Below are positions 1 through 64,000 of a stretch of 64,000 nucleotides of DNA, one piece after another (positions within the stretch are counted from its first letter, which is position 1; the number at the start of each line of letters is the position of its first letter). The notes below the pieces were generated by a model, which was given only the letters and a program-made list of their open reading frames with translations, made no database searches and was not told the DNA's origin. This stretch comes from Escherichia coli O127:H6 str. E2348/69 (lineage in GTDB: Bacteria; Pseudomonadota; Gammaproteobacteria; Enterobacterales; Enterobacteriaceae). The stretch is from assembly GCF_000026545.1 (NCBI RefSeq), contig NC_011601.1, one strand, 5' to 3'. The translations under genes were made by a program, and so were the position numbers.

Positions 1-9345: not shown

Positions 9346-9566
9346 AAAATTAAATAATTTCATTGGTTTTATTAATGTACTTGAGATGAATATTTTCACC
9401 AGATTAGCATGACGGTGCATTCTTCAAGGCATATATGGTTAATAGTATCTTCAGTAGCATGCATAAGTATTGAGATTTTTTATGCCAGCTACGAATATAT
9501 TGCATATCTCATTCTCTGTAAGATTTCTTATTAGCACTTAGCCATTTCTAGTTAAAAGGATTAATT

Positions 9567-10449
9567 ATGAGTTTTGCAGCTACTGATTATCCATCCGGCG
9601 CACTAGCTGGATCGGGTACACACAATGTGACTTTGAGCGGCAGCGCAGTTCCTGATGGAATGTTACTGTTTGCAAACTTAGGGGGGACAGAAACAGTAGG
9701 GGAACTATTTACTTATTCTATTAAATTAAAAACTCCTGACATCCTGAACCTGGACTATGTTTCCCCCGCAGCCAACCTGCAGCTCAAACCGATGGTGGGC
9801 AAAGATCTGTGCGTCAATATCGAACTGGATGGCGGCGGAAAACGGTATATCAGCGGGCTGGTGACGGCGGCACGCGTGGCCGGTCATCAAGGACGCTCGG
9901 TGGTGTATGAACTGCGACTCGAACCGTGGTTAAAAACACTGACCCACACTAGTGACTACAAAGCGTTTCAGAATAAAAACGTGGTGGACATCCTGGATGA
10001 GGTACTGGATGAGTACCCCTGGCCAGTGGAAAAACGATTGGTAGAAAACTATCCGACTCGCGCCTGGCAGGTGCAGTACGGTGAAACAGATTTCGATTTT
10101 ATTCAGCGCCTGATGCAGGAGTGGGGTATCTACTGGTGGTTTGAGCACAACGAGAACAGTCATACGTTAGTGCTGGCTGATGCCATTAATGTCCACAAGG
10201 CATGCGCAGATTCGCCGCTGGTGTGTTATTACCAGAAAGGGCTGAAACTGGACAAGGAGTTTATCCATACCATCACAGCAAATGAAAGCCTGCGCAGCGG
10301 ACAGTGGGTGCTGAATGATTTCGACTTTATGAAGCCGCGTTCACTGCTGAAGAGCACTGTGGCTAATCCGCGTGAAACCGGCCTTGCTGAATATGAGTAC
10401 TACGAATGGCCGGGAGACTACTTCACAAAGAGTGAAGGTGAAATGCTGA
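9567..10449 (+). pseudogene. vgrG: vgrG (T6SS spike) N-terminal fragment
   Basis: gp27-like N-terminal region incl. ...[28 protein letters not shown]...; homology ends near residue ~300 and the frame then runs into nonsense; the gp5/OB-fold and C-terminal parts are absent. Confidence 0.7.
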
Positions 10450-11606
10450 CACGCATCCGAATGGAAGAACAGCGTAGCCCCGGTAGTCGGGTACAGGGCA
10501 GCGGCCAGGCAGCTTTACGACCCCGGCGGGCGACTGAAGCGCAGGGAGACATACAGCGGGATGCGCGGGGTGGTTCCGGACACGTTCACGGACCGGCAGT
10601 ACAGCTACAGCGGCGAGGATGAACTGCTGAAGACGCGGCACAGCCGGCGGGGGGAAACGGACTACTTCTATGACACCACGGGGCGCATCACGGCGTGTCG
10701 CTCGGAGGATGAGGGGTATCTGGCGAGCTGGGAGTACGACGCGGCGGGCAACCTGCTGGACAGGCGCGCGGGGGGAAGGGCCACGGCAGAAAACAGCGTG
10801 GTGCTGTTCAACCGGCTGATGTCTTACCGTGGTGTGCACTACCGTTATGACGAATTTGGCCGTGCGGTGGAAAAGGAGGGGCGGAGCGGAACACAGAGTT
10901 ACCGTTATGATGCGGAACACCGGATGGTGGAAGTGACGACAGCGCGGGAGACATACCGGTATGTGTACGATGCGCTGGGGAGGCGGACGGAAAACAGCAC
11001 ATCAGCCCTGACGGTAAACCGTACAACCGGACAAAATTTTTATGGGACGGAATGCGGCTGGCGCAGGAGAACAGGCCGGAGGGAATAAGCAGCCTGTATA
11101 TCTACAGCGACCCGGGAAGTTATGAACCGCTGGCGCGGTTGGATAAGGCGGGGAAAGAGGGACCGAACCGGATACTGTATTTTCACACGGATGTGAACGG
11201 TGCTCCGGAAGAGATGACGGACAGCAACGGGAAAATTGTGTGGGAGACGGGGTATCAGGTCTGGGGTAACACGATACAGGAGAAGGACCACGGCGGGGTG
11301 GAGCAGAACCTGCGATACCAGGGGCAGTACCTCGACAGGGAAACGGGGCTGCACTACAATCTGCACAGGTACTATGATCCGGATGTCGGGCGGTTCATGG
11401 TAACGGACCCGATAGGGCTGCGGGGCGGGTTAAACTTATATGCTTATGCGCCGAATCCGTTAACGTATATTGATCCTCTTGGTCTTTGTAAATTAAGGGG
11501 AAGTAATGGGCGCTTTAGAAGTGCACAGAATATTCAGGAAGAAATAGGCGGCCTGCCCAATTTTTCAGGAAAAACCCCCAGGGCAAATACGGCAAACTTT
11601 GCGTAA
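10450..11606 (+). pseudogene. rhs 3' core fragment with frameshift, ending in the DPxGL junction and a short C-terminal tip
   Basis: YD repeats in frame 1 ([10 protein letters not shown]..., YRYDEFGRAVEKEG..., YRYVYDALGRRTE) continue in frame 0 (PYNRTKFLWDGMRLAQE...LHYNLHRYYDPDVGRFMVTDPIGL...PLTYIDPLGL); frame switch at roughly 10980..11000 near an A run. Confidence 0.7.
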
Positions 11607-11916
11607 TCGAGTTTATTCTTCGGTACAAGCGCATAGTGGAGGAGAGGTCTGGACAAAAGCATTACCTGACGGAAATACTGTTGCAGTGAGAATTGACCCA
11701 GCAAATCCTCGCTCACCTTCACATTATGCCGATGCTGTACCTCATGCTCATATTGAAACAGTTCCAACATCCAGTGTTTCTAATGGGAATTATCGTCCGA
11801 GAGACGTGATGGGCAGGCATACTGCCACTGGTGGGGGGTCTGACCGAGGAACGAATCCGAATTATAACGCTGATGTTCACATTCCAATGTCTCCGGGACG
11901 ATCCCCATATAATTAA
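11599..11916 (+). CDS. uncertain ORF; possibly an out-of-frame continuation of the Rhs C-terminal toxin domain
   Basis: 105 aa ORF with TTG start and no clear RBS, beginning just downstream of A/C homopolymer runs at the end of the rhs tip. Confidence 0.25.
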   Translation: MRNRVYSSVQAHSGGEVWTKALPDGNTVAVRIDPANPRSPSHYADAVPHAHIETVPTSSVSNGNYRPRDVMGRHTATGGGSDRGTNPNYNADVHIPMSPGRSPYN

Positions 11917-11927
11917 TGTGAGGTTTT

Positions 11928-12206
11928 ATGAATATCCGAAATCAATATAATGAAGCCTTAAATAAATTAGATGTTGATGTTAATGATGGTTTGAGAGATT
12001 TAATAAACATATATTGTGTGGCTATTGATTCTTTTGAAAATGATATCGTTGACTCGATTGCTTTATACGTGATTGATATGGAAAATAAAGATACTTGTCG
12101 ATATCTACAAGAAATATTATCAGAGAATAAAGATCCTTATTTAGTAAAAGAGTTTAATGTATGGATAAAAGAAATTAAGAAAAATATTAAAATAAAAGCC
12201 GGGTAA
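11928..12206 (+). CDS. small AT-rich ORF in the position of an Rhs immunity gene
   Basis: 92 aa; GTGAGG RBS 6 nt upstream of ATG; very low GC; directly downstream of the rhs C-terminal tip. Confidence 0.45.
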   Translation: MNIRNQYNEALNKLDVDVNDGLRDLINIYCVAIDSFENDIVDSIALYVIDMENKDTCRYLQEILSENKDPYLVKEFNVWIKEIKKNIKIKAG

Positions 12207-12232
12207 GAAATTAAATCTTCCCGGCTTTTTAT
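12196..12232. terminator. rho-independent terminator candidate
   Basis: AAGCCGGG...CCCGGCTT stem followed by TTTTT. Confidence 0.4.
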
Positions 12233-12235
12233 TAT

Positions 12236-12436
12236 TTAACTCTCGTTCAGCACACTAAACATCGCGTCACACATCCCCTTAATCGCCTGTTTAACCTGAT
12301 AAAGTTCCCTGCGCAGTTCCTGTACTTCGTTGTTATCCGCAAGCAGGATCAGACAACCTTTCGAGATCTTCACGGTAACGCCCGTGCCGATCTCAAATCC
12401 CGCTTCTCTCAGCCATTTGGCGCTGATTTTGAGCAC
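12236..12436 (-). pseudogene. 5'-truncated SymE-like (AbrB/SpoVT-fold) toxin homolog
   Basis: ...PVLKISAKWLREAGFEIGTGVTVKISKGCLILLADN... resembles the SymE core [33 protein letters not shown] (recalled); an in-frame stop lies just upstream, so ~45 N-terminal residues are missing. Confidence 0.5.
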
Positions 12437-12450
12437 TGGCGCGTGATGCA

Positions 12451-12657
12451 GTGGGCCAGCTCATGGCAAAGGAGACAGCAGATAGCCGTACGGAATATGT
12501 CTATGATGCGGCAGACCTGCTACTGGAAATCCGCTGCAGATGGTCGTATGCCCGGGAAACGGACGCACCGGAGATTATCTGCTTCAGTTACGACAGACTG
12601 GGACAGTTGCTGACCGAGGAGACGGTGCAAAAATTCAAAATTATCCATTTAACCTAA
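12451..12657 (+). pseudogene. orphan Rhs YD-repeat fragment
   Basis: 68 aa ORF with YD-repeat-like units (TEYVYDAADLLLEI, FSYDRLGQLL); no full gene context. Confidence 0.35.
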
Positions 12658-12959
12658 AAGTTCGTTGAGTTTTTCTGCATTGCCGGTAATTTTGGCATCT
12701 CCTTTGCCCGTGGCTTGTTTCAGCGTCTATAATGGGCGTTAATAAATTGGCAAGTCGGGAACTTGATGTTTTCTTAATGGTATGTTGGCAGAAGAATATG
12801 TTCTGCAATTTGACGATTTGTTGATGCTTTATTTAAAAGGGTGTAGTGCAAATATCTACAATTTCAAGTAGGCATTATTGTCGTAAAAACGCATCACCGG
12901 ACACACGACATTCACAATGTATGTTAATTTTACTGACAACTTTCAAAAGGAGCACAATC

Positions 12960-13187
12960 ATGCCGCACATCGACATTAAATGTTTTCCGCGTGAGCTGGA
13001 CGAACAACAAAAAGCAGCGCTTGCTGCAGATATTACCGACGTTATTATTCGCCATCTGAACAGTAAAGATAGCTCGATAAGCATTTCTCTACAGCAGATT
13101 CAACCAGAATCCTGGCAAGCTATCTGGGATGCCGAAATCGCGCCCCAAATGGAGGCTTTGATAAAGAAACCCGGTTACAGCATGTAA
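12960..13187 (+). CDS. pptA: tautomerase PptA (4-oxalocrotonate tautomerase family)
   Basis: ORF 12846..13187; start placed at [33 protein letters not shown]... (N-terminal Pro after Met). Confidence 0.85.
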
Positions 13188-13192
13188 AATGC

Positions 13193-13762
13193 TTAACCTG
13201 CCGTAACTCGCTTACCACTGGTAACAAACGTGCCAGCACCTAAATGATGCAACGTATTGAGCTTATCATCATCAAACTGCCAGCGGCCTTCGACAAATAC
13301 CCGTGCGTCTGCCGCTGCTGATACCACTTCGCCAAATAGCGTATCGTATTTTTCTTGCGCGGAAGTTGCAGGTAGCAGGCGACACTCCATCCACGCCAGA
13401 CATTTTTCCTCGACTAGCGGCAAACCAAGCACCGGGCCTCTCACTACCGGAATGCCGTAGCAATTAAATTTATCTTCTTCACGACCCGACACACTTCCCA
13501 CCGCCCACGTCCAGTTAGTCGCCGCAACGCCCGGGATAACGATGCCAAACTTACCGTTACGTTCAATCAACTCCCTGGTCCATGTCGATTTATCTACCAC
13601 AATCGCTACGCGTGGCGGTTCAAACTCTACGGGCATAGACCAGGCTGCTGCCATAATGTTACGCCGCTGGGATTGCTCATCGGAACTGGTGATCATGACA
13701 GTTGGGCCATGATTTAACAGACGGCTGGCATGGTGTAATTCGACGGGAATGAATTGGCTCAC
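13193..13762 (-). CDS. yddH: flavin reductase-like protein
   Basis: 189 aa ORF; conserved position between pptA and nhoA. Confidence 0.8.
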   Translation of the reverse strand: MSQFIPVELHHASRLLNHGPTVMITSSDEQSQRRNIMAAAWSMPVEFEPPRVAIVVDKSTWTRELIERNGKFGIVIPGVAATNWTWAVGSVSGREEDKFNCYGIPVVRGPVLGLPLVEEKCLAWMECRLLPATSAQEKYDTLFGEVVSAAADARVFVEGRWQFDDDKLNTLHHLGAGTFVTSGKRVTAG

Positions 13763-13936
13763 GATATCGCCTCGCTATGAAGGGTGTTTTAAAAGCGTAG
13801 CTCGTAACGCAATAAGTAACGAAATTAACGGGATTGGCGATTTGCGAACGTGATGCATGTCCGCGATCGCACAAAATAGCCAGTGCGGCGTCTATTCCAG
13901 GTTATAAGTTGAGAAAACCACTAAGGGAAACGCCTG

Positions 13937-14782
13937 ATGACGCCCATTCTGAATCATTATTTTGCCCGTATTAACTGGTTGGGAGCTGCTGCGGCCAATA
14001 TTGATACGCTGCGTGCATTGCACCTGAAACACAATTGCACCATTCCGTTTGAAAATCTCGACGTTTTGCTGCCGAGGGAAATACAGCTTGATGATCAATC
14101 GCTGGAAGATAAACTGGTGATAGCCCGTCGTGGCGGTTACTGTTTTGAGCAGAATGGCGTGTTTGAGCGGGTGTTACGCGAGCTGGGGTTTAACGTTCGC
14201 AGCTTGTTAGGTCGCGTAGTGTTATCAAATCCGCCAGCATTACCGCCGCGCACCCATCGTTTGCTGTTGGTGGAACTGGAAGGGGAAAAATGGATTGCTG
14301 ATGTCGGTTTCGGTGGGCAGACGCTAACCGCGCCGATTCGTTTAATGCCGGATATCATGCAAACCACGCCACACGGAGAGTATCGGTTGTTGCAAGAGGG
14401 TGATGATTGGGTATTGCAGTTTAATCATCATCAGCACTGGCAGTCGATGTACCGTTTTGATCTCTGCGAGCAGCAACAAAGCGATTATGTGATGGGCAAT
14501 TTCTGGTCGGCGCACTGGCCGCAGTCGCATTTTCGCCATCATTTGCTGATGTGTCGCCATTTGCCGGACGGTGGCAAGCTAACGCTGACCAATTTTCATT
14601 TTACCCATTATGAAAATGGGCACGCAGTTGAGCAGCGAAATCTACCAGATGTGGCGCCGTTATATGCCGTGATGCAGGAACAGTTTGGTCTGGGCGTAGA
14701 TGATGCGAAACATGGCTTTACTGTGGATGAGTTAGCGCTGGTGATGGCGGCGTTTGATACGCACCCGGAGGCGGGAAAATAA
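13937..14782 (+). CDS. nhoA: arylamine N-acetyltransferase
   Basis: 281 aa; MTPILNHYFARINW... with ...RGGYCFEQNG... active-site Cys region. Confidence 0.9.
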   Translation: MTPILNHYFARINWLGAAAANIDTLRALHLKHNCTIPFENLDVLLPREIQLDDQSLEDKLVIARRGGYCFEQNGVFERVLRELGFNVRSLLGRVVLSNPPALPPRTHRLLLVELEGEKWIADVGFGGQTLTAPIRLMPDIMQTTPHGEYRLLQEGDDWVLQFNHHQHWQSMYRFDLCEQQQSDYVMGNFWSAHWPQSHFRHHLLMCRHLPDGGKLTLTNFHFTHYENGHAVEQRNLPDVAPLYAVMQEQFGLGVDDAKHGFTVDELALVMAAFDTHPEAGK

Positions 14783-14789
14783 TTTATGT

Positions 14790-14875
14790 CAGGTTGCCGG
14801 ATGTGGCGTAAATGCCTTATCCGGCATACATTAGCCCGGTTGTAGACCTGATAAGCGAAGCGCATCAGGCAACGG
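14790..14875. repeat. BIME: two REP palindromic units
   Basis: TGCCGGATGTGGCGTAAATGCCTTATCCGGCATAC and GTAGACCTGATAAGCGAAGCGCATCAGGCA match REP consensus families. Confidence 0.55.
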
Positions 14876-14877
14876 TT

Positions 14878-15771
14878 TCAGAGTTCAATTGCCCATTCGG
14901 CATGAAACAAAATCACCGCCGTGCCAGAAATGGTGACTTTCTCCGGTTGGTTATCGCGAATTGTCACCGTCACTTCAATTACGCCGTCACGCCCTAATGC
15001 GCGCCCTTGATGGCCTTTAACACGCAACACGTTGCCATCGTGGGGCAATACGTTGTGATGTACTAACCATGCACCCATCGGGCCATTGGCATTGCCAGTC
15101 ACCGGATCTTCCACAATACCAATCGCAGGCGAGAACATGCGACCATCGGTTTCGTTTTTGCCTGGGCGGATCTGGAACGGGAAGAAACCATTGCAGCCAA
15201 TCTGCTTGCTGATTGCGGTCAGCGCAGCAAGGTCAGGCGAAAGGGCGTCGATATCCACTTCCGGCTTCAGTGGAATCATCACTTTTGAGTGTCCTGTGGT
15301 TGCCACCTGGATCGGCAAATCCAGCAGAATATTGTCTTCGGTAAGATGCAATGCGTTGAGAATTGCCGCACGTGTTTCACCTTCCAGCGGTGGTTCAAAG
15401 CCCGGCGCACCTTGTTCCAGCGAAATACGATAATCATCGTTATGCTTTTCGATAGTCACGCGGTGTTTTCCTGCCAGCGATGTTTGCCAGACCGTGCAAT
15501 TTCCTAAACCTAACACCTTTGCACGTACATAGTGCGCAGCTACTGTCGCGTGACCACAAATCGGAACTTCAACCGTTGGCGTAAAGTAGCGGATGTGCAC
15601 ATCGCTGTCGTCGCTGTGCAGCAGAAAAGCAGTTTCCGAATGACCTAATTCGCGGGCGATAAGCTGCATTTGCGCTTCGCTGAGATTATCGGCGGGGAAA
15701 ACAACACCGGCAGAATTGCCGCGAAATGGTTGAGAGGTAAAAGCATCGACGTGGTAAACCTGCGGTTTCAT
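14878..15771 (-). CDS. yddE: PhzF-family isomerase-like protein
   Basis: 297 aa; MKPQVYHVDAFTSQPFRGNSAGVV... typical PhzF N-terminus. Confidence 0.9.
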   Translation of the reverse strand: MKPQVYHVDAFTSQPFRGNSAGVVFPADNLSEAQMQLIARELGHSETAFLLHSDDSDVHIRYFTPTVEVPICGHATVAAHYVRAKVLGLGNCTVWQTSLAGKHRVTIEKHNDDYRISLEQGAPGFEPPLEGETRAAILNALHLTEDNILLDLPIQVATTGHSKVMIPLKPEVDIDALSPDLAALTAISKQIGCNGFFPFQIRPGKNETDGRMFSPAIGIVEDPVTGNANGPMGAWLVHHNVLPHDGNVLRVKGHQGRALGRDGVIEVTVTIRDNQPEKVTISGTAVILFHAEWAIEL

Positions 15772-15850
15772 TAATGTTCTCCTGTGGCTGGAGAATTATC
15801 ATAGCCTGCAAGTGGCCGGAGAGCGAAGGGCTATCCGGCCCGCGTGAGAA

Positions 15851-16531
15851 TTAACGCCGCGAACGCACAATCTGATACCGACGAGTAAAGTACTCAAACG
15901 GCGCGCTCCAGACATGCACCAGTCGGGTGAACGGGAAGAGCAGGAAGATGGTCATTCCAAGCACCAGATGAACGCGGAATATAAAGGCGACACCATCAAG
16001 ATGCGTAGATGCACCGCCCTGGAAAGTGACAATGCTTTGCGCCCAGCCCACCAGCTTCATCATTTCACTGCCGTCCGGATGTTGTGCTGAAAAAGGAATG
16101 GTGGTTAACCCGAGAATGCACTGAATTAACAAAATGGCGAGGATCAGGATATCCGCACCAGAAGACGTCGCCCTGATACGCGGATTTGTTAAACGACGCA
16201 CCAGTAGCCCCGCACCGCCAATCAGCGTCAATACCCCGCATATTCCGCCGAGGATCATCGCCATCTGCTGTTTTACCGCCACCGGCAGAAACCACGCGTA
16301 CATCCAGTGCGGCGTTAACATGCCGAACAGATGACCGAAGAAGATCCCCAGAATGCCGATATGGAACAAGTTTGACCACAGCACCATCCCGCGTTTATCC
16401 AGCATCTGGCTGGAGGCGGCGCGCCAGGTATACTGCCCGTAGTCGTAGCGCAGCCAGCTTCCAAGGATAAAAACCGTGCCACACAAGTACGGGTAGATAT
16501 CGTAAAAAAAGACGTTCAGATACTGAATCAT
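15851..16531 (-). CDS. narV: respiratory nitrate reductase 2 gamma subunit
   Basis: 226 aa membrane cytochrome b; 4-nt overlap with narW. Confidence 0.9.
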
Positions 16532-17223
16532 TTCTCACCTCCCGCACTGATGTCGACATACTGCGGCGCGACATCCTGGCTAAAGCGTCGCTGATATTGA
16601 TTAAGCGGCGAGCTGTCACACGCCGTGGCGTTATCTTCAATAAACTTCACCTGTTCTTCTTCCCACACCGCATCCAGCGCCTGGCGGGTGTCGTCACGCT
16701 CTTCACTGCGAATCTGTTTTGTGACACTGTCACTTGACAGAGGGCTTCCTGCCAGTTGCAACAGGGCGTCAAATAACGCGTACCACGGTGCCTCGCGTTG
16801 TTTTAAGCGTCCGCCAAGCAGGGCGAGGATCGGCGCAACGTTGAGCAAGCCTTCTTTCGCCTGATCGTCCGGCAGTACGCTTAAGTACTCCAGATACAGC
16901 GGTAGATAATCGGGCAGTTCTCGACAATCCAACTGCAGGCCGACCTTTTCATACTCCGCCAGCAGGTCCACCATTGCCTGGCCGCGATCGCGGGACTCGG
17001 CATGAACATGTTCGAACAGCAGCAGCGATGTGGTACGTCCACGGTCAAACACTTCGCACCATTCGGCCTGTTTATCCAGCAGCGGCGCATTAAGCAGGTT
17101 GCGGGTAAAATCCGTAAGCATCGGTGCGTCGCGGCGGATCAACGCCAGCGCGTCCTCCTTACATTCCCACAACAGCTCGTCCGGATACTCCATCAACAGG
17201 CCGATCACTTTGAGGATCTGCAT
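16528..17223 (-). CDS. narW: nitrate reductase 2 delta subunit (assembly chaperone)
   Basis: 231 aa; NarJ-like; overlaps narY by 1 nt. Confidence 0.9.
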
Positions 17224-18767
17224 TATTCACCCTCCGCTTTGTCGCGCACTTCGGTGATGTTGATGGCATCGATACGGCTACTGTTGAACAGGTTGAATTT
17301 GCTGTCCGAACCGTGGCAACCGTCGCCAAAGGTAAAACCGCAGCCGTTGCGTTCTGCGAAGGCATCGCCCGCCATTTCCCGATGGCTTGTCGGGATGACG
17401 AAACGATCTTCATAGTTGGCAATGGCGAGGTAACGATACATCTCTTCGACCTGGGCGACGCTCAGACCTACTTCGTCGATGGCACGAGTATCAGTAACGC
17501 CTTCCACGGTTTGTGAACGCATATAGTGGCGCATCGCCATCATCCGTTTCAGCGCCCGCAGTACCGGACCGGTATCACCGGCACTCAACATATTGGCGAG
17601 ATATTGCACCGGAATACGCAGGCTTTCGATGGCGGGCAGCACGCCTTCGCTTTTCGGCAAACCTCCCGCATCAGCGTAGGACTGAATCGGTGACAGCGGA
17701 GGAACGTACCAGACCATCGGCAGGGTGCGATATTCAGGGTGCAGCGGTAGTGCCAGTTTCCAGTCCATCGCCATTTTGTAGACAGGCGAACGCTGGGCAG
17801 CGTCAATCACGTTTTGTGGAATACCTTGTTTCAGGGCTTCTTCGATCACCGAGGGATCGTGCGGATCGAGGAACACTTCGCACTGGCGTTCATAGAGATC
17901 GACCTCTCGTTCGGTACTCGCTGCTTCTTCGATGCGGTCGGCGTCGTAGAGCAGCACGCCAAGATAACGAATGCGACCCACGCAGGTTTCGGAGCAGACT
18001 GTTGGCTGACCGGACTCAATTCGCGGATAACAGAAAATACATTTTTCTGACTTACCGCTTTTCCAGTTGAAGTAGATTTTTTTGTATGGGCAACCGCTAA
18101 TGCACAAACGCCAGCCACGGCATTTATCCTGATCGATCAGCACAATGCCGTCTTCTTCGCGTTTGTAGATAGCGCCGCTGGGGCAGGTCGCTACACAACT
18201 GGGGTTAAGGCAGTGTTCGCACAGGCGCGGCAGGTACATCATGAAGGTGTTTTCAAACTGCCCGTACATCTCCTTTTGCATGGCCTCGAAGTTGCGGTCG
18301 CGAGCTCGTTTTTCAAATTCGCCGCCCAGCAGTTCTTCCCAGTTTGGGCCCCAGATCACTTTGTCCATCCGTTTGCCGTCAATCAGTGAACGCGGACGGG
18401 CGGTGGGAATATGTTTGCCTTCCGGCGCGCTATGCAAATGTTCGTAGTAGAAGGTGAAAGGTTCGTAGTAATCGTCAATCTGCGGCACTACCGGGTTGGC
18501 GAAAATTTTGGTAATCACGCCCATTTTGCTGCCCAGACGCGGGCGTATCTTGCCATTCACATCACGCACCCAGCCGCCTTGCCACTCATCCTGATCTTCC
18601 CAGTTTTTCGGGTAACCAATGCCCGGTTTGGTTTCGACGTTGTTAAACCATGCGTACTCCATGCCTTCGCGTCCGGTCCAGACGTTTTTACAGGTCACCG
18701 AACAGGTATGGCAGCCGATACATTTATCGAGGTTAAGCACCATGCCGACTTGCGAACGTATTTTCAT
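17223..18767 (-). CDS. narY: nitrate reductase 2 beta subunit (Fe-S)
   Basis: 514 aa with ferredoxin-type cysteine clusters (CIGCHTCSVTC..., CEHCLNPSCVATCP...). Confidence 0.9.
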   Translation of the reverse strand: MKIRSQVGMVLNLDKCIGCHTCSVTCKNVWTGREGMEYAWFNNVETKPGIGYPKNWEDQDEWQGGWVRDVNGKIRPRLGSKMGVITKIFANPVVPQIDDYYEPFTFYYEHLHSAPEGKHIPTARPRSLIDGKRMDKVIWGPNWEELLGGEFEKRARDRNFEAMQKEMYGQFENTFMMYLPRLCEHCLNPSCVATCPSGAIYKREEDGIVLIDQDKCRGWRLCISGCPYKKIYFNWKSGKSEKCIFCYPRIESGQPTVCSETCVGRIRYLGVLLYDADRIEEAASTEREVDLYERQCEVFLDPHDPSVIEEALKQGIPQNVIDAAQRSPVYKMAMDWKLALPLHPEYRTLPMVWYVPPLSPIQSYADAGGLPKSEGVLPAIESLRIPVQYLANMLSAGDTGPVLRALKRMMAMRHYMRSQTVEGVTDTRAIDEVGLSVAQVEEMYRYLAIANYEDRFVIPTSHREMAGDAFAERNGCGFTFGDGCHGSDSKFNLFNSSRIDAINITEVRDKAEGE

Positions 18768-21700
18768 TTTTTCGCCTCCTGAACCTGATCGCGACCTTCA
18801 TCATCCAGCCAGTTAACGTTCTTCATTTTGCGGATCATAATGAATTCGTCGCGGCTCGAGCCGACGGTGCCGTAGTAGTTAAAGCCCCAGGCCAGCTGCG
18901 CGTAACCGCCAATCATATGCGTTGGTTTCGGGCAAACGCGGGTAACCGAGTTATGAATGCCGCCGCGCATGCCAGTTACTTCCGAACCAGGAATATTCAT
19001 AATGCGTTCCTGGGCGTGATACATCATGGTCATGCCCGGCGGTACACGTTGGCTGACCACCGCGCGGGCAGTCAGCGCGCCGTTGGCGTTAAATACTTCC
19101 ACCCAGTCGTTATCGACAATGGTCAGTTCTTGGGCATCGGTTTCGCTGATCCAGACAATCGGTCCACCGCGAGAGAGCGTCAGCATTAGCAGGTTTTCAC
19201 TGTAGGTTGAGTGAATGCCCCATTTCTGGTGCGGCGTCAGGAAGTTAAGTGCTTTTTCCGGGAAGCCGTTTGGCGGTATCTGGCGCATTTCACTGACGCT
19301 ACGGGTGTCGATAGGCGGGCGATAAGCCACCAGACTTTCACCAAAAGCACGCATCCACGGATGATCCTGATAGAGTTGCTGGCGTCCCGACAGCGTGCGC
19401 CACGGAATTAACTCATGAACGTTGGTGTATCCCGCGTTATAGGAAACGTGATCGCTTTCCAGACCAGACCATGTGGGGCTGGAGATAATTTTACGCGGCT
19501 GCGCCTGAATATCGCGAAAGCGAATCTTCTCGTCCTCTTTGTGCAGCGCCAGATGGGTATGTTCGCGTCCGGTGATCTCGCCCAGCGCTTGCCACGCTTT
19601 GACTGCAACATGGCCGTTGGTTTCCGGTGCCAGCGCCAGAATCACTTCTGATGCGTCAATGGCGGTATCAATCAGCGGACGCCCCTGTGCCGGGCCATCA
19701 CGCTTGGTGTAATTGAGTTTACCGAGGAAATCGATTTCATCCTGGGTATTCCACGAAATCCCTTTACCGCCGTTGCCAAGTTTGTCCATCAATGGCCCGA
19801 GTGAGGTAAAGCGTTCATAGGTAGCAGGGTAGTCGCGCTCCACCGCCACAATATTCGGCGCGGTTTTGCCTGGAATCAGATCGCATTCACCTTTGCGCCA
19901 GTCGAGCACTTCACACGGCTGTGAAAGCTCTGCCGGGGAGTCATGCAGCAGTGGTTGTAATACCACGTCGGTTTCTTTGCCAAGATGGCCCACGCACACT
20001 TGCGAAAAGGCTTTGGCAATACCTTTGTAGATTTCCCAGTCGCTGCGTGATTCCCACGCCGGATCGACCGCCGCAGATAGGGGATGAATAAACGGATGCA
20101 TATCCGAGGTGTTCATATCGTCTTTTTCGTACCAGGTGGCGGTGGGCAGAACGATATCGGAGAACAGGCAGGTACTGGACATACGGAAGTCGAGCGTCAC
20201 CAGCAGGTCGAGCTTGCCTTCAATCGCCGCAGTTTGCCACTCGACTTCTTCTGGTTTGATCCCGTCGCTGGCACCGAGTTCCTGACCCTGAATCCCACTT
20301 TCGGTTCCCAGCAGATACTTCTGCATATACTCGTGGCCTTTGCCGGAGGAGCCAAGCAGGTTAGAACGCCAGACAAACAAATTACGCGGATGATTGCTGC
20401 CGCTATCTGGTTGTTCGCAGGCCATGCGTAAATCGCCCGATTTCAGCGCCTGGGCGGTAAATTCTGTGGGGGATAATCCGGCCTTGTCGGCTTCAGCTTT
20501 AATCCCGAGCGGGTTACGCCCCAACTGCGGCGCAGAAGGTAGCCAGCCCATACGTTCGGCGCGAACGTTGAAATCAATCAGGTGACCGCTGTATTTACTG
20601 GCATCGGCGAGCGGTGAGAGCAATTCCTGCGCGGTGACTTTTTCATAGCGCCACTGGCTGGAGTGATTGTAGAAAAACGAGGTGCTGTTCATCTGGCGCG
20701 GTGGCCGGTTCCAGTCGAGCGCAAAGGCCAGAGGCAGCCAGCCGGTTTGTGGGCGCAGTTTTTCCTGACCGACATAGTGCGCCCAGCCGCCGCCGCTTTG
20801 CCCGACACAACCGCAGAAGATCAGCATATTGATCATCCCGCGGTAGTTCATGTCCATGTGATACCAGTGGTTAACACCTGCGCCGAGAATAATCATCGAG
20901 CGCCCATGCGTTTTATGAGCGGTATCGGCAAATTCACGGGCGATGGTTTCAATATACTGGCGCGGTACGCCGGTAATTTGCTCGCCCCAGGCAGGGGTGT
21001 AAGGTTTGATTTCAGCGTAATCTTTCGCGCTGTTTTCATCTTCCAGCCCGCGATCGAGGCCGTAATTTGCCAGTACCAGATCATAAACGCTGACCACCGG
21101 ACAGGTGCTACCATCGGCTAATGTCAGGTTTTTAACGGGCAATTGGCGCACCAGGACAGGATTGTGTTTTACGCTGCGAAAATGTGGATTTTCAATGCCG
21201 CCAAAGTAGGGGAAGGCCACGCCTGCAACGGCGTCATGTTGACCGAGCAGAGTTAACGACAATTCGGTTTCCGTACCGGCGGCAATGGATTCCAGGTTCC
21301 ATTTGCCTTTTTCTCCCCAGCGAAAACCAATCGAACCGTTCGGCACTACCAATTCACCTGCGGTATTAACTGCCACGGTTTTCCACTGCGGATTATTGCT
21401 TTCGCCCAGTCCATCCACCAGGTCAGATGCGCGGACCATGCGCCCGGGAACGTAGCTGCCGTCGTCGCGAGGTTCCAGCATTACCAGCATCGGCATGTCG
21501 CTGTAGCGGCGGCAGTAGTTGATAAAATAATCGCTGGGATTATCGAGATGAAACTCTTTTAAAATGACATGGCCCATTGCCATTGCCAGGGCACTATCAG
21601 TGCCTTGTTTCGGTGCCAGCCACTGGTCGCACAATTTGGCCACTTCAGAGTAGTCAGGGGTAATGGCGATGGTTTTAGTGCCTTTGTAGCGTACTTCGGT

Positions 21701-22504
21701 AAAGAAATGGGCGTCCGGCGTACGTGTCTGCGGTACGTTAGACCCCCAGGCGATGATGTAACTGGAGTTATACCAGTCGGCAGATTCCGGTACGTCGGTT
21801 TGCTCACCCCAGGTCATCGGCGAGGCGGGCGGCAGGTCGCAATACCAGTCGTAGAAGCTTAAACAGGTGCCACCTAACAGCGACAGATAGCGTGTTCCGG
21901 CGGCGTAAGAAACCATCGACATCGCCGGAATCGGCGAGAAACCGGCAACGCGATCCGGGCCATAGGTTTTGATGGTCCAGACGTTAGCAGCGGCAATCAG
22001 CTGATTTAGCTCCTGCCAGTTGGAGCGGATAAAGCCACCGCGTCCACGCACTTGTTTGTAGCTCAGGCACTTTTGCGGATCGTTCATAATCGATGCCCAC
22101 GCCAGTACCGGATCGCTGTGTTGCTTGAGGGCTTCGCGCCACAGTTCAATCAGTCGTTTACGAATGAGCGGGTATTTCAGGCGGTTAGCGCTGTAGAGAT
22201 ACCAGGAGTAACTTGCGCCACGCGGGCAGCCGCGAGGTTCATGATTTGGCAGGTCAGGGCGAGTGCGCGGGTAGTCGGTCTGTTGGATTTCCCAGGTCAC
22301 CAGACCATTTTTAACGTAGATTTTCCAGCTACAGGAGCCTGTACAGTTAACACCGTGGGTGGAACGCACGATTTTGTCGAACTGCCAACGCTGGCGATAG
22401 CTGTCCTCCCAGTCGCGGTTGCTATGCATCACCTGTCCGTGACCATCGGCAAAGGTTTCGCCCTTTTGTTTGAAGTAGCGAAAGCGATCCAAAAGTTTAC
22501 TCAT
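18764..22504 (-). CDS. narZ: nitrate reductase 2 alpha subunit (molybdopterin)
   Basis: ORF 18764..22627; start placed at MSKLLDRFRYFKQKGETFADGHGQ... (1246 aa). narZ rather than narG because narU/yddE/yddG flank it. Confidence 0.9.
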   Translation of the reverse strand: MSKLLDRFRYFKQKGETFADGHGQVMHSNRDWEDSYRQRWQFDKIVRSTHGVNCTGSCSWKIYVKNGLVTWEIQQTDYPRTRPDLPNHEPRGCPRGASYSWYLYSANRLKYPLIRKRLIELWREALKQHSDPVLAWASIMNDPQKCLSYKQVRGRGGFIRSNWQELNQLIAAANVWTIKTYGPDRVAGFSPIPAMSMVSYAAGTRYLSLLGGTCLSFYDWYCDLPPASPMTWGEQTDVPESADWYNSSYIIAWGSNVPQTRTPDAHFFTEVRYKGTKTIAITPDYSEVAKLCDQWLAPKQGTDSALAMAMGHVILKEFHLDNPSDYFINYCRRYSDMPMLVMLEPRDDGSYVPGRMVRASDLVDGLGESNNPQWKTVAVNTAGELVVPNGSIGFRWGEKGKWNLESIAAGTETELSLTLLGQHDAVAGVAFPYFGGIENPHFRSVKHNPVLVRQLPVKNLTLADGSTCPVVSVYDLVLANYGLDRGLEDENSAKDYAEIKPYTPAWGEQITGVPRQYIETIAREFADTAHKTHGRSMIILGAGVNHWYHMDMNYRGMINMLIFCGCVGQSGGGWAHYVGQEKLRPQTGWLPLAFALDWNRPPRQMNSTSFFYNHSSQWRYEKVTAQELLSPLADASKYSGHLIDFNVRAERMGWLPSAPQLGRNPLGIKAEADKAGLSPTEFTAQALKSGDLRMACEQPDSGSNHPRNLFVWRSNLLGSSGKGHEYMQKYLLGTESGIQGQELGASDGIKPEEVEWQTAAIEGKLDLLVTLDFRMSSTCLFSDIVLPTATWYEKDDMNTSDMHPFIHPLSAAVDPAWESRSDWEIYKGIAKAFSQVCVGHLGKETDVVLQPLLHDSPAELSQPCEVLDWRKGECDLIPGKTAPNIVAVERDYPATYERFTSLGPLMDKLGNGGKGISWNTQDEIDFLGKLNYTKRDGPAQGRPLIDTAIDASEVILALAPETNGHVAVKAWQALGEITGREHTHLALHKEDEKIRFRDIQAQPRKIISSPTWSGLESDHVSYNAGYTNVHELIPWRTLSGRQQLYQDHPWMRAFGESLVAYRPPIDTRSVSEMRQIPPNGFPEKALNFLTPHQKWGIHSTYSENLLMLTLSRGGPIVWISETDAQELTIVDNDWVEVFNANGALTARAVVSQRVPPGMTMMYHAQERIMNIPGSEVTGMRGGIHNSVTRVCPKPTHMIGGYAQLAWGFNYYGTVGSSRDEFIMIRKMKNVNWLDDEGRDQVQEAKK

Positions 22505-22539
22505 GACATAACTCCTGCTCCAGGAATGAATTGGGATCT

Positions 22540-22596
22540 GATGCCTTGTCGGATGAGACACGGTTGTAGCCTGATAAGACGTGTCAGGCATCGATC
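22540..22596. repeat. REP-like palindromic element between narU and narZ
   Basis: GATGCCTTGTCGGATGAGACACGGTTGTAGCCTGATAAGACGTGTCAGGCATC. Confidence 0.45.
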
Positions 22597-22598
22597 TC

Positions 22599-23987
22599 TT
22601 ATTTTTGGCTGAACTTCCGCCGACCATAAACCAGCCAGGTCAGTAGCACACAAACGATGTAGAAGATTAAAAACACTTTCATCGCGCCCACCGGAGAGCC
22701 GGTCATATTGAGCGACATGCCAAACGCCTGCGGAATAAAAAAGCCGCCCACTGCGCCAATGGCTGAGATAAAGCCCAGAGCGGCTGCCGTTTCGGTGACG
22801 GCTTCTCTTTGAGCTTGCTCATCACTACCGCCTTTCATCTTCACCCGATAAATTGTTATCTGGCGAAAGATGACGGCGATCATCTGGAAAGTAGAACCAC
22901 TTCCCAGACCCGCGGTCAGAAACAGCCCCATAAATACGGCGTAAAATGCGATGAAATTACCGGAGCCTGTGCCCGGTAAGGTAAGGAACAGCAGGGCGCT
23001 GAAAATCGCCATAAAAATGAAGTTGATCAACGTCACCCGCACGCCGCCGAATTTATCGGAAATAGCACCACCAACCGATCGCGCGATGGCACCGATAAAT
23101 GGGCCAAAGAACGCCAGGCGCAGAATATTCACATCCGGGAACTGGGTTTTTGCCAGCATGGCAAAACCCGCAGAAAAACCGATAAACGAACCGAAGGTGG
23201 CAAGATAAAGCAGGCTCAGCAGCCAGAGATGCAGGCGTTGTAAGACAGGGAGCTGGTCGGCAATTGAGGTGCGTGAACTGGCGATATCATTCATCCCTGA
23301 CCAGGCGGCGATCGTGGCAATCGCCAGTAATGGCACCCAAATCCATGCGGCATTCGCCAGCGACATCACCGAACCGTCGGCCTGCGGTACGCCATTGACG
23401 CCGAGAAAGGCAAATACGGGTACAAAAATGACCAGCGGTGCAACCAGCTGCATCACACTTACACCTAAGTTTCCTAATCCGCCATTAATCCCAAGAGCGC
23501 TCCCTTGTTTGGCTTTTGGAAAGAAGAAACTGATATTGCCCATGCTCGAAGCAAAGTTCGCACCTGCAAAACCGCATAGCAAAGCGATAACGATAAATAT
23601 CCCAAAAGGGGTATTCGGATTTTGCACGGCAATTCCGAGCCAGACGCAAGGAATAATCAGGATTGCAGTACTAAAAACCGTCCATCGGCGTCCACCGAAT
23701 ATAGGCACCATAAAGGAGTAGGGGACACGCAATAATGCGCCAGAAACGGAGGGTAATGCGGTTAATAAAAAGAGTTGATCGGTAGTGAAATTAAAACCGA
23801 TTTTATTGAGATTAACAGTAACTGCGCTAAATAGCATCCAGACACAGAAGGCAAGAAGTAGACAACTGACTGATATCCAGAGGTTTCTTCGTGCAATATG
23901 CTTTCCTTTATTTTCCCAGAAGGCCGGATTTTCTGGTTTCCAGTCGCGTAAAAGATAACGACTATTTTTCTCATTTTGCAGTGCCAT
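22599..23987 (-). CDS. narU: nitrate/nitrite transporter (MFS)
   Basis: ORF 22599..24029; start placed at MALQNEKNSRYLLRDWKPENPAFW... (462 aa). Confidence 0.9.
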   Translation of the reverse strand: MALQNEKNSRYLLRDWKPENPAFWENKGKHIARRNLWISVSCLLLAFCVWMLFSAVTVNLNKIGFNFTTDQLFLLTALPSVSGALLRVPYSFMVPIFGGRRWTVFSTAILIIPCVWLGIAVQNPNTPFGIFIVIALLCGFAGANFASSMGNISFFFPKAKQGSALGINGGLGNLGVSVMQLVAPLVIFVPVFAFLGVNGVPQADGSVMSLANAAWIWVPLLAIATIAAWSGMNDIASSRTSIADQLPVLQRLHLWLLSLLYLATFGSFIGFSAGFAMLAKTQFPDVNILRLAFFGPFIGAIARSVGGAISDKFGGVRVTLINFIFMAIFSALLFLTLPGTGSGNFIAFYAVFMGLFLTAGLGSGSTFQMIAVIFRQITIYRVKMKGGSDEQAQREAVTETAAALGFISAIGAVGGFFIPQAFGMSLNMTGSPVGAMKVFLIFYIVCVLLTWLVYGRRKFSQK

Positions 23988-24265
23988 ATTGTTCCTCACA
24001 TGCACACATTGGTAATGAAAAAAAGACAAAACAGGAGGAGGAGGTAAGGCGCAATAGCCAGTTATTAGAATTAAGGATGAATCAGGTGAAGTGCTGATTA
24101 GAAGAATAGATAAGAAAGCGTAACTGCGGGGGCAGAATGTGGATTAAACAGACAGATATGTGTTACTAAATGTAACTAAAATGGCTTTCTGGTATTTGAA
24201 ATTTATTTTTTAATATTGTCAGAATTTATCTGATTAACTGCCGGGCCGTAGACCCGACAATTATT

Positions 24266-25147
24266 TTAGCCACGACGTGTCGCCAGCCAGCAGAGCAGGG
24301 AACCGCCGCAGACCATTAGCGCGCCTTGCCAGAACGAGAACGACAGCGGGGCGCTGAGCAGCACGGCTGCAAGCGCTGAGGAAAGGACGGGCGTAAAATA
24401 CGAACCTACCGCCATTATGGTGACGTTGCCATGTAATATACCGACATTCCATGCAGCATAAGCAAATCCTAAGGTAAATGCCGCAGAGATGAGTTTAATC
24501 ATGACGGGCGTGCTAAATACCATTTCTGGTTGTGGCGTAAGAAAATAGTAAACCCACAGACTTGCTCCCGTTAGCAGGACAAAAACGGTAATTCCGTTAA
24601 ATCCGCGTGCGTATTTATTCGTTACTGTGCAGTAGGCTGCCCAGATAAACGCCCCAATGAACGCCAGGAAATAACTCAATGGGCTGGTGGTGATATTATT
24701 AATAATTTGATCATAATGTAACCCATTGTCACCGCCTAACACCCAGCAGACGCCGACCAGGGCTAATAATAATCCTGGTACAATCAGCCAGTTGGTTTTC
24801 TGACCATTAAACAGAATGGCAAAGAGAATTGTCAGGCTGGGCCATAGATAGTTCACCATCCCCACTTCAATCGCCTGATGACGGGTCGCCGCATACCCTA
24901 AGGAAAGCGCCAGACAGATTTCATAGCTGACGAATAACAGACTCCCGGCGAGTAAATAGCCTTTCGGGATCTGTCGAATACGCGGAAATCCAACCGTGAA
25001 GATTAACAGCAGCCCGCTTAATGAATAGATAGCAGCTGCGCCGCCGACCGGGCCGAGTCCCTCACTGACACCGCGAATCAATCCTACCATCGTGCTCCAC
25101 AGGACGATCGCTATTAGCCCTATGAGCGTTGCTTTTTGTCGTGTCAT
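24266..25147 (-). CDS. yddG: aromatic amino acid exporter (DMT family)
   Basis: ORF 24266..25183; start placed at MTRQKATLIGLIAIVLWSTMVGLIRG... (293 aa). Confidence 0.9.
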   Translation of the reverse strand: MTRQKATLIGLIAIVLWSTMVGLIRGVSEGLGPVGGAAAIYSLSGLLLIFTVGFPRIRQIPKGYLLAGSLLFVSYEICLALSLGYAATRHQAIEVGMVNYLWPSLTILFAILFNGQKTNWLIVPGLLLALVGVCWVLGGDNGLHYDQIINNITTSPLSYFLAFIGAFIWAAYCTVTNKYARGFNGITVFVLLTGASLWVYYFLTPQPEMVFSTPVMIKLISAAFTLGFAYAAWNVGILHGNVTIMAVGSYFTPVLSSALAAVLLSAPLSFSFWQGALMVCGGSLLCWLATRRG

Positions 25148-25237
25148 GCTCGCTGTTTTGTCTCTCTTGCCGTTAAAAATCAAGCTGAATTTTATAGCAT
25201 TTTTTTAACTGGTCTGTCAGGCAGTGGGGCGTTTTTC

Positions 25238-25253
25238 TACCGCTATTGAGGTA
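25238..25253 (+). promoter_or_regulatory. candidate NarL 7-2-7 heptamer pair in the fdnG promoter
   Basis: TACCGCT-AT-TGAGGTA fits TACYYMT-nn-AKRRGTA; about 105 bp upstream of the predicted fdnG start region, consistent with the reported -104.5 site (recalled). Confidence 0.45.
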
Positions 25254-25300
25254 GGTCAATTTGCGCAGGCGGATTATTTTGTGGCAAACACGTGTTCTTT

Positions 25301-25314
25301 TTGATTTCGCGCAA
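25301..25314 (+). promoter_or_regulatory. candidate FNR box in the fdnG promoter
   Basis: TTGAT-TTCG-CGCAA (TTGAT-N4-ATCAA with two mismatches) about 70 bp upstream of the fdnG ATG. Confidence 0.4.
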
Positions 25315-25378
25315 AAAGATTCAGAATTTTACTGTTAGTTTCCTCGCGCAGTAATACCCCTGAAAAAAGAGGAAAGCA

Positions 25379-28300
25379 ATGGACGTCAGTCGCAGACAAT
25401 TTTTTAAAATCTGCGCGGGCGGTATGGCGGGAACAACAGTAGCGGCATTGGGCTTTGCCCCAAAGCAAGCACTGGCTCAGGCGCGAAACTACAAATTATT
25501 ACGCGCTAAAGAGATCCGTAACACCTGCACATACTGTTCCGTAGGTTGCGGGCTATTGATGTATAGCCTGGGTGATGGCGCGAAAAACGCCAGAGAAGCG
25601 ATTTATCACATTGAAGGTGACCCGGATCATCCGGTAAGCCGTGGTGCGCTGTGCCCGAAAGGGGCCGGTTTGCTGGATTACGTCAACAGCGAAAACCGTC
25701 TGCGCTACCCGGAATATCGTGCGCCAGGTTCTGATAAATGGCAGCGCATTAGCTGGGATGAAGCATTCTCCCGTATTGCGAAGCTGATGAAAGCTGACCG
25801 TGACGCTAACTTTATTGAAAAGAACGAGCAGGGCGTAACGGTAAACCGTTGGCTTTCTACCGGTATGCTGTGTGCCTCCGGTGCCAGCAACGAAACCGGG
25901 ATGCTGACTCAAAAATTTGCCCGCTCCCTCGGGATGCTGGCGGTAGACAACCAGGCGCGCGTCTGACACGGACCAACGGTAGCAAGTCTTGCTCCAACAT
26001 TTGGTCGCGGTGCGATGACCAACCACTGGGTGGATATCAAAAACGCTAACGTCGTAATGGTGATGGGTGGTAACGCTGCGGAAGCGCATCCCGTCGGTTT
26101 CCGCTGGGCGATGGAAGCGAAAAACAACAACGATGCAACCTTGATCGTTGTCGATCCCCGTTTTACGCGTACCGCTTCTGTGGCGGATATTTACGCACCT
26201 ATTCGTTCCGGTACGGACATTACGTTCCTGTCTGGCGTTTTGCGCTACCTGATCGAAAACAACAAAATCAACGCCGAATACGTTAAGCATTACACCAACG
26301 CTAGCCTGCTGGTGCGTGATGATTTTGCTTTCGAAGATGGCCTGTTCAGCGGTTATGACGCTGAAAAACGCCAGTACGATAAATCGTCCTGGAACTATCA
26401 GTTCGATGAAAACGGCTATGCGAAACGCGATGAAACACTGACTCATCCGCGCTGTGTGTGGAACTTGCTGAAAGCGCACGTTTCCCGCTACACGCCGGAC
26501 GTAGTAGAAAACATCTGCGGTACGCCAAAAGCCGACTTCCTGAAAGTGTGTGAAGTGCTGGCCTCCACCAGCGCACCGGATCGCACAACCACCTTCCTGT
26601 ACGCGCTGGGCTGGACGCAGCACACCGTGGGTGCGCAGAACATCCGTACTATGGCGATGATCCAGTTGCTGCTCGGTAACATGGGTATGGCCGGTGGCGG
26701 CGTGAACGCATTGCGTGGTCACTCCAACATTCAGGGCCTGACTGACTTAGGCCTGCTCTCTACCAGCCTGCCAGGTTATCTGACGCTGCCGTCAGAAAAA
26801 CAGGTTGATTTGCAGTCGTATCTGGAAGCGAACACGCCGAAAGCGACGCTGGCTGATCAGGTGAACTACTGGAGCAACTATCCGAAGTTTTTCGTTAGCC
26901 TGATGAAATCTTTCTACGGCGATGCCGCGCAGAAAGAGAACAACTGGGGCTACGACTGGCTGCCGAAGTGGGACCAGACCTACGACGTCATCAAGTATTT
27001 CAACATGATGGATGAAGGTAAAGTCACCGGTTATTTCTGCCAGGGCTTTAACCCGGTTGCGTCCTTCCCGGACAAAAACAAAGTGGTGAGCTGCCTGAGC
27101 AAGCTGAAGTACATGGTGGTTATCGATCCGCTGGTGACTGAAACCTCTACCTTCTGGCAGAACCACGGCGAGTCGAACGATGTCGATCCGGCATCTATTC
27201 AGACTGAAGTATTCCGTCTGCCTTCGACCTGCTTTGCTGAAGAAGATGGTTCTATCGCTAACTCCGGTCGCTGGTTGCAGTGGCACTGGAAAGGTCAGGA
27301 CGCGCCGGGCGAAGCACGTAACGACGGCGAAATTCTGGCGGGTATCTACCATCATCTGCGCGAGCTGTACCAGGCCGAGGGTGGTAAAGGCGTAGAACCG
27401 CTGATGAAGATGAGCTGGAACTACAAGCAGCCGCACGAACCGCAGTCTGACGAAGTGGCGAAAGAGAACAACGGCTATGCGCTGGAAGATCTCTATGACG
27501 CTAATGGCGTGCTGATTGCGAAGAAAGGTCAGTTGCTGAGTAGCTTTGCGCATCTGCGTGATGACGGTACAACCGCATCGTCTTGCTGGATCTACACCGG
27601 TAGCTGGACAGAGCAGGGCAACCAGATGGCTAACCGCGATAACTCCGACCCGTCCGGTCTGGGGAATACGCTGGGATGGGCCTGGGCGTGGCCGCTCAAC
27701 CGTCGCGTACTCTACAATCGTGCTTCGGCGGATATCAACGGTAAACCGTGGGATCCGAAACGGATGCTGATCCAGTGGAACGGTAGCAAGTGGACGGGTA
27801 ACGATATTCCGGACTTCGGCAATGCCGCACCGGGTACGCCAACCGGGCCGTTTATCATGCAGCCGGAAGGGATGGGACGCCTGTTTGCCATCAACAAAAT
27901 GGCGGAAGGTCCGTTCCCGGAACACTACGAGCCAATTGAAACGCCGCTGGGCACTAACCCGTTGCATCCGAACGTGGTGTCTAACCCGGTTGTTCGTCTG
28001 TATGAACAAGACGCGCTGCGGATGGGTAAAAAAGAGCAGTTCCCGTATGTGGGTACGACCTATCGTCTGACGGAGCACTTCCACACCTGGACCAAGCACG
28101 CATTGCTCAACGCAATTGCTCAGCCGGAACAGTTTGTGGAAATCAGCGAAACGCTGGCGGCGGCGAAAGGCATTAATAATGGCGATCGTGTCACTGTCTC
28201 CAGCAAGCGTGGCTTTATCCGCGCGGTGGCTGTGGTAACGCGCCGTCTGAAACCGCTGAATGTAAACGGTCAGCAGGTTGAAACGGTGGGTATTCCAATC

Positions 28301-28426
28301 CACTGGGGCTTTGAGGGTGTCGCGCGTAAAGGTTATATCGCTAACACTCTGACGCCGAATGTCGGTGATGCAAACTCGCAAACGCCGGAATATAAAGCGT
28401 TCTTAATCAACATCGAGAAGGCGTAA
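25379..28426 (+). CDS. fdnG: formate dehydrogenase-N alpha subunit (selenocysteine-containing; Tat signal)
   Basis: ORFs 25379..25966 and 26015..28426 are in the same frame, split only by TGA at 25964..25966; twin-arginine signal MDVSRRQFFKICAGG; 1015 codons when TGA is read as Sec. Confidence 0.95.
25964..26010 (+). other. in-frame UGA selenocysteine codon plus downstream SECIS region
   Basis: TGA at the position of FdnG Sec196 (...AVDNQARV-U-HGPTVASLAPTFGRG...); the SECIS stem-loop is expected in the ~40 nt immediately 3'. Confidence 0.7.
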
Positions 28427-28438
28427 GGGGGCGAACAG

Positions 28439-29323
28439 ATGGCTATGGAAACGCAGGACATTATCAAAAGGTCCGCAACTAACTCCATCACGCCGCCTTC
28501 TCAGGTGCGTGATTACAAAGCAGAAGTCGCGAAACTTATCGACGTTTCCACCTGTATCGGCTGTAAAGCCTGTCAGGTGGCGTGTTCGGAGTGGAACGAC
28601 ATCCGTGATGAAGTGGGGCACTGCGTCGGGGTTTACGATAACCCCGCCGATCTGAGCGCCAAGTCCTGGACGGTGATGCGCTTTAGCGAAACCGAACAGA
28701 ACGGCAAGCTGGAGTGGCTGATCCGTAAAGACGGCTGTATGCACTGTGAAGATCCGGGCTGCCTGAAGGCGTGCCCGTCTGCTGGTGCAATCATTCAGTA
28801 CGCTAACGGGATTGTCGATTTCCAGTCGGAAAATTGCATCGGCTGTGGTTACTGCATTGCCGGGTGTCCGTTTAATATTCCGCGCCTCAACAAAGAGGAT
28901 AACCGGGTATATAAATGCACGCTCTGCGTCGATCGCGTCAGCGTCGGCCAGGAACCGGCTTGTGTGAAAACCTGTCCGACCGGGGCTATCCACTTCGGCA
29001 CCAAGAAGGAGATGCTGGAGCTGGCGGAACAGCGTGTGGCGAAACTGAAAGCGCGTGGTTACGAACATGCTGGCGTCTACAACCCGGAAGGGGTCGGTGG
29101 TACGCACGTTATGTACGTGCTGCATCACGCCGATCAGCCGGAGCTGTATCACGGTCTGCCGAAAGATCCGAAGATCGACACCTCGGTAAGCCTGTGGAAA
29201 GGCGCGTTGAAACCGCTGGCAGCGGCTGGCTTTATTGCCACTTTTGCCGGGTTGATTTTCCACTACATCGGTATTGGCCCGAATAAGGAAGTGGACGATG
29301 ACGAGGAGGGAAATCATGAGTAA
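28439..29323 (+). CDS. fdnH: formate dehydrogenase-N beta subunit (4Fe-4S)
   Basis: 294 aa with four ferredoxin-type Cys motifs and a C-terminal TM anchor. Confidence 0.95.
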
Positions 29324-39599: not shown

Positions 39600-41135
39600 T
39601 TAGTGTTTCTTGTCATTCATCACAATATAGTGTGGTGAACGTGCACGCGGGTGCAGGAAGAAGTGACCTTTTGGTGCGTTCTGACTGTTGATTGGCTCCA
39701 GAGTGACGCCGGTATTCGCTTTGCTTTTACGATCATGAACAGCATAGAGAATAAAGGGCAGGGCAAGTACCACCAGGAAACTAACGACCAGTAATTCAAC
39801 ATACATATCGGTAGAGTCACCCTGGATGTTATCCGGCGGCAGGAAGGAAACAATAAACGCCATAATTGAAGTCAGCAGACCGACAATAGCCACGACCAGT
39901 TTCACCCCTTTACCACCAGGGATATTAAATGTGCGTTTTAAGTCAGGATGTTTAAGAACCAACACAATGTAGCCAATAAACAGCATGAAATAAGCACACA
40001 GATAAATCACCACCGTCAGCGCCAGTGCGATCAGGAAGGACATGTTGTTACCGCCACCGGTATTGGTGAGGATGATCAACGCGATAGAAGTAATCACCAA
40101 CTGCGAAATGACCAGCGTTACCGGTACGCCATTTTTGTTCATTTTAGCGAATGCCGCTGGCAGCAGGTTTTTCTGCGCTGTGACATACATCCCGCGAGAA
40201 GGACCAACAATCCAGGAAGCGATTTCCGCCAGAACACCCAGCAACAGCAGTGCGGAGATCACGCGAACCGTCCACTCAATTTCCGGTGCCACATGTGACA
40301 TCAGAACGGTAAAGGTTTGCATTACCCCTGCGGAGAGGTTGATTTCATTACCCGGAATGACCATCGCAATAGACAAACCGCCAACAGAGCTTAAGCAGAT
40401 TGCCGCCACCATCAGCAGTAACATAGCCAGTGGATAGTCGCGCCCGGGGTTGCTCATTTCATTGACGTGGGTTGCGGAAGCTTCAACGCCCATATAACTC
40501 AAAATGAAGGCAACAAATACAACCAGTGTGCCCACTTTAGAGAAGTCAGGGAAGAAGGTCTTCGCATCCATTTCGATAGCAACGGGGGCACCGGAGTGCA
40601 GATAAATAGCCGCTAATGCGATCAAAATAAATGCAGGTAACAGGATACCGGCGAAGAAGCCAACTTTAGCAATTCGCGCCGTGTATTTCGTGCCACCAAA
40701 CTGCGTTAATGCCAGCGCCCAAAGAATGATGAGTGCTGCAATAGTTTTGGTAATGGGGTCTTCATTCAGAGCTGGCCATTTCAGGATGTAGGAGAGTGCC
40801 CCTAACACGAAATAGAGCATCGGAATAAAACCAATGGCGATTTGCAGATAGCCAAATGAGATCGCTGCAAATCCCCATCTCGGCCCCAGAGTATTTGATA
40901 CCCAGGCGAAGACGCCACCTTCTTCCCAGCCGTCGACGGTAGCCATTTCCGCAGCACAAAGTCCCACGGGAATAAACCATAAAATCCCGCCTAATAGCAG
41001 GAAGAAGACTAATGAAAAGCCCGATGTTGCGAAGGTAGGGTATTCATAAACAGCCATTACCATCGATGCCGTTATGGCAAAAAATCCGAGTAATGTGAGC
41101 TGCTTAGCTTTACCTGTCTGTACTGATGTAGCCAT
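39600..41135 (-). CDS. gadC: glutamate:GABA antiporter
   Basis: 511 aa APC-family transporter; [21 protein letters not shown].... Confidence 0.95.
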
Positions 41136-41290
41136 ATTATCCCCCTAAAACGGTATTCCTGTCGGAACCGCACCTGTTTTGTTCTGAAGCGTATTCAGAA
41201 CAATATTTTCCGTTGCTAATGCCAGTGAACAGACTTTGGAAATTGTCCCGAAACGGCTTCGTTTCGGGACTCCGTTACCGTTAAACGTTA

Positions 41291-42691
41291 TCAGGTGTGT
41301 TTAAAGCTGTTCTGCTGGGCAATACCCTGCAGTTTCGGGTGGTCGCTGAGATATTTCAGGGAGGCTTTGTAGTCTTCCAGCAACAGTTCAGCAAAGTCCA
41401 TTTCGAAGCCGCGACGACACATAATGCGCATCACCACGATGTCAGTGGCTTCACCGCCGAGAGTGAAGGCCGGAACCTGCCAGCCGCGCAGACGCAGACG
41501 TTCAGAGAGGTCATACAGGGTGTATCCCGGATCTTCACCATCTTTCAGTTTGAAGCAAACCGCCGGGATGCCTTCGTCCGGGCGACCCGTACAGATGAAC
41601 TCATACGGCCCCAGTTTGGCGATTTCATCCGCCAGATAAGCAGCAACCTGGTAGGAAGCGTTCTGTACTTTGGTATAGCCTTCACGACCGAGGCGCAGGA
41701 ATTCATAGTACTGTGCAATCACCTGACCCGCCGGGCGGGAGAAGTTGATGGCGAAAGTACCAATCTGACCGCCGAGGTAGTCAACGTTGAACACCAGTTC
41801 CTGCGGCAGCGCTTCTTCATCACGCCAGATAACCCAGCCGCAGCCCAGCGGAGCCAGACCGAATTTATGGCCTGAAGCACTGATCGATTTCACACGCGGC
41901 AGGCGGAAGTCCCAGACGATATCCGGGGCGACGAACGGTGCCAGGAAGCCACCGCTGGCGGCGTCGATGTGCATGTCGATGTCGATACCGGTGTCGGCCT
42001 GGAATTTATCCAGCGCATCGTGCAGCGGCTGCGGGAACTCATAGTTACCGGTGTAGGTCACGCCGAAAGTCGGCACCACGCCGATGGTGTTTTCGTCGCA
42101 GGCTTCAATCATGCGTTTCGGGTCCATAAACAACTGACCGGGGCGCATAGGGATCTCACGCAACTCCACATCCCAGTAGCGGGCGAATTTATGCCAGCAG
42201 ATTTGTACCGGACCGCACACCAGGTTTGGTTTATCCGTTGGTTTGCCTGCGGCTTCCATACGCTTGCGCCAACGCCATTTCATCGCCATCCCGCCGAGCA
42301 TACAGGCCTCGGAAGAACCAATGGTGTTGGTGCCAACGGCCTGACCATTTTTCGGTGCAGGCGCATGCCACAGATCGGCAACCATGTTTACGCAACGCAG
42401 ATCGATTGCTGCAGATTGCGGATATTCTTCTTTGTCGATCCAGTTTTTGTTAATGGATAAATCCATCAACTTATGGACATTATCGTCGTCCCAGGTCTGG
42501 CAGAAAGTGGCCAGGTTCTGACGAGCGTTGCCATCAAGATATAATTCATCATTGATAATCTGGAATGCGACATCATCACGCATTTCGTGCAGCGGAAAAC
42601 GTTTTGATTCTGCGATAGTGGAAATAGACTTCGCACCAAAACGTGAATCGAGTAGTTCCGACCTTAAATCCGTTACTTGCTTCTTATCCAT
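41291..42691 (-). CDS. gadB: glutamate decarboxylase (PLP-dependent)
   Basis: ORF 41291..42760; start placed at [28 protein letters not shown]... (466 aa). gadB rather than gadA because gadC is adjacent. Confidence 0.9.
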
Positions 42692-42770
42692 TTTAAACTC
42701 CTTAAAATGATTGGATCGCATTAAAAAAGTAGGATTTATCGATAAAGTAAGCAAGTGCAAAGGACTCGGT

Positions 42771-42790
42771 TTTAAATAACAAAATCCTAA
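42771..42790 (-). promoter_or_regulatory. GAD box (GadE/GadX/GadW site) in the gadBC promoter
   Basis: Minus strand reads TTAGGATTTTGTTATTTAAA, an exact match to the 20-bp GAD box consensus (recalled), about 80-100 bp upstream of the gadB ATG. Confidence 0.7.
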
Positions 42791-43052
42791 TGTTATTTAT
42801 CGCGAGATATTGCGTGAATAATGTATTTTTATTAAAAAACAACATAATAGAGAATTCTGTGTGGAGGTAAGGTGTTTTATGTTGTTATTTTATGTGTTTT
42901 CTATCGTCTCCTGAATTATCACGTAAAAATCAGACCTTATAATATCATTATTAGTACACGGTTATTTACTTTGAACACATTTATAAAATTATTACATAAA
43001 AATAGCGAATATTGATAAAATCCCCGCCAACGATGTGTTGACGGGGCTGTGA

Positions 43053-45848
43053 TTATTTTGGCAATAATACTCCGGTATAGGTATTCACCGGATGAGAAAG
43101 ATATTGTTTAACAGCAGTGTTAACATTCTCTACCGTCATTTGTTTCAACAATTGCTCCTGCTCAGTCCATGCTGCAGGATCGTCATATTGAATAAGACTA
43201 TTTACAATGGTATTCGCTAATTGTTGAACGCTACGCTGTTGGATATCGAGGCTGCGCTGAACGTTTTGCTGGTATTCGTTCAGTTCTTGCTCACTAATCC
43301 CTTTGGCCAGACGCTTAACCATCACTTCATTCGCTAACGTTAACAGTTCATCATGTCGTTCTGGTTGACAAGTAAAAGCCAGCAAATGACTGATATCTTT
43401 GGCCTGAGGATCAACCGAGAGGCGAGAAGAAACGCTGTATGCCCCAGATGCCTGTTCACGAATATTAATGCGTAGATCTTTTGCCAGTGCGACGTTAAAA
43501 GCATCGAGCGCCATACGCGTCGCCAGATTAACAGGAGTCCGGGAATTATAACGCTTCCACTGTGAAACCTGTGCCACTGGTTCATTTTGTTCTTTTACAG
43601 TAACCGATGCGTTGTCCGTCGCGCGAGTTAATGGTTTACCTGCGGCTAATGGCGAATTAGAGTGTTTGATAGATCCTAAGTAACGCGTAATTAACGCCAC
43701 GAGTTTGTCTTCTGCGACATTACCGACAATGACAAACGTGATATCCGCTGGAGATGAAAACAACTGGCGATCGGCAGCCAGTGCATCTGCGGCAGTAAAC
43801 TGTGCAATCTGATTTTCTTGCGGTAATTTCGTGCGGTCATCGGCATAGCGCGTCTCATACATCTGCTGGGCGAATTTCTCCGCTGGACGCTGGTCGAGCG
43901 TTTTCAACGCCTGAATTTGAGCATTTTGTAGCGATGCCCAAATATTGTCGTTAATCGTGCTGTGGGTGATTCGCTGGTTAATCAACTGGAAACCAGGTTC
44001 AGGGTTATTAGTCCGCACGCTAACGGAGAGCAACGTATTCATGCCACTGACTTTACTGCTCATGGTTACCGAGTTTTCCGCACTCCAGCGTTTCAGGCTG
44101 GAAGAGGAGAGTTCACCAACGCCGCTTCCGCTTACTGCTTTATTAGCCAGCGCGATAAGTGATTTTTGCTGCGCAGGGAAACTTAAATCGCCTTTATTAG
44201 ATACGGCAATAATTTGTAGCTTTTGCTCTTCACCCGCGGATTTTGCCAGAATAACCCTGGCACCATTGGAAAGTGTTAATGATGTCAGATTCTCAGCCAG
44301 CGTTTCTTTGCTGCTAATTTCCGCCTGTGGGTCAGCGTCTACTGTTAACGATAAATTTCTGCCTGGGAAGATGTAAGCCGCCAGCTTTTTGTTGGCGTAC
44401 TCTTTTTCCAGCGCCAGGATAGCCGCAGGAGACAATGCTTTTTGGGCGGCAACTTCATTGTTTACCATTTGCTCCCAAAATGCGTCCTGGTTCTTTCTTA
44501 ACTGCTGCCATTTTTCCGCCAGACTTTGCACGGTAATTTGCTGCCACAGACGTTTCGAAAGTTGATATGTCTCTTCCGGCGACAAGAACGGCGTATTATT
44601 TAATGAGCTGGATGCCAGGCGACTGGTCAGCATACGTAAATCACGCTCAGCTTGCTGATCAACCGCATTTTTCAGCCAGGTAAGGCGGGTAGATTTAACA
44701 TCATCGAGTTCTTCAGCAGAAAAACCATGCTGATCAATGGTTGCCAACTCTGCCATTAATGCATTCGCAGCATCCTGCATATTATCGTCTCGTGCATTTA
44801 CACGGAAAAATAGCGACTGATAATCGGGTGCAATTTTGACGCTGCGCGCAGTGCCGCCAGAAATAGTCTTCAACTCGCCCGACTGTATGCGTTCCTGCAG
44901 ACGTTGGTTGAACAGCTGAACCAACATGCTCCATTCAGCTTGTTCGATAAAGCTTTGCTCATCGTTCACTTGTACCATTGGCAGGCGATAATAGAGTGCG
45001 ATGCCGTTCACCCGGTTTTCTTTATCATTGATGATATTAAAGCGCAGGTGGTTTTCGGCTTTTGTCGGCCAGACGCGATTTTCAGCTGCTTTGTTAGCCG
45101 GAAGCTTACTTAAATTATCCTTTATCAGCGCCAGCGCTTCTTTACTGTCGATATCGCCGACCACAATAAAGGTCATATTATTTGGTTGATACCAGCGTTG
45201 ATAAAATTGGCGCAATTGTGCCGGTGTGACCGTGGCGACGGTATCCATCAGGCCGATAGGTTCACGGTCTAAATTACGGGTATTTGCCAGCAGGAAAGGG
45301 CGGCGCGCCTGAGAGGTGCGCCATTTCGCATCCTGATGGGCACGCCATTCCTCAGTAACTACGCCGCGTTCAGCGTCTACTTCGAGTTTTTCAAAGGTTG
45401 CGGCATTACTCCATTCACTGAAGATTGCCATCACTTGTTGCAGATTTTGTTTCTGCGTAGTCGGCAAACTCACCTGATACACTGTTTCGTCATAGCTGGT
45501 ATAGGCATTAACATCGCGACCAAAACGCAGGCCCATTGACTCAAATGTTTCGATGACTTTATTACCCGGCCATGTTTTTGTGCCGTTAAACATCATATGT
45601 TCTACAAAATGAGCCACGCCGCGCTCATTGTCTTCTTCCTGCAATGAACCGGTATGAATTTGCAGCCATAAATTTACCTGATCCTTTGGTTGAGCATGCG
45701 GATAAATCATATATCGCAAGCCATTGTCCAGTTGCCCGGTAATTAACTTTTCATCCTGCGGTAAGGCGGCGGCAATCAGTCGCCCGGGGAGCAACAGAGT
45801 TGCCACTAACGTCAGTAAGAAACAGAGGTTTCTCATAATTATCTCCAT
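43053..45848 (-). CDS. pqqL: periplasmic M16-family zinc metallopeptidase
   Basis: 931 aa; signal peptide; inverted zinc motif HFVEH...E. Confidence 0.9.
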   Translation of the reverse strand: MEIIMRNLCFLLTLVATLLLPGRLIAAALPQDEKLITGQLDNGLRYMIYPHAQPKDQVNLWLQIHTGSLQEEDNERGVAHFVEHMMFNGTKTWPGNKVIETFESMGLRFGRDVNAYTSYDETVYQVSLPTTQKQNLQQVMAIFSEWSNAATFEKLEVDAERGVVTEEWRAHQDAKWRTSQARRPFLLANTRNLDREPIGLMDTVATVTPAQLRQFYQRWYQPNNMTFIVVGDIDSKEALALIKDNLSKLPANKAAENRVWPTKAENHLRFNIINDKENRVNGIALYYRLPMVQVNDEQSFIEQAEWSMLVQLFNQRLQERIQSGELKTISGGTARSVKIAPDYQSLFFRVNARDDNMQDAANALMAELATIDQHGFSAEELDDVKSTRLTWLKNAVDQQAERDLRMLTSRLASSSLNNTPFLSPEETYQLSKRLWQQITVQSLAEKWQQLRKNQDAFWEQMVNNEVAAQKALSPAAILALEKEYANKKLAAYIFPGRNLSLTVDADPQAEISSKETLAENLTSLTLSNGARVILAKSAGEEQKLQIIAVSNKGDLSFPAQQKSLIALANKAVSGSGVGELSSSSLKRWSAENSVTMSSKVSGMNTLLSVSVRTNNPEPGFQLINQRITHSTINDNIWASLQNAQIQALKTLDQRPAEKFAQQMYETRYADDRTKLPQENQIAQFTAADALAADRQLFSSPADITFVIVGNVAEDKLVALITRYLGSIKHSNSPLAAGKPLTRATDNASVTVKEQNEPVAQVSQWKRYNSRTPVNLATRMALDAFNVALAKDLRINIREQASGAYSVSSRLSVDPQAKDISHLLAFTCQPERHDELLTLANEVMVKRLAKGISEQELNEYQQNVQRSLDIQQRSVQQLANTIVNSLIQYDDPAAWTEQEQLLKQMTVENVNTAVKQYLSHPVNTYTGVLLPK

Positions 45849-45892
45849 GCGAAAACCGGGCGAATTTACCCGGTAAAGTAAAATCCGAACTA

Positions 45893-48265
45893 TTAAAATT
45901 TCATGCTGACATCAAGCCAGAAAGTACGGCCACTGGCGTAGGTCGCCACGCCAGTATTCGTTGTATCAACAGCGGTTTTGCTATCCAGTACATTGAGAAT
46001 ATCGGCACTGATCGTCAGGTTTTGTTGTTTCAGAAATTGTGGCGTCCAGGACAAGCGGGTGTCCCAGGTCAGGCTGCTATCCAGTTTCTCGTCAACATAC
46101 TGCTTGTAATCTGAATATTCGCTGATGTATTGCGCATTCGTCTTACCCAGGATAATGCGAGTTTTACGCGCTTCTTGCCAGGTCAGCGTATTCGCCCACA
46201 CCAACCCGCTCGGTTGATGCGTGAAATCCATGTTTAAGGAGATCTTTAATGGATTATTAAAATCCGCCACTGGAACGCTATCGTAAGAGACCAGATTACC
46301 GTTATAAACCACCCGGTTATCACCGGTATTGCTCTCCTCATAACCATTGTTTAACGACAAGTTGCCCTTGCTCTTGATATAGCTAAAGACAATTTGCGGG
46401 TTAATATCTACCTGGCTGATATGCAGGGGGGCGGCCAGTTCAAAACTGAGGTTAAACGAATGTGTTTTGGTTTTGCCATCGTTGTTATATTCAGTAATGG
46501 TGGTTTTAGTCGCGCTGTCGGTACGACTGCTTTTGCTGATTTGATCATGCGCTTCACGGTAAACATAGTTTGCACGCGCAATAACGTTCTTACCGATTTT
46601 CTGCTGCAATCCCATTGCCAGTTCATCGTTATAAGGCGTTTTCAAATCCTGATAACGCGTCAGGGTTTTATTGCCTGATACCGATTCCGTCCAGCTATTG
46701 CGGATATCACGTAATCCCATATCAAGAATATTCCCGCCATAGTAACGGTTATAACCTGCAGTAATCATTGAGGTTTGATCAGCAAAAATATCCCATTCCG
46801 TCATAAAGCGCGGGGAGATATTGTGGTTTGACAGATAGTTATCATAGTCATACCGCACGCCGGGCATTAACGACACATTACGCCAGCTAATGCGATCCGC
46901 CATATACAGCGTGTAATTGTCAATTCCCAGACTACCTTTACCTTTATGGTAAATTGTATGGTTAGTTTTCTTTCCGGCAGCATTAATCACATAGGATTCA
47001 GACTGGTTATGGCGTTCAGTCCATGCATCGGAATAGATGTATTCCGCGCCGAAGTAGGGTTGATGCGAAACATTACCCACGGTGAATTTTTGCCAGTCCA
47101 GGCGTGTTTTGAAGGTGTAATTATCTACAGCCTGGGAAATGTGTCCTAATCCGCCACGGGTGCAACGCCCTGAAATATCACCATATGTACATGAAAGTTC
47201 GGTGTACCAGATGTCATGATCGTGACGGGTATAATCACTAATATGATCCCAACCAACGGTGGTACGCAGTTTGGCCCATGCGAGCTGGGTATCCATATCC
47301 CATGCCAGACCATAGGATTTATTACCCATTTCGCGATCAGACTCCGGAAAGGTGCTGGTATTATAATCACGGCTGGAGCCGGTATATTTTAAGGTTAAAT
47401 CGTGGGTAAAGCGGTCGCTGGCAAACCAGGTAAATTTGCTCAATGCAGTATCGATAACGTTTTTATACTGTGCCCTGCCGGCGACAATGCCGTCATTCGA
47501 AACATAATCCGCGCGGGTGATATCAGACTGGCGGCGCGATAAACCGGCGGTAACGCCAAAGTTATCAGCGAGTTCCTGATTAAACGACAAGGTATAAAAG
47601 TTCTTTTTAAAATCTGGAGAGTAATAAGTACTTCCTGAAGAACCTTGATTAAATGCGCTCTTGTTATTCTCATCGATATGCGATGTTAACCAGTCCGAAC
47701 GCGTAGTGCGATAACCCAGTTTCACGCTGCTATCATCAGCGTTGAAGCGTTTGATCTTTGCATCAATTACCCCGCCATTGAAGCGACCGAATTCAACCGG
47801 CACAAAACTGTCATAAAGCGTCACATTGTCCAGTAAGCTGACATCAAGATAATACCCCTGTGACATCCCGCTAATATTGGTTGCACTACTGGCATCGGAC
47901 TCATTCGCTGGGTTCAGGTTATTCGTTGCACTAATACCGTCAATCAAATAGGCATTCTGGTAGGGCGACGCACCGTGAATAGAGATTTTCTCCGGGCGAA
48001 TATCTCCCTGGTTCAATGAGGTACTTTGCGTTGAATCCATGCGTACCGCAGGGTTGGTTCTCAGCAGATCGCTGATATTGCCATTCCCGGTCGGTAAACG
48101 CTCGATGCTTTCACTGGTGTAATGCGTGTTGCCGTTTACGGGTACAGGGACAGGAGCATAGACCGTCATCTCTTCAAAAACATGCATGTACATATTTTTG
48201 TCATCGACGGCCTGCGCCACATCAGCGCCACATAAAATGACGCCAGGAATAAGAACTCGCTTCAT
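45893..48265 (-). CDS. yddB: TonB-dependent outer membrane receptor
   Basis: 790 aa; signal peptide; C-terminal ...FWLDVSMKF. Confidence 0.9.
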   Translation of the reverse strand: MKRVLIPGVILCGADVAQAVDDKNMYMHVFEEMTVYAPVPVPVNGNTHYTSESIERLPTGNGNISDLLRTNPAVRMDSTQSTSLNQGDIRPEKISIHGASPYQNAYLIDGISATNNLNPANESDASSATNISGMSQGYYLDVSLLDNVTLYDSFVPVEFGRFNGGVIDAKIKRFNADDSSVKLGYRTTRSDWLTSHIDENNKSAFNQGSSGSTYYSPDFKKNFYTLSFNQELADNFGVTAGLSRRQSDITRADYVSNDGIVAGRAQYKNVIDTALSKFTWFASDRFTHDLTLKYTGSSRDYNTSTFPESDREMGNKSYGLAWDMDTQLAWAKLRTTVGWDHISDYTRHDHDIWYTELSCTYGDISGRCTRGGLGHISQAVDNYTFKTRLDWQKFTVGNVSHQPYFGAEYIYSDAWTERHNQSESYVINAAGKKTNHTIYHKGKGSLGIDNYTLYMADRISWRNVSLMPGVRYDYDNYLSNHNISPRFMTEWDIFADQTSMITAGYNRYYGGNILDMGLRDIRNSWTESVSGNKTLTRYQDLKTPYNDELAMGLQQKIGKNVIARANYVYREAHDQISKSSRTDSATKTTITEYNNDGKTKTHSFNLSFELAAPLHISQVDINPQIVFSYIKSKGNLSLNNGYEESNTGDNRVVYNGNLVSYDSVPVADFNNPLKISLNMDFTHQPSGLVWANTLTWQEARKTRIILGKTNAQYISEYSDYKQYVDEKLDSSLTWDTRLSWTPQFLKQQNLTISADILNVLDSKTAVDTTNTGVATYASGRTFWLDVSMKF

Positions 48266-48302
48266 TTATTTATATCTCCGTACAGCAGGGCTTTTATTGT
48301 TT

Positions 48303-49988
48303 TTATATAACCGCGCTAATGTCACAAATATCATCGACCAGGTTCCAGACACCGGGTTGATGTGTAACCATAATGACGCCGCTTGTGGGGAGTTTTTCTC
48401 GCACTAAACGCAGTAAGCGGATTGCCTCTTGTTCCTCAAGATGAGAGGTAGTTTCGTCAAGAAATATCCATTTCGGACGTCGTAAAATTAATCGAGCCAG
48501 GGCGATACGTTGTTTTTCGCCGCTGGAAAGAATATCTCCCCAGCGATCGTGGTCATGAATACGCGCAGCCAATTTCCCCAGCCCAACCTGATGCAGTACT
48601 TCGCTCAACGATTTATCGTCTACGGACAGGGGAAGTGCTTTACAAATAATCTCTTTCAGTAAGCCGGTTTTGATTAACGGTGTTTGTGACACATACCAAC
48701 TGTCAGCAGGAGAAGAAATATCACCTTTAAACCACGGCCAGCAGTGGGATAATGTTTTAAGCAGTGTGGTTTTTCCCGCACCAGAGTAACCTTTCAGCAA
48801 TAGCCATTTGCCTGGCGAAACATGAAAGTTCAGGTTCTCTAATATGATCTTATTATCAGGAGTACGAATACTCGCGTCAGCCACTTGTACCGCATGTTGA
48901 CAATTTTTAGGCTTATTCGTAGGGCGATGTTCGGTGAGTTGATGGAACTCATACAAGCGATCGATAACCGCAGCCAGTTCAGCAAGTTCATCATATTTAT
49001 AAATAAACCAGCTTAAATTGTTCGATACCAGCATAAATGCCTGGCGCGATTTCATCAGTCCGCCCAGATTGATCTGTCCGCTAATAAACTGCGGCAATAA
49101 CAGAAAGTAGGGAAGAACGCTAAGCGAGCGCGAATAAATATTCTGCCAGTAATCAAGCCACCGCTGACGATTCATTAAACGATGCCAGTTCTCTTTAATG
49201 GTATGAAAATTTTCGCTCAACTCCTGGCGTTGTAGAGACTCAGCATTGCTTAGCGCAATCAGTTCTGCCTGCTTATTATGCTGCACAAGATTAGTTCGAA
49301 ATGTCGCTTCGCTACGTTGTTTTTCCACATTAAGTGGACGAATACGTTTACCAACCTTATGGGTAAATAAAGTTCCACCGATCACAATGAGCACGACGGT
49401 ATAGACCATATACCCCTGGATATTCCATTCAGTTCCACCAACAGTGAATGAGAGCGTACCCGCGCTTTGCCAAAGAATAACGGTAAAGGTGATCAGCATG
49501 CTAAGTGACTGGATGAAGCCAAATGAAAGGCTGAGCGTTTTGCTGATCAGTAAGAGAATGTCTTCAGCGATACGTTGGTCAGGGTTATCTGTATTTTTAT
49601 GCTCGCCGTAGATCTGCGTGAAGTAGTAGTTTTTATCTGCAAACCAGCGATTAAGGTAGTAATCTGTTAACCATTCGCGCCAGCGAATAGTCAGTAGTTT
49701 AATTAACCATGTTTTGTTTACGGATATTAATACAAAGATCCCCAGCAGGGCAGGGAACCAAAGGACAAGCTGCCAAAGCTTATCAGTTTCTTTCTGGCTT
49801 AGCGCATTGAAAAAATCATTATTCCAGTCGTTTAACCAGACCTGAATTTTAACCACACCAAGGATCATGGCGAGGGTAATAATGATTAACAACACTGAAG
49901 TTTTATTATTCTTACGCAGCCAAAAGGGCTTCAGCAGACAGAGATACTTTGCTATCAACATACAAAACGTAATGGGAATGGTTATCAT
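48303..49988 (-). CDS. yddA: ABC transporter, fused permease/ATPase
   Basis: 561 aa; N-terminal TM domain, Walker A GYSGAGKTT, signature LSSGEKQR. Confidence 0.9.
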   Translation of the reverse strand: MITIPITFCMLIAKYLCLLKPFWLRKNNKTSVLLIIITLAMILGVVKIQVWLNDWNNDFFNALSQKETDKLWQLVLWFPALLGIFVLISVNKTWLIKLLTIRWREWLTDYYLNRWFADKNYYFTQIYGEHKNTDNPDQRIAEDILLLISKTLSLSFGFIQSLSMLITFTVILWQSAGTLSFTVGGTEWNIQGYMVYTVVLIVIGGTLFTHKVGKRIRPLNVEKQRSEATFRTNLVQHNKQAELIALSNAESLQRQELSENFHTIKENWHRLMNRQRWLDYWQNIYSRSLSVLPYFLLLPQFISGQINLGGLMKSRQAFMLVSNNLSWFIYKYDELAELAAVIDRLYEFHQLTEHRPTNKPKNCQHAVQVADASIRTPDNKIILENLNFHVSPGKWLLLKGYSGAGKTTLLKTLSHCWPWFKGDISSPADSWYVSQTPLIKTGLLKEIICKALPLSVDDKSLSEVLHQVGLGKLAARIHDHDRWGDILSSGEKQRIALARLILRRPKWIFLDETTSHLEEQEAIRLLRLVREKLPTSGVIMVTHQPGVWNLVDDICDISAVI

Positions 49989-50278
49989 TAGCGAAAATTG
50001 ATTGTGCCACCCAATGGTTATCTATGGCAATGATATACTGATGAAATTTATTTAAGTATCATTTAACAATATGAAATATAAAGAAATATTTTATTTTCAG
50101 TGGTTATGGTTATGCTATTGATAATCAAGGGTGTTGCTAATGCCCTGACGCATACCTCGTAAGCCAGGATTTTCGCAAAGGAAGATGATGAAGACGAAAC
50201 ACCCGACAGGAATTTATGTCGGGTGCCTTGTTAAGGTCATAAGAAGGAGGCTAAGAATGGAGCTAAGGGGGAGCGTTA

Positions 50279-51436
50279 TTAATTATTCTCCATTTGTTTT
50301 GCAACATCCATAATGTGGTAAAGCGGTACTCTGTTCTTAGCTAACTCCACCATGGCGTTCATATAAGGTACCATGGTTGAAAAAAGGATTTTATAACCTT
50401 CGCAAAAATAGGAAACAGTCTCATTGCTTACTTTAGTAATACGATGCTTAGGGCAACCACCATTGCAGATAGGTTTATATACACATTGCTGACATTTCGC
50501 TGAAATCCGTTTTTTTTGCGCTGTCAGTTGTACACTGTTCATCGTTTTGAGTTCCGATTTATTAATGTTTCCAATTTTGTACTGTGGATAGACAAAATGG
50601 TCGCATTCGTAAATGTCTCCATTGCTTTCAACAACCAGATTATCCTTGCAGGACTCCTGGAAAATACAACTGGTATGCCCATTCCCCAAAAAACGGCTGA
50701 CAAAGCTTTCAAACTGACGGATGAAAATTTCACCCACATCGTTTTTAACCCATTGCATAAAAATGGTTGACATAAACTTGCCATAAGCCGTGGGAGGCAC
50801 AGAAAAATCAATGATACGGAATGTGTTCTCACTATGACCACTGAAATCAATATTCGGCGTCCCGGTTTCGAGCAATTCGATAAATTGCATATGTTTACTG
50901 CCGATAGATTTTAAAAAATGATAAACCTCAAGAGGGTAATGGACATTAATGTTATTAATGACGGTTAACGTATTAAACTCTATTTGATATGATTTCAGAC
51001 GCTCGATGGCTGCTATCACTTTTGCAAAAGTACCGTTACCTGAATTACTGCGTCTGTAGCGGTCATGTAGCTCTTGGGGTCCATCGATCGAGATACCAAC
51101 CAGAAACTCATGTTCTTTGAGAAAGGCACACCATTCATTATTCAATAAAATGCCATTTGTTTGTAATGCATTAAAAATTCGTTTTTGGCCTGCATAGCGT
51201 TGTTGATAGTGAATAACTTTACGGAAAAAATCCAGGCCAGCCAGAGTGGGTTCACCGCCTTGCCAAGTAAAATAGACCTGATTGCCAGACGCTGCGATAT
51301 ATTGTTTTATGAACTCTTTCAGAGTGCTGTCATCCATCCATTTTTCATGAGTAAACTGCGACTCTTTTTCAAGGTAAAAACAGTAATCACATTTGAGATT
51401 ACATTGAAAACTGGAGGGCTTGGCTGTAACGTGCAT
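50279..51436 (-). CDS. ydeM: radical SAM anaerobic sulfatase-maturating enzyme homolog
   Basis: ORF 50279..51451; start placed at [21 protein letters not shown] (CxxxCxxC radical SAM motif). Confidence 0.85.
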
Positions 51437-51487
51437 CGCTATCTCGCTCAATAAGGCGGCGGAAAAATCCGCCGCATGAAGGTTTAG

Positions 51488-53170
51488 TTATTTCGCTTCG
51501 CTTAATGCTTTCTTGATATTGTTAAACTTCTCCTGATTTACCTCGCTAAGCGGTGGCTGGCTGTTGTCGATAAACTCTCTTACCACGCCTTGCATCTCTT
51601 TAACGACCTGCGGATTGGCGGCGGCAAGGTTATCTTTTTGCTGTAGATCCGTCAGTTTGTATAGACCTAACTGATTATTTTCTACTGTATAGACAAGCGA
51701 ATAATCGTTATTTCTCACCGTATAAGAGAATTGGCTTAAGTCCTCGGTGTTGGGGTTATGCGGGTAATCGTCTGACTGATGGCGGACAAATTTGTGGTAA
51801 TTATCCCAGAATGGAATATTTTCCTCATCAAACCAGTGAGAATAAGATGTTATCCAGGTCAGATTTTTATGTGGCTCGCCTTGTTTCTTATCTTGCAACC
51901 AGGGCAGCAAGGAAACGCCATCCAGCTTAAGGTCTTTTGGAATGCTGATATCGGCTGCATCAAGAGCTGTCGGGTAGAAATCCATTGCGGAAATCAGCTT
52001 GTCATAATTACCGGGTTGAAGTTTTCCTTTCCACCACATAAACATTGGGGTGTGAGTACCGCCAGGATAGGTCTGACTCTTATAGCCTTTTTGCGCCCCG
52101 TTCAGCGGCAGAGGACCATCGATAACTGCACCATTATCGGAGGTAAAGAGAATAATTGTATTGTCGTACTGTCCGTTTTTCTTCAGTTGTTCGAGAATGC
52201 GTTTTACACCCTGATCAACAGAATAAACGGAAGCGTAGTAATTATCTGCTGTTTGACTACCGGTATTAAATTGCTTCTGATATTGCTCCGGAGCAGGATT
52301 ATCATTTGGCAGATGCGGAGCATTATAAGCCAGGTAAAGCATAAAAGGCTGGTCAAGTGTTTTGGCACGATCAACAACGCCAATTGCCTCATCGGTTAAC
52401 TGATCGCTGATATAACCTTTTGCGGGGACGCGTTCACGGTTTTTGAACAGTGAAGGGGAGTTGTAATATGCCGTTCCTGCAGCATGGAATCCCATAAAGT
52501 AATCAAAGCCACGGTTTTGCGGTTGCCATTCTTCCGCAGAAAAGGTAGTGAAGTTGTCATGATAGTCACGCGTTTGTTTATCTTCCGGCACTGGCACATT
52601 ACTGATTTTTGACAAGTGCCATTTACCTACTGCTGCAGTGTAATAACCATGATTCTGGAATAATTCAGGCAAGAAAGTTTCTGTTAGCGGAATACCATCC
52701 TGAGCATCAGTATTGGAATAGACACCAAAGCGGGCGGGCGCTCGACCGGTCATTATTGCGGCGCGGGAGGGGCCGGAAACACCGTGCGCCACATAGCCGT
52801 TAGTAAAACGTACGCCTTCATCCATTAATGAAAGGAGCGTCGGCGTTGATTTTTGCGCAGCTTCAATGGCTTTATCTATCCCTATTTTGTAGGTATCGAC
52901 AACTTCACGATTTTCCATTGTTTTTGGGTCAAAAGATCCCTTATCAAAAGGAAGTTGTCCATAACCAAGATCATCCATGGTCAGTACGATAATATTTGGC
53001 TTTCCTTTGGTACTGTATTCAGTCGGCGTAAAGTCTGAGAACGCAACGTTTGTTTTGGTTGCTTTCAGCTTTACATCATCTGCCGCATGAGCAGCAAATG
53101 CAGCCATACCAGATGCCAGTATCAAAGATATCGAGGTACTTACGACACTTTTCTTTAATGCAGACTTCAT
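51488..53170 (-). CDS. ydeN: sulfatase family protein (secreted)
   Basis: ORF 51488..53203; start placed at MKSALKKSVVSTSISLILASGMAAFAAHA (signal peptide); sulfatase-like region ...GPSRAAIMTGR.... Confidence 0.85.
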   Translation of the reverse strand: MKSALKKSVVSTSISLILASGMAAFAAHAADDVKLKATKTNVAFSDFTPTEYSTKGKPNIIVLTMDDLGYGQLPFDKGSFDPKTMENREVVDTYKIGIDKAIEAAQKSTPTLLSLMDEGVRFTNGYVAHGVSGPSRAAIMTGRAPARFGVYSNTDAQDGIPLTETFLPELFQNHGYYTAAVGKWHLSKISNVPVPEDKQTRDYHDNFTTFSAEEWQPQNRGFDYFMGFHAAGTAYYNSPSLFKNRERVPAKGYISDQLTDEAIGVVDRAKTLDQPFMLYLAYNAPHLPNDNPAPEQYQKQFNTGSQTADNYYASVYSVDQGVKRILEQLKKNGQYDNTIILFTSDNGAVIDGPLPLNGAQKGYKSQTYPGGTHTPMFMWWKGKLQPGNYDKLISAMDFYPTALDAADISIPKDLKLDGVSLLPWLQDKKQGEPHKNLTWITSYSHWFDEENIPFWDNYHKFVRHQSDDYPHNPNTEDLSQFSYTVRNNDYSLVYTVENNQLGLYKLTDLQQKDNLAAANPQVVKEMQGVVREFIDNSQPPLSEVNQEKFNNIKKALSEAK

Positions 53171-53571
53171 AAATGTTCCTCTTCTTATTGTACTTAATTC
53201 CAAAGTAATTTTACGAAGAGAAATAAGTTAATGTAAGTGAAGTTAGTCACATAAATAGATAGCAGATTTAGCTAAAAAAAGAGAAATAACAGTCCATAAA
53301 CTGTTGACATTACTTTCTGTTCTACTAAGTAATTTCTCGTTGATAAACAACTAATCTATTGATATTTAACAAATTATTGGATTTTACCGACAAAATACCG
53401 AATTGAGATCATAAATAATCATGCAACGGGTTATGCAAATGCATAAATATGTGATGGCTGTCACTTATTTATTTCAAGAAATATATCACCTAAAAACAAC
53501 TCGGGGCAGGGAATGGCTGCCCCATTTAATTCTTACGCAGCGTGTGTGGTTGACTACTCGTTAGCAAATAA

Positions 53572-54333
53572 TCAAATAGCTAAAGCATTCATCGTGTTGT
53601 CCGTGTTCATACCCGTGAGCCTTTGACAACGGTACTCCTTAGAAACTCTCTTCGGACTGTTGCCGAAATGTTTGCGAAACGCATAAATAAAATAAGATGT
53701 ACTGGCATAACCGCATTGTTCAGCAATTTTATTGACTGAACCTTCTACGCGTATCAAATTTTTCGCGTGCTGCATTCTGGCATCTAAAAGAATTTGTGAG
53801 AATGTCGTTTGCTCTTGCTTTAGTTTTTTCTTCAACAGGCTTTCACTGATGTACAGGCAGTCACAAATATCTTTCAGCTTCCATGGGTGCGCCAGCTTCA
53901 TGTTGACAATATTTCTCACTTTCCCAGAAACGGATAGCACACCGTTAGTTAATAGTGTAATGAAACCTTTGCATGCGGCAAAAATAGACAGGCAAGAAAA
54001 AAGCAAAAGCTCTGAAAAATTATGATGATTGCGTTCTTCCGAGTTGAGATAAGCAATCATTTCATTAAGCAATCCAGTCGGTACATTTGAAGCACGTAAA
54101 AACTTCGCAGGAACAGGCACCGTCACTGTCTGGATGTTAGTGCATTGTAGATATTTTTTAATGGTATTTTCATTAAATCCGATTTCTTTAAAATGCCGCT
54201 CATAAGGTTCAAAATGCGTACGAACAGCGTTATCTACCATCAGGATCTCGCCGTCAGAGAAGGCGTAATCTTTATCTAAAATGTTAGCGTTGAAGGCATG
54301 ATGAATAAATATAACAGAACAAACGAGCGACAT
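53572..54333 (-). CDS. ydeO: AraC-family acid-resistance regulator
   Basis: 253 aa; C-terminal AraC HTH (...IAEQCGYASTSYFIYAFRKHFGNSPK...). Confidence 0.9.
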   Translation of the reverse strand: MSLVCSVIFIHHAFNANILDKDYAFSDGEILMVDNAVRTHFEPYERHFKEIGFNENTIKKYLQCTNIQTVTVPVPAKFLRASNVPTGLLNEMIAYLNSEERNHHNFSELLLFSCLSIFAACKGFITLLTNGVLSVSGKVRNIVNMKLAHPWKLKDICDCLYISESLLKKKLKQEQTTFSQILLDARMQHAKNLIRVEGSVNKIAEQCGYASTSYFIYAFRKHFGNSPKRVSKEYRCQRLTGMNTDNTMNALAI

Positions 54334-54407
54334 TTTATCTCCTTAAAACAATAAAGTTTTTATCGATACTTTTTTAACATTTCATATTTATAATTTGCTG
54401 TTTATTT

Positions 54408-54605
54408 TCAGTCTTGCAAACTATTGATAATGAAATGTGTAAGATCCCTTGCAATGCGACCCATTTCTGAAATACCCAGCTGATCAATTGCCGAAAAAAT
54501 GGCTATCAATGTAAGGGTCAGTAATAAGACAACCACAATTACAGACATGATCCCTTTATAGTTGTCTCTTTGCGTGATTTTATTTTTCACTATGGTCGCA
54601 TGCAT
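54408..54605 (-). CDS. safA: two-component-system connector SafA (small membrane protein, 65 aa)
   Basis: ORF 54408..54641; start placed at MHATIVKNKITQRDNYKGIMSVIVVVLLLTLTLIAIFSAI.... Confidence 0.75.
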   Translation of the reverse strand: MHATIVKNKITQRDNYKGIMSVIVVVLLLTLTLIAIFSAIDQLGISEMGRIARDLTHFIINSLQD

Positions 54606-54716
54606 TTCAAATGTGTTTATTAAACGAATGATGTTAAGCATCGTTAATCAGTATGCTTAATATAACAGGCTGGAGAATAGAGGAAATAGGACGGGTGCTT
54701 CAGTACTGAGCGGAGT

Positions 54717-54734
54717 TTCTTACAGCTGTAGGCA
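54717..54734. promoter_or_regulatory. candidate EvgA box upstream of safA-ydeO
   Basis: TTCTTACA-GC-TGTAGGCA fits the inverted-repeat consensus TTCYTACA-N2-TGTARGAA with one mismatch. Confidence 0.45.
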
Positions 54735-54852
54735 GAAGTTTATATCTTATAGTGTGTGGTTTAATTTAATCCATGTGAGCAAATTGCGCAATAATAGTCA
54801 ATGAGGAATTCTTCTGCTGTGCGGATGACAGCAGAAGAAATGAGGAGGCGAA

Positions 54853-57132
54853 TTAATTTGATGGTTCTAATTCAACCGGAATACTTTTATAGCCAGGAAT
54901 GCCACTTAATGGATCGTGGTTATCAAGTGTTAGCATGTGATTCGATTCTGGAAAATAGGTCACCAGTGAGCGGTCAGCCATAGGGTAAATGACCACTTTT
55001 AATCTATCCATGCGGCGTGAGCTACGTTTACCGTCTGGCGTGAGTGCAATAAGATTAACTCTTTCGCCGTTTTTTACACGGCAAATTTTAGCTTGTTTAG
55101 CACTCATAAAGACCACATCTCGTTGTCCGAATACACCTCGATAGCGATCATCCATACCATAAATCGTCGTGTTGTACTGATCGTGGCTGCGTACTGTCGC
55201 CATGACCAGTTTACTGTTAAACGCTGAAGAGGGATCTTCTAACAGCCCTTTGCTGGTAATGAAATTAGCCTTACCTGACGGCGTCATCCAGCGCCTTTCA
55301 GCAGCTGCGTTTATCAGGTGAAAACCACCAGGATGACGGATGCGCTGGTTATAGTCGGCAAACTCTGGCAGCACAGCTTCAATGTCATTGCGAATGCGAT
55401 CATAATCTTCCACCAGATACTCCCAGGCTACCACGCTCTGGGGTAGTGCTGCTTGCGCGATTCCCGCGACCACTGCACACTCTGATTTCAGCATTACACC
55501 GGCGGGTTTTAACACACCACGCGAGGCATGAATCATCGACATTGAATCTTCAACGGTTACCGCCTGCGCACCGCTTTTTTGCATGTCAATCTCGCTACGT
55601 CCCAGAACCGGCAGAATATAGCTATGCCGTGCGGTCAGCAGATGAGAGCGGTTAAGCTTAGTGGCTACGTGTACCGCCAGATCTAATTGCGTTAACGGTA
55701 CAGCGCTCGCTTCCCGATCTGGCATTGCCAGTGCAAAGTTGCCCCCCATGCAGATCAATGCTCGAGCTTGCCCCGCACATATAGCTTGCATGCTGGCGAT
55801 TGCAGCATGTCCAGGTGCATGAGGTGGGGTGAAGCCATAGCGCTCACCCAGGCGATCCAGAAACTCTGCAGACGGTTTCTCGGTGATACCGACGGTTCGG
55901 TCGCCCTGTACATTAGAGTGACCTCGTAGTGGGCAGATACCCGCACCAGGCTTGCCAATGTTACCTTTCATCAACAGCAGATTGACCAGTTGCTGTACGT
56001 TCTGGGTACCATGTTCGTGCTGAGTGATCCCCATTCCGTAACAGATAATGGTTCGTTCGGCAGCGGCATATGCATCAGCAAGTTCGGCGATTTGTGTCTG
56101 ACTTAGTCCAGAAATACGTTCGATATCTTTCCACTCGGAATTGAGCACGTCACGGCGTAGCTCGTCAAAGCCGATGGTATTCGTTTGAATAAATTCGTCA
56201 TCCAGCAATGAGGGCCGACCTGCGGCGCTTGCAGCATCATCGTGCTCAATTAACAGGCGCATCATCCCCTTGAGCAATGCCATATCGCCACCAATGCGCA
56301 CGTTATAGTAGGCACTGGCCAACTGAGTCTCAGAGTTCGTCAGCATTTCAAACGGGTTTTGCGGTGCGGTAAATCGCTCCAGGCCACGTTCCTGTAGAGG
56401 ATTGATGGCGATCATTTTCGCTCCCCGTTTCACTAAAGCGCGCAACGAAGTCAGCATGCGAGGGTGGTTTGTACCAGGGTTATGCCCAATGCAAATGACT
56501 AAATCGCATTTCTCAAAGTCTTCCAGCAACACGGTCCCTTTACCCACACCGATACTCGCTGCCAATCCCACACTGGTCGGTTCATGGCACATGTTGGAGC
56601 AGTCGGGAAAGTTATTGCTCCCGTATTCACGGGCAAAAAGCTGATAAAGAAAGGCAGCTTCATTGGAAGTGCGCCCCGAAGTATAGAATTCAACCTGATT
56701 GGGATCACTATAGCTTTGAAGGCGAGCGCCAATTTCGTCGAAAGCTTGTTGCCAGCTTAATGGCTTGTAACAGTCGCTGACGTCATCATATTTCAAAGGC
56801 TGAGTGAGACGTCCCGCAGCCTCAAGCTCGTGATCTCCCCAGGTAAGTAATGATTGAACCGTATTCTCAGCAAAGAAAGAGGCATTTACCTGCTTATCCG
56901 TGACTTCCCAGGCGATTGCTTTTGCGCCGTTTTCACAAATGTCGAATGACGCACTGTGCTTAGGATCTGGCCATGCACATCCCGGACAGTCAAAGCCCTC
57001 TGGCTTATTCATGTCAAACATGGCAATAACATCCTGGCGTATATCCATCTGCTTACGTACTGCATTCGCTACGGATTTAACAGCACCCCAACCACCGGCA
57101 GCTCCCTGGTAGGATTCAATTTTTTTCTTCAT
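54853..57132 (-). CDS. ydeP: molybdopterin oxidoreductase-family acid resistance protein
   Basis: 759 aa; formate dehydrogenase-like molybdopterin domain. Confidence 0.9.
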
Positions 57133-57380
57133 CTGCTTATCCTGTGTGGAAATGAATTATTAGGATTTGTAATAGCGATGATGCACAGTATATACATAGG
57201 GTTTATCGTCAACATGGATATATAAGAGTAGGGGACTACTCTCTTACTATTTTTACTCTATTATCGTTAAATAATAGAGTAGTATAAATACGATAAGTTA
57301 AGCATCATCTCTCATAGGGTTTAAATTAACATAATTCTCAATATAAAAAATAAGACTCTGGCTTCAATTGTGCGCGGATT

Positions 57381-57398
57381 TTCTTACAAGTGTAGGAT
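57381..57398. promoter_or_regulatory. candidate EvgA box upstream of ydeP
   Basis: TTCTTACA-AG-TGTAGGAT, very similar to the safA-upstream box. Confidence 0.45.
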
Positions 57399-57470
57399 AA
57401 TAGCCTTCACAAAATAATTATCCGCGCAATTTTCGTGAATGGAGCGCATAGACTAATGTCAAAATCACAA

Positions 57471-58385
57471 TTATTCATAGATAAAAGTGACACCAATGAC
57501 TGACTGGACGGCTCCGGCTGCAACCTTATTTCCTGTTTGTCCATAGGTTGCGCTTAAACCCAGAGGTACTTTGCTTTTATTTACTGTCCCCAGGGAGACA
57601 TTTTCTCCTGTTGCCAGTGTTTTTCCATTACGCATCAGAGAGACACCCACGCCCGATGCTTTTGTTGCATCTGGTGCTGTGTTAGCAAACACTTGTCGGG
57701 CACTGTCAGTGGTGGCACCCGAAAGATAAAATGAGAGCTTTTGTTCGCTAGAGCAATATACACCAAGGGGTATTTCTGCGCTTCCAGGAAAGTCCGGGAG
57801 ATTCACGGTGACATTACGACTATCAACGGTGCAACCGCCTGTTGGCATAACAACACTGTTATTTGAAATAATATTCCACGTAAAATTACGCGGATTTCCG
57901 CTTCCTAACGTGGCAATTTTATACATATGAATACGGGCAATAACTTCCCCTGCTTTTATGACAACTCCACCGGCCGCTCCGACTGGGGTAATATAGAGTT
58001 TTAACGGTAATGGCATCGGTGTCTTATCACCAATATCCAATACGTTGGTATTTGTCGTCAACGGGAAGGGGTAGGTCACATTATTCCAGTACAGTGATCC
58101 TTTATATGACTGTAGGGAGCCTGCGAAAGCTGATCCTTGTACCAGGTTTATATGATCAGTGTCGTACCAGCCGCCGTAATCATTCCAGCAACTTATATGC
58201 TGAGACAAGTCTACAACCAGATTCTGGCCCGGTTGTATTACAGGATCGAGATTAACATAAACAGAGGTTGTACCTGCTCCAATACTTGACCCGCCATCGA
58301 CATTACAACTGAAGGCAAAAACTTTGCCTGCCATTAATAGAAGATAAATACCGAACAGGACCTTTATACTGAATGTTTTACCCAT
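57471..58385 (-). CDS. ydeQ: FimH-like fimbrial tip adhesin
   Basis: 304 aa; signal peptide; two-domain adhesin-like; last gene of the chaperone-usher operon. Confidence 0.8.
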
Positions 58386-58443
58386 GATATATCCTAAGTT
58401 TAAAAAATTGGTTTAAAAAGGAGGCAAAAAAATCAAATTGATG

Positions 58444-58947
58444 TTATTGCCAGGTATAGATCACATTGATTAGCGCCTCGATCGTTCCCTGGCTTGCGTT
58501 TCCATTCACCGTGATAGCTCTTGCCTTAAGTGGAAACTGTGCATTACGAGTGATCTCATCAACAATAACCGTTTTGCTATCGCCATTTTTTAACGTCGCA
58601 TCCTGGTCATCCCTTAGCTCTATCTGAATATTTTCGGCAGTACCTTCATTTTTGTAATAACCCGTATTGTCAGTTGAACCTGTCACGATTGCCGTCACTG
58701 CACTTGTTTCAATCGGACAATCGGTTAATGACAAAGTAATATTGTGCCAGCCAGATGCAGAACCAGGTTGTTGCAGATTGCGTGTATAAAGATCCCCGAG
58801 ATTAACGTTAGCTTCTTTGGTTTGAATAGTGCATGGTTTAGCGACTACCCGACCATTAACAGTGATAGTGACATCGGCGGCCTGGAGAGTTGCTGTAAAT
58901 AACGTGCAAAACGTAGCTAACAGGAACCTCTTGTGAAGTCTTTTCAT
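58444..58947 (-). CDS. ydeR: FimG-like minor fimbrial subunit
   Basis: 167 aa; signal peptide; pilin-like C-terminal beta-strand. Confidence 0.8.
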   Translation of the reverse strand: MKRLHKRFLLATFCTLFTATLQAADVTITVNGRVVAKPCTIQTKEANVNLGDLYTRNLQQPGSASGWHNITLSLTDCPIETSAVTAIVTGSTDNTGYYKNEGTAENIQIELRDDQDATLKNGDSKTVIVDEITRNAQFPLKARAITVNGNASQGTIEALINVIYTWQ

Positions 58948-58959
58948 ATCTGACTCTGA

Positions 58960-59490
58960 TTATTGAAATTCAAGGGTAAAGGTTGCCGAAGCGCTCACCA
59001 GTCCTTGATTGACGGACTTCTGAGTTGACTTCAAACGAGCGGAGTAAGGCAAAATATTGTTCTGTTCTGGTACCAATGGGATCCACTGCATCCCGGCATG
59101 AAGGTCATTCAATTTCACCGGACGCATATTTCCGTCCAGTATTTCTATACCCAAACCGGAGGCCGTATTGCTTCCTTCATCCAGTTTCAACAGAGTATTA
59201 TTTTCTGCATCCTCAATACCGTTAAATGCAACCCGAACCCCCGTTGTCCCTTTGCTGCATTCACTTAACGTAATCTGAAAAGGGACGGCTGGACTTGTGC
59301 TACCGGTCGTTGGAAATTGTCTGGCACTGTTTTTTTGGAGATCTACGGTAAAATTAAGCGAATCCGATGAGACTGTGCAGCCATAATCGAGAACGCGCCC
59401 GCTAATTTTAATAACGCTATCTGCGGATAAAGCAGAATAGGTGGTTAACCCCAGACATAAACCGAGGAAAATAACGTTATTGTATTTCAT
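58960..59490 (-). CDS. ydeS: FimF-like minor fimbrial subunit
   Basis: 176 aa; signal peptide; C-terminal ...ATFTLEFQ. Confidence 0.8.
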   Translation of the reverse strand: MKYNNVIFLGLCLGLTTYSALSADSVIKISGRVLDYGCTVSSDSLNFTVDLQKNSARQFPTTGSTSPAVPFQITLSECSKGTTGVRVAFNGIEDAENNTLLKLDEGSNTASGLGIEILDGNMRPVKLNDLHAGMQWIPLVPEQNNILPYSARLKSTQKSVNQGLVSASATFTLEFQ

Positions 59491-59503
59491 AATCTATTGT
59501 TCC

Positions 59504-62155
59504 TTAGCGACAGATTGCTGTCTGCTGGTTCAGCAAGGTTCCAGGAGAGACTGCAGGAAGCTTGTAATCGACAATACAGTTTGAGTTTTTATCATTGCCC
59601 CATGAAACCTGTAATTTCCCTGACTGTGGAAGTCCAGTCAGATAAACCTGACCATTTTCCGCGACAATGCTGCCATTTTTATTCTCTCCGTGAGTGACAA
59701 TTGCACCGAATGGAACGCTTTTATTACCGTACTTCAACGTCATTAATACTTTCCCGCCGATTTGTGCATTAAATGTTGCTCTGGCAATAGCACCGTGAGT
59801 TGGGATGACAGTGACTACGGTTTCATCCAGTTCAACATTATCTGCAAGGGAATTCGCGTTAAGAGCGACACGATTTTCTCTATATTCTGTCGCAAATGGT
59901 AATATGGCATAGCCACGCCAGTCGGTATGAATTCCGGTCTGGTTCTCTATTTTGACATTATCAGCGCCAGGAGCCTTAACCAGAACCATTGTGTCGCCCA
60001 GCGGCTGTCCAAAGGTGATGCCATCAGCATGAGCAATAATGCCACCACTCATTCCGTAATAAATCTGGCTGCTGTCACCACTCCGACTGTAACCGATATT
60101 CGTATTACCGTAAGCTCCACGATAATTAAGAGAACTGTAACCACTGGTGCCAGACGATGTATTACCCCCGTGGGTGTTACCGACCTGAACACTATAATTC
60201 AGGTTATTATCCGGCAGCAGAGTGCCATAAACTCCCGATAGATTGGTCATGCCGCCTTTCAAATCGTTTGACATATTGTAACTGGCGTTTGAGTTACGAA
60301 ATGCCGACTGACTGTCTGTACGCATCCAATGACTGAAGGGAACATTAAGCGTAAAAGCGAGTAAATGATCCCGATCGTTTTGCCATATATTATTGGAATA
60401 GCTGTAATTCAGCGAAGTCGTAATATCACCAAACGGCACATTTAATCCAAATGATATTTGTTGGTCGCTGCGTGACGTGTTCCAGTAACTTTGGCGACTG
60501 GCACTGAAAAATGTCGTACCATAATTTCCAAGCTGCTGAGAGATGCTTATTTGTTCCTGACCACGCTTACTGTAGAACAGATTAAAATAATCAATAAATA
60601 GTGTCTGCTCACTGGTGTCTCCGGTAGGAGGCTTGACGGTGTAACCACTCATTCGACTGTAGGCACTGTCGGATAAGTTATAAAAACCTTGCGTAGAATA
60701 GCGATATCCTGCGACCTGGATATTGGTTCCTGTCTGGTAGAAGGATTTGCTGTAGACGGATTTAAGCGATTGACCGCTGTGACGGGTGTCATCTGCAAGC
60801 GTCGTATTGGCTTGCGTGATATCGAAAGAAAAGGCACCAAACAGTCCCAAATCTTTACCAATACCAAGGTTGAAGGCCTGATAATTTTCTGCAATTTGCA
60901 TTCCGCCATAAGGTGTCCAGTTTCCTTCCAGACCATGCATCAAGCTACCTTGTATGAACTTGGGGGAGCTTTGCAGGTTATTTCCACTACGATATTCCCC
61001 CATGGCAAGCGCATAACACGTATATCCAGCACGTTGGAGAACCGGAACAGACGAATAAGGAACATATAATGTCTGAATACTGCCGTCTGCCTCTTTTATG
61101 GTTACTTGCAGATCACCACCATTGGCCGCAGAGTTGATATCATCAATAGTAAAAGGGCCGGGTGGGACAGTAATCTGATAAACATCGTATCCATTCTGTT
61201 TTACACTCACTTGTGCGGTGCCACGAGCAATACCATGAATCACCGGAGCGAAACCATGTTGGCTATCGGGCAACATCGCTTCTGTTGAATTTATTTTAAG
61301 GCCACGAAAGTTCACACTGTCAAAAATATCGCCATCGGTATAACTATCACCCACTGTTAACCGTGAGCGTAACGGAATAATGTCACGTTCAGCCGACGTA
61401 TTGATATGCTGCCATTTATTGCTGTCAGATGAATTGCTACTCCCACTGTTATAACTCCACGTTGAGTTATCGCGCAGTCGCCAACTACCAATGTTGATGC
61501 CACTCTGTAAATTCAAATATGCATAGTTGGATTTTCCTGCATTATGGTTACTACGGTTATTAATAGAATTACCATTAAAACTATAGTTTAGTAGCCCTGC
61601 ATTTATTCCTTCTTCCCACAGATCAGGAGAAACATAGCCGCGAGCCATTCTGCCGACATATATTTGCGGAACGGAGAGTGACAGATGTTGCTGACCAACA
61701 TCAAATTCAGATGATGCGTCAGCCAAACGATCCTGAAGTGGTGTGCATGCGCTGTTGTCCGGCGCATGTTTATCTGCCGAATGTTCCTTGTTGTCTAATA
61801 ACGCAGATTTTTTTATGCCAAGACTGACAAGAAGATCTGTACTCAGGCATGGGATGAGATCTGCGTTATTATCATCTGCAATAAAAGTAATATCCCGACT
61901 AGTCATAAATTCGTCGTTCAAATAAATGTCGACCCGATATGTACCAGGTGGTGCCTCGCGTCCCTTAGTAAAGGCGGATAAATCGACAGATTCAGCAAGA
62001 TCATTGCTTAAGAACCGTGGATTAAAATAATACTCTGCGTCAACGGGAAATACCGCAGTTGCTAAGCCAAGGGCAATGGTAAGCCGTGCAAAGCGAGGCA
62101 GTAGTAACACCTGATGCATACGATATGCCTTAAATGCGGCACGAAAGGCTGTCAT
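59504..62155 (-). CDS. ydeT: fimbrial usher (FimD-like), apparently full length
   Basis: 883 aa uninterrupted ORF with FimD-like blocks (YFNPRFL, GTYRVDIYLN, GYDVYQITVPPGPFTIDDI, C-terminal ...CIVDYKLP). Confidence 0.85.
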   Translation of the reverse strand: MTAFRAAFKAYRMHQVLLLPRFARLTIALGLATAVFPVDAEYYFNPRFLSNDLAESVDLSAFTKGREAPPGTYRVDIYLNDEFMTSRDITFIADDNNADLIPCLSTDLLVSLGIKKSALLDNKEHSADKHAPDNSACTPLQDRLADASSEFDVGQQHLSLSVPQIYVGRMARGYVSPDLWEEGINAGLLNYSFNGNSINNRSNHNAGKSNYAYLNLQSGINIGSWRLRDNSTWSYNSGSSNSSDSNKWQHINTSAERDIIPLRSRLTVGDSYTDGDIFDSVNFRGLKINSTEAMLPDSQHGFAPVIHGIARGTAQVSVKQNGYDVYQITVPPGPFTIDDINSAANGGDLQVTIKEADGSIQTLYVPYSSVPVLQRAGYTCYALAMGEYRSGNNLQSSPKFIQGSLMHGLEGNWTPYGGMQIAENYQAFNLGIGKDLGLFGAFSFDITQANTTLADDTRHSGQSLKSVYSKSFYQTGTNIQVAGYRYSTQGFYNLSDSAYSRMSGYTVKPPTGDTSEQTLFIDYFNLFYSKRGQEQISISQQLGNYGTTFFSASRQSYWNTSRSDQQISFGLNVPFGDITTSLNYSYSNNIWQNDRDHLLAFTLNVPFSHWMRTDSQSAFRNSNASYNMSNDLKGGMTNLSGVYGTLLPDNNLNYSVQVGNTHGGNTSSGTSGYSSLNYRGAYGNTNIGYSRSGDSSQIYYGMSGGIIAHADGITFGQPLGDTMVLVKAPGADNVKIENQTGIHTDWRGYAILPFATEYRENRVALNANSLADNVELDETVVTVIPTHGAIARATFNAQIGGKVLMTLKYGNKSVPFGAIVTHGENKNGSIVAENGQVYLTGLPQSGKLQVSWGNDKNSNCIVDYKLPAVSPGTLLNQQTAICR

Positions 62156-62196
62156 TATTAATTCCGATTGAGTTTATTATTAATTAGGTCACTGGC

Positions 62197-62916
62197 TTAC
62201 TGCATGGTTGACTTAATACGCGGAGTTAATGCACCGTAATCATTGATCGTCTGAAAACTGATATCCCCGGTTGCAGCATGCGGGATATCCACCGATACTT
62301 CACCTTTTGGCGGCACCATGGTGTTTGGGAGATTGCTATTTCCTGCTTTCATATTTGTTACGGTAATGAAGTAGGGCGTTGGATTAATAAGAGTGAGTTT
62401 GCTGCCGCTGCGACGAAACCGAAGCATTGCAGGCGCTTCTTCAGGTGCCATTGCCAGGTTCGTGGGGCGATAAAACATTTTTATGCGGCTAATAATTGCC
62501 AGCTGTAATGTATTCTCATTCTTCTGATCTTTTTCCATAGCAGGAATAGCTTTAACATTAACCCAGAACAGGCTTTCACGGTCGCCTGGTAACTGATGAT
62601 TAGTGGCGTTGATTATCCGAAGCGTATTCTCTTTTTTACCTTGCATGGAAAAAAGCGGTGGGGTAATGACAAACTGGGTGTCTTTTTGGTCACCTGCATT
62701 TTCTATCCATGACTGAATGAGATAGACACTGGCAGGATCATTATTCGTGACAGGCAATAAAACCTGTTTCTGGTTTGCCGGATAAATTACCCGCGTCGCA
62801 CCCAGTGCGACAGCTGCGTTGGCAACGGTGCTATGGCAAGCAAAGAGCAATAAAAGTAACACTGTCGCCATAAAGGAAATAGAGTAGGGGGTACGCGTAG
62901 TTTGCATCTGATGCAT
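62197..62916 (-). CDS. periplasmic fimbrial chaperone (FimC-like)
   Basis: 239 aa ORF (true start probably an internal Met near 62871); PapD-like signatures incl. ...SLFWVNVKAIP.... Confidence 0.8.
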   Translation of the reverse strand: MHQMQTTRTPYSISFMATVLLLLLFACHSTVANAAVALGATRVIYPANQKQVLLPVTNNDPASVYLIQSWIENAGDQKDTQFVITPPLFSMQGKKENTLRIINATNHQLPGDRESLFWVNVKAIPAMEKDQKNENTLQLAIISRIKMFYRPTNLAMAPEEAPAMLRFRRSGSKLTLINPTPYFITVTNMKAGNSNLPNTMVPPKGEVSVDIPHAATGDISFQTINDYGALTPRIKSTMQ

Positions 62917-63268
62917 TCTCCATGTGTTAAGAGGATAAGCGGGGAAACCGTTACATCAGACAATCGGTAAATGTTGCTAATACATTGGCGACTCGCTGGG
63001 TTTCCAGACTTAATGCGTTTGTAATAAATGTTGGTTCTCTTTTAATAGGAAAACCTTGCTACCAAGTAAATTTTTTAAATAACAGTAAATTTAACTACTG
63101 TTGTTTATTGATCGTTTAGATATTATGTAATTTTTCATAGTGCTCCCAAATAAAAACCATTCCTCATTAAAAATGAGATGAACATAGGTATATTGCTCGG
63201 GTGTGCGTAGCCATGCCACACACACCCTGTTTCAATTTCAGATGACGTATAGCCACCTTAAGATTGAA

Positions 63269-63832
63269 TTATAGATATTGAACTTTGAAGGTCGCATCAG
63301 CGTTTGCAGTACCAGCTACTGACTGCCCGAGAGCAATATAACGAGCCTGGAACGACAGTATATTCGTGCCATCAATCAAGTCAGTTTTAGCGCTAAAAGT
63401 AGCACCATCAAGTACTAATACCTCCCCTGTACGGTCCAAAATTTGGATACCGACATTTTGGGCAGAGCCTGCCGCTGAACTCTGCAGCGCTAATGTATCG
63501 TCATTACTGGTGACAGTAGTACCCAGGAATGCAACAGCTGCATTACTGGAAACATTGGTATCACAATCATTCAGCTTGATATTGAAGCCAACGGCGGAGC
63601 TGAGGTCACCCGCTTTAGCCAGGCGAGAAGAACGAACCTGACCCAGCTCAACCGTTTGGTTCATTGATTCTGAATCAATCGCACAAGCGGCATTTACCAC
63701 TTCACCTTTAAAATGAATTACACCGCCATTAACAGTGGTCATTACTGATTCATCACCCTCGGCTGCGCTTACCGCAGCAGACGACATCGCCAACACAGAA
63801 ACGACAATAATACCGACATGTTTGAGTTTCAT
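63269..63832 (-). CDS. major fimbrial subunit (FimA-like)
   Basis: ORF 63269..63880; start placed at [23 protein letters not shown]...; strong similarity to type 1 FimA (...[21 protein letters not shown]..., C-terminal ...[10 protein letters not shown]). Confidence 0.8.
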
Positions 63833-64000
63833 AATTCTCCAAAATTTATATTTAAGTAGCTGAATAAAGAGAGTTAACAATTAAGTTATTCTGTTATTGC
63901 TTATAAAACAAGAATCATTCTTGATTGGATGTTGCCCTGAGAATATAGTTCCCATGGTTATTACATTTTACGAAGAACGATAATATCTTTAAATTACAAG

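Follow-up and report, generated by a model that had tools for sequence, protein, structure and literature searches.

A decayed vgrG-rhs module between ansP and pptA in Escherichia coli O127:H6 E2348/69, a strain reported to lack a T6SS

Results

Identification of the remnant

The region between ansP and pptA on the E2348/69 chromosome is very probably the decayed remnant of an accessory T6SS island, in which the 5' part of vgrG is now joined to the 3' part of rhs and the rhs part carries two further frameshifts. The locus was analysed within a stretch of 64,000 nucleotides, referred to here as the window, whose numbering is used throughout; its features are collected in Table 1. Both pseudogene pieces are already in the NCBI PGAP annotation, which labels 9567-10505 as 'phage late control D family protein, missing C-terminus' and 10495-11507 as 'RHS..., frameshifted; incomplete', and their pseudogenisation is thus not new.

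Table 1. Features of the remnant and of the genes around it in the window
Feature	Position	Strand	Basis
HExxH metallopeptidase gene, 176 aa, intact, first of the accessory T6SS island	8463..8993	+	PDB 6h56_A
T6SS immunity lipoprotein gene, frameshifted after codon 5	8990..9345	+	NCBIfam NF045617, comparison with LI60C3
vgrG pseudogene fragment, codons 1-313 of 664	9567..10505	+	Alignment to LI60C3, Pfam, TIGR03361, PGAP
Deletion junction with 2-nt filler CA	10506..10507	+	Three-way comparison: window, A37 vgrG, four rhs references
3' part of the Rhs core, corresponding to codons 1111-1436 of LI60C3 Rhs	10508..11486	+	Alignment, Pfam, GC, PGAP
Rhs C-terminal toxin domain, about 142 aa, frameshifted	11487..11916	+	Alignment to JNE151685 Rhs
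Gene in immunity position, 92 aa, intact, AT-rich	11928..12206	+	Alignment to JNE151685
symE-like type I toxin remnant without its first 31 codons	12236..12436	-	NF010128, comparison with JNE151685
Second isolated Rhs core scrap, 194 bp, equivalent to LI60C3 8957-9150	12436..12629	+	87% identity to LI60C3 and A37 rhs

Six-frame translation shows the VgrG sequence in frame with the ATG at 9567. This piece matches TIGR03361 in an NCBIfam profile search (E 1.4e-64) only over positions 10-283 of 513, and Pfam Phage_GPD (E 3.5e-85) over model positions 1-266 of 305, the latter match stopping at the junction. The gp27-like hub domain is therefore incomplete, and the gp5-like OB-fold and C-terminal beta-helix spike, which belong to the part of TIGR03361 and of LI60C3 vgrG that is gone, are absent. 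Rhs YD-repeat sequence then follows in the +1 frame from about 10508, and returns to the first frame after about 10991 before the conserved core end (...DPIGL...PLTYIDPLGL), whose last residue is encoded up to 11486. Once its frame is repaired, the Rhs piece matches Pfam RHS (E 1.5e-14) and RHS_repeat (E 9e-7) and has this core end; neither these matches nor those of VgrG are due to chance. A preliminary description of the region had likewise read the 5' part of vgrG as running into YD-repeat sequence in another frame, and the translations and profile matches agree with it, except that what it took for the first third of vgrG amounts to 47% of the codons in comparison with LI60C3.

The GC content is about 50% before the junction and 62-66% in the Rhs core; the toxin part has 45-49% and the next gene 24-28%. 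A GC-rich core followed by an AT-richer tip and a GC-poor downstream gene is the composition described for rhs genes by Jackson et al. 2009 (PMC2935791), and the profile of the window thus shows the classical Rhs pattern.

A deletion of 4,908 bp relative to an intact locus

The best intact reference is the syntenic vgrG-eagR-rhs locus of strain LI60C3 (L006), which carries vgrG at 3501-5495 (664 codons), a DcrB-related/EagR chaperone gene at 5546-5998 (150 codons) and rhs at 6017-10651 (1544 codons). Positions 8310-10505 of the window align with L006 2243-4439 at 98.5% identity and positions 10508-11459 with L006 9348-10300 at 98.2%, so that L006 4440-9347, a total of 4,908 bp, is missing from E2348/69. 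Lost with this interval are vgrG codons 314-664 (the 3' 53% of the gene), the whole of eagR, and Rhs codons 1-1110, which comprise the N-terminal region and about 77% of the stretch that ends with the core. The EagR/DUF1795 chaperone gene is present in LI60C3 and in most intact loci; in E2348/69 it falls in the deleted interval and is absent. With the breakpoints mapped on an intact locus, the multi-kilobase deletion across the vgrG 3' end and most of the rhs core that the preliminary description had proposed is borne out, and it is seen to have taken eagR as well.

Identity to intact vgrG alleles ends at 10505 and identity to rhs begins at 10508, which puts the junction 30-60 nt to the right of the earlier estimate of 10440..10480. 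The two filler nucleotides match neither parent in any of the four rhs references. They lie between two GGCAGC hexamers, at 10494-10499 and 10508-10513 (junction sequence, GGCAGCGGCCAGGCAGCTTTACG). Short direct repeats had been suggested as a feature to look for here; a clean repeat or microhomology was rejected, given the CA filler and the retention of both hexamer copies, which is not a single-copy junction. Codon 313 of vgrG was thus joined to Rhs codon 1111 by illegitimate (non-homologous) deletion, with the loss of at least 4.9 kb.

We also considered that the rhs piece had been an orphan cassette all along, consisting of a core fragment, a tip and an immunity gene downstream of a full-length rhs, and that a deletion larger than 4.9 kb took the whole main rhs. 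Such cassettes are typical downstream of rhs genes (PMC2935791), the window holds a second core scrap, strain 2014C-3338 has a truncated vgrG followed by an orphan cassette starting at LI60C3 coordinate 8864, and in JNE151685 the cassette of C-terminal domain, immunity gene and symE is found at another rhs site. However, it is the main rhs at the syntenic locus of LI60C3 to which the core fragment is 98.2% identical, one deletion of 4.9 kb explains the data most parsimoniously, and the ancestral arrangement that the orphan-cassette view requires was found in no genome, making a pre-existing orphan cassette possible but doubtful. As it stands, the locus has the structure of a cassette but no full-length rhs, and E2348/69 has a single place matching the vgrG or the rhs core of 9567-11606; for a 3-kb query spanning vgrG and rhs the median in other genomes is four places, and vgrG alone has up to three.

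Two frameshifts in the remaining rhs sequence

In a global alignment with four references (A37, E200086, 2014C-3338 and JNE151685), the return to the first frame is a -1 frameshift caused by a 1-nt deletion in the A-run 10991-10994 (A4 versus A5), within the 10980..11000 given by the preliminary description. A second, +1 frameshift inside the toxin domain had been missed. It consists of one extra base in the C-run 11575-11579 relative to JNE151685, which has an intact 1576-aa Rhs at its rhsC site with a matching C-terminal cassette (93.5-97% nucleotide identity by segment). Repair of both shifts gives one frame from the core through the 142-aa C-terminal domain to a stop at 11914-11916. The stop at 11604-11606, which had led to the feature being closed at 11606, is thus an artefact of the C-run shift, and the open reading frame 11599-11916 encodes the end of this one Rhs protein and is itself inactivated. 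In sum, the Rhs reading frame has lost its start codon, retains only the equivalent of LI60C3 codons 1111-1436 in its core, and is interrupted at both homopolymers.

Given that both shifts lie in homopolymers (A4 and C5), they might be put down to errors of sequencing or assembly, with the Rhs 3' part and toxin forming one open frame in reality. We give this next to no credence. Positions 9300-12300 are 100% identical in three independent assemblies of E2348/69, and the shifts recur in five further strains of differing laboratory and host origin; even if the shifts were removed, the gene would have no start codon, N-terminal region or delivery partner and would still be short of 77% of the sequence that leads to the core end.

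As the preliminary description had stated, no intact T6SS delivery gene is left; PGAP lists both the vgrG and the rhs piece as pseudogenes. One observation counts against a fully dead reading of the fragment. Beyond the junction the vgrG frame reads through 38 out-of-frame codons to a stop at 10620-10622, and the truncated frame still begins with its start codon and has a plausible ribosome-binding site; a 351-aa product could therefore be made.

The toxin domain

The toxin domain in E2348/69 is dead. The preliminary description had regarded the downstream toxin and immunity genes as orphans. This holds for the immunity gene, which is intact, but the toxin is no separate gene, being the frameshifted C-terminal domain of the same Rhs frame.

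In its intact form the domain has no sequence match in Pfam, NCBIfam, PADLOC or the PDB. An exhaustive HMMER search (E<=1e-3) found a family of 107 cluster representatives, with clusters formed at 50% identity; among the matches listed, the domain is mostly at or near the C-terminus, in proteins of up to 5,789 aa. PT7, a polymorphic-toxin nuclease described as a metal-dependent DNase with a novel fold (bioRxiv 10.1101/2021.10.19.465003; PDB 8owu), offers a distant comparison. In a search of profile against PDB the two have no match at the sequence level, the domain here is some 60 residues longer, and PT7 was described on LXG/T7SS fusions whereas the present domain is carried on Rhs. DNase activity of this Rhs C-terminal domain is thus conceivable by inference only.

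The immunity gene

Of the genes in the rhs cassette, only that at 11928-12206 is uninterrupted. It is 96.8% identical to the gene that follows the intact Rhs in JNE151685, and a 1-nt indel at 12180 sets the C-terminal tails of the two versions apart. The same protein (WP_001026259.1) is encoded in all six genomes examined. Across the five genomes compared, its 279 bp contain no variable site, whereas the flanking pseudogene DNA varies at 17 sites and has 2 indels over 2350 bp. Selection on the gene is not significant, about 2 variable sites being expected in it (P ~0.13).

These data bear on whether the remnant is still partly functional, with the gene being kept by selection as orphan immunity against attackers that carry the same Rhs toxin, such as those of the JNE151685 type. 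That in the rhs cassette the immunity frame alone has stayed open, with an identical protein in six of six genomes, that another E. coli possesses an intact Rhs with this toxin, and that the variable sites are distributed as described would fit such a role. Yet the contrast in variable sites is not significant, a 279-bp AT-rich frame can stay open by chance at 0.4-0.8% divergence, and the C-terminal tail has already been altered relative to JNE151685. On balance we regard retention by selection as unlikely. The intact immunity and metallopeptidase genes would be survivors of the decay.

Upstream and downstream genes

The metallopeptidase gene that opens the island is 531 nt long, equal to its length in the intact loci of A37 and LI60C3, and its product is homologous to the effector domain of Pseudomonas aeruginosa VgrG2b (PDB 6h56_A, E 2.9e-18, residues 4-138). 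The next gene matches NF045617, 'putative T6SS immunity periplasmic lipoprotein' (E 5e-7). It has lost one T in the T-run 8999-9005 (T7 versus T8 in LI60C3), and with it the start codon and signal peptide. Three sister genomes keep the T-run and carry a different lipoprotein frameshift at 9175. The lipoprotein gene has thus been knocked out on two independent occasions, whereas the effector gene remains open.

Downstream of the immunity gene, the symE-like remnant matches NCBIfam NF010128 SymE over profile positions 42-88 of 113 (E 1.3e-8), with 34.7 bits against a cutoff of 132. The gene is not full length; its loss of 31 codons is judged against the 97-aa version in JNE151685, and its 5' end is cut off by the rhs scrap that follows. 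Two Rfam matches lie in the same place, both below their gathering scores: the Salmonella isrA, antisense to the symE 5' end at 12366-12451 (31.6 bits against 51, E 4e-4), and the Shigella Ssr1 in 12058-12500 (175 bits against 820, E 3e-49). The arrangement suggests a type I toxin-antitoxin pair travelling with Rhs cassettes. The same antisense placement, directly after the Rhs C-terminal domain and immunity pair, is seen at the four other rhs loci where a symE-family gene is annotated, namely those of JNE151685 and LI60C3 and two copies in 2014C-3338.

The second rhs scrap, annotated by PGAP as 'hypothetical protein, incomplete', corresponds in the intact gene to sequence about 200 bp upstream of the start of the first fragment. 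It probably once headed an orphan cassette, the rest of which has been deleted, and it implies a second deletion reaching towards pptA. Elsewhere in the window, gene fragments were noted at two places, a 165-bp piece of a diguanylate cyclase gene adjoining dosP (37608-37772) and pieces of a GntR-family and a hypothetical gene near mnaT (2359-2582).

Related loci in other genomes

Fourteen genomes carry the same vgrG-rhs deletion architecture, of which five other than E2348/69 were examined. The junction and both frameshifts are common to all five, so that these three lesions are not sequencing errors. The order in which deletion and frameshifts arose is not recoverable from the six genomes, all of which share all three, and the preliminary description's placing of a frameshift after the deletion is thus not borne out. 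Some sister genomes have acquired private damage in addition, such as a 7-bp duplication at 9709 in DCE7 and a 1-nt deletion at 10770 in 2015C-4136CT1. Such private lesions are the signature of continuing neutral decay.

About 261 genomes carry the vgrG gene; among 5,426 complete genomes, 196 retain at least 80% of it. Elsewhere in E. coli, at least six further deletions have independently damaged the vgrG-eagR-rhs locus, and the vgrG endpoints in these lineages are nt 122, 746, 927/928, about 1013, 1448 and 1970. In A37, eagR and the 5' end of rhs are gone (L006 5470 is fused to 6572; A37 site L002 16237) despite a nearly complete vgrG, up to nt 1970 of 1995. E200086-type strains have vgrG nt 928 joined to rhs at L006 7380 with a short shared GGGTA-type motif (L003 7189-7195), and in 2014C-3338 vgrG ends near nt 1013 (L005 about 6270). 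Three breakpoints, at nt 927/928, 939 and about 1013, fall within 86 bp, but a deletion hotspot was rejected: with all endpoints considered, a rough scan estimate gives P of about 0.2, which is not significant.

Discussion

The region described here is an accessory T6SS module that has undergone ordinary decay, and the strain that carries it is reported to be without a T6SS. [quoted passage not shown] The aspV site (NZ_LT827011.1) contains no island: yafV comes immediately after the aspV tRNA-Asp. On the question, raised by the preliminary description, of whether a core cluster exists elsewhere in the genome, none is thus reported, on the basis of one paper and one insertion site. We infer that no product of the locus can be assembled onto, or delivered by, a T6SS.

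In the reading that we propose, the ancestral island began with the metallopeptidase effector and the lipoprotein immunity gene, continued with vgrG, eagR and an rhs gene ending in its toxin domain, and closed with the immunity gene and the symE-like gene. A deletion of at least 4.9 kb removed the OB-fold and beta-helix of VgrG, the EagR gene and the Rhs N-terminal region. Homopolymer frameshifts broke the Rhs core (-A, 10991-10994) and the toxin domain (+C, 11575-11579), a T-run frameshift broke the upstream lipoprotein gene, and the symE-like gene lost its 5' end. These lesions probably reflect relaxed selection after the loss, or in the absence, of the T6SS apparatus.

Intact vgrG-eagR-rhs modules at ansP-pptA, such as that of LI60C3, occupy the same site, have the same metallopeptidase and lipoprotein genes upstream, and share the downstream layout of C-terminal domain, immunity gene and symE-like gene; they are 98-99% identical in nucleotides to the retained vgrG and rhs core parts. 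E2348/69 differs from them in the 4,908 bp that are gone, in the two frameshifts in what remains, and in a different type of C-terminal toxin. The remnant also resembles the rhs 'relics' or dissociated tips described previously (PMC2935791), with a partial GC-rich core, a PxxxxDPxGL end, an AT-richer tip, a GC-poor gene and extra core scraps. Unlike those relics, it has no full-length rhs upstream to recombine with, and its tip is itself frameshifted.

The same ansP-pptA interval of K-12 contains rhsE (b1456), likewise a 3' rhs fragment annotated as a pseudogene. In this case, there is no vgrG remnant and the flanking cargo is different (yncG, yncH, ydcD and an H-repeat). A comparison of rhsE (L014 4891-6939) with positions 9567-12629 of the window detected no nucleotide similarity, and homology between the two was rejected in spite of the shared site. 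Unrelated rhs lineages have thus filled the ansP-pptA site.

The locus documents base by base how an accessory T6SS spike and Rhs module decays in a strain reported to lack the apparatus. Beyond correct annotation its significance is small: no intact orphan toxin is left, and open frames survive only in the immunity gene and in the metallopeptidase gene upstream. It is improbable, if conceivable, that the orphan immunity could help T6SS-less EPEC to survive E. coli armed with this Rhs toxin, whose family lies outside Pfam and NCBIfam, is widespread, and would have a fold only distantly like that of the PT7 DNase. The one point of wider interest is this uncharacterised toxin domain itself, which would be better studied in the intact JNE151685 allele.

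What the first reader, a model, noticed from the sequence alone, without database searches (positions are those of the whole stretch)
11460..12232. Rhs C-terminal toxin tip split across frames, followed by a candidate immunity gene
After the DPxGL-type junction the in-frame tip is only ~39 residues, while ORF 11599..11916 in another frame encodes a further ~105 residues with no RBS. Consecutive A and C runs lie exactly where the frames diverge, so the toxin domain may be frameshift-inactivated. The 92-aa AT-rich ORF 11928..12206 with a good RBS is positioned like an RhsI immunity protein. Neither product is recognisable to me.
Basis: inference. Interest (0 to 1): 0.45.

Follow-up and report, generated by a model that had tools for sequence, protein, structure and literature searches.

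The report
Frameshifted Rhs DNase tip plus immunity gene
This is the decayed end of an E. coli Rhs toxin gene: one extra C splits a toxin domain that looks like a distant relative of the PT7 DNase toxin, while the small protective (immunity) gene behind it is still intact, so it is an ordinary kind of relic carrying a poorly described toxin family.

Summary

- **Source.** The window is E. coli O127:H6 E2348/69, between ansP and pptA.
- **Frameshift.** After DPLGL (11472-11486) the tip runs 39 codons to a stop at 11604-11606. It continues in the +1 frame to 11916. In-frame alleles in seven other E. coli genomes lack one base in the C run at 11575-11579. One of them sits in a full-length 1576-aa PAAR-Rhs. 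All 14 E2348/69-like genomes carry the extra C. dN/dS of the joined frame is 0.16-0.24, so it was coding until recently.
- **Immunity gene.** The acidic 92-aa ORF follows the tip in every related locus examined and diverges along with it, as a cognate immunity gene would.
- **State of the locus.** It is a relic: a vgrG' fragment abuts an 'rhs fragment, the core has a second frameshift, and symE is short.

The parts
9567..10505 (+). vgrG N-terminal fragment (context). It abuts the Rhs core remnant.
   Evidence: Pfam Phage_GPD, E 3.6e-86. RefSeq annotates it as a pseudogene missing its C-terminus.
10508..11486 (+). Remnant of the 3' part of the Rhs core (YD repeats, RHS core motif), ending in DPLGL at 11472-11486.
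   Evidence: Pfam RHS_repeat and RHS hits. Collinear homology to the intact 1576-aa Rhs of JNE151685 begins at 10508. GC is 56-66%.
10991..10994 (+). A4 run carrying a 1-nt deletion relative to the intact allele (A5). This is the first frameshift, inside the core remnant.
   Evidence: Gapped alignment with L013, sequence, and the switch of ORF frames 10561..11088 / 11052..11606.
11487..11606 (+). Toxin tip, first part (39 codons in the core frame, then TAA).
   Evidence: Translation. Residues 1-31 match in-frame homologs.
11570..11579 (+). A5C5 homopolymer pair. The C run 11575-11579 holds one extra base, which is the tip frameshift.
   Evidence: Alignments with 14EC033 and JNE151685. 14 genomes carry this allele and 7 carry the allele 1 nt shorter.
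11580..11916 (+). Toxin tip, second part (+1 frame, residues 32-142 of the joined tip). It carries the predicted active site: R68 11689-11691, D70 11695-11697, H86 11743-11745, H88 11749-11751, E90 11755-11757, H131 11878-11880.
11920..11923 (+). GAGG ribosome-binding site of the immunity gene, 4 nt before the ATG.
   Evidence: Sequence.
11928..12206 (+). Candidate cognate immunity gene (92 aa, pI 4.6, AT-rich). A 1-nt deletion in the A run at 12180-12184 changes its C-terminus from ...KKKY to ...KKNIKIKAG.
   Evidence: 47 homologs, all in Enterobacterales. Conserved position after the tip. Co-divergence with the tip. Charge. Indel.
12194..12232 (.). Hairpin followed by a T run, with an A run before it. 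It overlaps the immunity stop codon and is probably a bidirectional terminator shared with the convergent symE.
   Evidence: RNA fold -18.8 kcal/mol, z -5.5, 0 of 200 shuffles as stable.
12236..12436 (-). Convergent symE-family gene, short here (66 aa against 86-109 aa in related modules).
   Evidence: Pfam SymE_toxin, 1e-08, profile positions 23-52 only. RefSeq annotation. Collinear homology to L013 ends at 12459.

Best explanation
The region is a decayed orphan Rhs toxin/immunity module in E. coli E2348/69.

- **Toxin.** The toxin tip (joined length 142 aa after DPLGL) is a C-terminal polymorphic-toxin domain. By fold, profile and active-site residues it is a distant, enlarged relative of the PT7 Mg2+-dependent DNase toxin. 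In intact form it is carried at the end of a PAAR-Rhs protein, as in strain JNE151685. From established knowledge of PAAR-Rhs effectors, it would be delivered by a type VI secretion system, released after the DPxGL cleavage site, and would degrade the recipient's DNA. The predicted metal site is built from D70, H86, H88 and H131, possibly with R68 and E90.
- **Inactivation.** In this genome the toxin is dead. One extra C in the run at 11575-11579 shifts the frame after residue 31 and ends translation at 11604-11606.
- **Other damage.** The carrier is also destroyed. Only a vgrG fragment abutting the last third or so of the Rhs core remains, and that core has its own 1-nt deletion at 10991-10994.
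- **Immunity.** The downstream acidic 92-aa protein is the cognate immunity protein. It is still intact and most likely serves, if expressed, as orphan immunity against kin strains that fire the intact toxin.

Shown: the frameshift, its fixation in the lineage, the past coding status of the joined frame, family membership, the fold match and conserved residues, and the synteny and co-divergence of the immunity gene. Inferred: DNase activity, type VI delivery, neutralisation by the 92-aa protein, and present-day expression of the immunity gene.
For: **Identity and context.** The window is 100% identical to three E2348/69 assemblies, with RefSeq annotation.

**Frameshift.**
- A one-base difference in the C run separates the window from in-frame alleles.
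- Of 21 genomes with the tip among 5426, 14 carry the shifted allele and 7 the in-frame one.
- A full-length PAAR-DUF6531-Rhs carries the in-frame tip.
- dN/dS of the joined frame is 0.16-0.24.

**Toxin family.**
- 120 cluster representatives were found, with the domain at or near the C-terminus in nearly all (two hits place it near the N-terminus).
- Carriers include Rhs, PAAR, Tox-PAAR-like, eCIS-core, PT-TG and TPS/haemagglutinin/PT-VENN proteins.
- R68, D70 and H86 are invariant. K57, H88, E90 and H131 are nearly invariant.

**Profile.** hhalign between the tip family and the PT7 family gives probability 94.1% and E 1.2e-7. It pairs D70/D37, H86/H47, H88/H49 and H131/H73.

**PT7 biology.** D37A, H47A and H73A mutants were made, point mutations abolished toxicity, and PT7 shows EDTA-sensitive DNase activity without RNase activity (bioRxiv 10.1101/2021.10.19.465003).

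**Immunity.**
- It occupies the same position after the tip in E. coli, Brenneria, Pectobacterium and other Enterobacteriaceae.
- Tips 66-74% identical are followed by homologs 37-40% identical.
- Immunity pI is 4.6 and tip pI is 10.
- The gene is present in 38 genomes against 21 for the tip.

**Relic status.**. E2348/69 has only one place matching the 5-kb query, which includes the core.
Against: - Foldseek against the PDB did not return 8OWU at any useful E-value.
- The tip family is about 45 aa larger than PT7. It has extra conserved residues (K57, R68, E90) whose role is unknown, so the substrate could differ.
- The 92-aa protein shows no similarity to any PDB chain, which by inference includes PIM7, or to any Pfam family.
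- No promoter above chance was found for the immunity gene, so its expression is unproven.
- The E2348/69 allele also has V at the nearly invariant G42. A repaired tip might therefore be impaired.
Confidence: 0.74

Rival explanations
1. The split is a sequencing or assembly error in a homopolymer, and the gene is actually intact.
For: Homopolymer indels are a common error class. The site is an A5C5 run.
Against: The same 101-nt sequence is 100% identical in three independent E2348/69 assemblies and ten other strains. A fourteenth genome is 99% identical at the same length. The module has further lesions that no single error explains. RefSeq also marks the core as frameshifted.
Confidence: 0.02
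2. The frameshift is functional. CCC-AGG-G (11575-11581) would act as a +1 slippery site with a rare AGG codon, or as a phase-variable tract. Some full-length tip would then be made from the internal ORF starting at 11052, acting with the immunity protein as an intracellular toxin-antitoxin-like pair.
For: A +1 shift at CCC-A restores exactly the homologous frame, giving ...GKTP-GQIRQ. From my own knowledge, CCC-N sites and rare AGG codons are prone to +1 shifting. Orphan Rhs modules acting as TA-like elements are reported in Salmonella (PMC7043789, title and abstract seen).
Against: In-frame alleles have ACT-CCA-GGA at this place and no shift site, so the site is not conserved. All 14 carriers have the same length, so no ON/OFF variation is seen. 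The same module carries two other homopolymer indels, plus one more indel at the edge of the homology next to symE, as expected from neutral decay. C5 is short for phase variation.
Confidence: 0.03
3. The tip is a real toxin domain, but its resemblance to PT7 is convergent or too remote to transfer function. It could be an RNase or another enzyme.
For: Foldseek misses PT7. Profile-sequence scores are 8-11 bits. There is an insertion of about 25-30 aa after HxH and an extra conserved K/R/E. Weak scattered hits to PASTA, HicA and PBECR3 occur in single members.
Confidence: 0.2
4. ORF 11599..11916 and ORF 11928..12206 are independent small genes or noncoding, unrelated to the Rhs tip.
For: Gene callers in public data list the 105-aa ORF as a stand-alone protein (P0002, P0007, P0008). 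RefSeq leaves 11509-11927 unannotated.
Against: Homologs continue in one frame from the Rhs core through this stretch. dN/dS is 0.16-0.24 in the joined frame. There is no RBS before the TTG at 11599. The family domain starts upstream of 11599.
Confidence: 0.01

Closest known systems
PT7(Bc)/PIM7 polymorphic toxin-immunity pair (PDB 8OWU; Nachmias et al., bioRxiv 10.1101/2021.10.19.465003)
- Same order of motifs: helix with (K/T)xEI..L, two strands, RIDPP/RIDPA, HxH, (D/N)xxG(N), HIP.
- PT7's D37, H47 and H73 align with D70, H86 and H131.
- Followed by a small acidic immunity gene.
   Different: - The tip here is about 142 aa against 78 aa. It has an N-terminal extension and an insertion of about 25-30 aa after HxH.
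- It has extra conserved residues: K57, R68, E90, and K89 in most members (I in the E. coli clade).
- It is carried on Rhs, PAAR, CdiA-type and eCIS proteins in the members examined, rather than the LXG domain (T7SS) the paper reports for PT7.
- The two families are not linked by profile-versus-sequence search or by Foldseek.
- The immunity protein is unrelated by sequence.
Orphan Rhs-CT/RhsI modules of Enterobacteria (Poole et al. 2011, PMC3150448; Koskiniemi et al. 2014, PMC3967940)
   Same: - Core fragment ending in DPxGL, then a variable tip of lower GC, then an AT-rich immunity gene.
- Found in arrays downstream of a main rhs gene in other strains.
- The immunity gene is kept more often than the toxin.
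   Different: - Here no full-length rhs sits upstream. A vgrG fragment abuts the core remnant, and E2348/69 shows no second place matching the 5-kb query. Recombinational reactivation therefore looks unlikely.
- The tip itself is frameshifted.
E. coli K-12 rhsE pseudogene locus (from my own knowledge; not tested here)
   Same: The chromosomal neighbourhood is the same (ansP ... pptA-yddH-nhoA), and it holds a degenerate rhs element.

Membership tests
Rhs C-terminal toxin / immunity module | YD-repeat core ending in the PxxxxDPxGL demarcation motif | tested here: met
   Pfam RHS_repeat 7.5e-14 and RHS 2.2e-15. DPLGL lies at 11472-11486.
Rhs C-terminal toxin / immunity module | Variable tip after DPxGL, followed directly by a small immunity ORF, with a stepwise fall in GC | tested here: met
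   GC is 56-66% in the core, 45-49% in the tip and 24-28% in the immunity gene. An 11-nt spacer with GAGG separates tip and immunity.
Rhs C-terminal toxin / immunity module | Complete carrier protein (N-terminal PAAR or delivery region plus closed Rhs shell) | tested here: not met
   Only the stretch from 10508 onward is homologous to the 1576-aa Rhs of JNE151685. A vgrG fragment lies upstream and the core has its own frameshift. The feature is met in the homolog L013.
Rhs C-terminal toxin / immunity module | Tip is toxic and the downstream protein neutralises it specifically | not testable with these tools
   Only indirect support is available: synteny, co-divergence and opposite charges.
PT7 DNase toxin family (8OWU) | Shared three-dimensional fold, tested with Foldseek | tested here: not met
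   8OWU does not appear in the listed Foldseek hits. No match reached E of 0.001 or better.
PT7 DNase toxin family (8OWU) | Sequence membership by profile-versus-sequence search | tested here: not met
   Scores are 8-11 bits in both directions. PT7 is absent from the exhaustive search and from the PDB profile searches.
PT7 DNase toxin family (8OWU) | Remote homology by profile-profile comparison | tested here: met
   hhalign gives probability 94.1%, E 1.2e-7, over 81 columns. Against the single PT7 sequence it gives 60%.
PT7 DNase toxin family (8OWU) | Residues mutated in the PT7 toxicity study (D37, H47, H73) are conserved | tested here: met
   They align with D70, H86 and H131, which are invariant or nearly invariant in 76 family members and present in the window allele.
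PT7 DNase toxin family (8OWU) | Mg2+-dependent, EDTA-sensitive DNase activity | not testable with these tools
   The activity is known for PT7 only.
PT7 DNase toxin family (8OWU) | Cognate immunity protein of the PIM7 type | tested here: not met
   A profile of the 92-aa family finds no PDB chain at E of 10 or better except an unrelated histone deacetylase. It has no Pfam family.
Programmed +1 ribosomal frameshift | The shift site and two-frame arrangement are conserved among homologs | tested here: not met
   Homologs are in one frame and lack the CCC-AGG site.

The most novel reading that the evidence does not exclude
The extra C is not simply a lesion. CCC-AGG-G could be a +1 shift-prone site (P-site tRNA-Pro slipping before a rare AGG codon). 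Translation from the internal ATG at 11052 would then occasionally yield the complete toxin. Together with the intact immunity protein, this would make the relic behave as an intracellular toxin-antitoxin-like or stress-responsive module rather than a dead gene.
Probability: 0.03. Interest if true: 0.6.

Novelty: new variant of a known kind. Interest (0 to 1): 0.33.

Why it matters
For E2348/69 itself the finding is ordinary: a dead Rhs toxin with a surviving immunity gene, which is how these loci usually decay.

The useful by-product is the toxin family:

- It has about 120 clusters at 50% identity and is spread over T6SS (Rhs, PAAR), T5SS (CdiA-type) and eCIS carriers.
- It has no Pfam, NCBIfam or PADLOC model and is left unannotated in RefSeq.
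- It can now be tied to the PT7 DNase fold, with a specific, testable active site (D70, H86, H88, H131).
- It is paired in Enterobacterales with an equally unannotated immunity family.

This gives annotators a handle on a recurrent 'hypothetical' pair. It also suggests that E2348/69-like strains may be immune to a toxin that rare E. coli strains such as JNE151685 still encode in full-length form.

Tried and rejected
**Family and sequence searches**
- Pfam, NCBIfam, PADLOC and PHROGs scans of the joined tip and of the 92-aa protein gave nothing above noise. DUF3592 (E 0.012) and Ephrin (E 0.029) were rejected as chance.
- Family-wide Pfam scans gave only scattered sub-threshold PASTA, RecX, HicA and PBECR3 hits. 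These come from the N-terminal helix motif and were rejected.
- Sequence and profile searches of the PDB with the tip found nothing.

**Structure**
- Foldseek against the PDB found nothing.

**Other collections and features**
- tblastn of the tip against plasmids found no match.
- The promoter scan around the immunity gene found no more sites than shuffled sequence.
- The consensus terminator scan missed the hairpin at 12194-12232 because of its long apical region. Folding shows it clearly.

**Procedural failures**
The full PT7 sequence was instead recovered from the PDB with an X-padded query built from primer sequences in the paper's supplement.

**Not done**

Full report
**Source and context.** The window is 100% identical to three assemblies of E. 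coli O127:H6 E2348/69. RefSeq places the region between ansP and pptA-yddH-nhoA. It annotates the following:
- two hypothetical genes (8463-8993, 9007-9345);
- a vgrG pseudogene lacking its C-terminus (9567-10505);
- a frameshifted Rhs core pseudogene lacking both ends (10495-11507);
- nothing at all from 11509 to 11927;
- a 92-aa hypothetical protein (11928-12206);
- a convergent SymE-family gene (12236-12436).

**The observation.**
- DPLGL lies at 11472-11486, in the frame of ORF 11052..11606. Exactly 39 codons follow before TAA at 11604-11606.
- The +1 frame is open from about 11547 to 11916 and contains the listed TTG ORF 11599..11916.
- A5 (11570-11574) and C5 (11575-11579) lie in the overlap of the two frames.
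- The 92-aa ORF has GAGG at 11920-11923, and its GC is 24-28% against 56-66% in the core.

**The frameshift is real, fixed and recent.**
- Strain 14EC033 carries a 94%-identical copy that reads GGAAAAA-CTCC where the window reads GGAAAAACCCCC. It translates in one frame from the Rhs core through DPLGL to ...GRFPYD*.
- Strain JNE151685 also reads in one frame. There the tip ends a full-length 1576-aa PAAR-DUF6531-Rhs protein, preceded by a DcrB-family gene and followed by an 87-aa homolog of the 92-aa ORF and by symE.
- Among 5426 complete E. coli genomes, 21 contain this stretch. Thirteen records are 100% identical to the window over 101 nt and a fourteenth is 99% identical at the same length; these include the three E2348/69 assemblies and strains from human, dog, pig and monkey. 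Seven genomes have the allele 1 nt shorter. This excludes a sequencing error and shows no length variation within the carrier lineage.
- Nei-Gojobori counts on the joined frame give dN/dS of 0.16-0.24 between E2348/69 and the in-frame alleles, the same as between two in-frame alleles (0.21). Both halves therefore evolved as one coding sequence until recently.
- One sign of relaxed constraint is V42 (11611-11613), where about 90% of the family, including the close in-frame alleles shown, has G.

**The locus is a relic.**
- Collinear homology to the intact JNE151685 rhs begins only at 10508, directly after the vgrG fragment, and ends at 12459.
- Within it the window differs by four single-base indels: A4 instead of A5 at 10991-10994 (the core frameshift), the extra C at 11575-11579, A5 instead of A6 at 12180-12184, and one next to the symE gene at the edge of the homology, about 12445.
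- The third indel changes the end of the immunity protein from ...KKKY* (87 aa) to ...KKNIKIKAG* (92 aa).
- E2348/69 shows only one place matching the 5-kb query that includes the core. I infer that no second closely related rhs core is available for recombination.

**What the tip is.**
- Word-based search found only nine close relatives.
- An exhaustive HMMER search of 1.84 billion representatives, using a profile of those relatives, found 120 clusters. The domain is at or near the C-terminus in nearly all of them; two hits place it near the N-terminus.
- Carriers include Rhs/YD, PAAR, Tox-PAAR-like, eCIS core (DUF4157), PT-TG and TPS/haemagglutinin/PT-VENN proteins. This is the signature of a polymorphic-toxin domain.
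- No Pfam, NCBIfam, PADLOC or PHROGs model covers it.
- A 76-sequence alignment shows R68, D70 and H86 invariant. K57, G62, A81, H88, E90, H131 and I132 are nearly invariant. The motifs are VRxDP, PHxH(K/I)E and HIP. All are present in the window allele.
- With this alignment AlphaFold2 gives pLDDT 92.9 and pTM 0.87. A first model from seven sequences gave 69.4.

**Link to PT7.**
- The paper describing PT7 reports a novel fold and EDTA-sensitive endo-DNase activity with no RNase activity. It also reports a Mg2+-like density in the pocket and says point mutations abolished toxicity. Its primer table lists D37A, H47A and H73A (bioRxiv 10.1101/2021.10.19.465003).
- I recovered the PT7 sequence from the PDB and collected 51 homologs.
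- Profile-profile comparison of the two families gives probability 94.1% and E 1.2e-7 over 81 columns. It pairs D70/D37, H86/H47, H88/H49 and H131/H73.
- Against this, Foldseek does not find 8OWU, and profile-versus-sequence scores are only 8-11 bits.
- I therefore treat the tip family as a remote, enlarged relative of PT7. It has an N-terminal extension and an insertion of about 25-30 residues after HxH. It is not a member of the PT7 family in the narrow sense. A metal-dependent nuclease mechanism is the best inference.
- The tip is basic (pI 10), which fits nucleic-acid binding.

**The 92-aa protein.**
- It has 47 homologs, all in Enterobacterales, and no family or PDB match.
- In every context fetched it follows the tip or a remnant of it:
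  - intact tip in Brenneria;
  - tip split by an IS element in Pectobacterium;
  - tip truncated at the 5' end in three Enterobacteriaceae loci;
  - orphan modules in E. coli 14EC033, 06-00048 and PE164;
  - the full-length gene in JNE151685.
- Tips that are only 66-74% identical (P0057, P0004) are followed by homologs only 37-40% identical, with a shared DIYxxAxDxxExDIxDxIxxY core. That co-divergence is what a cognate toxin-immunity pair shows.
- It is acidic (pI 4.6).
- It occurs in more E. coli genomes than the tip does, 38 against 21, as orphan immunity genes do.
- A stable hairpin with a T run overlaps its stop codon (-18.8 kcal/mol, z -5.5).
- No promoter above chance was found, so present expression is inferred, not shown.

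**Rivals.**
- Sequencing error is excluded by the 14 concordant genomes.
- Separate small genes are excluded by the in-frame homologs and by dN/dS.
- A programmed or phase-variable shift cannot be fully excluded. CCC-AGG-G would, on a +1 slip, restore exactly the homologous frame. However, the site is absent from in-frame alleles, shows no length variation, and sits in a module carrying other homopolymer indels. I give it about 3%.
- The main residual uncertainty, about 20%, is whether PT7's DNase chemistry transfers to this larger family.

**Verdict.** The object is an ordinary decayed Rhs orphan module. Its added value is that it exposes an unannotated toxin family and immunity family and links the toxin to the PT7 fold.

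Noticed in passing
window 8463-8993 and 9007-9345: The 176-aa ORF matches the effector (metallopeptidase) domain of P. aeruginosa VgrG2b (PDB 6h56, E 2.9e-18, residues 4-138). The next ORF weakly matches NCBIfam 'putative T6SS immunity periplasmic lipoprotein' (5.2e-07, below cutoff). Together they look like a second T6SS effector-immunity pair, stand-alone, just upstream of the vgrG fragment.
   Followed up: partly
window 10505/10508: Junction where the vgrG N-terminal fragment abuts the last third or so of an Rhs core. One deletion appears to have removed the vgrG C-terminus and most of rhs.
   Followed up: partly
window 10991-10994, 11575-11579, 12180-12184, about 12445: Three of the four single-base indels that separate this module from the intact JNE151685 allele lie in A or C homopolymer runs. 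The one at 12180-12184 lengthens the immunity protein from 87 to 92 aa with a new tail, KKNIKIKAG. The fourth (about 12445) lies at the edge of the homology, next to symE.
   Followed up: yes
window 12236-12436 (- strand); also L003, L005, L009, L010, L012, L013, L014, L015: A convergent symE-family gene follows the tip-immunity module here and in most other modules of orphan Rhs arrays, of any tip type, in several genera. The copy here is short: 66 aa, matching only profile positions 23-52. The reason for this regular association is unclear.
   Followed up: no
window 11575-11581: CCC-AGG-G: a proline codon followed by a rare arginine codon. A +1 slip here would restore the toxin frame exactly. 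This is probably coincidental.
   Followed up: partly
window 11611-11613: V42 in the E2348/69 allele, where G is nearly invariant across the toxin family (RGY motif). This is a possible second inactivating change, or decay after the frameshift.
   Followed up: partly
L006 6338-7986; L008, L009 and L010 7792-7986: Other ways the same toxin was lost while the immunity gene was kept. An IS (rve transposase) is inserted in the tip in Pectobacterium brasiliense, and the tip is truncated at the 5' end to residues 78-142 in three Enterobacteriaceae loci.
   Followed up: yes
public protein sets (P0002, P0007; similar short entries P0005, P0006, P0008): Gene callers list the second half of the frameshifted tip as a free-standing protein starting MRNR... 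(P0002, 105 aa; P0007 likewise). Other short entries (P0005, P0006, P0008) start at the equivalent position or in another frame and may be further shifted or truncated alleles. The database therefore probably holds artefactual 'proteins' for this domain.
   Followed up: partly
window 12437-12631: RefSeq annotates a partial 'hypothetical protein' pseudogene here. Its translation contains a stop codon and has no obvious identity.
   Followed up: no

Follow-up and report, generated by a model that had tools for sequence, protein, structure and literature searches.

According to our analysis, the minus-strand ORF at 12236..12436 is a 5'-truncated SymE-family gene within a degenerate Rhs islet, and it is probably inert, being the 3' two-thirds of a SymE-family gene of the kind that stands at the far edge of Rhs cassettes in Enterobacteriaceae; the judgment on its activity comes from its anatomy. 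The setting is the rhsE islet (ansP–pptA) of the EPEC strain E2348/69, where the ORF is flanked, in the PGAP annotation, by an Rhs pseudogene and by pptA. Coordinates refer to the window, that is, the whole stretch of 64,000 nucleotides that was analysed, unless a locus of another genome is named. The features on which the analysis is based are the following:

9567..10505, plus strand: 5' half of vgrG, annotated by PGAP as "phage late control D family protein", with the C-terminus missing
10508..11916, plus strand: 3' part of an Rhs core with a C-terminal toxin region, frameshifted and incomplete according to PGAP
11928..12206, plus strand: 92-aa ORF, candidate Rhs immunity gene, annotated by PGAP as hypothetical protein WP_001026259.1
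12194..12229, no strand assigned: G+C-rich hairpin flanked by A and T runs, found by folding
12236..12436, minus strand: 5'-truncated SymE-family ORF of 66 codons with a GTG start (RefSeq WP_000913065.1)
12366..12451, plus strand: sub-threshold match to the Rfam isrA model (31.6 bits against a gathering threshold of 51, E = 4e-5)
12434..12439, no strand assigned: junction of a 141-bp gap relative to strain SC434, placed by alignment and blastn breakpoints
about 12436..12630, plus strand: orphan Rhs core fragment without N- and C-termini, an incomplete pseudogene in PGAP
12461..12463, minus strand: in-frame stop nine codons 5' of the GTG, which closes the frame (in-frame translation of 12236-12658)
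L010 14177-14305 and L005 6072-6200, antisense to SymE: matches to Rfam RF01385 (isrA)

The 66-aa product of the ORF, MLKISAKWLREAGFEIGTGVTVKISKGCLILLADNNEVQELRRELYQVKQAIKGMCDAMFSVLNES, is named "SymE family type I addiction module toxin" in RefSeq, and PGAP treats the ORF as an intact CDS without a pseudogene flag. Membership in the SymE family is indicated by the Pfam profile PF08845 (SymE_toxin), which was matched at 35.6 bits (E = 1e-8), more than the gathering threshold of 29; the alignment covers profile positions 23-52 of 54 only, so the domain is incomplete. The NCBIfam model PRK13605 (SymE) was aligned over positions 42-88 of 113 (E = 1.3e-8), and residues 40-88 of K-12 SymE, as translated from NC_000913.3, showed 41% identity to the ORF with a pairwise E-value of 6e-11. 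These three scores place the likeness to SymE far beyond chance. The sequence-only reading had recognized in this ORF the core of a SymE/AbrB-fold toxin and had named a lack of profile similarity to the SymE family as the result that would speak against it; the similarity was found, and the assignment stands. Orthology to K-12 symE, on the other hand, is not indicated, as the PRK13605 score of 34.7 bits falls below the equivalog cut-off of 132.

The short length of the ORF, its contact with Rhs sequence and its weak GTG start might suggest that an ORF antisense to Rhs-related DNA resembles SymE by chance. We consider the probability of this to be close to nil, since it is contradicted by the PF08845 and pairwise scores, by the 238 homologues recovered in a database search, nearly all with PF08845, by the 95.5% nucleotide identity of the ORF to intact 97-aa genes (those of the EC77 units described below), and by the position of the Rhs homology, which begins only at 12436, outside the ORF.

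The homologues range from 53 to 131 aa and originate from Escherichia, Salmonella, Citrobacter, Kosakonia, and Phytobacter. Full-length homologues, for which the sequence-only reading had advised a search, were found among them: the complete forms have 97-109 aa, the 97-aa form being P0006 (232 member sequences), while the 109-aa forms include P0086, P0092, and P0108. The C-terminal 66 residues are common to the ORF and to the full-length relatives P0006 and P0086/P0092, at 64-98% identity, and in the protein alignment the ORF corresponds to residues 32-97 of its closest full-length relative, which has 97 aa. The full-length relatives have an additional conserved N-terminus (MAEH.ITPEV..SKTQRR..VGY), and the intact genes begin with an ATG placed after a Shine-Dalgarno sequence (GAGGT or AAGGT). 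The truncation proposed from the sequence is therefore real, whereas the figure of about 45 missing residues is approximate, because it depends on the reference: 39 residues are absent in comparison to K-12 SymE, 31 in comparison to the 97-aa relative and 43 in comparison to the 109-aa forms.

In the AF2 model of the 97-aa relative, the elements β1 (19-24), β2 (27-35), α (37-42), β3 (51-56), β4 (59-64) and a helix (69-95) can be mapped approximately, given the low pLDDT of 61; this low value might be expected for a monomer modelled of a fold that is dimeric in MazE. The top Foldseek matches to the model were MazE, VapB, and AbrB, all of them weak (E > 0.1), and a search of PDB sequences with the family profile returned nothing significant. 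The AF2/Foldseek picture agrees with the AbrB/MazE-fold assignment of SymE (Kawano et al., 2007; PMC1891008). The intact members are thus modelled with an AbrB/MazE-like β-β-α-β-β core followed by a C-terminal helix, the latter being predicted to mediate oligomerization in SymE (PMC11894785). Because its first residue corresponds to position 32 of the 97-aa relative, the ORF is devoid of β1 and most of β2, and a third of the SymE fold is missing. K-12 SymE, the gene for which is located in the hsd/mcr region, is currently annotated as a nucleoid-associated DNA-binding protein (also PMC11894785), and in the summary of Thompson et al. (2022) given in PMC11894785 it condenses the nucleoid; by homology to it, the intact members should be DNA-binding proteins that are toxic if over-produced.

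On the 5' side of the GTG, the in-frame stop and the opposite-strand Rhs-repeat fragment are both present, as had been noticed from the letters alone. The plus-strand ORF 12451..12657 matched the Pfam profile RHS_repeat (PF05593; E = 1.4e-5, 25.8 bits against a threshold of 22) and the YD repeat TIGR01643 (24.7 bits against a threshold of 15.8). This mechanically delimited ORF extends past the Rhs homology into unrelated flanking DNA; the homology itself covers 12436-12629, for which the intact 4017-nt Rhs gene at the corresponding chromosomal locus (L011) of strain Z1323HEC0016 shows 87.6% identity over its nt 2941-3134. Together, the profiles and the Rhs core homology assign the fragment 12436-12630 to the YD/RHS-repeat proteins. 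With about 65 residues, it does not amount to a complete Rhs protein, for which an N-terminal domain, a full core, the PxxxxDPxGL motif and a C-terminal toxin would be expected. Full-length Rhs genes of other genomes also contain matches to it.

Two junctions are involved in the truncation. The first is an older SymE::Rhs composite: in SC434, C11, strain 104 and the second copy of L005, the SymE homology ends at about codon 23 of the 97-aa gene and is followed by a 27-nt filler and then by antisense Rhs core that begins at nt 2845 of the Rhs gene in L011. An identical junction of the 80-aa SymE with an orphan Rhs was seen in L010, L005 and SC434. PGAP annotates the SymE copies bearing this junction as 80-aa proteins with a GTG start. 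As the composite is common to several loci and strains at 86-89% identity, it appears to be old and to have been propagated. The second junction is lineage-specific: by the blastn breakpoints, window 12106-12439 corresponds to SC434 6001-6336 and window 12436-13500 to SC434 6474-7538. The DNA missing at the resulting 141-bp gap comprises the SymE codons 5' of the present GTG, the 27-nt filler and about 87 nt of Rhs core. This allele is carried by 14 of the 5426 complete E. coli genomes, and the frame of the ORF is open in all 14.

The gene was thus truncated in two steps. The old junction replaced approximately the first 23 SymE codons with the 27-nt filler and antisense Rhs core, and the 141-bp loss later took a further portion of the SymE 5' end as well as some of the Rhs fragment. 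The earlier suggestion that the gene was inactivated by the same rearrangements that affected the Rhs sequence is reasonable insofar as the 141-bp gap struck both, and it has to be extended from one step to two. A clean deletion mediated by repeats was considered and rejected: the heptamer TCACCGG is located near both ends of the 141 bp of SC434, yet the junction, in which GAGCAC is joined to TGGCGCG, is not the exact product of such an event. The identity to SC434 is 96.4% to the left of the junction and 99.7% to the right of it, and because of this step the junction may be a recombination breakpoint at which a diverged segment was imported, instead of a simple deletion.

The rest of the islet has decayed as well. 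Window 8310-10505 corresponds to L011 390-2586, and the next window segment continues directly with L011 7488 onward (10508-10882 being equivalent to L011 7488-7862), so that a deletion of about 4.9 kb relative to L011 joins the 5' half of vgrG, which ends at 10505, to the Rhs core remnant that begins at 10508. This deletion removed a DcrB-like gene and most of rhs. The fused Rhs core part represents approximately the last 1 kb of the core; within 10508..11916, the RHS core-end domain with the DPxGL motif (PF03527) was recognized with E = 2.2e-15. The toxin region that follows DPxGL (11508-11916) is split over two frames, in ORFs 11052..11606 and 11599..11916, and has neither a PGAP annotation nor a significant Pfam match. 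For the 92-aa ORF at 11928..12206 no significant Pfam or NCBIfam match was obtained either, and its position after the Rhs C-terminal region makes it a candidate Rhs immunity gene.

The hairpin at 12194..12229 has a predicted folding energy of -18.8 kcal/mol on the plus strand and -20.2 kcal/mol on the minus strand (z = -5.5 and -5.0), and it looks like a bidirectional terminator for the immunity gene on the plus strand and the SymE remnant on the minus strand. The homology to other SymE-bearing Rhs cassettes begins at 12194-12198, and thus the hairpin marks the left edge of the conserved DNA.

In K-12, H-rpt elements replace the segment at this locus, homology to the window is regained only at 12871, and no SymE-like gene was found in the comparison of the K-12 rhsE locus. 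The H-rpt region that the sequence-only reading had placed downstream of K-12 rhsE has no counterpart here. We also noted that K-12 lacks about 210 bp of the window (12658-12870, from the Rhs fragment to the pptA promoter region); its ydcC H-rpt element stops about 10 bp short of the point at which homology resumes (12871).

Several signals that an active gene would be expected to carry were sought. A simple consensus scan of 11800-13000 revealed no minus-strand sigma-70-like promoter, and no LexA box (CTGT-N8-ACAG, one mismatch allowed) was found in 12200-13000, so that SOS control is not indicated. There is no Shine-Dalgarno motif before the GTG, either in GCATCACGCGCCA or in the 24 bases GCTGGCCCACTGCATCACGCGCCA. 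No homologues of HTH, primase or integrase/recombinase proteins were detected anywhere in the 64-kb window, and tblastn of the relatives' HTH protein against the whole window gave nothing at E ≤ 0.01, i.e., the type II-like HTH–SymE pair is not present here. In addition, residues at which the family shows no or almost no variation have been replaced in this lineage, for example E by K in KISEGC, and R by C and G by A in KGMRDGMF. We consider the remnant probably inert on account of the missing Shine-Dalgarno sequence, promoter, LexA box and partners, the loss of part of the fold, the replacements at conserved sites and the decayed islet around it. Three observations point in the other direction, namely the annotation of an intact CDS by PGAP, the frame that is open in the 14 complete genomes and a dN/dS of 0.21 in comparison to SC434, although the latter value is derived from only nine substitutions, most of which may predate the truncation.

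These observations would suit a functional short SymE-like protein that is translated from the GTG and acts through its half-domain and C-terminal helix, for instance by forming hetero-oligomers with canonical SymE/AbrB-fold proteins. The open frame, the PGAP annotation and the pairwise dN/dS below 1 are consistent with such a protein, as are the retention of the C-terminal helix (with its predicted role in oligomerization in SymE; PMC11894785) and the recurrence of 66-aa variants in protein databases (P0037, P0040, and P0043, the last on 13 contigs). Nevertheless, we regard it as improbable, considering that the ORF has no Shine-Dalgarno sequence, promoter-like site or LexA box, that it has lost β1 and most of β2 from a fold that is dimeric and interdigitated, that conserved positions are replaced, that the allele is limited to the 14 of 5426 complete genomes and that all of the surrounding genes are decayed. 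An inert remnant accounts for these features better.

The region was also searched with RNA models. The symR model gave no match in 12150-12750, even at E ≤ 1, and hence this hallmark of a type I toxin–antitoxin pair is missing; the DNA corresponding to the SymR region is deleted in the E2348/69 copy. Among the full-length relatives, the symR model was aligned across the start codon of the L005 SymE copy with 49.9 bits (E = 2.8e-8), below the gathering threshold of 61, and the Rfam model isrA (RF01385) was matched opposite the 109-aa copies with 117.6 and 101 bits, above the gathering threshold of 51. Read as its reverse complement, the isrA consensus encodes the SymE motif WQEEAGFETGRSVTVK; the Rfam isrA family is the antisense strand of SymE-family coding sequence. 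In Salmonella, IsrA is cis-antisense to the 5' end of STM0294.1n, and the levels of the two are inverse (Padalon-Brauch et al., 2008; PMC2330248); STM0294.1n had no clear functional annotation in 2008 (PMC2330248). Because the consensus reads as the SymE motif backwards, STM0294.1n is probably a SymE-family gene.

Within the window, the isrA match at 12366..12451 includes only the first ~50 model positions, with the 3' 80 nt of isrA missing. We rejected it as an sRNA, as it is below the threshold and corresponds to conserved coding sequence read backwards. The Ssr1 model (RF02627) was matched on the plus strand of 12150-12500 with 176 bits against a gathering threshold of 820, over model positions 308-654 only. 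This 654-nt model spans the entire Shigella intergenic region beside an Rhs gene, whereas on Northern blots the RNA measures about 150 nt, with its start close to model position 131 (PMC4782007). The 3' ~250 nt of the model are the antisense of an unannotated SymE remnant adjoining the Shigella Rhs gene; therefore, partial Ssr1 matches in E. coli mark SymE remnants and not the ~150-nt RNA. Ssr1 was accordingly rejected as an sRNA lead, the matched part (308-654) being the antisense of the Shigella SymE remnant and lying outside the ~150-nt RNA.

One could still suppose that what functions here is an IsrA/Ssr1-type RNA on the plus strand and that the ORF is conserved only as its template. Both models do align across the ORF (isrA with 31.6 bits and E = 4e-5, Ssr1 with 176 bits), IsrA has been experimentally detected with levels inverse to those of STM0294.1n (PMC2330248), and Ssr1 has been detected beside an Rhs gene in Shigella (PMC4782007). 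We find this very unlikely, however: the scores are far under the gathering thresholds of 51 and 820, the stretch of isrA that aligns is SymE coding sequence backwards without the 3' 80 nt, and the Ssr1 match (308-654) misses the ~150-nt RNA that starts at about 131. Furthermore, there is no plus-strand promoter-like site in 11800-12700, and the strong terminator hairpin at 12194-12229 lies upstream. The antisense sRNA partner that the sequence-only reading had proposed to look for was thus not found in the window, where symR had no match and isrA remained sub-threshold. Its description of the ORF as a type I toxin homolog is accurate with respect to the SymE family, whereas "type I" is a family label only, with no SymR-like match here. 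As a separate observation, the naRNA4 model (RF02564) gave partial matches in two other loci (L002 8826-8864 and L003 8569-8607) with about 40 bits against a gathering threshold of 59.5; they align about half of the model and are located between nhoA and yddE, at the equivalent of window ~14790-14870.

The surroundings of the remnant belong to a recurring pattern. In other strains, an Rhs C-terminal region (Rhs-CT) and an immunity gene are followed by a convergent SymE-family gene. At the rhsC locus of strain 104, a complete Rhs gene with its immunity gene comes first, then an 80-aa SymE, and directly against the latter an orphan Rhs that lacks its N-terminal part, which is the layout seen in E2348/69; further along, there is a second orphan Rhs and then a 109-aa SymE. 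In L005, L006, and EC77 (L014), a Cro/cI-type HTH gene is placed directly 5' of SymE, and a ~990-aa primase and a XerC-like recombinase are found in the flanks. EC77 (NZ_CP196708.1 1652201-1680401) has at least four tandem units of 6.6-8.8 kb each, in which the XerC-like recombinase, the ~990-aa primase, the HTH gene and the 97-aa SymE are followed by a convergent immunity gene and Rhs-CT fragment, and then by a short Rhs fragment and a 160-aa hypothetical protein. The backbone of the tandem units is conserved and the CT/immunity cargo is variable; L005 and L006 have the same architecture. Units of the EC77 type have the appearance of mobile carriers of Rhs toxin cassettes.

Neighborhoods of SymE-family genes with cHTH, Prim-Hel, and RHS/haemagglutinin genes were listed previously (Kawano et al., 2007; PMC1891008, Fig. 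7A), and SymE genes adjoining T6SS/Rhs or orphan hcp clusters have been reported for Erwinia (PMC7764402) and Pantoea (PMC3942780); the SymE–Rhs association is therefore already published. A literature search for an integrase/primase/Rhs cassette element found nothing relevant. The EC77 tandem units, the architecture of L005 and L006 and the cassette homology that starts exactly at the terminator hairpin lead us to put forward, as a tentative and rather unlikely reading, that the SymE remnant is the scar of an element with a tyrosine recombinase, a primase-helicase and an HTH–SymE pair that delivered Rhs-CT/immunity cassettes into rhs loci. If the remnant is such a scar, the conserved 3' end of SymE and the terminator may be the fixed right-hand border of the variable cargo, and the "C-terminal displacement" of E. 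coli Rhs would be driven at least in part by an integrative element, not by homologous recombination alone.

As for the intact genes, SymE is read convergently to the Rhs-CT/immunity pair, with a hairpin terminator that appears to serve both, and it is usually located behind a Cro/cI-type HTH gene, whose product is the presumed repressor or antitoxin. Antisense-RNA signatures overlap it, with the SymR-like match at the start codon and the IsrA family along the N-terminal half. This upstream HTH protein and/or cis-antisense RNAs would keep SymE off. In the simplest reading, its most likely role would be that of an addiction or stabilizing module of the mobile Rhs cassette.

Overall, the SymE remnant is already annotated, of a known kind, ordinary and probably inert, and the most fitting classification is that of a pseudogene-like remnant within the Rhs-linked SymE subfamily. 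Its interest is that it records how the Rhs islet of the reference EPEC strain decayed. In addition, the RefSeq label of a type I toxin sits on a gene that is without a third of its codons and without every regulatory partner, and counts of toxin–antitoxin genes that include such entries are therefore inflated. Two by-products of the analysis concern the family as a whole: the Rfam family isrA and the 3' part of Ssr1 represent SymE-family genes of Rhs loci read on the antisense strand, and intact SymE copies occupy the edge of integrase/primase units in which Rhs toxin cassettes are carried.

Among the known systems, K-12 SymE/SymR (yjiW/ryjC; Kawano et al., 2007; PMC1891008) has PF08845 in common with the remnant and shares with it the aligned core W-L-x-x-A-G-F ... 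V-x-V-K ... G-C at 41% identity over residues 40-88, and in the full-length Rhs-linked relatives a SymR-like match is preserved at the start codon. The remnant differs in not being an ortholog, in its location in an Rhs islet and not in the hsd/mcr region, and in the absence of the 39 N-terminal residues, the SymR region and the LexA box. The Rhs/T6SS-linked SymE genes, often accompanied by cHTH and Prim-Hel, are the subfamily of origin, as illustrated by the 95.5% nucleotide identity to the 97-aa SymE of EC77 and by the convergent position after an Rhs-CT/immunity pair, which is also seen for the remnant; the latter, however, has lost 31 codons and has no HTH, primase or integrase. The Salmonella pair IsrA/STM0294.1n (RF01385) is paralleled by the above-gathering isrA matches opposite the 109-aa E. 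coli SymE copies, whereas the remnant gives ~50 model positions and 31.6 bits.

Finally, orphan Rhs fragments and the displacement of rhs C-termini were reportedly described by Jackson et al. in 2009. The fragment at 12436-12630 differs from an orphan of this kind in being cut at both ends and in having neither toxin nor immunity genes, but, like the orphan of strain 104, it was left downstream of a newer Rhs-CT/immunity pair.

Follow-up and report, generated by a model that had tools for sequence, protein, structure and literature searches.

The literature on REP and BIME elements goes back about 40 years. According to it, REP units owe their spread to TnpAREP/RayT, a Y1 transposase associated with REPs; the E. 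coli TnpAREP tolerates no mutation of the GTAG motif and cleaves at CC|T. Three REP sequences are known from E. coli, and these were printed by Durrant et al. (PMC11208160) and served here as the match reference. In the Bachellier/Gilson classification (PMC3333891), the BIME-2 class is composed of alternating y and z2 units with a short linker. The BIME-1 or RIP class is composed of y and z1 units with a long IHF-binding L linker, and the REPIN/RAYT system (REPtron) is composed of paired inverted REPs with a single-copy Y1 transposase. Of the REPs of E. coli, about 60% are situated in gaps between convergent genes, about 30% of the convergent gaps contain a REP, and the convergent pairs with a REP were found to have higher expression in a K-12 preprint of 2026. 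REPs have been described as terminators that are leaky and depend in part on Rho, and as barriers to exonucleases, both strongly dependent on context. In the supplementary tables of the same preprint, one of the K-12 elements, REP118, has the label 'Convergent, yddE / nhoA, 1534958..1534884'.

The window, which is the whole stretch of 64,000 nucleotides of E. coli O127:H6 str. E2348/69 that was analysed, received its gene coordinates from the RefSeq annotation of NZ_CP059840.2 (reverse complement, 100% identity). The genes nhoA (13937-14782, + strand) and yddE (14878-15771, - strand) were found to be convergent and to have a common spacer of 95 nt (14783-14877). The nhoA stop codon TAA (14780-14782, + strand) was followed by a y-type REP unit at 14795-14829 on the - strand, which reads GTAT...GGCA on that strand and as the iREP TGCCGGATGTGGCGTAAATGCCTTATCCGGCATAC on the + strand. 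The 12-nt linker ATTAGCCCGGTT (14830-14841) was present between the CTAC-side end of the y unit and the GTAG of the next unit, followed by the presence of a z2-type REP unit GTAGACCTGATAAGCGAAGCGCATCAGGCA at 14842-14871 (+ strand) with its 5′ GTAG intact at 14842-14845. The yddE stop codon TGA was found at 14878-14880 (- strand). The nhoA stop codon was separated by 12 nt from the base at which pairing in the y hairpin begins (14795), and the yddE stop codon by 7 nt from the main z2 stem (14870). The two REPs were opposite in orientation (y on the - strand and z2 on the + strand), their GTAG-side ends pointed inward at the linker, and the pair was wholly extragenic. Two small ORFs across the spacer, 14608-14865 (-) and 14812-14997 (+), are unannotated and overlap the REPs, and were taken as spurious.

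The first scan was made by blastn-short with consensus REPs, which were the same or nearly the same as the K-12 units found 3′ of fdnI or flanking rayT. Compared with the published sequences, the y unit was identical at 32 of 35 positions of the y 35-mer (3 mismatches) and the z2 unit at 27 of 29 positions (2 mismatches), and each was represented by one match in the 64 kb and by none in 100 shuffles. In nhmmer scans with profiles built solely from non-orthologous REP copies, the y profile matched at E 6.2e-11 on the - strand over its full length (model positions 1-35) and the z2 profile at E 2.5e-8 on the + strand, also over its full length. The first-pass annotation had placed a two-unit BIME at 14790-14875 between nhoA and yddE, and the element was confirmed by these profile matches; the gene names were also correct. 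The 95-nt spacer was found to match a median of at least 39 places per genome in 5425 of the 5426 complete E. coli genomes, and its sequence therefore belongs to a dispersed multi-copy family. Rfam contains no REP family, and the sole gathering-level match in the window was the SECIS element of fdnG. By its y + z2 composition, the nhoA/yddE element is a BIME of the BIME-2 type. The conserved GTAG 5′ of the palindrome was absent from the y unit in the window and in K-12 alike (GTAT on the - strand, CATAC on the + strand), and this unit is, judging from its sequence, a mutated member of the REP family.

The K-12 profile matches at 1534882-1534916 and 1534929-1534958 were found to coincide with the REP118 span 1534884-1534958, and the RefSeq record of K-12 contains no repeat features in the nhoA/yddE region. 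The REP pair of the window is thus already known as the orthologue of K-12 REP118, with which it shares the locus, the flanks, the y-linker-z2 layout and the spacer length of 95 nt, 90 of the 95 bases being identical. The difference from REP118 amounted to five substitutions. The z2 unit of the window was identical to the consensus at 28 of 30 positions, whereas the K-12 z2 unit was identical at 25 of 30, and the y unit of the window contained two C-to-T changes, through which one closing G-C pair became G-U.

The composition of y and z2 units in alternation with a short linker was the same as in BIME-2. The nhoA/yddE element differed from that class in containing one pair only, in being joined via the GTAG/CTAC ends, which is the position of the between-pair motif, and in its 12-nt linker, which is unique to this locus and was found at one place per genome in E. 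coli. A recurrent BIME motif was ruled out for the linker, since it was present only at nhoA/yddE among the loci compared. The likeness to BIME-1 consisted of a REP pair containing y, and this class was excluded because the partner of y was matched by the z2 profile and only at E 0.76 by the z1 profile, and because a linker of 12 nt is too short for L. As in REPIN/RAYT, two inverted REPs were present with a short spacer. Their outer arms can base-pair over 11 nt with 91% complementarity, and the units belong to the same REP family as those flanking the K-12 rayT. However, the GTAG ends point inward at nhoA/yddE and outward in the rayT-flanking pairs, the GTAG of the y unit is mutated, and the strain is without rayT at the canonical locus.

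The nhoA/yddE units would originally have been dispersed by TnpAREP/RayT, as is described for the family. The GTAG to GTAT change in the y unit was found to abolish the CC|TAC cleavage site as well, and this unit is probably a TnpAREP substrate no longer. At the canonical yafL-lfhA locus of E2348/69, rayT was absent; the interval between yafL and the lfhA remnant was found to contain hicA and hicB (record 3907294-3907921), whereas K-12 contains rayT there. The replacement by hicAB was described by Ton-Hoang et al. as one of two routes of tnpAREP loss and was found by them in place of rayT in 24 strains, all but two of clade B1. Because the y unit contains GTAT without a CC|T site and the canonical locus, at which rayT was checked, contains hicAB and not rayT, the nhoA/yddE pair is most likely immobile in E2348/69.

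The y unit was found to fold into an RNA hairpin of -21.7 kcal/mol on the + strand and -19.1 kcal/mol on the - strand (z-scores of -5.0 and -5.8 against shuffles), with a lower stem of 9 bp followed by an internal mismatch and an upper stem of 3 bp, and this stem was kept in 12 Escherichia and Citrobacter orthologues. The z2 hairpin was weaker, with -9.2 kcal/mol on the + strand and -12.4 kcal/mol on the - strand (z-scores of -2.4 and -3.45). A GC-rich stem-loop right after the stop codon on both strands is a feature shared with intrinsic terminators. However, a scan of 14500-15200 for U-tract terminators returned zero terminator-like sites, and no U tract was present after the y or the z2 hairpin; a hairpin of the intrinsic type was found elsewhere in the window, at 6146-6172. 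In the preprint tables, the y hairpin of K-12 (1534877-1534917, -25.1 kcal/mol) is given as a bidirectional overlapping termination site of yddE:nhoA in log phase and is assigned to REP118, and an in vitro Rho-dependent region is given 18-51 nt past REP118, antisense inside nhoA.

In the proposed mechanism, the nhoA mRNA would end in or run into the y hairpin, 12 nt past its stop codon, and the yddE mRNA would end in or run into the z2 hairpin, 7 nt past its stop codon. The two hairpins would act as leaky and bidirectional stop or pause signals, partly dependent on Rho, and would block 3′-to-5′ exonucleases. In the part of PMC12306157 in which Liang et al. 2015 is reported, REPs separated from the stop codon by under 16 nt are described as lowering translation, and both nhoA/yddE hairpins were found within that distance. 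Because both begin less than 15 nt from a stop codon, the translation of nhoA and yddE may also be lowered by the stalling of terminating ribosomes. By analogy with the K-12 orthologue, from which the experimental support comes, the pair in E2348/69 would constitute a bidirectional 3′-end hairpin module. No general gain of mRNA half-life from REPs was found in the K-12 preprint, which counts against a functional reading.

One genome per species was scanned for NhoA relatives with 10-kb flanks, and the sequence 3′ of nhoA was compared. In E. albertii the y-linker-z2 pair was found as well, CCTAC and GTAGG both being intact and the linker reading AGTAGCCCGGTT. Seven Citrobacter genomes contained a single REP at the corresponding position, with its orientation also the same, immediately ahead of the yddE stop codon; this REP was y-type in six of the seven and z1-like in C. 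gillenii, and several of the Citrobacter orthologues were found to keep CCTAC/GTAG in the y unit. The spacer downstream of nhoA in Salmonella enterica subsp. diarizonae was short and without a REP, and Enterobacter and Klebsiella contained their own REP types next to other neighbour genes. Because a y unit is found at this position in Citrobacter too, it appears to be older than the split of Escherichia and Citrobacter, unless separate insertions took place in the two lineages. Before the split of E. coli and E. albertii, the linker and the z2 unit were added, followed later by the GTAG to GTAT change.

The BIME was identical to that of E. albertii at 71 of 77 positions (92%) versus 62.8% at the third codon positions of nhoA (binomial P 3e-9), and the non-REP bases of the spacer were identical at 12 of 18 positions. 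Either selection or gene conversion from other copies of the REP could account for this surplus of identity. The linker was identical to that of E. albertii at 11 of 12 positions (P 0.03), and this argues against gene conversion because no other genomic copy is present as a donor; the conservation of the linker thus points weakly to selection.

Within E. coli, the 1101-nt nhoA/yddE locus was found in 5163 of 5426 genomes. The exact query length was present in 24 of the 28 full-length matches sampled, and therefore the pair is not expanded within the sampled E. coli. In strain STN0717-11, a 12-nt deletion of TAGCCCGGTTGT (corresponding to window 14832-14843) was found to remove the linker together with part of the z2 GTAG, so that the REPs abut, and strain KV7 contained one SNP in the linker. 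In strain E57 (L088 240-1530, from NZ_CP121153.1), IS621 was found to sit in the y unit at ATCAGGCCT|AC. IS621 is an IS110-family element with a bridge-RNA recombinase that targets REPs, and its natural 11-nt target is ATCAGGCCTAC with a CT core (PMC11208160), which E57 contains exactly, occupied by IS621; its presence in the y unit of E57 supports the REP identity of that unit. The y unit of the window reads ATCCGGCATAC, in which the core of the IS621 target is lost, and the z2 unit reads ATCAGGTCTAC on the - strand, with one mismatch to the target.

The linker was found to be inverted in a divergent genome labelled E. coli (L005 10886-10897, from NZ_JAATUR010000023.1), where it reads ATCCGGGCTAAT against the reverse complement AACCGGGCTAAT, being identical at 11 of 12 positions to the reverse complement and at 5 of 12 directly. 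No full-length match of at least 99% to this allele was found in the 5426 complete E. coli genomes. A divergent Escherichia genome (L050) contained a linker of 22 nt. A flip of the linker via recombination between the inverted REP arms is a possibility suggested by the L005 allele, and it would be a simple source of linker diversity in BIMEs.

A REP-like palindrome had also been noted at 22540-22596 between narU and narZ. The two genes were found to be in tandem and not convergent, both lying on the - strand (narZ 18764-22504, narU 22599-23987). The spacer contained a y iREP stump TGTCGGATGAG at 22547-22557 (+ strand), the remainder of which was lost in a 31-nt deletion according to the alignment, followed by part of the linker and by a z-like REP unit, GTAGCCTGATAAGACGTGTCAGGCA at 22566-22590 (+ strand), which is shortened, has a stem of 6 bp and was weakly matched by the z1 profile at 22569-22590 with E 0.022. 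In the narZ-narU spacers of E. albertii (L006), L050 and L005, a full y iREP, TGTCGGATGCGGCGTTAATGCCTTATCCGACCTAC or a close variant, was found ahead of a linker and a z unit, and these full y units were matched at E 2e-6 to 2e-5. The z-like hairpin of the window was -14.7 kcal/mol on the + strand (z-score -3.9) and -8.2 kcal/mol on the transcribed - strand (z-score -1.5), and K-12 was found to lack a further 13 nt inside the z-like unit. The alignment identifies the narU-narZ element as a decaying BIME relic descended from a full REP pair; the convergent setting did not hold. Across E. coli, the narZ-narU spacer (22505-22598) was present in two length alleles, with a query span of 501 or 488 nt, which differ by a 13-nt indel. 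The K-12 genes yddJ, yddK and yddL were absent between narU and yddG (window 23988-24265).

Downstream of yncE, where a further REP-like palindrome had been placed at 6100-6130, the match to a y REP was confined to its 3′ half, TCACGCCGCATCCGGCA, at 6109-6125 (+ strand), which was identical at 17 of 17 bases to y positions 19-35 (E 0.005) and was without a partner arm. The stretch 6090-6130 folds no better than its shuffles (z-scores of -0.8 and -0.15). K-12 differs at 2 of the 17 bases of the half-match and gave no profile match there, the part of the preprint tables covered has no REP entry between REP117 and REP118, and no full REP was present downstream of yncE in the relatives compared. 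In the coding sequence of fdnG (26689-26713, - strand), a y-like stretch of 16-23 nt was found with E 0.004-0.008, and the match at 26712-26697 (E 0.008) was dropped as a REP candidate, being inside the coding sequence. Half-length REP matches at this level therefore arise by chance, as is indicated by the equal strength of the fdnG match, and 6109-6125 would be at best a truncated REP remnant. The half-REP might mark the endpoint of a deletion.

The real palindrome next to it was a GC-rich hairpin of 9 bp, TTGCCCGGC/GCCGGGCAA, with TTTT behind it at 6146-6172 (hairpin 6146-6168), which stood out against shuffles in its fold energies of -19.2 and -18.8 kcal/mol (z-scores of -4.9 and -4.7). The K-12 orthologue of this hairpin is given in the preprint tables as a bidirectional terminator of ansP:yncE with no REP assigned, and 6146-6172 is an ordinary terminator-type hairpin common to yncE and ansP, and not a REP. 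The spacer between yncE and ansP is 112 nt long in Escherichia, and several hundred extra bases, apparently with a small ORF, were present there in Citrobacter and Salmonella (L007, L012, L026).

Apart from these sites, no further REPs were found by the nhmmer profile scan in the 64-kb window, including about 34 kb of backbone shared with K-12 (29.7-64 kb, from fdnI to the fimbrial cluster). The junction of fdnI and yddM in E2348/69 contained only a hairpin with a T-run terminator (29969-30025), whereas the K-12 junction (REP120 region; L003 36992-37400) contained a cluster of four REP units in two tandem 178-nt repeats, each with a copy of the terminator, a y and a z2 unit. The islet at 7677-12959 between ansP and pptA, with GC down to 0.36, was also without a REP. 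Two hypothetical genes were found in it, together with a VgrG-like pseudogene ('phage late control D') in truncated form, a fragment of an Rhs core and a toxin of the SymE family, in place of the K-12 segment yncG-yncH-rhsE-ydcD-yncI-ydcC. About 353 REP-associated gene pairs are given in the preprint for the 4.64-Mb K-12 genome. A density of about one locus per 13 kb follows from the K-12 counts, and about 0.4 loci would be expected in the 5.3-kb islet. Zero REPs is the likeliest outcome for the islet whatever its origin, and the absence is uninformative because only about 0.4 loci are expected and about 34 kb of backbone is equally without a REP.

The first-pass annotation had described the REPs as elements of convergent junctions that help to separate the backbone from the islet. 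The former part was found to hold for the intact nhoA/yddE pair, and not for the tandem relic of narU-narZ or the half-unit beside the yncE terminator; as for the latter part, the islet is indeed without REPs, but so is the long backbone stretch. The annotation is thus a correct call of a known repeat, with an over-reading of two fragments and an unsupported inference on the island.

Several other features of the window were recorded. A SECIS_3 match of Rfam was present in fdnG at 25961-26019 (+ strand; 84.3 bits, E 1.4e-18), which is the element for the insertion of selenocysteine into formate dehydrogenase-N. The K-12 segment curA-mcbR was represented by pseudogene scraps (window 2359-2582). 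The ddpXABCDF operon of K-12 was absent (window 34996-35183), and osmC and dosP are therefore convergent neighbours.

The nhoA/yddE element of E2348/69 is very probably what its parts indicate, an orthologue of REP118 that is a y + z2 BIME, immobile in this strain and acting as a bidirectional 3′-end hairpin module for the two genes. Chance palindromes or ordinary gene-specific terminators outside any repeat family would account for the hairpin at 6146-6168 near yncE and could account for the half-match at 6109-6125; for 14795-14871 such an origin is hardly credible, as no shuffle gave a match, the E values were 1e-8 to 1e-11, related sequences were present at about 39 or more places per genome and no U tract was found. 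A role at the level of DNA, in which the element would be a preferred site of binding and cleavage by DNA gyrase at a convergent junction, a place of positive supercoil build-up, is unlikely. BIME-2 elements are enriched in sites of cleavage by gyrase, which fall mostly in y units, and this does not depend on transcription (PMC6379681); the element has the y + z2 composition and the convergent setting. However, the gyrase-rich BIME-2s are multi-copy arrays (sucC-sucB, tldD-yhdP; PMC6379681) whereas a single pair was found here, and nhoA and yddE did not occur in the part of the PMC6379681 supplementary tables covered.

The pair may possibly also be a fossil left by the selfish dispersal of REPs, functionally neutral, tolerated between convergent genes and kept similar by gene conversion, although this is not the favoured explanation. 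It would agree with the presence of hicAB in place of rayT, with the mutated GTAG of the y unit, with the decay by deletions of two neighbouring REP sites in the window, with the occurrence of linker-deleted and IS621-interrupted alleles in viable strains, with the complete absence here of the BIME cluster that follows fdnI in K-12, and with the lack of a general REP effect on mRNA half-life. Against neutrality, a bidirectional termination site has been mapped at the K-12 orthologue, the identity of the BIME with that of E. albertii is 92% versus about 63-67% for the adjacent non-REP spacer and the synonymous sites, the locus-specific linker is still identical at 11 of 12 positions without a donor, and the two-unit structure was at unchanged length in 24 of the 28 full-length sampled E. 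coli genomes. The stronger claim that the whole pair, including its locus-specific linker, is under selection as one regulatory module that ends and protects both transcripts and damps both translations is somewhat doubtful, and is put forward tentatively.

For the use of REPs in genome comparison, the absence of REPs is unusable for delimiting small islands at this density, REP calls from weak half-matches need comparative support, and the REP content is polymorphic even on the backbone, the BIME at fdnI being present in K-12 and not in E2348/69. For the family itself, the nhoA/yddE locus offers a small example of the life history of REPs, with an apparently old y unit and a z2 unit that was added later, followed by the loss of the transposase site, the capture of IS621, and the deletion and inversion of the linker.

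Follow-up and report, generated by a model that had tools for sequence, protein, structure and literature searches.

The interval between yddG and narU is a published site of variation in the Escherichia coli chromosome. O-island 62 of O157:H7 EDL933 is located there, and the portion of Okeke et al. 2011 (PMC3079680) that deals with this island compares its O157, 042 and K-12 forms, likening yddL to the 5' end of z2239 and yddJ to the 3' end of z2242, the two outer ORFs, and reading the island as recently acquired. The same portion of that paper records the island as absent from other genomes and leaves the compact junction undescribed. In the K-12 annotation (NC_000913.3) yddJ (a pseudogene), yddK and yddL lie between narU and yddG, and the corresponding spacer of BW25113 is 2,227 bp long, to which PGAP assigns one frameshifted leucine-rich-repeat (LRR) gene and an N-terminal porin fragment. 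O157:H7 and other strains have about 4.4 kb at this site. It comprises espR1, whose annotation is that of an LRR protein and T3SS effector, together with additional LRR fragments and an intact porin of 366 aa. Strain 405 has an intermediate form of the interval. The Pfam domains Porin_1 and LRR were found in the genes of these long alleles.

The narU side of the interval has a described regulator in K-12. ChIP-exo showed extensive OmpR occupancy of the narUZYWV promoter during osmotic stress, and knocking out ompR lowered narU expression from 38.1 to 0.81 FPKM, a log2 change of -5.56 (Seo et al. 2017, PMC5438342). The same study gives the OmpR motif as KWWGTTACAT and the repeat as GTTACATTTTGTTACAT.

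The locus analysed here lies in a window of 64,000 nucleotides, meaning the whole stretch of DNA under analysis, from E. coli O127:H6 str. E2348/69 (contig NC_011601.1). Its narU-yddG junction is compact. It is the empty allele of the published variable island, an ordinary strain difference that is already known, and our comparisons make it very likely that this allele is a lineage-specific deletion at the O-island 62 (yddJ-yddK-yddL) locus.

A compact spacer between narU and yddG

A 1,501-bp query taken from the window is 100% identical to the E2348/69 chromosome. In the RefSeq annotation of this 100%-identical record, narU (22599..23987, minus strand), encoding a nitrate/nitrite transporter of 462 aa, is the neighbour of yddG (24266..25147, minus strand; also in the ORF list), encoding an aromatic amino acid efflux DMT transporter of 293 aa. 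Both genes are on the minus strand with non-coding DNA only between them, and RefSeq places the divergent fdnG beyond yddG. The narU start codon is the ATG at 23987, preceded by a GAGGAA ribosome-binding site 6 nt upstream; in an alignment of 25 narU upstream regions both of these elements are conserved across genera, with indels appearing in the sequence further upstream.

An earlier note on this DNA, made from the sequence alone, had placed narU directly adjacent to yddG, which the RefSeq annotation and the ORF list bear out, and had described the separation as about 235 bp of AT-rich sequence. The composition is as described, with 36.3% GC in the spacer versus 48.0% in the whole window, but the length is not: the spacer runs from 23988 to 24265, or 278 bp. 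The estimate fell 43 bp short because the narU start had been taken from a TTG-extended ORF (22599..24029), the end of which is the position 24030 given in that note. Its statement that K-12 carries yddJ, yddK and yddL in the interval was correct according to NC_000913.3, and the synteny comparison confirms the proposal of a more compact junction, with 278 bp here versus 2,227 bp in K-12 and about 4.4 kb in O157:H7. Within 23988-24265 no ORF and no homology was found for LRR or porin genes or their fragments.

Part of the spacer length is particular to this strain. The alignment shows an (AGG)4 tract on the plus strand, corresponding to (CCU)4 in the narU leader (24033..24044, minus strand); at the matching site ATCC 11775 and ST131 have (AGG)2, and K-12 has CGAGG. 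Because of this 6-bp (AGG) expansion the spacer measures 278 bp in E2348/69 versus 272 bp in other compact-allele strains. The (AGG)4 tract belongs to the stretch wrongly read as coding with the TTG-extended narU ORF (to 24029).

Breakpoints of the compact allele

When K-12, O157 and two further long forms were compared with the window from anchored flanks, the breakpoints fell at 24179|24180 and 24188|24189 each time. Homology on the narU side stops at 24179 (24177 in one record, L085), and on the yddG side it restarts at 24186-24189 in K-12, O157 and other long forms. The narU-proximal 192 bp (23988..24179, minus strand), which comprise the regulatory region and the leader, are common to all alleles, and their segments anchored at positions 24xxx are 93.5-94.6% identical to the long forms. 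On the other side, the yddG 3' flank (24189..24265, minus strand) is 92.5-97.4% identical to K-12, O157 and other long forms, in which it runs on into the porin upstream region; it corresponds to the first ~80 bp of what would be the ancestral yddG-porin intergenic region.

Between the two flanks lies a 9-bp filler, AATGGCTTT (24180..24188, no strand assigned), that matches neither flank of the long alleles. These 9 bp replace 1,960 bp in K-12, 4,147 bp in O157, 4,162 bp in strain ES5 and 2,535 bp in strain 405. Microhomology was considered for the deletion ends and rejected, as none is clear: the ends share only TAA, and the unexplained 9-bp filler counts against the deletion reading.

The window thus shares its site with O-island 62 of O157:H7 EDL933 and with the EAEC 042 and K-12 counterparts of the island, the flanks being 93-98% identical and the break positions the same. 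Unlike these forms, it has the empty allele, with no porin or LRR genes and with 9 bp in the place of 1,960-4,162 bp. The breakpoint at 24179/24180 coincides with the outer limit of the OmpR motif described below, and the DNA from this box to narU is kept in every allele. Such retention is the expected product of purifying selection on a regulatory region, and no special mechanism is needed to account for it.

Frequency of the compact allele

The frequency of each allele was estimated in 5,426 complete E. coli genomes. The compact junction was recovered in one piece from 1,134 genomes with the 1,501-bp query and from 1,117 with a 211-bp query. The K-12-type insert was covered to at least 80% in 3,131 of the 5,426, and the long type, counted only approximately from matches of 90-95%, is present in about 1,030. 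That the junction is an assembly or sequencing artefact, such as a collapsed region, can be set aside as next to impossible, since over 1,100 independent genomes, all complete and with ATCC 11775 and ST131 isolates among them, share the identical junction.

Because 1,108 records match the 211-bp query with at least 99% identity, the data suggest that the compact allele stems from one event. Its carriers include the type strain ATCC 11775 and O25b:H4-ST131 isolates, which, together with E2348/69, we take to be members of phylogroup B2. The compact junction is a clean marker, found as a single allele (at least 99% identity) in ~21% of complete E. coli genomes. In addition, E2348/69, an EPEC strain, lacks the locus from which O157 produces the type III effector EspR1. 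As a discovery it carries little weight; the genome, the variable island and OmpR control of narUZYWV have all been published.

The interval shows further variation. IS1 or IS5 insertions are present in it in some genomes (NZ_AP022245.1, NZ_CP084897.2). Escherichia sp. MOD1-EC7003 (L003 8001-16876) has a yddG (98% identical), and no narU was found within 8 kb; ORFs that we recognised by eye, and presume to be nhoA-, ansP-, yncE- and yncD-like, follow yddG directly, and the narUZYWV operon appears to have been deleted in this strain.

Direction of the event

A YddG scan with one genome per species yielded 80 loci. A porin gene with the orientation of yddG begins 350-630 bp beyond it in Citrobacter, Salmonella, Enterobacter, Lelliottia and other Enterobacteriaceae. 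A further 3-4 kb on, narU is found in Enterobacter hormaechei and in members of the Citrobacter freundii group. Between yddG and narU, Citrobacter has genes for a porin, a GFA-family protein, a TetR regulator and, ahead of the latter and on the opposite strand, an MFS transporter; the ORFs that follow yddG in Salmonella arizonae agree with these in size and order (L012 9339-13334; L024 9373-13202). We take this Citrobacter and Salmonella interval to be the ompD-smvA region. Its likeness to the E. coli locus lies in the Porin_1 gene that follows yddG on the same strand and, in Citrobacter, in a downstream narU with an OmpR-like box; unlike the window, it has kept the porin, the GFA-family gene, the MFS transporter and the TetR gene, none of which is present in the window. 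The TetR gene of Citrobacter stops ~35-60 bp short of the OmpR-like box that precedes narU.

The similarity between E. coli and these outgroups extends to sequence. Along its full length the porin of O157 shares 71% identity with that of Citrobacter, and part of the K-12 yddG-yddL intergenic region matches the region upstream of the Salmonella arizonae porin with 73% identity over 82 bp (E = 4e-5). The 81-bp yddG flank of the window is a shortened version of the yddG-porin intergenic region, 92.5-97.4% identical to the long forms, and its comparison with the long-allele flank scores 141 versus a shuffle mean of 35.

A compact junction at this site is also present in two genomes that carry the label E. 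coli but have only ~90% nucleotide identity (L005 and L006). Their flanks between yddG and the conserved box resemble each other, with 0 of 500 shuffles scoring as well, and when they are compared with the flank of the window 180 and 374 of 500 shuffles score as well. We rejected a shared origin of the window's junction with these two, given a flank similarity no better than that of shuffled sequence. The deletion in the E2348/69 lineage is accordingly read, on sequence evidence, as independent of the loss in the L005/L006 species.

The reverse order of events would make the compact state ancestral for Escherichia, so that the porin-LRR block was inserted later in non-B2 E. coli and E2348/69 never had the genes. 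Such an order would fit the low GC content of the island (36% overall and 33% in espR1; 44% in the island porin versus 48-49% in the porins of Citrobacter and Salmonella), as well as the view of Okeke et al., in the portion concerned with the island, that it is recently acquired (PMC3079680). A simple count by parsimony could favour it too, given the compact junctions of the L005 and L006 species. Against this, Citrobacter, Salmonella and Enterobacter all have the porin at the corresponding site behind yddG and in the matching orientation, the E. coli sequence upstream of the porin is homologous to its Salmonella equivalent, and the flank in the window is a truncated yddG-porin intergenic region dissimilar to the compact flank of the other Escherichia. 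We therefore consider an ancestral compact state improbable. Because a porin follows yddG in the outgroups, because both porin and flank are homologous, and because the L005/L006 flanks are unrelated, we infer that the event in the E2348/69 lineage was a deletion.

If the compact junction is a deletion allele, the following course of events can be proposed. The ancestral enterobacterial order would have been yddG, an OmpD-like porin, further genes and then narU. In E. coli, low-GC LRR genes would have taken the place of the middle genes (espR1 in O157), and in K-12-type strains the porin would then have been reduced to the fragment yddL. The lineage that includes E2348/69, ATCC 11775 and ST131 would have lost the entire block, with 9 bp left in its place. 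The end of the deletion would fall at the outer edge of the OmpR box, such that the full narU control region survives.

A predicted OmpR box beside the breakpoint

The 330 bp upstream of narU were aligned for 25 loci from Escherichia, Citrobacter, Enterobacter, Kluyvera, Raoultella and Pseudenterobacter, revealing two blocks that are invariant across genera. The distal block belongs to a predicted OmpR box (24158..24180, minus strand) composed of two tandem 10-bp units, TTTAGTTACA and TTTAGTAACA, which occupy 24180-24161 and form a direct repeat with 10-bp spacing. On the minus strand the box reads GTTACATTTAGTAACACAT from 24176 down to 24158. All 25 narU upstream regions have its core, TTACAnTnnGTAACA, unchanged amid diverging neighbouring sequence, which is more conservation than neutral evolution would leave. 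Of the 17 positions in the published OmpR repeat, 14 agree with the box.

This distal block looks like the ompC C1 site, a resemblance that the literature supports. A reading of the block as a simple palindrome, GTTAC-N5-GTAAC, was rejected; it fits sites for CRP, FNR, NarL, TyrR and LysR-type regulators more poorly than the tandem arrangement fits OmpR. The exact pattern GTTACANNNNGTWACA occurs once in the 64-kb window. Matches to it with one mismatch are present at 24717-24732 and 13174-13189, one of them inside yddG; both are probably fortuitous, as ~0.4 would be expected by chance in the window.

The OmpR ChIP-exo peak at narUZYWV was reported at 1542224-1542283 in older MG1655 coordinates (PMC5438342). 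We converted this position with an offset of 1,977-1,978 bp, checked by the fact that the ompC peak then covers the C1 sequence (taken from PMC2586830) in NC_000913.3. The converted narU peak spans 1544201-1544261 of NC_000913.3, and the K-12 box at 1544225-1544243 lies essentially at its centre. The E2348/69 control region resembles the K-12 narUZYWV promoter: both have the same box, GTTACATTTAGTAACACAT, and identity over the 192 bp preceding narU is ~94%. The two differ upstream of the box, where K-12 has the yddJ 3' flank and E2348/69 has the filler and the yddG 3' flank. By analogy with K-12, OmpR would be expected to activate narUZYWV in E2348/69 as well.

Promoter candidates and leader

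The second invariant block, TTTYTTATCTATYCTT, is likewise unchanged in all 25 narU upstream regions and contains the best candidate for a -10 element, TCTATTCTT (24102..24110, minus strand), which in our judgement resembles an extended -10 element of the sigma-S type. With this element in use, the OmpR box would stand ~50 bp upstream of it, the centre of the box would be near -73, and a leader of ~110 nt would follow.

An alternative candidate is a sigma-70 promoter (24064..24090, minus strand) consisting of TTCACC (24090-24085), a 15-nt spacer and TCTAAT (24069-24064), which is present in the window and conserved within Escherichia only. The same TTCACC-N15-TCTAAT motif was singled out beneath the RpoD peak that genomic SELEX gave between narU and yddJ in K-12 (Shimada 2014, PMC3946193). 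In the genomic-SELEX study of RpoS, narU is absent from the RpoS list, the sole mention of the gene being in an RpoE table, for a peak in the narU-yddJ spacer listed in W3110 coordinates; an activator-dependent promoter might be absent from factor-free genomic-SELEX. For narUZYWV the table of Seo et al. gives no transcription start or distance to one (PMC5438342).

Because both candidates lie inside it, and because the OmpR box and the -10-like block are retained, the spacer very probably holds the narU promoter. The earlier note had stated that the interval must contain this promoter, and the view is well supported as long as its "must" is taken as a strong inference. Promoter prediction in the interval, the check that the note had proposed, was run as a simple consensus scan, which returned no minus-strand promoter in the spacer.

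The putative leader was also evaluated for structure. No match to a known RNA family in Rfam was obtained in 23000-25500 at E <= 1. The fold of the putative narU leader has a z-score of +1.25 (+1.36 in ATCC 11775), no better than that of shuffled sequences, which lends no support to a structured leader or riboswitch. Sequestering of the ribosome-binding site is likewise unsupported, the (CCU)n tract being unpaired in the putative narU leader fold.

Possible effects on narUZYWV expression

A 12-bp G+C-rich hairpin (24236..24262, minus strand) starts 3 nt after the yddG stop codon and has no U-tract. The RNA of 24170-24275 (106 nt) folds with -31.5 kcal/mol (z = -5.98). As a hairpin without a U-tract, the structure was rejected as an intrinsic terminator, and a terminator scan of 23800-24500 found no terminator-like site. 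On the opposite strand the 24236-24262 hairpin is followed by TTATTTT.

The deletion could be functional if transcription of yddG were to read through into narUZYWV, partly coupling a respiratory operon to the promoter of an amino-acid exporter. The hairpin without a U-tract, the lack of a terminator-like site in the scan and the distance of 278 bp between two same-strand genes would all suit read-through. However, the yddG hairpin is also found downstream of yddG in the long alleles, and the same hairpin-bearing 81 bp there imply that termination is presumably adequate, possibly by a Rho-dependent route. Moreover, narU expression can be accounted for by the OmpR-dependent promoter that was kept, and we regard read-through as unlikely.

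A point mutation upstream of narU bears on a related question. T1538580C, which is ciprofloxacin-adaptive in BW25113, raises narUZYWV expression up to 10-fold (PMC11417348). The mutation maps to position 5851 of our BW25113 locus (L001), 263 bp upstream of narU, where the plus strand has T as expected. This site lies in a K-12-specific segment distal to the OmpR box and has no counterpart in the window. Rewiring of narUZYWV expression by the compact allele in the E2348/69, ATCC 11775 and ST131 lineage, whether through read-through or through loss of a distal element, nevertheless seems to us doubtful. If it did take place, the link between "narU-upstream mutations" and ciprofloxacin would be due in part to the structural allele of ST131-type strains rather than to adaptation by point mutation.

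The structural difference also affects how variants are called. Calls of narU regulatory variants against K-12/MG1655 are ambiguous in compact-allele strains, in which part of the interval is absent. Because that part of the MG1655 reference interval is absent in compact-allele strains such as ST131, the published association with ciprofloxacin resistance could be confounded by lineage. In the BW25113 sequence, the T1538580C site adjoins a hairpin with a 7-bp stem downstream of yddJ.

Follow-up and report, generated by a model that had tools for sequence, protein, structure and literature searches.

The region directly upstream of fdnG in Escherichia coli O127:H6 str. E2348/69 is almost certainly the control region of the fdnGHI operon, and can be expected to work as described for K-12. 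The window analyzed here, a stretch of 64,000 nt from contig NC_011601.1, contains a NarL 7-2-7 site, TACCGCTATTGAGGTA (centre 25245.5), and an FNR box, TTGATTTCGCGCAA (centre 25307.5), each of which occurs only once in the window, and both of which lie in the 231-bp intergenic region between yddG and fdnG. The original prediction had placed these elements about 62 bp apart from centre to centre; the distance was found to be 62.0 bp, with 63 bp from start to start and 47 bp between the elements. According to the RefSeq annotation of the E2348/69 record, the start codon of yddG is located at 25147 on the minus strand and the ATG of fdnG at 25379, so that the region lies directly upstream of fdnG and divergent from yddG. 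The fdnG reading frame is intact and comprises 1015 codons; it encodes a Tat signal (RRQFFK), and codon 196 is an in-frame TGA for selenocysteine. The gene order, narZ-narU-yddG / fdnG-fdnH-fdnI followed by a higB/higA-type pair and adhP, is the same in K-12, and the 401 bp around the site showed 100% identity to E2348/69 and 95-99% identity to nearly every other complete E. coli genome. The assignment to the fdnG operon, which the promoter layout had been taken to support, is borne out by the intact gene, the K-12 gene order and the identity of the core elements to those of K-12.

Control of the fdn operon by FNR and NarL has been described in reviews, and a K-12 FNR ChIP-seq peak covers the yddG/fdnG intergenic region, with fdnG classed as FNR-activated together with nitrate and NarL. 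For K-12 fdnG, the FNR site was reported at -42.5 and NarL heptamers at -77, -100, -109 and -124 (PMC3349551). The NarL heptamers of b1474 are annotated as CGGATTA, TGAGGTA, TACCGCT and AGTGGTG, of which TGAGGTA/TACCGCT is marked as a 7-2-7' pair (PMC2718512, supplement 4). We found the corresponding centres in the window at 25273 (CGGATTA), 25250 (TGAGGTA), 25241 (TACCGCT), 25226 (the -124 heptamer) and 25307.5 (the FNR box). Because the five published positions (-42.5, -77, -100, -109 and -124) fit these sequences only with a +1 at 25350, the transcription start is predicted to lie there, 29 nt ahead of the fdnG ATG, and relative to this start the 7-2-7 site is centred at -104.5. The layout that the original prediction had given for fdnG, with a class II FNR site at -42.5 and a NarL site at about -104.5, therefore agrees with the published K-12 positions. 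In an alignment with MG1655, the 7-2-7 site, the -77 heptamer, the FNR box, the -10 region and the entire 5' UTR were free of differences, and the comparison with the K-12 promoter that had been proposed as a check thus gave an exact match at all core elements. Six single-base differences from MG1655 were found in the intergenic region, at 25181, 25213, 25228, 25266 and 25291-25292. The features are collected in Table 1.

Table 1. Coordinates of the features of the fdnG control region, numbered from the first base of the window
Feature	Position	Strand	Basis
Auxiliary NarL heptamer at -124, AGTGGGG	25223..25229	-	Published position; AGTGGTG in K-12 (reverse complement CACCACT)
NarL/NarP 7-2-7 inverted heptamer pair TACCGCT-AT-TGAGGTA	25238..25253		Heptamers centred at -109 and -100, pair at -104.5
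FNR-like box TTGAGGTAGGTCAA, centre -97.5	25246..25259		Second-best FNR PWM match of the window (15.7 bits)
Auxiliary NarL heptamer at -77, CGGATTA (reverse complement TAATCCG)	25270..25276	-	Published annotation; PWM 4.2 bits; identical to K-12
FNR box TTGATTTCGCGCAA, class II position -42.5	25301..25314		K-12 identity and published position; PWM 10.4 bits
Extended -10 element TGT-TAGTTT of the fdnG promoter (predicted)	25333..25341	+	Spacing to the FNR box constant between genera
Transcription start, +1 (predicted)	25350	+	Sole coordinate fitting all five published positions to the annotated sequences
fdnG CDS (formate dehydrogenase-N alpha subunit)	25379..28426	+	RefSeq annotation and reading frame

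Each heptamer of the 7-2-7 site matches six of the seven positions of the consensus TACYYMT, and the two are inverted and separated by a 2-bp spacer, which is the arrangement that defines a 7-2-7 site. When the window was scanned with a position weight matrix (PWM) built from 68 curated NarL heptamers (PMC2718512), from which the fdnG entries had been excluded, the site scored 12.3 bits and ranked third among 63,985 positions. The two 7-2-7 matches with higher scores are both in coding sequence, at 43068-43083 (end of pqqL) and 23598-23613 (narU), and are presumed to have arisen by chance. A single NarL heptamer, TACCCCT, with a score of 9.2 bits, is also present at 25355-25361, at about +8 in the fdnG 5' UTR; it was considered as a functional heptamer and rejected as a probable chance match, being found in E. 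coli-type sequences only.

The auxiliary heptamers at -77 and -124 were absent from the original prediction, as were the base change at 25228 and a second FNR-like box at -97.5. The T-to-G change at 25228 converts the -124 heptamer from AGTGGTG in K-12 to AGTGGGG, lowers its PWM score from 2.0 to -3.3 bits and, on the other strand, removes the conserved A from the TAC core. G is the minority allele among complete E. coli genomes (305, compared with 5,077 carrying T), and it is derived, because E. albertii and other Escherichia carry T. Judged by sequence, then, the -124 NarL heptamer is degraded in E2348/69 by a minority allele. The claim that anaerobic and nitrate control is intact accordingly holds for the two core sites, which are as in K-12, but may not extend to the -124 heptamer.

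The FNR box at -42.5 is less conspicuous by score. Its right half-site, CGCAA, is imperfect, and TTGATTTCGCGCAA as a whole matches 8 of the 10 bases of the FNR consensus TTGATnnnnATCAA. With a PWM derived from the 62 ChIP-supported sites in Table S6 of Myers et al., excluding the fdnG entry, the box ranked 11th of 63,987 positions and scored under the lowest training site (11.5 bits), and its consensus match does not rise above the PWM cut-off. It is also missing from the genome-wide list of predicted FNR sites of Myers et al. (cut-off ln p -10.75). The PWM scan suggested as a check thus favoured the 7-2-7 site, while the FNR box fell below the published cut-off and below all training sites. 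Taking such a score as grounds for refutation, however, would mislead in this case, because the FNR box is weak by score and near-invariant in 57 taxa. Its conservation in these taxa shows that the -42.5 box is weak by score yet real. A scan for sigma-70 consensus elements and terminators from 25100 to 25420 detected no complete promoter, no -35 match and no terminator, and a missing -35 match is expected of an activator-dependent promoter. The distance from the centre of the FNR box to the first base of the hexamer in TGnTAGTTT is 28.5 bp, close to the canonical class II distance of about 29.5 bp; the geometry is that of a class II promoter as judged relative to the -10 element and not to a measured start.

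The arrangement of these elements is conserved well beyond E. coli. A pattern scan with one genome per species yielded 55 fdnG loci, which together with K-12 and the window made up a set of 57 sequences, with members of Escherichia, Citrobacter, Enterobacter, Salmonella, Leclercia, Kosakonia, Silvania, Phytobacter, Shimwellia, Yokenella, Trabulsiella, Pluralibacter and Pseudenterobacter. An FNR box of sequence TTGATTTnnCGCAA, or a one-base variant of it, was present in all 57, and the imperfect CGCAA half was kept in 56. The best-scoring 7-2-7 site upstream of the FNR box was 62 bp away in 51 of the 57 sequences, 61 bp away in three, and 39-40 bp away, or about two helical turns nearer, in two; the remaining sequence has a 7-2-7 site with three mismatches, still at 62 bp. 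This spacing is maintained even where 50-150 nt have been inserted into the fdnG 5' UTR, and the extended -10 element, TGnTAGTTT, likewise keeps a constant spacing to the FNR box from genus to genus. The fixed 62-bp spacing may reflect a requirement for a particular face of the helix, and the conserved weak FNR half-site may serve to keep the promoter dependent on both signals, in which case it would be held by selection. Within E. coli, the locus is carried by about 5,413 genomes, of which 5,354 have the exact 7-2-7 core and 5,406 the exact TTGATTTCGCGCAA, or about 99% or more for each site.

Several other observations came from the cross-genus set. In the fdnG leaders of Citrobacter and Salmonella (loci L003, L007, L015, L036, L039 and others), +1 and the ribosome-binding site are separated by an additional 48-57 nt, and the leaders of Enterobacter wuhouensis (L014) and Phytobacter diazotrophicus (L035) are 174 nt and 135 nt in length, respectively. 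At every element compared, the fdnG upstream region of a metagenome-assembled genome (MAG) labelled Citrobacter (L031) is of the E. coli type, and that of a MAG labelled Raoultella (L034) is that of the Citrobacter braakii locus (L015), which suggests from sequence that both are mis-binned or mislabelled metagenome assemblies.

The -97.5 box offers a different account of FNR action at this promoter, namely that FNR in vivo binds mainly or additionally to TTGAGGTAGGTCAA and there competes or cooperates with NarL/NarP. This box overlaps the right arm of the 7-2-7 site, with 8 bp in common, and its score of 15.7 bits exceeds the 10.4 bits of the -42.5 box. It is the sole fdnG site in the predicted-site table of Myers et al., where it is flagged at the yddG/fdnG ChIP-seq peak with a score of 14.43 and ln p of -12.93. 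The peak centre, 1545309, corresponds to 25263 in the window, which is 10.5 bp from the -97.5 box and 44.5 bp from the -42.5 box. We considered using the ChIP-seq summit to choose between the two boxes and rejected it; peaks in these tables often lie 40-76 bp from their sites, as at fnr, fnrS, ydfZ and ynfE, and the summit does not discriminate between the two. Furthermore, the -97.5 box is limited to 7 of the 57 sequences, all of the Escherichia type (one of them labelled as a Citrobacter MAG), whereas that at -42.5 occurs throughout the set. The NarL heptamer TGAGGTA makes up half of the -97.5 box, and the match may be a by-product of it; the functional site in the literature is that at -42.5 (PMC3349551), and our literature search found no mention of an FNR site at -97.5 of fdnG. 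We therefore regard FNR action mainly or additionally through the -97.5 box as unlikely. If such occupancy were true, a model with a single site each for FNR and NarL would fall short for Escherichia. That this Escherichia-only box is truly occupied by FNR, with FNR and NarL/NarP competing or cooperating on overlapping DNA, seems to us distinctly unlikely; it would add a lineage-specific layer of fdnG control, possibly in the form of non-activating FNR binding without nitrate. The published PWM cut-off misses the conserved -42.5 FNR site and selects a neighbouring Escherichia-specific box instead.

Two further FNR-like sites were noted in the window. The best FNR PWM match of the whole window, TTGATGCACGTCAA, is located at 656-669 between yncL and ortT (ydcX), and this sequence is the ChIP-bound FNR site at yncL/ydcX in Myers et al. 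The other, TTGATCAACGTCAC, lies at 23023-23036 inside narU and was predicted by the same authors without a ChIP peak.

The divergent orientation of yddG raises the additional question of whether the 7-2-7 site is dedicated to fdnG, since it might also serve the yddG promoter as a shared, bidirectional control element. A conserved sequence on the minus strand at 25199-25191, TGCTATAAA, resembles an extended -10 element and, by this resemblance, is probably an element of the divergent yddG promoter. It is positioned 37-39 bp from the 7-2-7 site in 47 of the 57 taxa, and if yddG transcription were to start at about 25184, the 7-2-7 site would lie near -61.5 of that start; we know of no yddG start site. 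Such fixed spacing, however, may simply follow from how compact the region is and how rarely it has gained or lost bases, and the literature search revealed no link between yddG and NarL. A shared role of the 7-2-7 site is thus very unlikely in our estimate.

Chance was assessed at the level of the whole window. Counting of consensus matches with at most two mismatches returned 56 FNR-like and 6 7-2-7-like sites, and was rejected as evidence for being too permissive, PWMs being used instead. A pair at least as good as the observed one at 62 bp was absent from all 300 windows simulated with a first-order Markov model, and about 2e-4 such pairs are expected per window from the mean single-site counts of the simulations; on these grounds the 7-2-7/FNR pair is far beyond chance. 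That the two motifs are chance matches without a regulatory role, as the abundance of consensus sites in the window and the failure to detect a full sigma-70 promoter in 25100-25420 might be taken to indicate, has virtually no probability, given the simulations, the identity to the characterised K-12 region, the conservation of both sites and their 62-bp spacing over about 13 genera and their near-invariance in more than 5,300 E. coli genomes; at the level of sequence comparison, conservation and K-12 identity already refute it.

Elsewhere in the window, an incomplete pseudogene derived from a diguanylate cyclase gene is annotated at 37608-37772, just before dosP. Because only this pseudogene fragment is annotated there, dosC appears to be truncated in E2348/69. 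At 9567-11507, the annotation has pseudogene fragments for an RHS-repeat protein and for a VgrG-like phage late control D protein, which resemble the remains of a toxin or type VI secretion-related island that has decayed.

With the region read as the fdnGHI control region, the best-supported sequence of events is the one already published; the binding and regulation by FNR and NarL are taken from the literature, not from E2348/69, and would apply to this strain by analogy. Without oxygen, an FNR dimer would occupy the imperfect -42.5 box, which overlaps the missing -35 element, and would recruit RNA polymerase to a promoter that has an extended -10 only (class II activation). When nitrate is present, NarX would phosphorylate NarL, a NarL dimer would bind to the 7-2-7 site at -104.5 with assistance from the -77 and -124 heptamers, and expression would go up. 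The promoter would need both signals because the FNR site is weak. NarP reportedly binds to the same fdnG 7-2-7 site without activating well. From the identity of the core elements, we infer the same behaviour in E2348/69 as in K-12.

The fdnG control region is already known and well studied, and nothing new in kind was found here. These data suggest that E2348/69, a pathogenic strain, retains the standard dual control of formate dehydrogenase-N by oxygen and nitrate, a control that matters for formate-nitrate respiration in the inflamed gut. As a by-product, the 62-bp spacing and the weak FNR half-site were found to be conserved over about 13 genera.

Compared with known systems, the closest is the K-12 fdnGHI control region itself, with which E2348/69 shares the 7-2-7 site, the -77 heptamer, the FNR box, the -10 region, the 5' UTR and the gene neighbourhood, and from which it differs by the six intergenic single-base changes, one of them (25228, T to G) inside the -124 heptamer. 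The regulatory patterns of fdn and narGHJI have been called essentially identical in a review. The E. coli narGHJI promoter follows the same logic, in that FNR near -41.5 acts together with phospho-NarL bound upstream, and induction needs both anaerobiosis and nitrate. At narG, however, the NarL heptamers lie about 200 bp upstream and DNA bending by IHF is required, in contrast to the fdnG 7-2-7 site at -104.5. As for the 7-2-7 site, fdnG has been named together with napF, nirB and nrfA as a target of this type (PMC2718512). In all four, inverted heptamers 2 bp apart form the high-affinity dimer arrangement. At napF, nirB and nrfA, the 7-2-7 site is nearer to the start, at about -45 to -75, and NarP acts as an activator or repressor, whereas at fdnG it is centred at -104.5 and the effective activator is NarL.

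Follow-up and report, generated by a model that had tools for sequence, protein, structure and literature searches.

An in-frame UGA codon and SECIS element in fdnG of Escherichia coli O127:H6 E2348/69

Introduction

In the open reading frame (ORF) list of a 64-kb stretch of Escherichia coli O127:H6 E2348/69 (EPEC), the gene for the catalytic subunit of formate dehydrogenase-N, fdnG, appears not as one frame but as two. These are 25379..25966 (195 aa) and 26015..28426 (803 aa), which lie in the same frame with a TGA at 25964..25966 between their coding parts. Is this TGA a genuine stop that has broken the gene, or is it decoded as selenocysteine (Sec)? The original prediction took it to be the conserved Sec codon of fdnG, placed a SECIS hairpin in the approximately 40 nt downstream, and held that automated annotation would wrongly call the gene a pseudogene. 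The stretch, which we refer to as the window, matches positions 1591214-1655213 of NZ_LT827011.1 base for base (100% identity), and its immediate genomic context and the rest of that genome could both be used to address the question.

The evidence set out below makes it nearly certain (a probability of roughly 97%) that the TGA at 25964-25966 is a selenocysteine recoding site, Sec196 of FdnG. Sec196 and the SECIS element of fdnG are already known: they have been on record since 1991, a crystal structure is available (1KQF), and both Rfam and RefSeq include them in curated form. The site therefore holds no new biology; its practical value is for annotation, since ORF tracks and simple gene callers split the gene at the UGA.

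Results and Discussion

The fdnG reading frame and operon

The gene-level features of the locus are as follows.

25379..28426, plus strand: fdnG, formate dehydrogenase-N catalytic alpha subunit, 1015 codons plus stop when read through UGA196 (WP_012578903.1)
25388..25408, plus strand: Tat export (twin-arginine) motif S-R-R-Q-F-F-K, FdnG residues 4-10, from the translation
25964..25966, plus strand: UGA codon 196, read here as selenocysteine; the sole in-frame stop, aligned with X196 of 1kqf_A
28439..29323, plus strand: fdnH, iron-sulfur beta subunit (TIGR01582, 482 bits, over the cut-off of that model; RefSeq)
29316..29969, plus strand: fdnI, cytochrome b gamma subunit (NF007558, 486 bits)

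The TGA shares its frame with the start codon ATG at 25379, from which it lies a multiple of three away ((25964-25379) mod 3 = 0). No other in-frame stop occurs within fdnG ahead of the TAA at 28424-28426. Straight-through translation gives a continuous 1015-codon product with this one internal stop and no frameshifts. The product carries a twin-arginine motif, the established role of which is that of a Tat signal.

FdnG scores 1622.8 bits against the NCBIfam equivalog model TIGR01553, with a cut-off of 814.2 (U was replaced by C for the scan). With X in place of the stop, it aligns over residues 1-1015 with PDB chain 1kqf_A, the major subunit of nitrate-inducible formate dehydrogenase (2397 bits). 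The non-standard residue X196 of that chain falls on the fdnG TGA codon, and the two halves form an unbroken match to this one crystallised chain. After 1kqf_A, the next-ranking solved structures are selenocysteine-containing formate dehydrogenases. The split into 195-aa and 803-aa ORFs is thus exactly as the original prediction described it, and its identification of the TGA as the conserved Sec codon of fdnG agrees with both the family model and the alignment to X196.

E. coli also has an O-type enzyme, encoded by fdo genes, and the gamma subunit separates the two types. FdnI scores 486 bits with the N-type model NF007558 (cut-off 339) and 270 bits with the O-type FdoI model NF007924 (cut-off 341). 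As it is above the cut-off of the FdnI model and below that of the FdoI model, the operon is fdn and not fdo. In RefSeq, narZYWV-narU-yddG precede fdnGHI on the opposite strand, and this narU-yddG-fdnGHI context agrees with the N-type operon. The region is near-universal in the species: in a megablast search with positions 25300-28500 against complete E. coli genomes, 5425 of 5426 had a match over 80% or more of the query, and three E2348/69 assemblies matched at 100% identity.

The SECIS element and its fold

The RNA features that follow the UGA are listed below.

25961..26019, plus strand: SECIS element, Rfam RF01989 (SECIS_3), 84.3 bits, E = 1.4e-18, model positions 1-59
25969..26009, plus strand: whole hairpin in the MFE structures, lower stem plus upper stem-loop, with an ambiguous lower-stem register
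25978..25995, plus strand: upper stem-loop GG-U-AGCAA-GUC-UUGCU-CC, presumably the part bound by SelB, beginning 11 nt past the UGA
25980, plus strand: bulged U of the upper stem (alignment column 20), not base-paired in any of three structures (Rfam, MFE, RNAalifold)
25986..25988, plus strand: apical loop G-U-C, with columns 26 (G) and 27 (U) invariant

SECIS_3 is the sole Rfam match in the 64-kb window at gathering thresholds, and its score is well separated from the gathering score (84.3 versus 63 bits). The hairpin is inside the fdnG reading frame, directly 3' of the in-frame UGA, from which the upper stem-loop is separated by 11 nt (25967-25977). Folded alone, the upper stem-loop (25978-25995) takes the structure ((.(((((...))))))) at -4.5 kcal/mol. 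The upper stem thus has 7 bp with one bulge, its G-U-C loop is closed by the pair A25985-U25989, and the UGA is separated from the loop G25986 by 19 nt (25967-25985). In the minimal SECIS of the E. coli type, for which fdhF is the paradigm, the upper stem-loop begins 11 nt downstream of the UGA, carries a bulged U and has G-U in its loop. The fdnG element is of this type in its bulged U, its loop G-U and its 11-nt start.

A consensus for bacterial SECIS elements has been described in terms of loop size with a G[G/U] motif, upper-stem length, a spacing of 16-37 nt and an MFE of -7.5 kcal/mol or lower (PMC13188914). The fdnG element falls within all four of these constraints, yet with respect to MFE it does no better than shuffled sequence. 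Folding of 25964-26015 (52 nt), the check proposed with the original prediction, returned the expected shape, with U25980 bulged and G25986-U25987 in the loop. Its energy is unremarkable: the MFE is -14.6 kcal/mol, and of 200 dinucleotide shuffles, 59 reach a fold as stable (z = -0.61). Energy alone therefore cannot tell the fdnG SECIS from chance, and the covariance model and covariation are relied on here instead.

The lower stem can be drawn in either of two registers. In the Rfam register it includes the non-canonical pairs A25968-C26008 and A25972-G26004, with an energy of -7.2 kcal/mol. The MFE structure of the 59-mer (-17.4 kcal/mol) has a lower stem displaced by 1 nt, in which every pair is canonical, along with extra flanking pairs. 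This shifted register is a poorer fit in GC-rich taxa, with pair 12-45 unpaired in 47 of the 67 distinct sequences of the alignment described below. Across those 67 sequences, drawn from the matches listed, the lower helix is approximately 86% paired in either register. The upper stem is thus the only well-supported stem of the fdnG SECIS.

Conservation and covariation of the upper stem

Within E. coli, 5433 records match the SECIS 59-mer, 5432 of them at 100% identity, and it occurs at a median of two places per genome. Beyond the species, the exact 62-mer of the window was found in at least 25 loci of other Enterobacterales genera. To sample more divergent sequences, a cross-species scan was carried out with the degenerate pattern V-U-H-G-P-T-V-A, taking one genome per species, and this gave at least 120 loci. 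Of the 120 matches listed, 119 are genes of the FdnG/FdoG type, in which the TGA is in frame and flanked on either side by long open frames. The remaining one, from Streptomyces (L058), lacks the conserved motif downstream; it is a chance pattern match and was left out of the ortholog set. The 119 orthologous loci among the matches listed yielded 67 distinct 62-mers, which were aligned without gaps (alignment A1).

The upper helix is 99.4% paired across these 67 distinct orthologous sequences from the matches listed. Two of its pairs vary while keeping their pairing. Counted as cells from related sequences and not as independent events, columns 21-33 (25981/25993) are G-C in 52 of the 67 sequences listed, A-U in nine and G-U in six, and columns 24-30 (25984/25990) are A-U in 47, C-G in 18 and G-C in two; neither pair is lost in any of them. 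Both shared ancestry and GC bias add to these counts, since the covarying positions are synonymous and the genomes related. The observed covariation score was reached by 0 of 500 shuffles. When the 3' partner was offset by 1-3 columns, pairing fell from 92% to 26%-50%. An independent RNAalifold prediction agrees on the upper helix, its bulge and the triloop.

Each covarying site is the third position of a codon (GUN Val, GCN Ala, CUN Leu and GCN Ala), and so the covariation acts on synonymous sites. It can be followed at the level of codons: among the same 67 sequences from the matches listed, GCA goes with CUU, GCC with CUG and GCG with CUC. Three unpaired positions, U20 (the bulge), G26 and U27 (both in the loop), are invariant in all 67 distinct sequences of the matches listed. 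U27 is the third position of a Ser (AGU) or Gly (GGU) codon and is fixed despite synonymous alternatives, as is the third-position G18. By covariance model, covariation and conservation, the fdnG SECIS is far beyond chance, although it is not so by folding energy alone.

Selenocysteine machinery and proposed mechanism

The original prediction also proposed that selA, selB and selC be sought elsewhere in the genome. All three are present, and so is selD. These genes were located by gene order along NZ_LT827011.1. The tRNA-Sec gene selC is at 3986720-3986814, where it adjoins the LEE island, and is identified by ARAGORN as tRNA-SeC with the anticodon TCA. The genes selB (3893001-3894845), selA (3894842-3896233) and selD (1910711-1911754) are intact, none of the four sel genes has a pseudogene flag, and the accessory genes fdhD and fdhE are found in the E2348/69 genome as well. 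A tRNA gene search of the 64-kb window found none, as expected with selC approximately 2.4 Mb distant. Of 5426 E. coli genomes, 5424 carry this tRNA, as judged with a tRNA-Sec query sequence.

By analogy with E. coli K-12, SelB binding and selenium incorporation are expected at UGA196 of E2348/69 fdnG. SelD would make selenophosphate, and Ser-tRNA(Sec), with the selC product as the tRNA, would be converted by SelA to Sec-tRNA(Sec). SelB-GTP would bind the Sec-tRNA(Sec), and the C-terminal domain of SelB would bind the upper stem-loop of the SECIS, with its bulged U25980 and loop G25986-U25987. The 11-nt spacing would then set the tethered SelB complex at the ribosomal A site upon arrival of UGA196. 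From this placement it is proposed that Sec is inserted in place of termination by release factor 2 (RF2), with which Sec delivery at UGA196 would compete. The 1015-aa FdnG would be a Tat-exported Mo-bis-MGD subunit, with Sec196 as the probable molybdenum ligand by reference to PDB 1KQF, and together with FdnH and FdnI would oxidise formate during nitrate respiration.

Alternative readings of the UGA

If the TGA were a true stop, fdnG of E2348/69 would be a pseudogene or a split gene, and its two ORFs would be separate or dead products. A mechanical ORF call does yield two ORFs, and proteins corresponding to the 195-aa and 803-aa halves are held separately in public collections. However, the TGA and the 59-mer are identical in all but one of the 5433 matching E. 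coli records, and at least 119 loci of other species have an in-frame TGA here. Both halves align unbroken to one crystallised chain without further stops or frameshifts, the SECIS and all the sel genes are present, and RefSeq has no pseudogene flag. A true stop is therefore scarcely credible, and the conservation across the population and across species speaks against both a pseudogene and a sequencing error, which are rejected. Scarcely more can be said for the suggestion that the conservation near the TGA, without any RNA structure, comes solely from constraint at the protein level on the active-site motif RV-U-HGPTVASLAPTFGRGAMTNHW or from gene conversion of fdnG with its paralog fdoG. The peptide motif is indeed nearly invariant, paralogs can exchange sequence, and a 71-nt run identical between the two genes would fit a small conversion tract. 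Against this stand third positions that are synonymous and yet covary so as to preserve pairing, with none unpaired in the 67 sequences from the matches listed, and the fixation of the third-position U27 and G18 despite synonymous alternatives; the Rfam model score of 84 bits also argues for an RNA structure, and this reading too is given almost no weight.

A further reading, very improbable though slightly less so than those two, accepts readthrough and dispenses with SelB: the UGA would be read mainly by a near-cognate Trp or Cys tRNA, or as Cys via the Sec pathway under selenium shortage, and the hairpin would be no more than a generic pause signal. The unremarkable stability of the hairpin is consistent with this. 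However, the bulged U and loop G-U are invariant at synonymous positions, which points to sequence-specific recognition and not to mere stability. In E. coli MC4100, Sec-196 was identified by MS/MS in both FdnG and FdoG, with Cys never found at that position, and in a selC mutant, which lacks Sec-tRNA(Sec), translation ends at UGA196 (PMC3636253). Decoding of UGA196 as selenocysteine by the SelB-dependent route is thus preferred over all of these alternatives.

Consequences for annotation

The expectation that automated annotation would miscall fdnG as a pseudogene held in part. RefSeq/PGAP has a single intact and unflagged CDS (WP_012578903.1), and the pseudogene error is thus absent from current curated pipelines; simple gene callers, on the other hand, do split it. 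The products of such splitting are common in public collections of proteins. The 195-aa N-terminal half is found in exactly this form in at least 1000 contigs, and the exact 803-aa C-terminal half in 43 contigs (EFA4419676.1 is one of its NCBI accessions). For this reason, scans should recognise a UGA with its SECIS before pseudogene calls are made. One member of the 195-aa cluster bears the unrelated name 'sulfate ABC transporter substrate-binding protein'. The fdnG site is also a clean positive control for SECIS detection, as covariance models and synonymous-site covariation detect it and energy alone does not.

Comparison with known systems

The closest known system is fdnG of E. coli K-12, with its Sec196 and SECIS (RF01989, PDB 1KQF). 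The gene, the codon position and the operon, fdnGHI downstream of narU-yddG, are shared with E2348/69. FdnG of E2348/69 differs from 1kqf_A at five of 1015 residues (E127D, L342F, E365A, S666A and V1011I), all distant from the Sec, and we know of no effect of any of these substitutions on function. The original report of fdnGHI is given as Berg et al. 1991 in the reference made to it by PMC13188914.

The same genome carries fdoG, encoding formate dehydrogenase-O alpha (locus L006, 22693-25743, minus strand), in an operon, fdoGHI-fdhE, that is unlike that of fdnG. Its SECIS is the same as that of fdnG, with an identical 59-mer, a SECIS_3 score of 84.3 bits and Sec at the same position. Overall, the two genes have 74.6% nucleotide and 76.5% amino-acid identity, and the same codon is used at 60% of identical amino acids. 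The longest identical run between them is 71 nt (25961-26031), located exactly on the UGA and SECIS, and the next longest is 35 nt. The 71-nt block extends 22 nt past the hairpin, to 26031. A constraint reaching past the hairpin that binds SelB might explain this, for instance if the 3' flank touches the ribosome or SelB; so might repeated micro gene conversion by which the two SECIS copies stay identical. Either is very unlikely, since those 22 nt hold only five synonymous sites, which vary freely in other taxa; identity at all five would arise by chance in approximately 8% of cases (0.6^5, from the 60% identical-codon rate).

The SECIS of fdhF, which in the same genome encodes formate dehydrogenase-H (Sec140), is like that of fdnG in its 11-nt spacing, bulged U and loop G-U, with an upper stem of GG-U-UGCA and a GGUC loop. 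It differs from the fdnG element in belonging to RF01988 (SECIS_2, 87.1 bits), in having a loop of 4 nt as opposed to 3 and another lower stem, and in its host protein, a cytoplasmic enzyme of 715 aa.

Sequence identity around the selenocysteine codon

The formate dehydrogenase-N alpha subunit gene fdnG and its paralog fdoG are 74.6% identical overall, and their longest identical stretch, of 71 nt (window 25961-26031; about 25091-25161, minus strand, in L006, the fdoG locus), covers the UGA codon and the SECIS and extends 22 nt beyond the hairpin. The exact 62-mer of the window that spans the UGA and SECIS is common to at least 25 loci of other Enterobacterales genera. In the lower stem of the hairpin (window 25969-26009), the register of the Rfam SECIS_3 consensus sets mismatched bases, A against C and A against G, opposite each other in E. 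coli. If the register is moved by 1 nt, the stem is fully canonical in E. coli and fits GC-rich taxa more poorly, suggesting that the lower stem may differ from lineage to lineage.

Another molybdoenzyme gene is found in the window:
54853-57132, minus strand, ydeP, FdhF/YdeP-family molybdoenzyme, annotated as an uninterrupted CDS
An Rfam scan of the whole 64-kb window at gathering thresholds found no SECIS besides that of fdnG.

Naming of fdnG products and of the paralog

Each half of fdnG (window 25379-25963 and 26015-28423) appears in public protein collections as a protein called on its own; the 195-aa product occurs on at least 1000 contigs and the one of 803 aa on 43. One member of the 195-aa cluster, EFN8991448.1, is called "sulfate ABC transporter substrate-binding protein" and appears to be misnamed. 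The paralog (L006 22693-25743; NZ_LT827011.1 4277692-4280742) is labelled "fdnG" and "formate dehydrogenase-N subunit alpha" in RefSeq. However, as it adjoins fdoH, fdoI and fdhE, it is by context fdoG.

Surroundings of fdnGHI and degraded loci

About 65-78 nt 5' of the fdnG start codon lies TTGATttcgCGCAA (window 25301-25314). Judged by eye, it resembles an FNR site, with two mismatches to the consensus TTGAT-N4-ATCAA; this candidate, if true, would agree with the anaerobic induction of fdnGHI. Directly downstream of fdnI are an antitoxin gene and a toxin gene:
30020-30582, strand opposite fdnI, HigA-family antitoxin gene (yddM) and RelE/ParE-family toxin gene

Upstream of dosP (35184-37583), the annotation shows just a 165-nt remnant from a diguanylate cyclase gene (window 37608-37772). 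Thus, dosC, the partner of dosP in the dosCP operon, appears to have been lost or truncated in E2348/69. A small degraded island at window 8463-12630 resembles what is left of a Vgr/Rhs toxin locus, and contains:
two hypothetical genes
a VgrG-like gene named "phage late control D", truncated
an RHS-repeat fragment with a frameshift
12236-12436, minus strand, SymE-family type I toxin gene

The selC locus

The tRNA-Sec gene lies in L004, another stretch of the E2348/69 chromosome:
L004 26721-26815 (NZ_LT827011.1 3986720-3986814), selC, intact tRNA gene
Immediately after it come an IS3 remnant and LEE, the type III secretion island (espF to escC); selC is a classic insertion site.

Follow-up and report, generated by a model that had tools for sequence, protein, structure and literature searches.

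Two EvgA boxes at the ydeP and safA-ydeO promoters of Escherichia coli O127:H6 E2348/69

Introduction

In Escherichia coli O127:H6 E2348/69 the acid-resistance gene ydeP lies between two 18-bp inverted repeats, and the question that this locus raises is whether these elements are sites of direct control by the response regulator EvgA and, if so, whether they serve one promoter or two. The initial annotation read them as near-identical, EvgA-box-like elements upstream of safA-ydeO and ydeP, paired around ydeP, and placed them at the head of an acid-resistance cascade ending at an exact GAD box upstream of gadB. Previous work provides a firm frame for this reading. EvgA belongs to the NarL family (NarL/FixJ) and binds the safA-ydeO promoter directly in K-12 (PMC9496106, citing Itou 2009), the ydeP promoter is under direct EvgA control and its very low basal activity rises strongly on induction (PMC7174508; PMC4283999), and every known direct EvgA target has an EvgA binding site (PMC4283999). 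The cascade from EvgAS through YdeO to GadE is standard (PMC4222967). EvgA is identical in ten strains, E2348/69 included, and the EvgS of E2348/69 is acid-responsive, an exception among the B2 strains tested (PMC5706723). The evgAS genes are located outside the stretch of DNA considered here.

Results

The ydeP locus and its two boxes

The window, i.e. the whole stretch that was analysed, comprises 64 kb of E2348/69, and gene positions were taken from the RefSeq annotation of the identical E2348/69 record (Table 1). The 5.1 kb around both boxes are 100% identical to E2348/69 and were found in 5397 of 5426 complete E. coli genomes. All genes here are carried on the minus strand, and a six-frame list of open reading frames agrees with the annotation. 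Both elements are present, and each lies upstream of the gene to which it had been assigned: the safA box precedes the safA ATG by 112 bp and follows the ydeP stop codon by 119 bp, and the ydeP box precedes the ydeP ATG by 249 bp. They are alike at 14 of 18 positions, and the differences fall in the 2-nt spacer and the final two bases. Between ydeP and the safA box, RNA folding predicts a 12-bp hairpin (-17.5 kcal/mol, z=-5.2), whose stem is kept and whose loop is changed in L014, a genome labelled E. coli that is 84% identical in this region. The hairpin has no clear U tract, is absent from the terminator scan list, and is probably a leaky ydeP terminator. An Rfam search of 54300-57600 returned no known RNA families.

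Table 1 Features of the ydeP and safA-ydeO region and of the gadB upstream region in the window
Feature	Position	Strand	Sequence or basis
EvgA box of ydeP promoter	57381-57398	-	window letters TTCTTACAAGTGTAGGAT; sense strand ATCCTACACTTGTAAGAA
EvgA box of safA-ydeO promoter	54717-54734	-	window letters TTCTTACAGCTGTAGGCA; sense strand TGCCTACAGCTGTAAGAA
TCYTATT element, ydeP	57349-57355	-	26-32 nt after box, about -40 to -34
TCYTATT counterpart, safA	54685-54691	-	box-anchored ungapped alignment
Putative extended -10 of PydeP	57323-57331	-	TGtTAATTT; sequence and common register
Putative extended -10 of PsafA	54659-54667	-	TGtTATATT; same register as PydeP
ydeP copy of ~100-nt direct repeat	57297-57396	-	box, promoter, first ~19 nt of transcript
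safA copy of ~100-nt direct repeat	54633-54732	-	ungapped local alignment with the ydeP copy
ydeQ	57471-58385	-	RefSeq annotation
ydeP	54853-57132	-	acid-resistance putative oxidoreductase; RefSeq annotation
Hairpin directly past ydeP stop codon	54811-54841	-	12 bp; RNA fold
safA-ydeO operon	53572-54605	-	safA 54408-54605, ydeO 53572-54333; RefSeq annotation
GAD box (GadE site)	42771-42790	-	TTAGGATTTTGTTATTTAAA; exact 20/20 match, upstream of gadB

Both boxes match the EvgA motif

For scanning we used TTCYTACA-N2-TGTARGAA, the EvgA consensus that Masuda and Church 2003 together with Itou et al. 2009 reportedly defined, and backed it by a motif re-derived from the K-12 EvgA regulon loci. When TTCYTACANNTGTARGAA was scanned with up to 2 mismatches, the sole matches in the 64 kb were these two boxes, each with 1 mismatch, against 0.06 matches expected by chance, and none of 100 shuffles gave two or more. 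A symmetrised weight matrix was then trained on five K-12 boxes (frc, yfdX twice, yegR and emrK-evgA), leaving out ydeP and safA. The weight-matrix check that had been proposed for these elements gave a clear outcome, as the two boxes ranked first and second in the window at 23.7 and 21.3 bits, and the next site scored 10.0. The matrix rests on a small sample, and across 20 mononucleotide shuffles the best score averaged 13.6 bits with one shuffle reaching 21.2 bits; therefore a lone site is weaker evidence than two correctly placed sites. That single shuffle is what can be said for reading the boxes as chance palindromes without function, a reading that we regard as practically excluded: two matches were found where 0.06 were expected, both are intergenic and correctly oriented and placed, and the retention of the core in thousands of genomes and in the 84%-identical lineage effectively refutes it.

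The same motif recurs at other EvgA-activated operons. We fetched the K-12 regions of operons described as EvgA-activated and scanned them for the 18-mer with up to 3 mismatches. Intergenic copies with 0-3 mismatches precede frc (no mismatch), yfdX (a pair whose starts are 38 bp apart) and yegR, another lies between emrK and evgA, and safA and ydeP likewise have one upstream. Just two further matches occurred in the scanned K-12 regions at this threshold, both inside coding sequence. Direct regulation by EvgA has been described for emrK and yfdX (PMC5706723). Upstream of gadE, the K-12 scan gave no box with up to 3 mismatches, though the literature has EvgA activating gadE.

Conservation and natural variants

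Comparison with K-12, the second check proposed for the elements, agrees with the motif scans in that the safA box is identical at 18 of 18 positions, the core of the ydeP box is conserved and both boxes fall within promoters. The safA box is also identical in nine of the ten E. coli genomes compared, and within the 40-mer around it a 28-nt exact word occurs in 4734 of 5426 genomes. The ydeP box, in contrast to K-12 (AGCCTACACCTGTAAGAA on the sense strand, against ATCCTACACTTGTAAGAA in E2348/69), keeps 16 of 18 positions; the differences are one spacer base and one outer base, both non-core, and the E2348/69 version is the closer to the consensus, with one mismatch where K-12 has two. Both versions are widespread, the 40-mer around the ydeP box being of the E2348 type in 1383 complete genomes and of the K-12 type in 1759, and a third variant, ATCCTACACCTGTAAGAA, was the commonest in a sample of ten genomes (six of ten). 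Three natural variants of the ydeP box are thus seen, ATCCTACACTTG.., ATCCTACACCTG.. and AGCCTACACCTG.., while the core CCTACA..TGTAAGAA is unchanged across all ten of the diverse ordinary E. coli genomes.

The divergent L014 retains both boxes (CGCCTACAGTTGTAAGAA and ATCCTACGCCTGTAAGAA), and its ydeP box has CCTACG. In this genome strong conservation sets in at the box itself for ydeP and about 20 nt upstream of it for safA, and further upstream the sequence is diverged with indels, as would be expected if a functional operator bordered a promoter on its upstream side. A scan of 100,044 species genomes (one per species) with the pattern CCTACANNTGTAAGAAANTCC returned Escherichia-type DNA only, L014 included, plus one match in Desulfosporosinus that we attribute to chance, since its surroundings bear no resemblance to the window; the scan supplied no outgroup outside Escherichia.

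A fixed register between box and promoter

When six EvgA-box promoters were anchored on the box without gaps, a -10-like hexamer was found to start at +53 or +54 after the box in all six, and this is the sole register common to them. Also common to the six are CA at +9/+10 and, at +26 to +32, a TC.tATT element in which the TC at 26-27 is invariant and the following a, T and t are present in five, six and five of the six promoters, respectively. In ydeP and safA this element reads TCYTATT and may play a role in the -35 region. We note that TCYTATT, at about -40 to -34, resembles the core of an EvgA half-site.

The register agrees with a published leader start. In K-12 the ydeP 5' leader is taken as -178 to +10; the gadA and gadB leaders begin at -27 in the same list, and constructs elsewhere in that paper are numbered from the transcription start (PMC11210196). 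Position -178 lies 66 nt after the K-12 box and seven bases after the hexamer. The A at 57315 would then be the PydeP transcription start, and by register with PydeP the PsafA start would lie near 54652. Because the leader start sits 66 nt after the box, the ydeP box would span -83 to -66, with its centre at about -74.5, a far-upstream activator position. A promoter scan had proposed a sigma-70 match, TTGAAG-16-TATATT at 57367-57340, for ydeP. We reject it as the main promoter because in one strain TTGAAG is replaced by TTAACG and because its hexamers are out of register in the other EvgA promoters and do not fit the leader start at -178. On these grounds we also reject TATTTT, 29-34 nt after the box, as a -10; this conserved element fits the -35 region better.

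The likeness extends beyond the boxes

The initial annotation compared the two sites as 18-bp elements; the boxes are real, but the likeness is not confined to them and extends over a direct repeat of about 100 nt. When the two upstream regions were aligned locally, the copies proved identical at 67 of 100 positions without gaps (score 34, against a shuffle maximum of 16), and outside the box and the -10 they still agree at 45 of 74 positions (z=7.1). Across four lineages the copies within a genome are 62-69% identical, whereas orthologous copies are 81-99% identical. Ongoing or recent gene conversion between the copies is rejected on this comparison. Mobile-element termini are rejected as well, as the repeats are direct, 67% identical, and enclose only ydeP and the hairpin, and convergence on common functional positions would fall short of 67% identity. 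In the box-anchored comparison, extended similarity to ydeP or safA was not found among the other EvgA promoters. Since conversion would have yielded copies more alike and convergence would not have reached 67%, an old duplication of the promoter module offers an account of the repeat. We tentatively suggest, as a reading at slightly less than even odds, that the whole EvgA-dependent promoter may have been copied by an ancient direct duplication of about 100 bp, so that ydeP and safA-ydeO would have been wired into the regulon by copying and not by independent evolution of sites. Such a duplication was not found stated in the accessible literature beyond the primary EvgA-site papers. YdeO represses its own expression and, indirectly, that of ydeP (PMC11210196), and this reported YdeO-dependent feedback could act at either promoter through the sequence that the copies have in common at and shortly beyond the transcription start.

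The GAD box upstream of gadB

The downstream end of the cascade lies in the same window. The GAD box described upstream of gadB is an exact copy and precedes the gadB ATG (42691) by 80 bp. GAD boxes of gadA and gadB stand some 60 bp ahead of the transcription start. If the gadB transcript starts at -27 (PMC11210196), the box is centred near -63 and spans about -72 to -53.

Discussion

The results of the current study allow the two 18-bp elements to be identified as EvgA operators by their motif, their placement, their orthology with K-12 sites and the fixed spacing to the promoter. As operators of ydeP and safA-ydeO they are already known biology. The direct EvgA control of both promoters that had been put forward is supported by the motif, by its recurrence at other EvgA operons, by conservation and by the spacing to the -10, along with published work on K-12 (PMC9496106, PMC7174508, PMC4283999). 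Taking the sequence tests presented here together with the K-12 literature, we conclude that the boxes are very probably the operators of two separate EvgA-activated sigma-70 promoters, one for ydeP and one for safA-ydeO, which is the next transcription unit downstream of ydeP on the minus strand and has an EvgA box of its own.

We propose the following mechanism for their action. At mildly acidic pH, EvgS phosphorylates EvgA, and an EvgA dimer would be expected, from the protein family and the symmetry of the site, to occupy each 8-2-8 inverted repeat. The box would be centred about 74.5 bp upstream of the start, further upstream than the extended -10 and the weak -35 region, and from there the bound activator could recruit RNA polymerase. 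YdeP provides acid protection, SafA links the response to PhoQ/PhoP, and YdeO activates gadE, whose product GadE subsequently acts at the gadB GAD box in the same window.

The description of paired boxes flanking ydeP holds as geometry, and their position on either side of the gene and mutual similarity could suggest that they form one cooperating pair, for instance through EvgA-mediated DNA looping over 2.66 kb. Some literature speaks of a 'ydeP-safA-ydeO operon' (PMC11052181), and the hairpin after ydeP is without a strong U tract, so that transcription from PydeP may plausibly run on into safA-ydeO. Against such cooperation, each box is followed in the same register by its own complete promoter-like module, with an extended -10 and the conserved element of the -35 region; other EvgA-regulated operons have one box, or two boxes 38 bp apart, and no distant partner; and looping was not found reported in the literature examined. 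We therefore consider a cooperating pair very improbable. No evidence was found for joint action on ydeP, and the downstream box belongs to safA-ydeO. Instead of an interacting pair, the locus is better described as holding what look like two copies of a single EvgA-dependent promoter, one in front of ydeP and one in front of safA-ydeO, with ydeP and a strong hairpin between them.

More remote still is the suggestion that the palindromes are sites of another LuxR/NarL-type regulator, such as RcsB or GadE, or simply AT-rich DNA bound by H-NS. The half-site letters TAAGAA/TTCCTA do occur in the RcsAB box as well. H-NS, for its part, binds ydeO and ydeP promoter fragments (PMC2984483). However, the GadE site is a different 20-mer that stands elsewhere in the window, the TTCCTACA-N2-TGTAAGAA arrangement recurs specifically at EvgA-activated operons, and conservation peaks sharply in the core and does not follow general AT-richness. 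Two EvgA-activated promoters remain the reading that we prefer.

For the EPEC prototype E2348/69, these observations mean that the top of the AR2 cascade, in which EvgA acts on ydeP and, via safA-ydeO, on gadE and then gadBC, is intact at the DNA level. The regulatory map gains nothing new. The modest additions to known biology are the polymorphism of the ydeP box at two non-core positions, the duplicate-like promoters, for which we suggest an origin by duplication of the module, and the rigid spacing. All three could guide promoter design or mutagenesis, and they leave current understanding unchanged.

The closest comparison is with K-12, where the boxes of PydeP and PsafA (b1500) lie at the same loci and are orthologous sites. 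The K-12 ydeP box is like that of E2348/69 in its core, its distance to the promoter and its flanking promoter sequence, and unlike it in the spacer base and the outer base noted above. The boxes of frc, yfdX, yegR and emrK/evgA have the 18-mer, its orientation towards the gene and the distance between box and -10 in common with those of ydeP and safA, whereas outside the common positions their promoters cannot be aligned with either. The neighbouring frc and yfdX promoters resemble each other across their first 35 nt. The GAD box belongs to the same acid-resistance cascade, at its downstream end, and is likewise present in the window as an exact copy, but it is an unrelated 20-bp sequence for a different regulator. 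Sites of the NarL type are inverted heptamers in a 7-2-7 arrangement. The EvgA boxes resemble them in being inverted repeats with a 2-bp spacer, upstream of the core promoter, that serve a response regulator from the same family, and would differ from them in the sequence and length of the half-site (8-2-8, TTCYTACA).

Results and discussion

The inferred 5′ leader of ydeP has a predicted folding energy of -41.7 kcal/mol, far below that of shuffled sequence (z = -4.1), and its predicted fold comprises two local hairpins and a long-range helix in which GAGAUGAUGC pairs with GCAUCAUCGC. This structure is kept across the 10 strains compared, in which the changes are single and G-U-compatible only, and the consensus pairs contain no double compensatory changes. 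By eye, E2348/69 and K-12 differ by one C-G to A-U swap immediately outside the consensus helix. No Rfam family matches the leader.

Also within the leader, on the minus strand from 57308 downwards, is a short, unannotated upstream ORF beginning ATGATGCTTAACTTATCG, the 3′ end of which falls within the first leader hairpin. Owing to a 5-nt indel, its length differs between E2348/69 (13 codons) and K-12 (16 codons), and a clear Shine-Dalgarno sequence is absent at this ORF.

Features of the ydeP leader and the safA upstream region
Feature	Position	Strand	Remarks
ydeP 5′ leader, inferred	57123-57315	minus	~183 nt in E2348/69, 178 nt in K-12
ydeP leader hairpin, 12-bp	57254-57281	minus	predicted fold
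ydeP leader hairpin, 8-bp	57224-57243	minus	predicted fold
TAAGATATA.AC	54735-54755 region, 8-20 nt upstream of safA box	minus	conservation
Candidate safA extension	54606-54641	minus	in-frame ATG at 54641

The hairpin following the ydeP stop codon retains its 12-bp stem in L014, a divergent lineage labelled E. coli (L014:3077-3108, corresponding to 54809-54840 of the window). The 7-nt loops of the two, CATCCGC versus ACGGATG, are apparently rough reverse complements of each other, and an inversion at the palindrome would be expected to leave such a reverse-complemented loop with the stem retained. Upstream of the safA EvgA box, TAAGATATA.AC is kept even in this 84%-identical lineage, whereas the neighbouring DNA is not, and CTATAAG is found at emrK at an equal offset. 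The element resembles a TGTAAG half-site; it may provide an extra contact.

In K-12, an EvgA-box-like match with two mismatches (TTCTTACGCATGAAAGAA) lies within the mdtE coding sequence (L004:5887-5904). Activation of gadE by EvgA has been reported, despite the absence of an EvgA box at three or fewer mismatches upstream of K-12 gadE.

Among the other genomes carrying the region, strain MFDS1022581 (NZ_CP169399.1) has a frameshifted ydeO with both EvgA boxes intact, and strain A20 (NZ_CP028755.1) matches in two pieces, with an annotated ISL3-family transposase beneath. A 13-kb contig deposited under a 'Candidatus Nanosynbacter' metagenome-assembled genome (L016, JARKOR010000108.1) and a contig filed under 'uncultured bacterium' (L017, USHE01000194.1) each share 97% identity with the E. 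coli region described here, and both are most likely E. coli contigs misbinned into those assemblies.

A start at the upstream in-frame ATG would lengthen safA from 65 to 77 codons in E2348/69. The candidate extension, which sits within the portion of the repeat common to the ydeP leader (GATGCTTAAC), is probably incidental; K-12, in contrast, has GATTTTTAAC in place of this ATG and carries an in-frame TAA.

Follow-up and report, generated by a model that had tools for sequence, protein, structure and literature searches.

A sequence-intact F9/Fml chaperone-usher operon in Escherichia coli O127:H6 E2348/69 at the site of the ydeQRST remnant of K-12

Results

A complete F9/Fml operon downstream of hipBA

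We analyzed 64,000 nucleotides of EPEC O127:H6 E2348/69 (contig NC_011601.1), hereafter the window, which has 100% identity to that strain, and identify the locus at 57471–63832 on the minus strand as the F9/Fml ("Fim-like", yde) chaperone-usher operon in its ancestral complete form, a reading to which we assign a probability of about 0.93. Previous publications already cover the operon, its intactness in E2348/69, its truncation in K-12, its promoter, its control by H-NS and temperature, and its adhesin with respect to both structure and ligands; Wurpel et al. 2014 (Table 2) list f9 as intact in E2348/69 and disrupted in K-12 MG1655 (PMC3966885). The genes are as follows.

63269..63832, minus strand: major subunit, fmlA/c1936 homologue (PGAP label "fimA"); 187 aa from ATG; Pfam Fimbrial, E 3e-30
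62197..62907, minus strand: periplasmic chaperone, FimC paralogue; 236 aa (RefSeq); PapD_N E 8e-40, PapD_C E 5e-12
59504..62155, minus strand: outer-membrane usher, FimD paralogue; 883 aa; PapC_N, Usher and PapC_C full length
58960..59490, minus strand: minor subunit YdeS, FimF-like adaptor; 176 aa; Fimbrial E 7e-22; 45% identity to FimF
58444..58947, minus strand: minor subunit YdeR, FimG-like; 167 aa; Fimbrial E 7e-10; 57% identity to FimG
57471..58385, minus strand: tip adhesin YdeQ = FmlH, lectin and pilin domains; 304 aa; FimH_man-bind E 6e-78

An earlier note, made from the letters of the window, had described a complete operon with all six genes intact, and this description held. The six minus-strand ORFs are uninterrupted between 57471 and 63832, their translations contain no internal stops, and RefSeq flags none of the six genes as a pseudogene. 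Careful translation of the usher and the chaperone, where an internal stop or frameshift would have counted against intactness, gave continuous ORFs of 883 and 236 aa. The Pfam domains were matched over their full length (FimH_man-bind 1–145 of 145, PapC_N 1–146 of 146, Usher 1–549 of 549, PapC_C 1–65 of 66, and likewise PapD_N, PapD_C and Fimbrial). The locus thus encodes what a chaperone-usher system comprises: a two-domain PapD-like chaperone, a full-length usher with N-terminal domain, barrel/plug and C-terminal domain in a single ORF, a major pilin and its adaptors (three Fimbrial-domain subunits), and a tip adhesin with two domains. Two gene starts depend on the start codon chosen. The same note had ended the operon at 63900; the ATG-based major-subunit gene reaches 63832, and an upstream TTG at 63880 fits the larger figure roughly. 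The longest ORF of the chaperone extends to 62916, compared with 62907 in RefSeq.

Alignment to known fimbrial operons of pathogenic E. coli, which the note had proposed as a check, gave F9/Fml as the match. The operon known from CFT073 (c1931-c1936), UTI89 (fml) and O157:H7 (F9), and as the ydeQRST remnant in K-12, occupies the same ydeP-hipBA site and elsewhere has the same six genes, order, lengths, promoter, transcription start site (TSS) and 5'UTR length as in E2348/69, the DNA differing by allelic changes only (~1–3%). In the E2348/69 record, the operon is followed directly by ydeP, and a variable insert separates its upstream side from hipA/hipB; the same borders, ydeP and hipBA, are given for the F9 operon in Figure 1 and the text of PMC3966885. 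The region 5' of the f9 promoter is strain-specific, E2348/69 having an ABC-three-component/AAA-ATPase insert there, outside the window. All six genes have equal lengths in E2348/69, Nissle 1917 and O157:H7. Protein identities between strains were computed against Nissle 1917, regarded here as closely related to CFT073, and ranged from 97.8% to 100%: YdeR is identical and the major subunit 98.4% identical to its orthologue. About 2% of the residues of the usher, chaperone and major subunit of E2348/69 differ from those of other strains, and a loss-of-function missense change may be among them.

In the adhesin FmlH, the FimH_man-bind domain spans residues 27–171 and is followed by a C-terminal pilin domain; the protein has 47% identity to FimH. 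Residues 25–184 are identical at all 160 positions to the crystallized lectin domain of UTI89 FmlH (PDB 6AOW). The Gal/GalNAc pocket of that protein is formed by Y46, K132 and R142, with loops 10–15, 44–53 and 132–142 (PMC5866590), and all three ligand-contact residues are present in E2348/69. FmlH is an anti-adhesion and vaccine target under study for urinary tract infection, and since the lectin domains are identical, inhibitors and antibodies directed at the UPEC protein should recognize the EPEC allele.

Resemblance to type 1 fimbriae and probable assembly

Gene order follows that of fimA, fimC, fimD, fimF, fimG and fimH in the type 1 operon (fimAICDFGH), each F9 gene being a paralogue of its counterpart, with 45–69% protein identity. 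The operon presumably belongs to the gamma-1 (type 1-like) clade of Nuccio and Baumler. The major subunit has 69% identity to K-12 FimA, the chaperone 60% to FimC, and the usher 58% to FimD across 862 aa. Alignment of the two chaperones showed the motifs GATRVIYP and NVKAIP in both; we take these to hold the conserved Arg8 and Lys112 (FimC/PapD numbering). The two operons also share a two-domain adhesin and a hairpin 3' of the major-subunit gene. They differ in that F9 has a 361-nt non-coding spacer instead of fimI, has neither the fimB/fimE recombinases nor an invertible switch, and has an adhesin that binds Gal/GalNAc glycans rather than mannose (PMC5866590).

Judging from the homologous type 1 pili and from published work on F9, the operon would be transcribed as a single message from a sigma-70 promoter 251 nt 5' of the major-subunit ATG, with H-NS repressing the promoter at 37 °C and repression being relieved at about 20 °C. 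The subunits would be exported by the Sec pathway and then bound by the PapD-like chaperone, and the usher would polymerize them via donor-strand exchange. The predicted fiber consists of a rod of major subunits, followed by the YdeS and YdeR adaptors and the FmlH tip adhesin, whose likely ligands are glycans with terminal Gal, GalNAc or Gal(beta1-3)GalNAc/GlcNAc.

Promoter conservation and expression

The region upstream of the major-subunit gene, which the earlier note had marked as a possible site of regulatory elements, is the first part of a long leader.

63833..64000, minus strand: the 168 nt nearest the major-subunit ATG within the f9 5'UTR (251 nt), from the published CFT073 TSS located in the E2348/69 record

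The TSS, -10 and -35 of f9 have been mapped in CFT073 in a study that also demonstrated binding by H-NS and F9 expression at 20 °C (PMC3966885). The published promoter (-35 TAGTCG, 18-bp spacer, -10 CATAAT, TSS G at -251) has an exact match in the E2348/69 record (L001). In window-equivalent coordinates, the TSS is at 64083 (L001 16084), 83 nt past the window end and 251 nt from the ATG, the -10 at 64090–64095 (L001 16091–16096), and the -35 at 64114–64119 (L001 16115–16120). The GC content of the 63833..64000 region is 30–34%. Folding of the 5'UTR gave no significant signal of a structured leader or RNA thermometer (z = -1.56), and consensus scans for intrinsic terminators and internal promoters yielded no more sites than shuffled sequences.

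An intact sequence could still be a cryptic, non-functional relic in E2348/69, permanently silenced or carrying inactivating missense changes and contributing nothing to the biology of the strain. Such a reading draws on the regulation of F9, which H-NS represses and which can scarcely be detected in CFT073 and O157:H7 grown at 37 °C (PMC3966885), and on repeated loss or disruption, in that a full-length locus is missing from about a third of genomes, with IS insertions also observed. The literature searched, moreover, yielded no study of F9 expression, assembly or binding in E2348/69 itself. Set against this are the six intact ORFs, a lectin domain unchanged from a functional, crystallized protein, and the promoter and 5'UTR, which are nearly invariant in four strains and across phylogroups, suggesting maintained function; near-identical operons, furthermore, make fimbriae when expressed (PMC3966885). 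We consider the relic reading unlikely, although it is the strongest of the alternatives. Judged by its sequence, the complete F9 operon of E2348/69 plausibly gives functional fimbriae, as the earlier note had supposed, but the weak expression at 37 °C in other strains means that "intact" does not equal "made" under host conditions.

A stable hairpin in the spacer and a palindrome at the promoter

The gap between the major-subunit and chaperone genes, estimated at 350 bp in the earlier note, measures 361 nt and contains a strong hairpin.

62908..63268, minus strand: AT-rich non-coding spacer, 361 nt, at the position of fimI in fim; GC 35%
63199..63227, minus strand: GC-rich hairpin with a 13-bp stem and a 3-nt loop, beginning 42 nt past the major-subunit stop; no U-run follows

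The hairpin has a fold energy of -25.3 kcal/mol (z = -4.5), which none of 200 shuffles equaled, and the gap as a whole folds with z = -4.4. It is unchanged among E2348/69, Nissle and O157:H7, while neighboring positions vary. As the hairpin is not followed by a U-tract, was not picked up by the scan for intrinsic terminators, and through its invariance leaves no covariation, its role is one that we infer: it is probably a partial transcription stop or an mRNA stability element and would thereby raise the ratio of the major subunit to the assembly proteins. We rejected the hairpin as a homologue of FimR2, the RNA from the 3'UTR of type 1 fimA, as the homology of fimA and the f9 major-subunit gene stops at the stop codon and the hairpin region has none of the GGA motifs of FimR2. 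An Rfam search of the whole locus assigned no family, its sole match being OxyS at the noise level (E 0.92). Position and a loose resemblance are all that FimR2 and the F9 hairpin have in common.

Upstream of the major-subunit gene, an 11-bp perfect palindrome, TAAATAACATG-N14-CATGTTATTTA, encloses the f9 -10 hexamer and the TSS. The F9 promoter paper mentions neither the palindrome nor the hairpin (PMC3966885). They might point to regulation not described so far, the hairpin being processed into a stable 3'UTR-derived sRNA, as happens with FimR2, and the palindrome serving as the operator of a further repressor besides H-NS; we regard this as a speculative and rather improbable idea.

The place of the spacer, which in the fim operon is that of fimI, raises the alternative that it is a decayed fimI-like subunit gene, and one reading frame does end in "...ANVLATFTDCLM*", resembling the C terminus of a subunit. 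An equally "convincing" motif is present in a different overlapping frame, however, which indicates that such patterns arise by chance. The ORFs overlapping the spacer are all at most 58 aa, the longest being out-of-frame overlaps with the start of the chaperone gene. In tblastn with Fim/Fml subunits the best score was 15.4 bits, equaled by 146 of 200 shuffles; no sense frame matched Pfam Fimbrial at E values up to 10; and blastn against fimA-fimI-fimC gave no match. With all of these tests at chance level, we rejected the remnant, which is now quite improbable, and continue to read the spacer as non-coding DNA of the F9 operon.

EvgA boxes and inverted repeats

The sequences resembling EvgA boxes that the earlier note had seen near the operon proved real but lie downstream of it and belong to other genes.

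57381..57398, plus strand: match to the EvgA box, TTCTTACAAGTGTAGGAT, between ydeQ and ydeP, part of the ydeP promoter; one mismatch to TTCYTACANNTGTARGAA

This box follows the adhesin stop by 73 nt and precedes the ydeP ATG (57132) by ~250 nt; a second, also with one mismatch, lies at 54717–54734 between ydeP and safA and is assigned to safA-ydeO. Two near-consensus boxes within 3 kb, where none is expected by chance (100 shuffles), might suggest that the operon is under acid-response control by EvgS/EvgA. Both boxes are 3' of the last gene of the operon, however, in front of ydeP and safA, and ydeP is already known as a promoter that EvgA strongly activates (PMC4283999). The f9 promoter is ~6.6 kb off, at the opposite end of the operon, and no EvgA box with up to three mismatches was found in the part of the f9 5'UTR inside the window (63833–64000). 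On the position of the boxes we rejected EvgA control of the fimbrial genes, which we consider very improbable.

Least credible of all is phase variation of f9 by a fimS-like invertible promoter element, for which the earlier note had advised a search for inverted repeats beyond the window. Such a pair was found, the 9-bp repeats TATTCTGTT and AACAGAATA at 63887–63895 and window-equivalent 64120–64128 (L001 15888–15896 and 16121–16129): perfect, 224 nt apart, and enclosing the -35, the -10, the TSS and most of the 5'UTR, much as 9-bp inverted repeats flank the 314-bp element of the paralogous fim operon. A synthetic inverted query nevertheless found the inverted f9 allele in 0 of the 4,923 E. 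coli genomes carrying the region, whereas the same test detected both orientations of the positive control, fimS, with 247 of 4,719 genomes having the opposite one, and on this comparison we rejected the switch. Nor does a recombinase gene adjoin the operon in the E2348/69 record, and phase variation goes unmentioned in PMC3966885. Nine more perfect inverted-repeat pairs of 9–11 nt occur alongside it in 1.6 kb of AT-rich DNA, which puts the TATTCTGTT/AACAGAATA pair at chance level.

The K-12 deletion and the frequency of the complete locus

That K-12 has a truncated operon, reduced to ydeQRS and an usher fragment, had been stated in the earlier note and was confirmed both by gene content and by mapping of the deletion. 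The deletion removed the equivalent of 60731..64010 in window coordinates (3,280 bp), with its usher breakpoint at 60730/60731. The 3' 3.26 kb of the operon is orthologous to ydeQ-ydeR-ydeS-ydeT of MG1655, and the 381 nt aligned up to the breakpoint are 98.95% identical. Besides most of the 5'UTR, K-12 lost the genes for the major subunit and the chaperone together with usher codons 1–475, and it therefore cannot assemble F9 fibers. It kept ydeQ, ydeR, ydeS and usher codons 476–883, within which the annotation of ydeT, a 382-aa fragment, starts at an internal Met.

The truncated state is shared widely: in a set of 5,426 complete genomes of E. coli, 1,374 (25%) have a junction identical to that of K-12. 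Sequence corresponding to the K-12 deletion was found in 3,818 genomes of this set, and about 65–67% of the whole set have the locus at full length. Completeness is thus the majority state of E. coli and is not peculiar to pathogens; at the F9 locus it is K-12 that is unrepresentative. K-12 also retains the f9 promoter and the first 72 nt of the 5'UTR, and this fusion of the promoter to the usher fragment matters when expression data for ydeT, ydeS, ydeR and ydeQ are interpreted.

An intact F9/Fml operon in E2348/69

The segment 57000-64000 of the window matches the E. coli E2348/69 (EPEC O127:H6) chromosome with 100% identity over its full length. The earlier note had proposed a complete chaperone-usher operon here where K-12 has a truncated one. 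At the sequence level this observation is confirmed and the interpretation supported: the minus strand carries six ORFs head to tail, without interruption, and RefSeq flags none of the six genes as a pseudogene.

Genes of the F9 operon, with identity to the K-12 type 1 (Fim) paralogue
57471-58385, minus, adhesin (ydeQ/fmlH), 304 aa; FmlH vs. FimH, 47%
58444-58947, minus, minor subunit (ydeR), 167 aa; YdeR vs. FimG, 57%
58960-59490, minus, minor subunit (ydeS), 176 aa; YdeS vs. FimF, 45%
59504-62155, minus, usher, 883 aa; vs. FimD, 58%
62197-62907, minus, chaperone, 236 aa; vs. FimC, 60%
63269-63832, minus, major subunit, 187 aa; vs. FimA, 69%

Pfam domain models are matched in full across the operon proteins, including the usher (PapC_N 1-146/146, Usher 1-549/549, PapC_C 1-65/66), the chaperone (PapD_N and PapD_C) and the adhesin (FimH_man-bind 1-145/145). 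All six genes have the same lengths as in Nissle 1917 and O157:H7 PA20, and the proteins are 97.8-100% identical to the Nissle orthologues. The six Fim paralogues of K-12 are collinear with the F9 proteins, and the chaperone shares with FimC the motifs GATRVIYP and NVKAIP, where Arg8 and Lys112, which anchor the subunits, are located. The FmlH lectin domain (residues 25-184) is the same at 160/160 positions as the UTI89 protein crystallised as "F9 pilus adhesin FmlH" (PDB 6AOW, with ten more PDB entries), and Y46, K132 and R142, the ligand-contacting residues in the FmlH structures (PMC5866590), are all found. The operon has ydeP on one side and, further upstream on the other, hipBA, as placed by Wurpel et al. 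2014 (PMC3966885). The locus is thus the already-described F9/Fml operon. As Table 2 of that study scores "O127:H6 E2348/69, B2, +" (intact) and "K-12 MG1655, A, D" (disrupted), what the earlier note chiefly claimed is correct and had already been published. Slightly beyond the published work consulted are the exact endpoints of the K-12 deletion and how often they occur, the search of the population for an invertible switch, which was negative, and two small conserved noncoding features, a hairpin after the major-subunit gene and an 11-bp palindrome at the -10/TSS.

One widespread deletion allele in K-12

To read past the window end, we used 25 kb of the E2348/69 record (L001; window = L001 + 47999), the overlapping part of which was checked and identical. 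MG1655 holds ydeQ, ydeR, ydeS and ydeT, a 382-aa usher fragment, and then the yneL pseudogene and hipAB, in line with the K-12 remnant of ydeQRS and part of the usher named in the earlier note. Aligned to L001 by BLAST, the K-12 junction region gave two homology blocks: homology ends at window 60730, the final base of usher codon 475, and restarts at L001 16012 (window-equivalent 64011), so that 3,280 bp are missing from K-12 relative to E2348/69 (junction at window 60730/60731 and L001 16011/16012; 10080 in L002, the K-12 locus). The deletion takes out usher codons 1-475, the genes for chaperone and major subunit, and 179 nt at the promoter-distal end of the 5'UTR. K-12 retains the f9 promoter with the first 72 nt of the 5'UTR, joined to usher codon 476, and ydeT-ydeS-ydeR-ydeQ of K-12 are probably still under the H-NS-repressed f9 promoter. 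No obvious microhomology was seen at the endpoints. A 9-bp perfect hairpin in the 5'UTR, ACAACAAGT-N10-ACTTGTTGT (L001 16013-16040, window-equivalent 64012-64039), starts one base beyond the deletion endpoint; this may be chance, or the site may be prone to form structure and have taken part in the deletion.

Among 5,426 complete E. coli genomes, 3,643 have window 57000-64000 in a single place with a coverage of at least 80%, and the segment missing from K-12 has any match in 3,818 and a match of at least 80% in 3,515. Most genomes (about 65-67%) have the complete operon, in agreement with the 60% (25/42 genomes) reported as intact (PMC3966885). About 25% of genomes have the K-12 form, a single widespread deletion allele: its exact junction was found in 1,374 of the 5,426 (241-nt query across the junction, coverage of at least 80%), which implies that the deletion arose once, in an ancestor. 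Other genomes carry different disruptions, including IS1, IS2, IS4-like and IS66-like insertions.

The f9 promoter is not a fimS-type switch

In CFT073, the f9 transcript begins with a G that precedes the ATG of the major subunit by 251 nt, and its promoter has -35 TAGTCG, an 18-bp spacer and -10 CATAAT; H-NS binds the region, with repression at 37 °C and expression at 20 °C (PMC3966885). Both hexamers and the spacer length are unchanged in E2348/69 and a G lies exactly 251 nt from the ATG, placing the start site at window-equivalent 64083, 83 nt past the window end, with only 168 nt of the 5'UTR inside.

Promoter elements of f9 in E2348/69
L001 16115-16120, minus, -35 hexamer
L001 16091-16096, minus, -10 hexamer
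L001 16084, minus, TSS
L001 16072-16107 (window-equivalent 64071-64106), 11-bp palindrome, just past the window end

The promoter/5'UTR region has a GC content of 30-34% and is nearly invariant among E2348/69, Nissle, O157:H7 and K-12; the 5'UTR RNA has no unusual structure (fold z = -1.56).

The earlier note had left an invertible switch open, as the window ended too early. Scanning for inverted repeats past that end, we found a perfect 9-bp pair around the promoter (L001 15888-15896 and 16121-16129), superficially like fimS, the invertible element of the type 1 operon. We built the hypothetical inverted f9 allele and searched it against all genomes: among the 4,923 with a match, none covers more than about half. 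The same construction for fimS (1683-1996 of L005, the K-12 fim locus) detected fimS inverted relative to the MG1655 reference in 247 of 4,719 complete E. coli assemblies. Finished genomes can reveal an invertible switch as orientation polymorphism, and this count is a useful baseline. With no recombinase gene adjoining the operon either, we reject a fimS-type element; the f9 promoter lies outside any such element.

The perfect 11-bp palindrome, TAAATAACATG-N14-CATGTTATTTA, encloses the -10 hexamer and TSS, shows no variation among E2348/69, Nissle 1917, O157:H7 and K-12, and is not mentioned in the F9 promoter paper (PMC3966885). We regard it as a candidate operator that a dimeric regulator might bind.

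A conserved hairpin between major subunit and chaperone

A 361-nt spacer with 35% GC separates the major-subunit and chaperone genes. In it, 42 nt after the major-subunit stop codon, a hairpin begins (window 63199-63227) that combines a GC-rich stem of 13 bp with a loop of 3 nt (-25.3 kcal/mol, z = -4.5); it lacks a U-tract and is not called as an intrinsic terminator. The hairpin is unchanged in three strains of different lineages; of the remaining gap columns, about 10% vary. Judging by pap and fim operons, a hairpin that follows the major-subunit gene should attenuate read-through or make the upstream message more stable. In either of these ways, the f9 hairpin would set subunit stoichiometry. 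The equivalent position in fim yields FimR2, an RNase E-processed sRNA, but sequence homology between f9 and fim ends at the major-subunit stop codon and the f9 hairpin region lacks the GGA motifs of FimR2.

The gap sits in place of fimI in the fim operon. A fimI-like remnant was not detectable: the best tblastn score for a subunit-gene remnant, 15.4 bits, was matched by 146 of 200 shuffles, and the gap had no matches to Pfam or, by blastn, to fimA-fimI-fimC.

EvgA boxes and neighbouring genes

We scanned for EvgA boxes with the 18-bp consensus TTCYTACANNTGTARGAA, reportedly from Masuda and Church 2003. The window has two matches with one mismatch each, where 0 are expected by chance: 57381-57398, between the adhesin stop codon and ydeP, and 54717-54734, between ydeP and safA, in front of safA-ydeO. 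The boxes noticed earlier near the operon are real, but both are downstream of it and go with the acid-resistance genes; the ydeP promoter is strongly activated by EvgA (PMC4283999). On the same strand, the fimbrial operon is directly followed by the acid-resistance cluster ydeP-safA-ydeO.

Just upstream of the f9 promoter and outside the window, E2348/69 has short pseudogene fragments (L001 16258-16824: a bhsA-like N-terminus, a helix-turn-helix fragment and a hypothetical fragment), as would fit a region that has been rearranged repeatedly. Between the promoter and hipBA, also outside the window, lies an insert of ~6 kb (L001 17260-22575), absent from this position in K-12, Nissle and O157:H7. 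It is annotated with an ABC-three-component system (two genes), an AAA ATPase, a hypothetical protein, a short reverse-transcriptase-domain ORF and integrase fragments. The 5' region of f9 is variable, and this insert has the look of a small defence or mobile island there.
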